NCBI RefSeq assembly: GCF_029227855.1
Contig: NZ_CP074356.1
Direction: 5' to 3' (one strand)
Source: Escherichia coli
GTDB taxonomy: Bacteria; Pseudomonadota; Gammaproteobacteria; Enterobacterales; Enterobacteriaceae
Length of the DNA: 64,000 bases
The translations under genes were made by a program, and so were the position numbers. The notes below the pieces were generated by a model. The model did no database searches, was not told where the DNA came from, and saw only the letters and a list, made by a program, of their open reading frames with translations. Shown one piece after another: positions 1-64,000 of this stretch; the stretch's first letter is position 1, and every line of letters starts with the position of its first letter.

Positions 1-458
1 TCATCTTTAATCACGATACCTTTCAGGCTAAGGTGTGAAAAATCGTAACCACCATTTACTGTCTGTGGAATTTCGATAGTATTATTATGGGCGGCGACAT
101 TATTTATAAAATACCACCTTAATGGATACTTCCTTTTCTTTACTAAGGTAACTCTTCTCGTAATTCTATCGTCACATTTATTATTTGCATATAAAGCTAT
201 ATCTATAAAATGTTTATGTATTTTCCTGTCCGTTTCCTTCGTGATTTTTCCTGATGGTAAACTATCATAAATTCTTTTCATTTTCTGAATCAAACCTATC
301 ACTTTTTCATGATCATCCATTTTGAAAAGAGAGAGGGCTTTATTGTCAATTAACGTGTTTTTATGATGTTTGCTGTAATTATATGATTTTGTTTTCTTTG
401 TATGTGATGAACTTGTGAGAGAGTGGTTATCGTTAATCTGGCAAAGAGAGAAAAACAT
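1..458 (-). CDS. yjcF: YjcF-like protein, N-terminal 152 codons; gene runs off the window start
   Basis: Open minus-strand frame from ATG at 458 to position 1 (MFFSLCQINDNHSLTSSSHTKK...), not in ORF track because it is edge-truncated; position downstream of actP matches K-12 yjcF. Confidence 0.5.
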   Translation of the reverse strand, partial: MFFSLCQINDNHSLTSSSHTKKTKSYNYSKHHKNTLIDNKALSLFKMDDHEKVIGLIQKMKRIYDSLPSGKITKETDRKIHKHFIDIALYANNKCDDRITRRVTLVKKRKYPLRWYFINNVAAHNNTIEIPQTVNGGYDFSHLSLKGIVIKD

Positions 459-658
459 ATTATTTAAACCATTATAGCGCATAAAATATCCTTATAATTA
501 ACAAGAAAGAAAGGCATATTCTCTGCATTATCATTTTCTACGACTGTCAAAAATCGCTCATTTTTTAATGAGTTTATTTGTTTAATATTTTGGGAAAAGG
601 TGATGCATGCTGGAGAGGAAGAGTATTCCCCGGTCAGGCGACCGGGGAAGGGGAGAGA

Positions 659-2617
<1,959 letters not shown>

Positions 2618-2696
2618 CACAGATTCTCCAGAGGTAATGTAGGGATTGTTTTAATTCCCGCTCCCTTATGGGAGAAGGTTAACGCTCGGGTAACCC

Positions 2697-2812
<116 letters not shown>

Positions 2813-2816
2813 TGGG

Positions 2817-4774
2817 TTACGATGGCATCGCGATAGCCTGCTTCTCTTCAAGCAGCTTCTCGACTACGCCAGGATCGGCAAGCGTCGAGGTATCGCCCAG
2901 GTTGCTGGTATCGCCCGCCGCAATTTTGCGCAGAATACGGCGCATAATTTTGCCGGAGCGGGTTTTAGGCAGGGAGTCGGTCCAGTGCAGCACGTCTGGC
3001 GTCGCCAGCGGGCCAATCTCTTTACGCACCCAGTTGCGGACTTCTGCGTACAGTTCTGGTGACGGTTCCTCCCCGTGATTAAGCGTGACGTAGGCGTAGA
3101 TCGCCTGACCTTTAATATTGTGCGGAATACCTACTACGGCGGCTTCGGCAATCTTCGGATGCGCCACCAGCGCCGACTCAATCTCTGCCGTCCCCAGACG
3201 GTGACCGGAGACGTTCAGCACGTCGTCCACACGCCCGGTGATCCAGTAATAGCCATCTTCATCGCGACGCGCGCCGTCGCCGCTGAAATACATATTTTTG
3301 AAGGTGGAGAAGTAGGTCTGTTCAAAACGTTCGTGATCGCCAAACAGCGTACGCGCCTGACCCGGCCAGGAGTCGGTGATCACCAGGCTGCCTTCGGTAG
3401 CGCCTTCCAGCGGGTTACCTTCGTTATCGACCAGCGCCGGTTGCACGCCGAAGAACGGACGTGTTGCCGAACCGGCTTTCAGCTCGGTAGCGCCAGGCAG
3501 CGGCGTGATCATGAAACCGCCAGTTTCGGTCTGCCACCAGGTATCGACCACCGGACATTTCTCGTTGCCGATTTTTTTCCAGTACCACTCCCACGCTTCC
3601 GGGTTAATTGGCTCGCCCACGGAACCGAGAATGCGCAGCGACGAACGGTCGGTACCCTCGATCGCTTTATCGCCTTCCGCCATCAGCGCGCGGATCGCCG
3701 TGGTGCGGTATAGAGAATATTGACCTGATGCTTGTCCACCACCTGCGCCATACGGGCAGGCGTCGGCCAGTTGGGTACGCCTTCAAACATCAGCGTGGTC
3801 GCACCGCAGGCCAGCGGGCCGTACAGCAAGTAACTGTGTCCGGTCACCCAGCCCACATCGGCGGTGCACCAGTAGATATCACCCGGATGATAATCAAAGA
3901 CATATTTAAAGGTCAGCGCCGCGTACACCAGATAACCGCCGGTAGTATGCAGCACACCTTTTGGCTTACCGGTAGAACCGGAGGTGTAGAGAATAAACAG
4001 CGGATCTTCGGCGTTCATCTCTTCCGCCTGGTGCTGATCGCTCGCTTGCTCAACCAGGTCGTGCCACCACAGGTCGCGCCCTTCCTGCCAGTCAATTTTC
4101 CCGCCAGTACGCTTCAGTACCACCACATGCTCTACGCTGGTGACGTTCGGGTTTTTCAGCGCGTCATCAACGTTTTTCTTCAGCGGAATACTGCGCCCGG
4201 CACGCACACCTTCGTCGGAAGTGATCACCAGTCGTGAGTTGGAATCAATAATGCGCCCGGCAACGGCTTCCGGCGAGAAGCCGCCGAAAATCACCGAATG
4301 CACCGCGCCAATGCGGGCGCAGGCCAGCATCGCAACCGCGGCTTCCGGCACCATCGGCATATAAATCGCCACCACATCACCTTTTTTAATGCCCAGCTCG
4401 AGCAGGGTATTGGCGAAGCGGCAGACGTCGCGGTGCAGCTCTTTATAGCTGATATGTTTGCTCTGGCTGGCGTCGTCGCCTTCCCAGATGATGGCGGTGC
4501 GATCGCCGTTTTCTTGCAGATGGCGGTCAAGGCAGTTTGCCGCCAGATTCAGCGTGCCGTCCTCGTACCATTTAATGGACACATTACCGGGGGCAAAGGA
4601 GGTATTTTTCACCTTCTGGTAAGGTTTGATCCAGTCGAGAATTTTTCCCTGTTCGCCCCAGAAGGTATCAGGTACGTTAATAGATTGTTGATACATCGCC
4701 TCGTACTGCTGAGGGTTTATCAGGCAACGGTCTGCGATGTTGGCAGGAATGGTGTGTTTGTGAATTTGGCTCAT
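2817..4774 (-). pseudogene. acs: Acetyl-CoA synthetase Acs, interrupted by one 1-bp deletion near 3690-3700
   Basis: ORF 3683..4774 ([30 protein letters not shown]...YTAP) ends prematurely as RRSAR*; the remaining Acs sequence ([25 protein letters not shown]...) continues in another frame in ORF 2817..3683. Confidence 0.85.
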
Positions 4775-6827
<2,053 letters not shown>

Positions 6828-7313
6828 TAACGCGCATATCGCATTGTTTATTGTTTTTTCTAACATCTAATGCCGGGTTTCACAATGTTGTCATGACGAA
6901 TGTGGCGATTTCTCAGCAGGAAAAGGGCGGAATAGCTTTCTGAGAAAGGTGAATCCCCCTAAACAGAGCGTATTTTTCAGCGATTCCCTTTAAAGTGAAT
7001 AGAGGACGTGTTGGCTATTTGTGCTTATTTTTGTCTCATTGCCGTTTGTTATTTTTGCTTGTGGTCGCGGAGTTTCATTTTTAATTGCATGCGTACTAAC
7101 CACCAATATAAGGAAATCCTCAAAATTGTTTTAAATAGTGCCCTCGACATGTAATTTCAGGCGTTTAGCTGTAACTATTTATATCGGTAACTATTTTCTA
7201 CGCGTCATCTCTGTAGAATGGCCACCGCCAAATGGCGAATTCTTATTTTTTCTCGCGGGTAATACCCTTCCACTACTTAAGTCTTTTTAACGTATTCAGG
7301 TGGAGATTCAGTT

Positions 7314-7916
7314 ATGCAAATAGTCATGTTTGACAGGCAGTCAATATTTATTCATGGAATGAAAATCAGTTTACAGCAGCGTATTCCAGGAGTGAGTATT
7401 CAGGGGGCCAGTCAGGCAGACGAGTTATGGCAAAAGCTGGAAAGTTACCCTGAAGCCTTAGTTATGCTCGATGGCGATCAGGATGGTGAGTTTTGCTACT
7501 GGTTGCTGCAAAAAACCGTGGTGCAGTTTCCTGAGGTTAAGGTGTTAATCACGGCGACGGATTGCAATAAACGGTGGTTACAGGAAGTTATTCATTTTAA
7601 TGTGCTGGCCATTGTGCCTCGTGATTCAACCGTCGAGACATTTGCGTTGGCGGTAAATAGTGCGGCGATGGGGATGATGTTTCTGTCTGGAGACTGGCGG
7701 ACGACGCCGGAAAAGGACATTAAAGATCTCAAATCGTTAAGCGCCCGCCAGCGGGAGATTTTAACCATGTTAGCGGCGGGCGAATCAAATAAGGAGATCG
7801 GCAGAGCGCTGAATATCAGTACCGGAACGGTAAAAGCGCATCTGGAATCCCTGTATCGCCGTCTGGAAGTGAAAAATCGCACCCAGGCGGCAATGATGTT
7901 AAATATCTCCTCCTGA
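7314..7916 (+). CDS. yhjB: LuxR-family response-regulator-like transcription factor YhjB
   Basis: ORF 7314..7916, 200 aa, C-terminal LuxR HTH (LSARQREILTMLAAGESNKEIGRALNISTGTVKAH). Confidence 0.85.
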   Translation: MQIVMFDRQSIFIHGMKISLQQRIPGVSIQGASQADELWQKLESYPEALVMLDGDQDGEFCYWLLQKTVVQFPEVKVLITATDCNKRWLQEVIHFNVLAIVPRDSTVETFALAVNSAAMGMMFLSGDWRTTPEKDIKDLKSLSARQREILTMLAAGESNKEIGRALNISTGTVKAHLESLYRRLEVKNRTQAAMMLNISS

Positions 7917-7966
7917 AGAGGATAATTTTACAGCCAGCAGGAAGTTAGCGGCTGGCTGTAAAAATA

Positions 7967-9646
<1,680 letters not shown>

Positions 9647-10020
9647 TTATCGGGCTTTTCTTTAAGGGTAGTCATTCGCTCCGCCTGGTGGGCGACAAAG
9701 CGTGCGGTGGATCACGTTTATTAACCTGTCAAAAAATATAACGCACTAATATCCATGGAATTTATAAAAATACGGATTTCGTGTTGTTTTTCATTTTCAG
9801 AACATTCAATCCTGCTCTCGCCGCAATCATGATATGCCATTCCTGATCTGGGTAATAGGCACAGGCTATCTTATTGATAGTTTATATTCATGTAATTGAT
9901 TGATTCCTATCAAAAAGCGTATCTCCCTGTTTTTTATGATGGCTTTGTCTCGCAGAGACGTTTGCAGCATTCTGGAAAATTTTCTGGGTCACAATAACTC
10001 ACCACCGTGAGGGAAGAATA

Positions 10021-11418
10021 ATGAAAATGGTCTCACGTATTACCGCGATCGGCCTGGCTGGCGTCGCGATTTGCTATTTAGGGTTATCTGGTTATGTGTG
10101 GTACCACGATAATAAACGCAGTAAACAGGCCGATGTTCAGGCATCTGCTGTCAGTGAAAATAATAAGGTTTTAGGCTTTCTCCGCGAAAAAGGATGCGAC
10201 TATTGCCACACACCTTCGGCAGAATTACCCGCCTATTATTATATTCCTGGCGCGAAACAGTTGATGGATTACGACATTAAGCTTGGATATAAATCTTTTA
10301 ACCTCGAGGCCGTGCGTGCGGCACTGCTGGCTGATAAACCCGTTTCGCAAAGCGATCTGAATAAGATTGAATGGGTGATGCAGTATGAAACTATGCCACC
10401 AACGCGTTATACCGCGCTACACTGGGCGGGTAAGGTGAGTGATGAAGAGCGGGCGGAAATACTGGCCTGGATTGCAAAACAGCGCGCGGAATATTACGCC
10501 AGCAATGATACTGCTCCGGAGCATCGCAATGAACCGGTGCAGCCCATCCCGCAAAAACTGCCTACCGATGCGCAAAAAGTGGCGTTGGGCTTTGCGCTGT
10601 ATCACGATCCCCGTTTATCGGCTGATAGCACCATTTCATGCGCTCATTGCCATGCGTTGAATGCGGGGGGCGTCGATGGCAGAAAAACATCGATTGGTGT
10701 TGGTGGCGCAGTTGGGCCGATTAACGCGCCGACGGTATTTAACTCAGTATTTAACGTTGAGCAGTTCTGGGATGGTCGTGCGGCAACATTGCAGGATCAG
10801 GCAGGTGGACCGCCGTTGAACCCGATTGAAATGGCGTCGAAATCCTGGGACGAAATTATTGCTAAGCTGGAAAAAGATCCGCAGCTTAAAGCGCAGTTCC
10901 TCGAAGTTTATCCGCAAGGTTTCAGTGGCGAAAATATTACTGATGCCATTGCTGAATTTGAGAAAACATTAATTACGCCGGATTCCCCATTTGATAAATG
11001 GTTGCGTGGAGATGAAAATGCGCTGACGGCGCAACAGAAAAAAGGCTATCAATTATTTAAAGATAATAAATGTGCAACTTGTCATGGTGGTATTATTCTC
11101 GGCGGACGTTCCTTTGAACCGTTGGGGCTGAAAAAAGACTTTAACTTTGGGGAAATTACGGCGGCGGATATTGGTCGTATGAATGTGACTAAAGAAGAGC
11201 GTGATAAATTGCGTCAGAAAGTACCCGGTTTACGTAACGTTGCTTTAACGGCACCGTACTTCCATCGCGGTGACGTGCCGACGCTGGACGGGGCGGTGAA
11301 ACTGATGCTGCGCTATCAGGTAGGCAAAGAGCTGCCGCAGGAGGATGTGGATGATATCGTAGCTTTCCTGCACAGTCTGAACGGGGTGTACACGCCGTAT
11401 ATGCAGGATAAACAATAA
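10021..11418 (+). CDS. yhjA: Dihaem cytochrome c peroxidase YhjA
   Basis: ORF 465 aa with CxxCH motifs (CDYCH, CAHCH, CATCH). Confidence 0.85.
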   Translation: MKMVSRITAIGLAGVAICYLGLSGYVWYHDNKRSKQADVQASAVSENNKVLGFLREKGCDYCHTPSAELPAYYYIPGAKQLMDYDIKLGYKSFNLEAVRAALLADKPVSQSDLNKIEWVMQYETMPPTRYTALHWAGKVSDEERAEILAWIAKQRAEYYASNDTAPEHRNEPVQPIPQKLPTDAQKVALGFALYHDPRLSADSTISCAHCHALNAGGVDGRKTSIGVGGAVGPINAPTVFNSVFNVEQFWDGRAATLQDQAGGPPLNPIEMASKSWDEIIAKLEKDPQLKAQFLEVYPQGFSGENITDAIAEFEKTLITPDSPFDKWLRGDENALTAQQKKGYQLFKDNKCATCHGGIILGGRSFEPLGLKKDFNFGEITAADIGRMNVTKEERDKLRQKVPGLRNVALTAPYFHRGDVPTLDGAVKLMLRYQVGKELPQEDVDDIVAFLHSLNGVYTPYMQDKQ

Positions 11419-11529
11419 TTAATTTGATCGCCCGAACAGGAATGTTTGGGCGATTTTTATTACGATAATAAAGTCTGTTTTTAATATTATCATGTTAAAT
11501 GTTTATATTATAAAAAGTCGTTTTTCTGC

Positions 11530-11549
11530 TTAGGATTTTGTTATTTAAA
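11530..11549 (+). promoter_or_regulatory. GAD box (GadE binding site) of the gadA promoter
   Basis: Exact TTAGGATTTTGTTATTTAAA about 80 bp upstream of the gadA ATG. Confidence 0.7.
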
Positions 11550-11628
11550 TTAAGCCTGTAATGCCTTGCTTCCATTGCGGATAAATCCTACTTTTTTATT
11601 GCCTTCAAATAAATTTAAGGAGTTCGAA

Positions 11629-13029
11629 ATGGACCAGAAGCTGTTAACGGATTTCCGCTCAGAACTACTCGATTCACGTTTTGGCGCAAAGGCCATTTCT
11701 ACTATCGCGGAGTCAAAACGATTTCCGCTGCACGAAATGCGCGATGATGTCGCATTCCAGATTATCAATGATGAATTATATCTTGATGGCAACGCTCGTC
11801 AGAACCTGGCCACTTTCTGCCAGACCTGGGACGACGAAAACGTCCATAAATTGATGGATTTGTCGATCAATAAAAACTGGATCGACAAAGAAGAATATCC
11901 GCAATCCGCAGCCATCGACCTGCGTTGCGTAAATATGGTTGCCGATCTGTGGCATGCGCCTGCGCCGAAAAATGGTCAGGCCGTTGGCACCAACACCATT
12001 GGTTCTTCCGAGGCCTGTATGCTTGGCGGGATGGCGATGAAATGGCGTTGGCGCAAGCGTATGGAAGCTGCAGGCAAACCAACGGATAAACCAAACCTGG
12101 TGTGCGGTCCGGTACAAATCTGCTGGCATAAATTCGCCCGCTACTGGGATGTGGAGCTGCGTGAGATCCCTATGCGCCCCGGTCAGTTGTTTATGGACCC
12201 GAAACGCATGATTGAAGCCTGTGACGAAAACACCATCGGCGTGGTGCCGACTTTCGGCGTGACCTACACCGGTAACTATGAGTTCCCACAACCGCTGCAC
12301 GATGCGCTGGATAAATTCCAGGCCGACACTGGTATCGACATCGACATGCACATCGACGCTGCCAGCGGTGGCTTCCTGGCACCGTTCGTCGCCCCGGATA
12401 TCGTCTGGGACTTCCGCCTGCCGCGTGTGAAATCGATCAGTGCTTCAGGCCATAAATTCGGTCTGGCTCCGCTGGGCTGCGGCTGGGTTATCTGGCGTGA
12501 CGAAGAAGCGCTGCCGCAGGAACTGGTGTTCAACGTTGACTACCTGGGTGGTCAAATTGGTACTTTTGCCATCAACTTCTCCCGCCCGGCGGGTCAGGTA
12601 ATTGCACAGTACTATGAATTCCTGCGCCTCGGTCGTGAAGGCTATACCAAAGTACAGAACGCCTCTTACCAGGTTGCCGCTTATCTGGCGGATGAAATCG
12701 CCAAACTGGGGCCGTATGAGTTCATCTGTACGGGTCGCCCGGACGAAGGCATCCCGGCGGTTTGCTTCAAACTGAAAGATGGTGAAGATCCGGGATACAC
12801 CCTGTACGACCTCTCTGAACGTCTGCGTCTGCGCGGCTGGCAGGTTCCGGCCTTCACTCTCGGCGGTGAAGCCACCGACATCGTGGTGATGCGCATTATG
12901 TGTCGTCGCGGCTTCGAAATGGACTTTGCTGAACTGTTGCTGGAAGACTACAAAGCCTCCCTGAAATATCTCAGCGATCACCCGAAACTGCAGGGTATTG
13001 CCCAGCAGAACAGCTTTAAACACACCTGA
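11629..13029 (+). CDS. gadA: Glutamate decarboxylase alpha
   Basis: [21 protein letters not shown]..., 466 aa within ORF 11566..13029; SD AAGGAG upstream of 11629. Confidence 0.9.
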
Positions 13030-13047
13030 TAACATAACGTTGTAAAA

Positions 13048-13095
13048 ACCGAATGCCCAGCCTTTAAAAAAACAGCTGGGCATTCGGTTGCTTAT
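13048..13095 (+). terminator. Hairpin terminator downstream of gadA
   Basis: 14-bp perfect stem ACCGAATGCCCAGC / GCTGGGCATTCGGT followed by a T-rich tail. Confidence 0.5.
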
Positions 13096-13398
13096 TAATC
13101 GCAATAATATATTGGCTGTCTATTCATCGTGTTGATAAGATATATGTTATATGAATGTTTATTAAATGTAGCGATTGCCTTTAATGTCACGAAAAGGGAT
13201 TATTTGCTTGCTATTAATTTCACTGCGTTCTTAAACACGTTTTTGTATTATAAATCCAGTCATCCTGCCCGTAGAACATCACACATTATCATCCTGTTCT
13301 CCCGCTTCGTTTAAATTTATTTATCAATCAATTTGACTTAAGAGGGCGTCGTGCTACATTAATTAACAGTAATATGTTTATGTAATATTAAGTCAACT

Positions 13399-14223
13399 AT
13401 GCAATCATTACATGGGAATTGTCTAATTGCGTACGCAAGACATAAATATATTCTCACCATGGTTAATGGTGAATATCGCTATTTTAATGGCGGTGACCTG
13501 GTTTTTGCGGATGCAAGCCAAATTCGAGTAGATAAGTGTGTTGAAAATTTTGTATTAGTATCAAGGGATACGCTTTCATTATTTCTGCCGATGCTCAAGG
13601 AGGAGGCATTAAATCTTCATGCACATAAAAAAATTTCTTCATTACTCGTTCATCACTGTAGCAGAGATATTCCTGTTTTTCAGGAAGTTGCGCAACTATC
13701 GCAGAATAAGAATCTTCGCTATGCAGAAATGCTACGTAAAAGAGCATTAATCTTTGCGTTGTTATCTGTTTTTCTTGAGGATGAGCACTTTATACCGCTG
13801 CTTTTGAACGTTTTGCAACCGAACATGCGAACACGAGTTTGTACGGTTATCAATAATAATATCGCCCATGAGTGGACACTAGCTCGAATCGCCAGCGAGC
13901 TGTTGATGAGTCCAAGCCTGTTAAAGAAAAAATTGCGCGAAGAAGAGACATCATATTCACAGTTGCTTACTGAGTGTAGAATGCAACGTGCTTTGCAACT
14001 TATTGTTATACATGGCTTTTCAATTAAGCGAGTCGCAGTGTCCTGTGGATATCACAGCGTGTCGTATTTCATTTACGTCTTTCGAAATTATTATGGGATG
14101 ACGCCCACAGAGTATCAGGAGCGATCGGCGCAGGGATTGCCGAACCGTGACTCGGCGGCAAGTATTGTTGCGCAAGGAAATTTTTACGGCACTGACCGTT
14201 CTGCGGAAGGAATAAGATTATAG
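13399..14223 (+). CDS. gadX: AraC-family acid-resistance regulator GadX
   Basis: ORF 274 aa, MQSLHGNCLIAYARHKYILTMVNGEYRYF..., C-terminal AraC HTH. Confidence 0.9.
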   Translation: MQSLHGNCLIAYARHKYILTMVNGEYRYFNGGDLVFADASQIRVDKCVENFVLVSRDTLSLFLPMLKEEALNLHAHKKISSLLVHHCSRDIPVFQEVAQLSQNKNLRYAEMLRKRALIFALLSVFLEDEHFIPLLLNVLQPNMRTRVCTVINNNIAHEWTLARIASELLMSPSLLKKKLREEETSYSQLLTECRMQRALQLIVIHGFSIKRVAVSCGYHSVSYFIYVFRNYYGMTPTEYQERSAQGLPNRDSAASIVAQGNFYGTDRSAEGIRL

Positions 14224-14239
14224 AATTTTACTCAGACAT

Positions 14240-14345
14240 AAAAAAAACCCGGCATAGGGGACCGGGAAGAGGATAGTCTGCCGTCTCCAGACTAATAAAC
14301 CGTTATAACACTCCCTGTTGGCACGGGAAACTTTGTGCTCTCAGT
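14240..14345 (-). ncRNA. gadY: GadY small RNA, antisense to the gadX 3' end / gadX-gadW intergenic
   Basis: Minus strand reads ACTGAGAGCACAAAGTTTCCCGTGCCAACAGGGAG...CCCGGTCCCCTATGCCGGGTTTTTTTT, matching recalled GadY including the terminal hairpin and U-run. Confidence 0.75.
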
Positions 14346-14590
14346 AAGTTAAATATAACTTTTACTGGAAATAAGATCAGCCATTTTTTTATAAACATAA
14401 GCTATACGCTGTGCGAAAATATATTCGTGCTGCATTTACTTATTATCAATTAACTGTTATGCAAAACTACTTTGTGGATAAATTTTGGTCCTACCAAATC
14501 TGGCAGTTTTTTCGCTAAGAAACAGTCTGGCAACATTTCATTAGTATACTGAAATTGAAATAATCGCAGTATGAAATATAAGGGATAATC

Positions 14591-15319
14591 ATGACTCATG
14601 TCTGCTCGGTGATCCTCATTCGTCGTTCATTCGATATTTATCATGAACAGCATAAAATATCGCTGCATAACGAGAGTATCGTGCTGCTGGAGAAAAATTT
14701 GGCAGACGATTTTGCGTTTTGTTCACCGGATACGCGACGACTGGATATCGATGAGCTGACAGTTTGCCATTACTTACAAAATATTCGTCAGCTACCACGC
14801 AATTTAGGGTTACATAGCAAAGACCGTCTATTAATTAACCAGTCACCCCCCATGCCGCTGGTGACGGCGATTTTTGATAGCTTCAATGAATCCGGGGTAA
14901 ATTCACCGATACTGAGCAATATGCTCTACCTTTCCTGTTTATCGATGTTTTCTCATAAGAAAGAACTGATCCCCTTACTTTTCAATAGCATCAGCACTGT
15001 TTCAGGAAAAGTTGAACGCCTTATTAGCTTTGATATCGCCAAACGTTGGTATCTGCGCGATATCGCGGAAAGAATGTATACCAGCGAGAGTCTCATCAAA
15101 AAAAAGTTGCAGGATGAAAATACCTGTTTCAGTAAAATATTACTCGCTTCCAGGATGTCGATGGCCAGACGATTACTCGAGTTACGTCAAATTCCTCTGC
15201 ATACTATTGCAGAAAAATGTGGCTATAGCAGTACGTCGTACTTTATAAACACATTTCGACAATATTATGGTGTAACGCCACATCAGTTTGCGCAACATTC
15301 GCCAGGTACCTTTTCCTGA
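14591..15319 (+). CDS. gadW: AraC-family acid-resistance regulator GadW
   Basis: ORF 242 aa, MTHVCSVILIRRSFDIYHEQHK... Confidence 0.9.
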   Translation: MTHVCSVILIRRSFDIYHEQHKISLHNESIVLLEKNLADDFAFCSPDTRRLDIDELTVCHYLQNIRQLPRNLGLHSKDRLLINQSPPMPLVTAIFDSFNESGVNSPILSNMLYLSCLSMFSHKKELIPLLFNSISTVSGKVERLISFDIAKRWYLRDIAERMYTSESLIKKKLQDENTCFSKILLASRMSMARRLLELRQIPLHTIAEKCGYSSTSYFINTFRQYYGVTPHQFAQHSPGTFS

Positions 15320-15681
15320 CATATTTTGCATTTGAATATTGGTCAGGATCTCACACCTGCTTCATGTGAAACTCTTCCCTGATGATTTCTGCCGGGCTAC
15401 CGGCTAGTTCTCTTTCGCAGTTTGCCAGGCGGTATAGGTATTTTCAGGAGGAAAAGACTCGGCATGTTTGGGATTATTAAGCTGACAATTCATACGATTA
15501 CGGGAATGTGGGTCAGTATTGTGCTGTTCAAATTGATGACGAATGGCTGGAGTGGTTTCTACTTTCAGTGCTGTGTACTAAGCCTGGTATTCCTGACGGT
15601 TAGCTGGTTGTTGAGTGGTGAATGGTTAGCAGGAAAGAGTAAGGCTGAACCTTCACGTTCAACCTTACTCTCATTTACACG

Positions 15682-18600
15682 TTACGCTTTTTTAAAGCGG
15701 GCAAAGAGATGTTCCACTACAACGAAAAAGACCGGAACGAAGTAAATTGCCAGCACTGTTGCGGCAAACATCCCGCCCATCACGCCGGTACCTACCGCGT
15801 TTTGCGCGCCAGAACCGGCACCATGACTGATAACCAGCGGCAGCACGCCGAGAATAAAGGCCAGAGAGGTCATCAGGATTGGGCGTAAACGCATCCGCGC
15901 CGCTTCGATGATTGCCTCTATCGGCGTTTTCCCTTCTTTCTGCATCATCTCAACGGCAAATTCGACAATCAGGATGGCGTTCTTGGCGGAAAGCCCGATG
16001 GTGGTCAGCAAACCAACCTGGAAGTAGACGTCATTACTTAAGCCGCGCAGATCGGTGGCCAGTAATGCGCCAACGACGCCTAACGGAACAACCAACATCA
16101 CCGAGAACGGAATTGACCAGCTCTCATAGAGTGCGGCGAGGGCGAGGAACACCACGACCAGTGAAATGGCATACAGTGCAGGAGCCTGGTTTGAGGATAA
16201 CGCTTCCTGATACGACAGTCCGGTCCATGAGTAGCCGACGCCTGCCGGAAGTTTAGCGACCAGGTCTGCCATAAATTTCATAGCGTCACCGGTACTTTTC
16301 CCGGCCGCCGCTTCACCTAAAATCTCCATTGACGGGATGCCGTTGTAGCGTTCCAATCGCGGTGAACCATAGGTCCATTCGGTAGACGAGTAGGCAGAAA
16401 GCGGTGCCATCGTGCCAGAGGCGTTGCGTACATACCATTGGTTGATGTTATCCGGCAACATACGGAACGGCGTGCCTGCCTGGACATACACTTTTTTCAC
16501 CCGCCCCTGGTTGAGGAAGTCGTTCACGTAGCTGCTGCCGAAGGCGGTGGAAATTGTCTGGTTGATATCAGACAGCGCCACACCCATGGCCTCAGCTTTC
16601 GCGGCGTTGACGTTCACTTTGAACATCGGCGTATCTTCCAGGCCGTTCGGGCGTACCCCGGTGACCTGGTCAGGCGATTGCGCTGCCAGTGATAACAGCT
16701 CGTTTCGTGCCTGGGTTAGTTTTTCGTGCCCCAGGTTACCGTTGTCCAGCAGTTCCATATCAAAACCTGACGCGGTACCCAGTTCAGCCACCGCGGGTAA
16801 GTTGAACGGGAAGACGACGGCTTTATTGATACTGCTTAACGCAATCATTGCCCGCTGAATGATCGCGGTAACCGAGTTTTCCTCACCGACACGTTCAGAC
16901 CACGGCTTGAGACTGATAAACGCCAGGCCGTTGTTTTGCCCCTGGCCGCTGAAGCCAAAGCCGCCAACGGTAAACACCGACTGAACATTATCTTTCTCTT
17001 TTGTAAGATAATAATCCGTCACCTGTTGCAGCACTTTCGTGGTGTTAACCATGGTGGCACCGGAAGGTAACTGCGCGGTGGTCATAAATACCCCCTGATC
17101 CTCTTCTGGTAAGAAAGAGGTCGGTGTACGCAGGAACAGCACCGCCATCCCGGCGCAAATCAGCAGGTAGACCACCATGTAGCGACCGGTACAACGCAAC
17201 AGCGAGCGGGTGCTATCGGTATAGTGCTGAGTTGATTTTTCAAACAGCGTGTTGAAGCGTGCGAACAGGGCGTTAGGTTTGTGACCGCCTTCCGGCGCGG
17301 CTTTCAGAATGGTGGCGCACAGGGCAGGGGTCAGGCTCATTGCCACAAATACTGAAAGCAGCATGGAGGAGATCAGCGTGATGGAGAACTGGCGGTAGAT
17401 CTCCCCGGTTGCGCCGCTCATAAAGGCCATCGGCATAAACACTGCGGAAAGAACAACAGCAATACCGACCAGCGCACGTTGGATCTGCCCCATCGATTTA
17501 TGCGTCGCTTCCTTCGGTGGTAGCTTATCTTCCGCAATGACACGCTCGACGTTCTCCACCACCACGATGGCGTCATCCACCAGTAGCCCTATCGCCAGCA
17601 CCATCCCGAACATAGTTAACGTGTTGATGGTGAAACCGACCGCCGACAAGATCGCAAACGTCCCGAGAATAACCACCGGTACGGCAATCGTCGGGATGAT
17701 TGTGGCACGGAAATTCTGCAAAAACAGATACATGACCAGGAAGACGAGGATGATAGCCTCAACCAGTGTTTTAAAAACTTCCTGAATAGAAATTTCGATA
17801 AACGGCGTGGTGTCGTAAGGATAAACCGTCTTCAGACTTGCGGGGAAATAGGCTGATAAGCGGTTCAGCTCCTCTTTGACTGCCCGCGAGGTATCCAGGG
17901 CGTTTGCTCCGGTAGCCAGTTTGATGGCGATCCCGGCAGCAGGTTTGCCGTTATAGCGCGCCACGGTGGAATAATCTTCCGCTCCAAGTTCGACGCGGGC
18001 GACATCACGCAGCAGCACTTGCGAACCATCTTGCTGAACTTTCAACAGGATTTTGCCAAATTCTTCCGGCGTTTGCAGACGCGTCTGCACAATGATCGAG
18101 GCGTTTAGTTGCTGGTCTGCCGCCTGTGGCATGCCACCCAGTTGACCACCGGAAATCTGGTTGTTTTGCACCTTAATCTGGGAAATAACATCGGAAGGTA
18201 CCAGATTGTATTTATTGAGTTTTTGCGGGTCCAGCCAGATACGCATGGCGTACTCGGAACCAAAGAGCTGTACGCTACCAACGCCCGCGGTACGGCTTAG
18301 CGGGTCTTTGATATTAGACGCTACATAGTCCGCGATATCGTACTGGTTGAGGCTGCCGTTATCAGAAATAAACGCCGCTACCATCAGAATATTACTGCTC
18401 GACTTATCAACGCTAATCCCCTGCTGCTGCACCGCTTCAGGTAATGAAGGCATAGCGAGTTGCAGTTTATTTTGCACCTGAACCTGTGCGATATCAGGAG
18501 ATGTCCCAGTCTCGAAGGTCAGAGTGATAGAGGCATTACCCGCCGCATCACTGGTTGAAGACATGTACATCAGGCCATCAAGCCCATTCATATTTTGCTC

Positions 18601-18795
18601 AATCACCTGAGTGACCGAGTCTTCTACCGTTTGCGCATCGGCACCTGGATAGGTAGCGCTGACGGTAATGGTCGGTGGCGCAATCTGCGGATACTGCGCA
18701 ACCGGTAAGTTCATGATCGCCAGACCACCTGCAAGCATCATAATAATGGCAAGTACCCAGGCAAAAACCGGGCGATCAATAAAATAGTTAGCCAT
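15682..18795 (-). CDS. mdtF: RND multidrug efflux transporter MdtF
   Basis: ORF 1037 aa, AcrB-like ([27 protein letters not shown]...). Confidence 0.9.
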
Positions 18796-18819
18796 GAAAG
18801 TCCCCTTAAGCCTGCAACG

Positions 18820-29275: not shown

Positions 29276-30565
29276 TTACAAAGTGAAAGAGAGACGTAGC
29301 GCCAGCGCAGCCAGCGTCACAAAAAGCACCGGCAGGGTCATGATAATCCCTGTACGGAAGTAATATCCCCAGCTGATAGTCATATTCTTCTGCGAAAGTA
29401 CGTGCAGCCAGAGTAGCGTAGCCAGGCTACCAATTGGGGTAATTTTCGGTCCCAAATCGCAGCCAATCACATTGGCATAAACCATCGCTTCTTTGATAAC
29501 GCCAGATGCCGTGCTGCCATCAATGGACAACGCGCCAACCAGTACCGTCGGCATATTGTTCATAATAGAAGAGAGGAAGGCGGTGAGGAATCCGGTGCCG
29601 AGCGTCGCGGCCCACAGGCCGTTATCCGCCAGCACGTTGAGTACGCCAGAAAGATATTCCGTTAATCCGGCATTGCGCAGGCCATAAACCACCAGATACA
29701 TGCCGAGCGAGAAGATGACAATCTGCCAGGGGGCACCGCGCAGGACTTTACCCGTATTAATCGCATGACCGCGTTTAGCGACGACAAATAATATCAGCGC
29801 GCCCACAGCTGCAATGGCGCTCACCGGAATGCCGAGCGGTTCCAGGACGAAAAATCCCACCAGCAGAAGCAGTAAAACAACCCAGCCAGCTTTGAACGTA
29901 GCAGGATCTTTGATCGCTTCTGCGGGAGATTTCAGCAGCGCCATATCGTAGTTCTGCGGAATATCTTTGCGAAAATAGAGATGTAACATCACCAGCGTGG
30001 CAACAATCGCGGCGATATCCACCGGCACCATCACCGAGGCGTATTCGCGAAAGCCGAGGCCAAAGAAATCAGCGGAAACGATATTCACCAGGTTGGAGAC
30101 AATAAGCGGCAGGCTGGCGGTATCGGCAATGAATCCGGCCGCCATCACGAACGCCAGCGTAGTGCCTTTACTGAACCCTAAAGCCAGCAGCATGGCGATG
30201 ACAATCGGTGTCAAAATAAGCGCCGCGCCATCATTGGCAAACAGGGCGGCAACGGCAGCACCGAGCAGGACAATCCAGGTAAACAGCAAGCGACCACGAC
30301 CATTACCCCAGCGTGAGACGTGCAGCGCCGCCCATTCAAAAAAGCCGGACTCATCCAGCAGCAGGCTGATGATAATGACGGCGATAAACGCAGCCGTCGC
30401 GTTCCAGACGATATTCCACACCACCGGAATATCACCCGGATGGACCACGCCCGTAACTAACGCCAGTACTGCGCCGAGCGTTGCACTCCAGCCGATGCCT
30501 AAACCTTTCGGCTGCCAGATAACCAATACGATGGTCAGGACAAAGATAGCGCCTGCCAGTAACAT
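29276..30565 (-). CDS. arsB: Arsenite/antimonite efflux pump ArsB
   Basis: [26 protein letters not shown]..., 429 aa inside ORF 29276..30586. Confidence 0.9.
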
Positions 30566-30618
30566 AATGCCTCCCGGATAAAACACATCTGAAAATTCAT
30601 ATGTGTTTAGCTAAATTT

Positions 30619-30972
30619 TTAACTGCAAATGTTCTTACTGTCCCCGGAACAGTTTTGTCGAGCCAGGTTGCGGACAATCGCCTGAACCTTTTCCTGTTCA
30701 CATCGCCAGGCCTCATCAATAATTTTCGCCGCCCATGCTGGAATATGCGGTGATAAGCGGTAATGAACCCACTTACCTTGCTTGCGGTCCAGCAATAGCC
30801 CGCTTTCACGCAGCAATGCCAGGTGGCGGGAGATCTTGGGCTGCGACTGGTCGAGAGCAGTGCAGAGATCGCAGACGCATAACTCTCCCAGTTCGCTGAG
30901 CAGTAAAACGATGCCCAGACGGGTTTCATCAGCAAGAATTTTGAACAATTGGATGGGTAACAGAAATGACAT
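30619..30972 (-). CDS. arsR: Arsenic-responsive repressor ArsR
   Basis: ORF 117 aa with ELCVCDLC metalloid-binding motif. Confidence 0.9.
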   Translation of the reverse strand: MSFLLPIQLFKILADETRLGIVLLLSELGELCVCDLCTALDQSQPKISRHLALLRESGLLLDRKQGKWVHYRLSPHIPAWAAKIIDEAWRCEQEKVQAIVRNLARQNCSGDSKNICS

Positions 30973-31124
30973 ATTGCGCTCCTGATTGTTGCAGGTAGTG
31001 TCTCTCTTCGAAGCGGATAAGTCAAAAACATATATGACTTAACGAATGTGTAAGTGCAGAGGAAGGTAATAGGTGTGAATTTTGAGTTGGCTATTCATTT
31101 GAAAGGAGGTCTGAATCAGGACGT

Positions 31125-31212
31125 AAAAAAACCGACTTTGCGTCGGTTTTTTACTTTCCAGCCCTGAGTTGGTGGCTCTGGCTGGAGTGAGAGAGTTCTT
31201 ATCTAACAGCTC
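31125..31212 (-). ncRNA. agrB: AgrB small RNA (antisense regulator of dinQ); boundaries approximate
   Basis: Repeat copy sharing sequence with the dinQ 5' UTR, ending at hairpin ACCGACGCAAAGTCGGT plus U-run on the minus strand; position between arsR and dinQ. Confidence 0.45.
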
Positions 31213-31354
31213 AATACTATTAGCCAGTGGCTAACATTGTAAGAATTAGCGATTTCTTCAGCTGGCGGAGGGGGCACTTCGGTATATATCGCAATGACGA
31301 TTTATATACTTTCACTGGGTCATCGTCATATTACGCCTTGTCCGAATCCGGATG

Positions 31355-31441
31355 TAAAAAAACCGACTTTGCGTCGGTTTTTTACTTTCCAGCCCTGAGT
31401 TGGTGGCACTGGCTGGAGTGAGAATGCCATTATCTAACGCA
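31355..31441 (-). ncRNA. agrA: AgrA small RNA; boundaries approximate
   Basis: Second copy of the same repeat and terminator hairpin, about 230 bp from the first. Confidence 0.45.
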
Positions 31442-31502
31442 TCAATGCTAATACCATACTGAAACTATTGCAAGGACATGCTGGTTTTATAACCTGAATG
31501 TA

Positions 31503-31518
31503 CTGTATGATTATCCAG
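31503..31518 (+). promoter_or_regulatory. LexA box (SOS operator) of dinQ
   Basis: CTGTATGATTATCCAG fits CTGT-N8-ACAG-type spacing, upstream of dinQ. Confidence 0.6.
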
Positions 31519-31711
31519 TTAGCTCTGAGGCATTTTCACTCTGGTAATGCGCATAAACGCTTTCAAAGTCCTGGTCAGAAGTACGGGTGGTGCCGTTAAC
31601 TGATGCTCTGGCCGGAGTGAGAATGCCATTATCTAACAATAGGGCATGCGCCGTGACAGGCAGTGGATGAGTAAGCGGATGCATTCTCACTCCATCGCAT
31701 GGAGAAAACGG

Positions 31712-31795
31712 GTGATTGATAAAGCAATCATCGTTCTTGGGGCGTTAATTGCGCTGCTGGAACTGATCCGCTTTCTGCTTCAGCTTCTGAACTGA
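31712..31795 (+). CDS. dinQ: SOS-induced toxic membrane peptide DinQ (27 aa, GTG start)
   Basis: gtg att gat aaa gca atc atc gtt ctt ggg ... aac tga translates as (M)IDKAIIVLGALIALLELIRFLLQLLN; too short for the ORF track. Confidence 0.6.
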   Translation: MIDKAIIVLGALIALLELIRFLLQLLN

Positions 31796-31848
31796 TAGCG
31801 GAAACGTAATTAAGGGCTAAGAGCACACTACTCTTAGCCCTTTAACAT

Positions 31849-33201
31849 TTAACGCATTGTCACGAACTCTTCTGCCGCCGTTGGGTGAATGGCGACGGTA
31901 TTGTCGAAGTCTTTTTTGGTTGCACCCATCTTCAGCGCCACCGCGAAGCCCTGCAACATTTCGTCCATACCAAAGCCAATGCCGTGAATACCGACAATCT
32001 TCTCTTCCGATCCAACGCACACCAGCTTCATGCGGCACGGCTGGCGGTGAGTGGTGACGGCGGTATACATCGCGGTGAAAGAGGATTTATACACTTTCAC
32101 CTGATCGTCGCCATACTGCTCGCGCGCCTGCGGTTCCGTTAAACCAACAGTACCAATCGGCGGATGGCTGAAGACCACGGTCGGAATGTTGCTGTAATCC
32201 AGATGCTCATCCGGCTTGTTATTAAACAGGCGTTCAGAGAGACGGCGACCCGCTGCAACTGCCACCGGTGTCAGCTCCACTGCACCCGTGTTATCGCCCA
32301 CCGCGTAAATACCTTCAATATTGGTGTTTTGATATTTATCGACGACGATATAGCCTTTTTCGTTAGTTTTAACGCCAGCGGCTTCCAGGTTGATGTTGTC
32401 ATTGGCAGGCTCGCGACCAATCGCCCAAATCAGGCAATCCACCGTTTCACTGCGACCATCTTCCAGCTCCAGCGTCAGGCTACCATCGGCATTTTTCACT
32501 ACCGCTTTCGGGATGGCGTTGGTGTGCAGCTGCGGGCCTTCGGCGTTCATCACTTCGACCAGCGTTTCGGAAATCATCGGGTCGAAGCTGCGCAGCGGCG
32601 CATGTTTACGCACAAACAGATGCGTTTTCGCGCCGAGGCCGTTAATCACGCCCGCCAGCTCAACGGCGATGTAACCCGCGCCAACAACCGCCACGCGCTC
32701 TGGCAAAGCAGGAAGGGCGAAGAAGCCATCAGAATCAATACCGTATTCCACGCCCGGAATATCCGGGTGGCTCGGACGACCGCCTGTGGCGATCAGAATA
32801 TGATCGGCCGTGATGGTTTCGCCGTTTACCTCCAGCGTTTTGGCATCAACGAAGCGGGCAAAGCCTTTGATTACATCAACGTTATTTTTACCGAGCACGT
32901 TTTCATAGGAAGTATGAATACGGTCGATATAGGCGGTACGGCTGGCGATCAACGTTTCCCAGTTGAATTTATTGATAGTGGTATCAAAACCATAATCCGG
33001 GCCGTACATATGGATCGCTTCACGGATTTGCGCCGCGTGCCACATCACTTTTTTCGGCACACAGCCAACATTTACGCAGGTGCCGCCCAGCTCTTTGGCT
33101 TCAATCAGCGCACATTTCTGGCCGTACATAGCCGCGCGGTTGATGGAGGCGATACCGCCGCTGCCGCCGCCGATGGCGATGTAATCATAGTGTTTAGTCA
33201 T
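31849..33201 (-). CDS. gor: Glutathione reductase
   Basis: ORF 450 aa, [19 protein letters not shown]...[10 protein letters not shown] redox-active disulfide motif. Confidence 0.9.
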
Positions 33202-33272
33202 GACAAAGTGTCCTTATCGTTGATTACCGCGATTGTAGCGCGAGACGTAATAGGTGCCAGCAATGGCTGCAA

Positions 33273-34115
33273 TTACTCCGGCACGATCCAGCTTACGGTG
33301 GCGTGCCCGGTGCCTGCCGGAACCAGTTTGCTGTGCAGCCACGGCAGCACGTTATTCATCTGCTGTTCCAGTTTCCACGGCGGGTTAATCACAATCATGC
33401 CGGAAGCGGTCATGCCACGGCGATCGCTGTCTGGCAGTACCGCCAGTTCAATTTGCAGAATTTTGCGAATACCGGTCGCTTCCAGATCGTGGATCATGCG
33501 CTTAATTTGCTGACGCAGCACCACCGGATACCACAGTGCGTAAGTACCAGTGGCGAAACGTTTGTAACCTTCTGCTATCCCGCTGACCACCGCCTGATAG
33601 TCGGTTTTCATTTCATACGGCGGGTCGATAAGGATTAAACCACGGCGGGAAACCGGCGGCAGTTTGGCCTTAAGCTGCTGGAAACCATCGGCTTTTTCGA
33701 CGCGCGCACGGCTGTCTTTCTGAAATTCAGAACGCAGCAACGGGTAATCGCTCGGGTGCAGTTCGGTCAGTTGCAGGCTGTCTTGTTCGCGCAGTAGCTG
33801 GCGAGCAATCAATGGCGAACCGGGGTAGTAACGCAACTGACCGCTACGGTTGAAGTGTTTTACCACATTGATGTACGCCTCCAGTTCTGCGGGCAAATCG
33901 TCCTGCTGCCAGATACGGGCGATGCCTTCGAGATATTCGCCGGTACGCTCGGCATGTTCGCTGCCTAACTGATAACGCCCGGCCCCTGCGTGGGTGTCGA
34001 GATAGAGAAACGGTTTATCTTTCTCTTTCAGCGACTCGATGATCAGGCTCTGAACGGTATGTTTAAGGACGTCGGCGTGGTTGCCAGCGTGAAAGCTGTG
34101 GCGATAACTGAGCAT
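33273..34115 (-). CDS. rlmJ: 23S rRNA m6A2030 methyltransferase RlmJ
   Basis: MLSYRHSFHAGNHADVLKH... inside ORF 33273..34166. Confidence 0.85.
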   Translation of the reverse strand: MLSYRHSFHAGNHADVLKHTVQSLIIESLKEKDKPFLYLDTHAGAGRYQLGSEHAERTGEYLEGIARIWQQDDLPAELEAYINVVKHFNRSGQLRYYPGSPLIARQLLREQDSLQLTELHPSDYPLLRSEFQKDSRARVEKADGFQQLKAKLPPVSRRGLILIDPPYEMKTDYQAVVSGIAEGYKRFATGTYALWYPVVLRQQIKRMIHDLEATGIRKILQIELAVLPDSDRRGMTASGMIVINPPWKLEQQMNNVLPWLHSKLVPAGTGHATVSWIVPE

Positions 34116-34317
34116 GGGTAAAGGTGTTCCGGTAAGTAAAAATCGGCCCGTATTCGGGGCGCACAAAAGCGTATCAGGACAGTATACCGAAAAGAGGCCG
34201 CCGCCGCGAAAGCGTAACGTTTCTCATTGAAATTCACTACACTTAACCCCATGCTACACACATTATGTAAAGCGCCTGTTGAGCGCTTCCTTAACCTCTT
34301 TAACCAGGACTGCGCGA

Positions 34318-36360
34318 ATGACGAATCCGTTACTGACTCCCTTTGAATTGCCTCCGTTTTCTAAAATTCTCCCGGAACATGTCGTTCCAGCCGTGACTAA
34401 GGCGCTGAACGACTGCCGCGAAAATGTGGAGCGCGTAGTAGCGCAAGGAGCACCGTACACCTGGGAAAATCTCTGCCAGCCGTTGGCGGAAGTGGACGAT
34501 GTGCTGGGGCGTATCTTCTCCCCGGTCAGCCACCTGAACTCGGTGAAAAATAGCCCGGAACTGCGTGAAGCGTACGAACAAACCCTGCCGCTGCTGTCGG
34601 AATACAGCACCTGGGTAGGGCAACATGAAGGGCTGTATAAAGCGTATCGCGACCTGCGCGATGGCGATCATTACGCCACGCTGAACACGGCTCAGAAAAA
34701 AGCGGTTGATAACGCACTGCGCGACTTCGAACTCTCTGGCATCGGTCTGCCAATAGAGAAACAACAACGCTACGGTGAGATTGCCACTCGTCTTTCCGAG
34801 CTGGGCAACCAGTACAGCAACAACGTCCTCGATGCGACGATGGGCTGGACCAAACTCGTTACCGACGAAGCGGAGCTGGCGGGGATGCCTGAAAGCGCGC
34901 TGGCTGCGGCAAAAGCCCAGGCCGAAGCGAAAGAGCTGGAAGGCTACCTGCTGACGCTGGATATCCCAAGCTACCTGCCGGTAATGACCTACTGCGACAA
35001 CCAGGCCTTGCGTGAAGAGATGTATCGCGCTTACAGCACCCGCGCCTCCGATCAAGGCCCGAACGCCGGTAAATGGGATAACAGCAAGGTGATGGAAGAG
35101 ATCCTCGCTCTGCGTCACGAACTGGCGCAACTGCTGGGCTTTGAAAACTACGCCTTTAAATCCCTTGCCACTAAAATGGCAGAAAACCCGCAGCAGGTGC
35201 TGGATTTCTTAACCGATCTGGCAAAACGCGCGCGTCCGCAAGGCGAAAAAGAGCTGGCACAACTGCGCGCCTTTGCCAAAGCCGAATTTGGCGTCGATGA
35301 GTTGCAGCCGTGGGATATCGCGTACTACAGCGAAAAACAAAAACAGCACCTCTACAGCATCAGTGACGAACAGCTGCGTCCGTACTTCCCGGAAAACAAA
35401 GCGGTTAACGGTTTGTTTGAAGTGGTGAAACGTATTTACGGCATCACCGCTAAAGAGCGTAAAGATGTTGATGTCTGGCACCCGGATGTACGTTTCTTCG
35501 AACTGTATGACGAGAACAACGAACTGCGCGGTAGCTTCTACCTCGACCTGTATGCCCGTGAAAACAAGCGCGGCGGGGCGTGGATGGATGACTGCGTAGG
35601 CCAGATGCGCAAAGCTGACGGTTCTCTGCAAAAACCGGTCGCGTATCTGACCTGTAACTTTAACCGCCCGGTAAATGGTAAACCGGCGCTGTTTACCCAT
35701 GACGAAGTGATCACCCTGTTCCACGAGTTCGGTCATGGTCTGCATCATATGCTGACCCGCATCGAAACCGCCGGTGTATCCGGGATCAGTGGGGTGCCGT
35801 GGGATGCGGTCGAACTGCCGAGTCAGTTTATGGAAAACTGGTGCTGGGAGCCTGAGGCGCTGGCGTTTATCTCTGGTCACTACGAAACCGGCGAACCGCT
35901 GCCGAAAGAGTTGCTGGATAAAATGCTGGCGGCGAAGAACTACCAGGCGGCGCTGTTTATTCTGCGCCAGCTGGAGTTCGGCCTGTTCGATTTCCGCCTC
36001 CATGCCGAGTTCCGCCCGGATCAGGGAGCGAAAATCCTCGAAACTCTGGCAGAAATCAAGAAACTGGTTGCCGTAGTACCGTCTCCATCCTGGGGCCGTT
36101 TCCCGCACGCTTTCAGCCATATTTTCGCCGGTGGTTATGCCGCAGGTTACTACAGCTACCTGTGGGCTGACGTACTGGCGGCAGATGCTTTCTCGCGCTT
36201 TGAGGAAGAGGGCATTTTCAACCGTGAAACCGGGCAGTCGTTCCTCGACAACATTCTGAGCCGTGGCGGTTCAGAGGAGCCGATGGATCTGTTCAAACGC
36301 TTCCGTGGTCGTGAGCCGCAGCTGGATGCGATGCTGGAGCATTACGGGATCAAAGGTTAG
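34318..36360 (+). CDS. prlC: Oligopeptidase A
   Basis: [17 protein letters not shown]..., HEFGH zinc motif, 680 aa inside ORF 34279..36360. Confidence 0.9.
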
Positions 36361-36365
36361 TTTTT

Positions 36366-37118
36366 GTGCAGATTTGCTTAATTGATGAAACAGGCACCGG
36401 AGACGGTGCCTTATCTGTTCTGGCGGCCCGCTGGGGGCTGGAGCACGATGAAGACAACCTGATGGCGCTGGTGTTAACGCCGGAACATCTGGAATTGCGC
36501 AAGCGTGATGAGCCAAAACTTGGCGGCATCTTTGTTGATTTTGTTGGCGGAGCGATGGCGCACCGACGCAAATTCGGCGGTGGTCGCGGTGAGGCGGTGG
36601 CGAAAGCGGTGGGCATTAAAGGCGATTATTTGCCGGATGTGGTGGACGCCACCGCAGGGCTGGGGCGCGATGCCTTTGTGCTGGCTTCAGTCGGTTGCCG
36701 CGTGCGGATGCTGGAGCGTAATCCAGTCGTTGCCGCCTTGCTCGACGACGGCCTGGCGCGTGGTTATGCGGATGCGGAAATCGGCGGCTGGTTGCAGGAG
36801 CGGTTGCAGTTAATTCACGCCTCCAGCCTGACGGCGCTGACTGATATTACCCCGCGCCCGCAGGTGGTTTATCTCGACCCGATGTTCCCGCATAAGCAGA
36901 AAAGCGCGCTGGTGAAAAAAGAGATGCGTGTCTTTCAGTCGCTGGTGGGGCCGGATCTTGATGCCGATGGATTGCTGGAGCCTGCGCGGCTGCTGGCGAC
37001 CAAACGCGTGGTGGTAAAGCGCCCGGACTACGCGCCACCGCTGGCGAATGTCGCCACGCCAAACGCGGTAGTCACTAAAGGGCATAGGTTTGATATTTAT
37101 GCCGGAACGCCGGTGTAA
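36366..37118 (+). CDS. rsmJ: 16S rRNA m2G1516 methyltransferase RsmJ
   Basis: ORF 250 aa immediately downstream of prlC. Confidence 0.8.
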
Positions 37119-37166
37119 AAGTAAAGCAGGGTAGCGATAACGCTACCCTGCTTTCTGCAAGAATAA

Positions 37167-38636
37167 TTAATGGCTTTCCGGCGTCGCAATCATGCGTTTC
37201 AGCCACGGCACCATCAACAGCATCACTACTGCAACGCCCAGCGTGACCAGACCAATCTTACCAAACACGTTGGTATAGACGGGCAACGTCTCAAGCGGAT
37301 CGGTAATGTTGTCCGGCACCGCGGTAAATGTTGCCACATAGCCGCCCAGCAAGAACGCGGCAGCCTGCGTCAGGAACCACATCCCGAGAATAAAGCCCAT
37401 CAAATGCTGCGGCACCAGGGCAGCAATCATCGCCAGACCCAGGGCGCTAATAAACAATTCACCCAGGCTCTGGAACAAGTAAACCAGCACGATAAACCAC
37501 GGCGATGTCAGTCCTTGTGCATCAGCAAACCACATTCCCGCAGCTGCCGCCGTCAAAAAGCCCAGTGAGCACATAAACATGCCGAGAGTAAATTTCATCG
37601 GCATCGAGAGGTCTTTGCCTTTGTTACCCAGATGCGTGTAAATGCCTGCCAGTATTGGGCTGGCGAGTACCACCCAGAACGGGTTAAGCGCCTGGAAGCT
37701 GACCGGGTTGATGGAAAAGCCGAGAATTTCATGATGCACGTTGTTGATGGCAAAGAAGTTCAGCGACGTTGGCATCTGGGCGTAGAGAATGTAAAACACC
37801 ACCGCTTCGAGCATCAGGACAAAGGCGACAAACATTTTATTGCGCCCGGTTTTATCCAGCTTGAATGCCTGACGAAAGAAGATGATGGTGACGACGATGG
37901 AGAGAACAATCAGCACCAGATTGGCGACTTCTACGTTGTGCATCAGCCATGCACAGACGAAGATCATCACCACGCTGCCAAGTAACACGTACAACAGTTT
38001 GCTGAAGCTCATTGGCCGGAAGTCGGGTTCAGAACCAATGTCTTTCACCATTCCACGACAGGCGATGTAAACCAGTAATGCGATAATTAACCCCGCCCCG
38101 CACAGGTTGTAGGTGACTGAATAACCGAATCTATCAGCGATCACAGGGGCCAGCGATAACGCTATCAACGAGCCGATATTGATCGACATATAGAACAGGG
38201 TGAATGCGCCATCAAGCCGCGGATCTTTCGGCGGATAGCACTTCGAAAGCAAGCTGGCTGGGTTAGCTTTAAACAGGCCGTTACCGACAGCGATAGTCCC
38301 CAGGGCGATGAAAATCAGGTCAGGCTTAAGTAGCGACATGCCGGTCATGAAGTAGCCAATCGCCAGCACAAGTGCTCCGAGAACAATGGTGCGTTTGGTC
38401 CCCAGCAGGTGGTCGCCGACATAGCCGCCAATGGAAATGAGGCCATAGACCAGCGCAGCAAAAGCACCAAAAGTGACAAAAGCCTGCTCTTGCGAGAATC
38501 CAAGCTGTTTAACGAAGAAAACCGCCAGTACGCCCTGCACGCCGTAGTAGCCGAATCGCTCCCATAACTCGACAAAAAAGATCATGAAAAATGGGCGAGG
38601 TTGCTGCAGCATCCCCATGGGTGTTGTTGTATTCAT
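37167..38636 (-). CDS. dtpB: Di/tripeptide proton symporter DtpB
   Basis: ORF 489 aa, POT-family MFS. Confidence 0.9.
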
Positions 38637-38895
38637 ATTTATTAACCTTCCAATACCATCCTGAAAAGTATGAACGCGTAAGGGATAACGCGCGAAAAAG
38701 TTTACATCTGTCAGAGATTCTTAATATTGATGCGGTGAATAGATTAATACACTATTACAACAGAAAATAACCAGCTGATCACACTAATGATGGAAAATAT
38801 GATGGTGTTAAATGTTGTATTGGCAGGAGATTTTGATTGCGTACGCAGATCGTAGGCCAGATAAGGGGTTTACGCTGCATCAGGTAACAAGGCGC

Positions 38896-38929
38896 GCCAA
38901 AAAGCAAAACGCCCGCATATGCGGGCGTT
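38896..38929 (-). terminator. Rho-independent terminator of uspA
   Basis: Hairpin AACGCCCGCATATGCGGGCGTT followed on the minus strand by TTTGCTTTTT. Confidence 0.6.
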
Positions 38930-38953
38930 CAGGAACACGTCGTGGAGGGATGA

Positions 38954-39388
38954 TTATTCTTCTTCGTCGCGCAGCGGAACAATCAGCATATCAACGTGAA
39001 CGGTGTTGATCAGCTGACGTGCGGAAGACATCAGTTTGCTCCAGAAGTCCTGGTGGTGACCACAAACCACCAGATCCATATCGTATTTCTTGATTGCATC
39101 GACCAGAACCTGGCCCAGGTCGCCGCTGCCGCTCAGGGTTTCAGTGATTGGGTAGCCTGCATTAGTGGAAAGCTCGGTCAGCGCATGATGTGTCTCTTCA
39201 GAGATGCGTTTCTGCATATCACCCAGATTCACATCAATAAGCCCGGTGTATAGGTCAGAGTAGTTTACATCTACGTGGATCAGAGAAACTTTCGCATTGT
39301 AGGGGCGAGCCATAGAGACTGCTTTCTCTACCAGAACTTTGCTTTCCGGGGAGAGATCGACTGCGATGAGAATGTGTTTATAAGCCAT
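38954..39388 (-). CDS. uspA: Universal stress protein A
   Basis: ORF 144 aa, [24 protein letters not shown]... Confidence 0.9.
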
Positions 39389-39778
39389 AGTGTTACTCCT
39401 TCCATAAAGTTGTCGATGACTGGCCAGCTAGCGTTTCTTGTGCCGTTACGTCACCCGCGTCCTGCGAACTACGTGCGCGGGGCTAACCCAGCCGTAAAGA
39501 TTCAGTGTTAAGACCATCCTTACCTTATAGCGACCCGGATGATCCGTCAATCCGCCTTGCTTACCCGTTAGATAAACAAATTTTCGACATGAATATATTG
39601 ATAGTGGTTAACCTTCTGGAAAAAAAACAACCTGATCTCCTACACTATCTATAGAGCCGCTCGGATGTTGGTCACCACAAAAGCGGTTTCTCCAGGACCT
39701 GGTGTTAACTGATTGGCAGCGTATCGGGAGCGGTAGCCCCGGGGTGGAACTCCGCGGGCAGGTCGCCGGGGAGGAGGT

Positions 39779-40114
39779 ATGATAAGCACCGTCGCATTAT
39801 TTTGGGCTTTATGTGTCGTTTGCATTGTTAACATGGCGCGCTATTTCTCATCACTACGCGCGTTGTTAGTGGTACTGCGTAACTGCGATCCATTGCTCTA
39901 TCAATATGTTGATGGAGGGGGCTTTTTTACCTCACATGGCCAACCCAACAAACAGGTGCGTCTCGTTTGGTATATCTATGCCCAACGTTATCGCGATCAT
40001 CACGATGATGAATTTATTCGCCGCTGTGAGCGGGTGCGTCGGCAGTTTATTCTGACCAGCGCATTGTGTGGTCTGGTGGTGGTCAGCCTGATTGCATTGA
40101 TGATTTGGCATTAA
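39779..40114 (+). CDS. uspB: Universal stress protein B
   Basis: ORF 111 aa, two TM segments, divergent from uspA. Confidence 0.9.
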
Positions 40115-40184
40115 GCACTTCAGCAATAATAACGCATAAAAAAAGCGGGCCAGTAAACTGACCCGCTCGTTTTGGTGTGTACGA

Positions 40185-41684
40185 TTACAGGAACTGCAAG
40201 GAGAGCCAGTACAGCCCGCCGGAAAGCAGTACCGCAGCCGGAAGGGTAAACACCCAGGCCATCAGAATGCTGGTCACGGTTTTACGCTGTAAGCCGCCAC
40301 CATCTACCACCATCGTCCCCGCGACAGAAGAGGAGAGTACGTGAGTAGTGGAAACCGGCATCCCGGTATAACTCGCCAGGCCGATAGACACTGCCGCCGT
40401 CATCTGGGCAGACATCCCCTGAGCGTAGGTCATGCCTTTCTTACCGATTTTCTCACCGATAGTCGTTGCCACACGGCGCCAGCCAATCATCGTACCGATA
40501 CCTAACGCCAGCGCGACCGCCATGATGATCCACACCGGTGCATACTCGATGGTGCTAAGCATGTCAGACTTCAGTTTCTTCAACAGGCGCTGATCGTCAG
40601 CACTCACGCCAGGCATCTTCACCACTTTGTCGATAGTGTCAGAAACGCACAGCATAATGCGGCGCATCTGGCTACGTTGATCAAGCGACAGCTTGTCGTA
40701 GCTTTCCACATCGGTGGTCAACATACCTTTCAGGCGGTTGAGCGCGTTAATGGTATTCGACGGATGGCAGTGGAACTCCGCAGGTTGCGTTGCGCCAGCT
40801 TCCGGAGCCGGTACTAACTGATCAGCACCGGTAGCCTGTTTGAGCAGCGCAGGATGCTGCTCAAAGTAAGCTTCGACGTTGTTGATGGCATCACGGGTAC
40901 GGGTGATTTCGTAGCCAGTGGCATTCATGTTCACCACGAAGCCTGCTGGCGCGACGCCAATCAATACCAACATAACCAGACCAATGCCTTTCTGACCATC
41001 GTTCGCGCCGTGCGAAAACGCCACGCCGATAGCGGAAAGGATCAGCGCGATACGCGTCCAGAACGGCGGCTTTTTCTTGCCGTCTTTCTTTTCACGCTCC
41101 GCTGGGGTCAGGTGGATACGGGCGCGTTTCTTGGTGCCGCTCCAGTAGCGACGCAGCAAGAAAATCAGACCGCCAGCAAACACCAGGCCGACAATAGGGG
41201 AAACGATCAGAGAACCGAAAATACTTAATACTTTCGGGATATTGAGTGCATCCACCACTGACGTCCCGGTCATCAACGCATTGGTTAAACCAATCCCGAT
41301 GATCGCGCCAATCAGCGTATGAGAGCTGGATGCAGGTAAACCAAAGTACCAGGTACCCAGGTTCCAGATAATCGCCGCCAGCAACATAGAGAACACCATG
41401 GCAAGGCCATGAGACGATCCCATATTAAGCAGCAGATCCGTCGGCAGCATATGCACAATGGCATAGGCAACACTCAGACCACCCAGCAAAACACCCAAAA
41501 AGTTGAACACCGCCGCCATAACCACGGCGAGCTGAGAACGCATCGCGCGGGTATAGATAACGGTTGCCACGGCGTTGGCTGTGTCATGGAAACCATTGAT
41601 GGCTTCGTAGAACAGCACAAAAGCCAGTGCAAGCAATAATAACAGCCCGGTATGCAAATCCAGGCCAGCAAACAAATGTAGCAT
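40185..41684 (-). CDS. pitA: Low-affinity inorganic phosphate transporter PitA
   Basis: ORF 499 aa. Confidence 0.9.
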
Positions 41685-41915
41685 AGGACGTTACGCCATT
41701 TTGAGGACATGAACGCGGCGCATTATCAGTGACTTTCGCGGCGCGGGCAAAGTGAAATATAGACTTTTTTTGATTTGCCTCCTGTATGGATTTCACTCAA
41801 AAAATAATTATCTTATATAATTCAGGCAAATACTTCCTTTTAGTAATATTGATGCTGGTGCGACCACTGAGGAATCTTTACAATTCACGCCCGTTTTTTC
41901 TAAGAGGAGCGCAAC

Positions 41916-64000: not shown

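Follow-up and report, generated by a model that had tools for sequence, protein, structure and literature searches.

A predicted change of antisense partner at the dinQ-agrAB toxin–antitoxin locus of an Escherichia coli strain

In E. coli K-12, the dinQ gene is repressed by LexA; no protein is made from its +1 mRNA, and translation of the +44 form gives a 27-aa inner-membrane toxin (PMC3567139, PMC5066626). Four sequences in the dinQ leader, numbered 1 to 4, can form the mutually exclusive helices 1:2, 2:3 and 3:4, and the AgrB RNA pairs with nucleotides G88–A119, closes the Shine-Dalgarno stem and blocks translation (PMC3567139, PMC5066626). AgrB, with 30/31 complementarity to dinQ, is the proven antitoxin, and its gene is essential for UV resistance, whereas AgrA, with 25/31, had no effect in vivo or in vitro (PMC3567139, PMC5066626). 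AgrA failed to bind dinQ mRNA, to change its SHAPE pattern or to block its translation (PMC5066626); in Northern analysis, both the mismatched AgrA and AgrB lowered the amount of full-length dinQ mRNA (PMC3567139). Strand-specific transcripts, processing at +44, cleavage of the duplex by RNase III and membrane toxicity have been established for K-12 only (PMC3567139, PMC5066626), and the functional knowledge of dinQ/agrAB as a whole comes from strains of the K-12 lineage, whose haplotype occurs in just 27% of complete E. coli genomes. Which of the two Agr RNAs, then, is the likely partner of dinQ in a strain with a different haplotype? We addressed this question in a 64,000-nucleotide stretch of E. 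coli contig NZ_CP074356.1 (hereafter, the window).

Positions 30,973–31,848 of the window are the known dinQ-agrAB type I toxin–antitoxin locus of E. coli, in the interval between arsR and gor:

30619–30972, minus strand: arsR, the left flanking gene (an open reading frame; ArsR in the 100%-identical record L002 and in K-12)
31849–33201, minus strand: gor (gorA), the right flanking gene (in the ORF list; annotated in K-12 and L002)

A sequence-only reading of this DNA had taken the region for a dinQ-agrA-agrB type I toxin–antitoxin-like module, and had proposed alignment to the K-12 gor-arsR interval as a check. In that alignment, the intervals of the window and K-12 are both 876 bp long, without gaps, with the same order of elements and about 97% identity. 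The K-12 annotation of the interval holds dinQ, agrA adjoining dinQ, and agrB adjoining arsR, so that the order AgrB then AgrA, as originally read, agrees with position: the first repeat copy, on the arsR side, is agrB, and the second, on the dinQ side, is agrA. The identification is supported by this synteny and identity, by two matches to the Rfam AgrB model, by a match to the NCBIfam DinQ model and by a LexA box equal to that of K-12. Clearly, all elements of the locus described in that reading are real, and the system is one already known. The same position, the 876-bp length, the DinQ peptide, the LexA box, the terminators, leader elements 1–4 and two Agr genes with equal promoter architecture and fold are shared with the K-12 system as described (Weel-Sneve et al. 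2013, PMC3567139; Kristiansen et al. 2016, PMC5066626). With a 951-bp query, 5,422 of the 5,426 complete E. coli genomes gave a match, six of them at 100% identity. In the PGAP-annotated records that we fetched, dinQ is named, but the agr RNAs are annotated in none, and only the K-12 reference carries them; the locus call, although it concerns a textbook system, fills this gap.

The dinQ part of the locus comprises the following features:

31501–31520, plus strand: predicted LexA operator TACTGTATGATTATCCAGTT, identical to that of K-12 and overlapping the dinQ −10 element TATGAT (31506–31511)
31518–31848, plus strand: dinQ primary transcript of 331 nt, with +1 at 31518 and the +44 processing site at 31561
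31533–31545, plus strand: leader sequence 1 (nt 16–28), base-paired to sequence 2 while the mRNA is in its inert +1 form
31605–31636, plus strand: antisense target (nt 88–119) in the third, partial repeat; includes sequence 2 at 31611–31623
31623–31630, plus strand: hypervariable leader recognition block (nt 106–113, AUGCCAUU), the K-12-versus-window difference predicted to set partner specificity
31684–31704, plus strand: sequence 3 (anti-Shine-Dalgarno, 31684–31695) and sequence 4 with the Shine-Dalgarno sequence (31699–31704)
31712–31795, plus strand: dinQ open reading frame with a GTG start, encoding a 27-aa single-pass membrane toxin (NF041472; PGAP annotation in L002)
31812–31842, strand unassigned: dinQ terminator hairpin shared with the convergent gor (−19 kcal/mol, z = −6.9)

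The transcript coordinates were transferred from the numbering in PMC5066626 and checked against leader sequences 1–4. A LexA-type operator had been read at 31503–31518 (CTGTATGATTATCCAG); it is present there, and the full 20-mer is the K-12 operator, which has a heterology index of 4.83 (PMC3567139). The half-site pattern TACTGTATN7CAG has a single exact match in the 64 kb, the dinQ operator, and one site with a single mismatch, with 0.54 sites expected at up to one mismatch; this second site (23088–23105, minus strand, TACTGTTTCTTCATGCAG) is within chance expectation. A search for the perfect LexA palindrome with three mismatches allowed gave no match, and the half-site pattern was the more useful. 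The proposed 27-codon GTG frame at 31712–31795 likewise encodes DinQ: its peptide, MIDKAIIVLGALIALLELIRFLLQLLN, is that of K-12, and it matches the NCBIfam equivalog NF041472 (toxin_DinQ) with 54 bits (cutoff 30). In the mechanical ORF list, this frame is concealed inside a 49-aa ATG frame at 31646–31795, which would explain why dinQ was missing from the ORF track.

Leader elements 1–4 of the window can form the mutually exclusive helices 1:2, 2:3 and 3:4, each of them intact or longer as compared to K-12. Helix 1:2 has 17 bp (−31.4 kcal/mol versus −23.3 in K-12), helix 2:3 is an inverted repeat of 13 perfect bp (−25.7 versus −20.7), and helix 3:4 has a predicted energy of −8.1 kcal/mol. The leader switch was assessed from these pairwise helices only; when the +1 and +44 leaders were folded by minimum free energy and by partition function, the published SHAPE-derived states with an open or closed Shine-Dalgarno sequence were not clearly recovered for either allele.

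Upstream of dinQ, a 114-nt segment occurs twice (31109–31222 and 31340–31453), the two copies being 88% identical and 231 bp apart. A third, partial copy of 33 nt (31605–31637) is 94% identical to the middle copy and identical at 27/33 positions (82%) to the first. The repeat had been described as an approximately 85-bp unit at about 31125, about 31355 and partially at about 31590; the three copies are there, but the third lies slightly further right. It does lie within the dinQ leader, as had been proposed, the antisense target at 31605–31636 being leader nt 88–119. On the minus strand, both long copies match the whole Rfam model RF02891 (AgrB), well above its gathering score of 40, as fits the initial assignment of the first two copies to AgrB and AgrA:

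31123–31206, minus strand: distal agr sRNA gene, at the agrB position (Rfam, 108.4 bits; K-12 annotation and alignment; fold)
31126–31152, strand unassigned: terminator hairpin of the distal copy, a symmetric sequence with an A-run on one side and a T-run on the other
31214–31242, minus strand: putative distal-copy promoter, with TAGTAT (31214–31219) as −10 and TTACAA (31237–31242) as −35 element
31354–31437, minus strand: proximal agr sRNA gene, at the agrA position, the predicted cognate antitoxin (Rfam, 104.0 bits; duplex; fold)
31424–31431, minus strand: recognition block of the proximal sRNA (nt 7–14, AAUGGCAU), its strain-variable part
31445–31473, minus strand: putative proximal-copy promoter, with TAGCAT (31445–31450) as −10 and TTGCAA (31468–31473) as −35 element

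Each copy folds as a 20-nt single-stranded 5′ tail followed by a stem-loop and a terminator hairpin. The hairpins had been called bidirectional, which is true at the level of sequence, as AAAAAAACCGACTTTGCGTCGGTTTTTT folds on both strands (z = −4.7 on the plus strand). A simple terminator scan returned the dinQ/gor hairpin only. Both agr terminators, which the Rfam structure and direct folding show, were missed, probably through loss of the T tail into their A/T-extended stems. As a simple promoter scan gave only one site, no more than chance, the agr promoters were positioned by homology and spacing, from the annotated 5′ end in K-12 and the arrangement TTGCAA-N17-TAG(C/T)AT-N7 common to all copies. 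The putative −35 element of the proximal copy is invariant across the haplotypes examined, and its −10 element is TAGCAT except in O157:H7 (L007), which has TAGTAT. At window position 31240, a G-to-A change converts the putative −35 element of the distal copy from TTGCAA to TTACAA; it is found in 6 of 5,426 genomes and is private to the clade of this strain, on which ground we rejected it as a sign of haplotype-wide decay.

The differences between K-12 and the window concentrate in the region of antisense interaction, and in the sRNA the variable block falls in the predicted single-stranded 5′ tail. Written in the sense of the sRNA, the dinQ target of K-12 reads TTAGATAAGAACTCT..., which is the sequence of AgrB, AgrA being GATGGCTAT. 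The target of the window reads TTAGATAATGGCATT..., which is the sequence of the proximal copy, whereas the distal copy keeps the AAGAACTCT of K-12, and its first 32 nt are those of K-12 AgrB. The dinQ recognition block of 8–9 nt is AAUGCCAUU in the window versus GAGUUCUU in K-12, and the predicted best partner is the proximal copy, not the distal one:

Window dinQ with the proximal copy: 30/32 Watson-Crick pairs, 23 of them contiguous from the sRNA 5′ end, −53.6 kcal/mol
Window dinQ with the distal copy: 26/32 pairs, six mismatches in the seed, −41.3 kcal/mol
K-12 dinQ with AgrB (active): 31/32 pairs, −58.2 kcal/mol
K-12 dinQ with AgrA (inactive): 25/32 pairs plus 4 G·U, −42.7 kcal/mol

Counted in the way of the K-12 papers, complementarity in the window is 29/31 for the proximal and 25/31 for the distal copy, versus 30/31 for the active and 25/31 for the inactive RNA of K-12. 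Near-perfect antisense complementarity of about 31 nt between an Agr 5′ end and dinQ nt 88–119 is found with the proximal copy, which has an A·C mismatch at sRNA nt 24 and a U·U mismatch at nt 30 and forms a duplex about 5 kcal/mol weaker than that of AgrB with dinQ in K-12. By these predicted duplexes, the distal copy is as poor a partner of dinQ as the inactive AgrA is in K-12. As the dinQ leader of the window carries an allele complementary to the copy at the agrA position, the K-12 assignment, with AgrB as the antitoxin and AgrA inert, is probably not valid for this strain. The arsR-gor position, the 27-aa GTG peptide, the LexA operator and the Agr sRNA architecture are all found here, but the K-12 wiring, with a near-perfect distal AgrB and a mismatched proximal AgrA, is not; it is a feature of the K-12 allele rather than of the dinQ-agrAB locus as such. 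In the searchable literature we found no description of such a partner swap, and T1TAdb says only that the more stable of the two antisense RNAs is picked. The A·C mismatch in the middle of the duplex (31614 against sRNA nt 24, at 31183 and 31414; CCAGCC against GGCCGG) is kept in 9 of 11 haplotype pairs and is removed only in distal copies of the ETEC6333 and strain 144 types.

We consider it likely that the dinQ message of this strain finds its antisense complement in the proximal, agrA-position RNA, with the distal copy mismatched. If the steps established in K-12 hold here, LexA would repress dinQ, and DNA damage would lead to the 331-nt primary mRNA, which is untranslatable. Removal of the first 43 nt would let sequence 2 pair with sequence 3, freeing the Shine-Dalgarno sequence and allowing the 27-aa DinQ to be made and to enter the inner membrane. 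The single-stranded 5′ tail of a constitutive Agr RNA would pair with leader nt 88–119 and capture sequence 2, whereupon sequence 3 would re-close the Shine-Dalgarno sequence, translation would stop and the duplex would be cleaved. What we infer to differ in this strain is the repressing RNA, which would be the proximal copy at 31354–31437 instead of the distal copy at 31123–31206. The swap is likely to have originated in short-tract gene conversion among the three direct repeats; as the sRNAs are transcribed from the strand opposite to that of their target, conversion would automatically give complementary transcripts.

Haplotype classes were defined from a spread sample of a 601-bp region, which fell into discrete classes, and 21 E. 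coli representatives were fetched. The 21 dinQ loci with intact promoters comprise six target and thirteen sRNA 5′ alleles. Of these loci, 12 have their best partner in the proximal copy and 7 in the distal copy, with a tie in 2, and every locus (21/21) has at least one sRNA with no more than two true mismatches. When the sRNA sets were permuted among the 17 distinct haplotypes from these 21 loci, the mean best mismatch was 2.48 ± 0.32, versus 1.06 observed, and 0 of 20,000 shuffles were as good, with the reservation that the haplotypes cannot be treated as independent in phylogenetic terms. Seven pairs of the best-partner duplex (sRNA nt 7–11, 13 and 14) vary on both sides, and 96.9% of the cells are paired, versus 89.5% after shuffling (0/500 reach the observed value) and about 35% after sliding, the best partner being chosen per genome, which biases this count. 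The variation is focused: in the block at mRNA nt 106–113, 8/9 positions vary, and the pairwise diversity of 0.40 compares with 0.035 elsewhere in the leader and 0.015 in the dinQ frame (Fisher p = 2e-7). Gene conversion with hitch-hiking or linkage could alone, without selection, give matching alleles, the homologous repeats being about 200 bp apart.

Alleles were counted in the whole collection of 5,426 genomes with synthetic queries of 49-nt allele-specific segments that cannot seed on the wrong allele:

Full window haplotype: 1,206/5,426 genomes
Window proximal allele together with the window dinQ allele: 1,664/5,426 (30.7%)
Full K-12 haplotype: 1,479/5,426 (27.3%)
Window proximal allele with K-12 dinQ and a K-12-type (matching) AgrB: 12/5,426
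Two agr copies: 3,840/5,426
One agr copy, one 231-bp unit being lost: about 750/5,426 (about 14%)
Promoterless fusion remnant: about 830/5,426 (about 15%)

Strains with the window haplotype include CFSAN029787 and isolates of O26, O103 and O104:H4. It would be too strong to say that the window proximal allele is always accompanied by the window dinQ allele, given the 12 recombinant genomes. About 450 of the 1,664 genomes with the matched pair appear to lack the distal copy, and both examples fetched (L008 and L027) indeed do: the distal copy is gone, while the window dinQ allele, its LexA-controlled promoter and the proximal copy are kept. Such strains are natural deletion mutants for the copy that K-12 requires for UV resistance. 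In single-copy loci, exactly one 231-bp repeat unit has been lost via recombination between copies, and in the four inspected (L008, L009, L024 and L027), the remaining copy matches the dinQ allele of its own strain (4/4).

These data bear on whether the K-12 paradigm could nonetheless apply unchanged, with the distal AgrB copy as the working antitoxin and the proximal copy as an inert paralog. The distal copy does begin with the 32 nt of K-12 AgrB, and the 26/32 pairs that it retains with dinQ include runs of 9 and 8 bp. However, its six mismatches cluster in the single-stranded seed, its duplex energy equals that of the inactive AgrA with dinQ in K-12, the distal copy appears to be missing from those approximately 450 genomes with the same dinQ allele (checked in L008 and L027), and in the small clade of this strain its putative −35 element has the G-to-A change, all of which makes that reading highly unlikely. 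More room is left, though still not much, for a joint contribution of both copies, in which the proximal one would block translation of the +44 mRNA and the distal one would give partial or back-up repression, for example by lowering the level of full-length mRNA. The distal copy may indeed not be fully inert, since even the mismatched K-12 AgrA lowers full-length dinQ mRNA, as AgrB does (PMC3567139); moreover, promoters and folds of both copies are kept in the 3,840 two-copy genomes, and in some haplotypes (L017 and L021) both copies match about equally. On the other hand, the gap of 12 kcal/mol between the two duplexes in the window is that between the active and inactive RNAs of K-12, and the distal copy is dispensable in the natural single-copy strains, so that we regard such sharing as rather unlikely.

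It could also be argued that the locus is decaying in this lineage, that the match reflects only recent gene conversion or linkage, and that neither RNA matters. The locus can be lost, as the promoterless fusion remnants in about 15% of E. coli genomes, with at least two independent origins (L010/L011 and L028), demonstrate. In this strain, however, the LexA box, the −10 element, leader elements 1–4, the Shine-Dalgarno sequence, the GTG frame and the terminator are intact, the DinQ protein is that of K-12 and the diversity of its frame is very low, and elsewhere the sRNA promoters are lost only together with the dinQ promoter, in the same deletion. We find decay hardly credible. The preferred reading, in which the proximal copy has become the cognate antisense RNA, leads to the in silico prediction that this strain, like about 30% of sequenced E. 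coli, has transferred the specificity of dinQ to the other Agr paralog, as part of a pattern of co-varying recognition blocks seen throughout the locus.

A broader proposal, which we hold with moderate confidence, is that the Agr paralogs are alternative antitoxins switched between lineages by conversion of the hypervariable 8–9-nt block, that AgrA would be the cognate RNA in E. albertii and in roughly one E. coli strain out of two, this one among them, and that the dependence of K-12 on AgrB would be derived. A scan of species-representative genomes gave six dinQ loci only, two of them evidently E. coli DNA in mis-binned MAGs, and two chance matches; it supplied E. albertii, E. whittamii and two more E. 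coli genomes to the comparison. The dinQ target of E. albertii (GACGACTAT) pairs best with the proximal copy, and in E. whittamii both copies pair equally well with dinQ. This suggests that proximal pairing is ancestral, tentatively, as the scan gave so few loci.

The locus resembles tisB-istR-1 (cited in PMC5066626), which likewise encodes a LexA-controlled, SOS-induced membrane toxin; its primary mRNA is inert until processed at the 5′ end, and an antisense RNA, divergent and encoded in trans, binds the 5′ UTR ahead of the ribosome-binding site. In tisB-istR-1, however, the peptide and RNAs are unrelated to those of dinQ-agrAB, the antitoxin RNA is single and the triplicated repeat is lacking. 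In zorO-orzO/zorP-orzP (discussed in PMC11264685 and PMC5397157) and Ibs/Sib, a few variable antisense nucleotides decide which toxin mRNA a given sRNA represses, as appears to be the case here. In those systems, though, a genome has a separate sRNA for every toxin paralog, whereas the single dinQ toxin appears to switch between two sRNA paralogs across strains. If the swap is true, the designations of AgrB as antitoxin and AgrA as inert should not be transferred by position between strains, AgrA, so far without an assigned role, would gain a function, and the locus would offer a compact natural case of antisense/target co-evolution via gene conversion. Placing AATGCCATT in K-12 dinQ would then be expected to make AgrB ineffective, and a window-type proximal allele to restore repression.

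Several minor observations were made at this and neighbouring positions. The fused remnants (L010 at 1201–1520, L011 and L028) arose when an agr repeat recombined with the repeat in the dinQ leader, an event that deleted both sRNA promoters, the dinQ promoter and the LexA box; their promoterless dinQ frame is still called dinQ by PGAP. The fusion arose at least twice, as one type has the allele GTGGGCTAT and also lacks arsRB, and in PEC389 a K-12-type distal copy is fused. Two MAGs, labelled "Lachnospiraceae bacterium" and "uncultured bacterium" (L014 and L016), contain exact E. coli dinQ-agr loci, one of the window type and one of the K-12 type, which suggests that the bins are contaminated with E. 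coli. On plasmids, 46 places match short stretches of the agr body (e.g., NZ_JCAUKO010000003.1, 5644–5678), and these may be the plasmid-borne dinQ-like (dql) loci of PMC5066626. Just 3′ of the antisense target and beyond the repeat, 3–4 bases at 31637–31645 depend on the haplotype (AACAATAGGGC versus AACAATGAGAC or AACAATGGGGC). In the dinQ/gor terminator (31812–31842), compensatory T-to-A and A-to-T changes (alignment columns 876 and 894) convert AAGGGCTAAGAG...CTCTTAGCCCTT to AAGGGCAAAGAG...CTCTTTGCCCTT in O157:H7 and FDAARGOS_448. A 59-aa frame on the minus strand (31511–31690) lies antisense to the dinQ leader, across the hypervariable block, matches nothing in Pfam or NCBIfam and probably represents a false gene prediction; a shorter version of 57 aa is listed as a hypothetical protein in some PGAP records (e.g., WP_001296816.1 in L002). 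Elsewhere in the window, Rfam matches above the gathering score were obtained for GadY (14235–14348, minus strand, 150 bits), ES205 (20127–20198, minus strand, 105 bits) and naRNA4 (2709–2779, plus strand, 84 bits).
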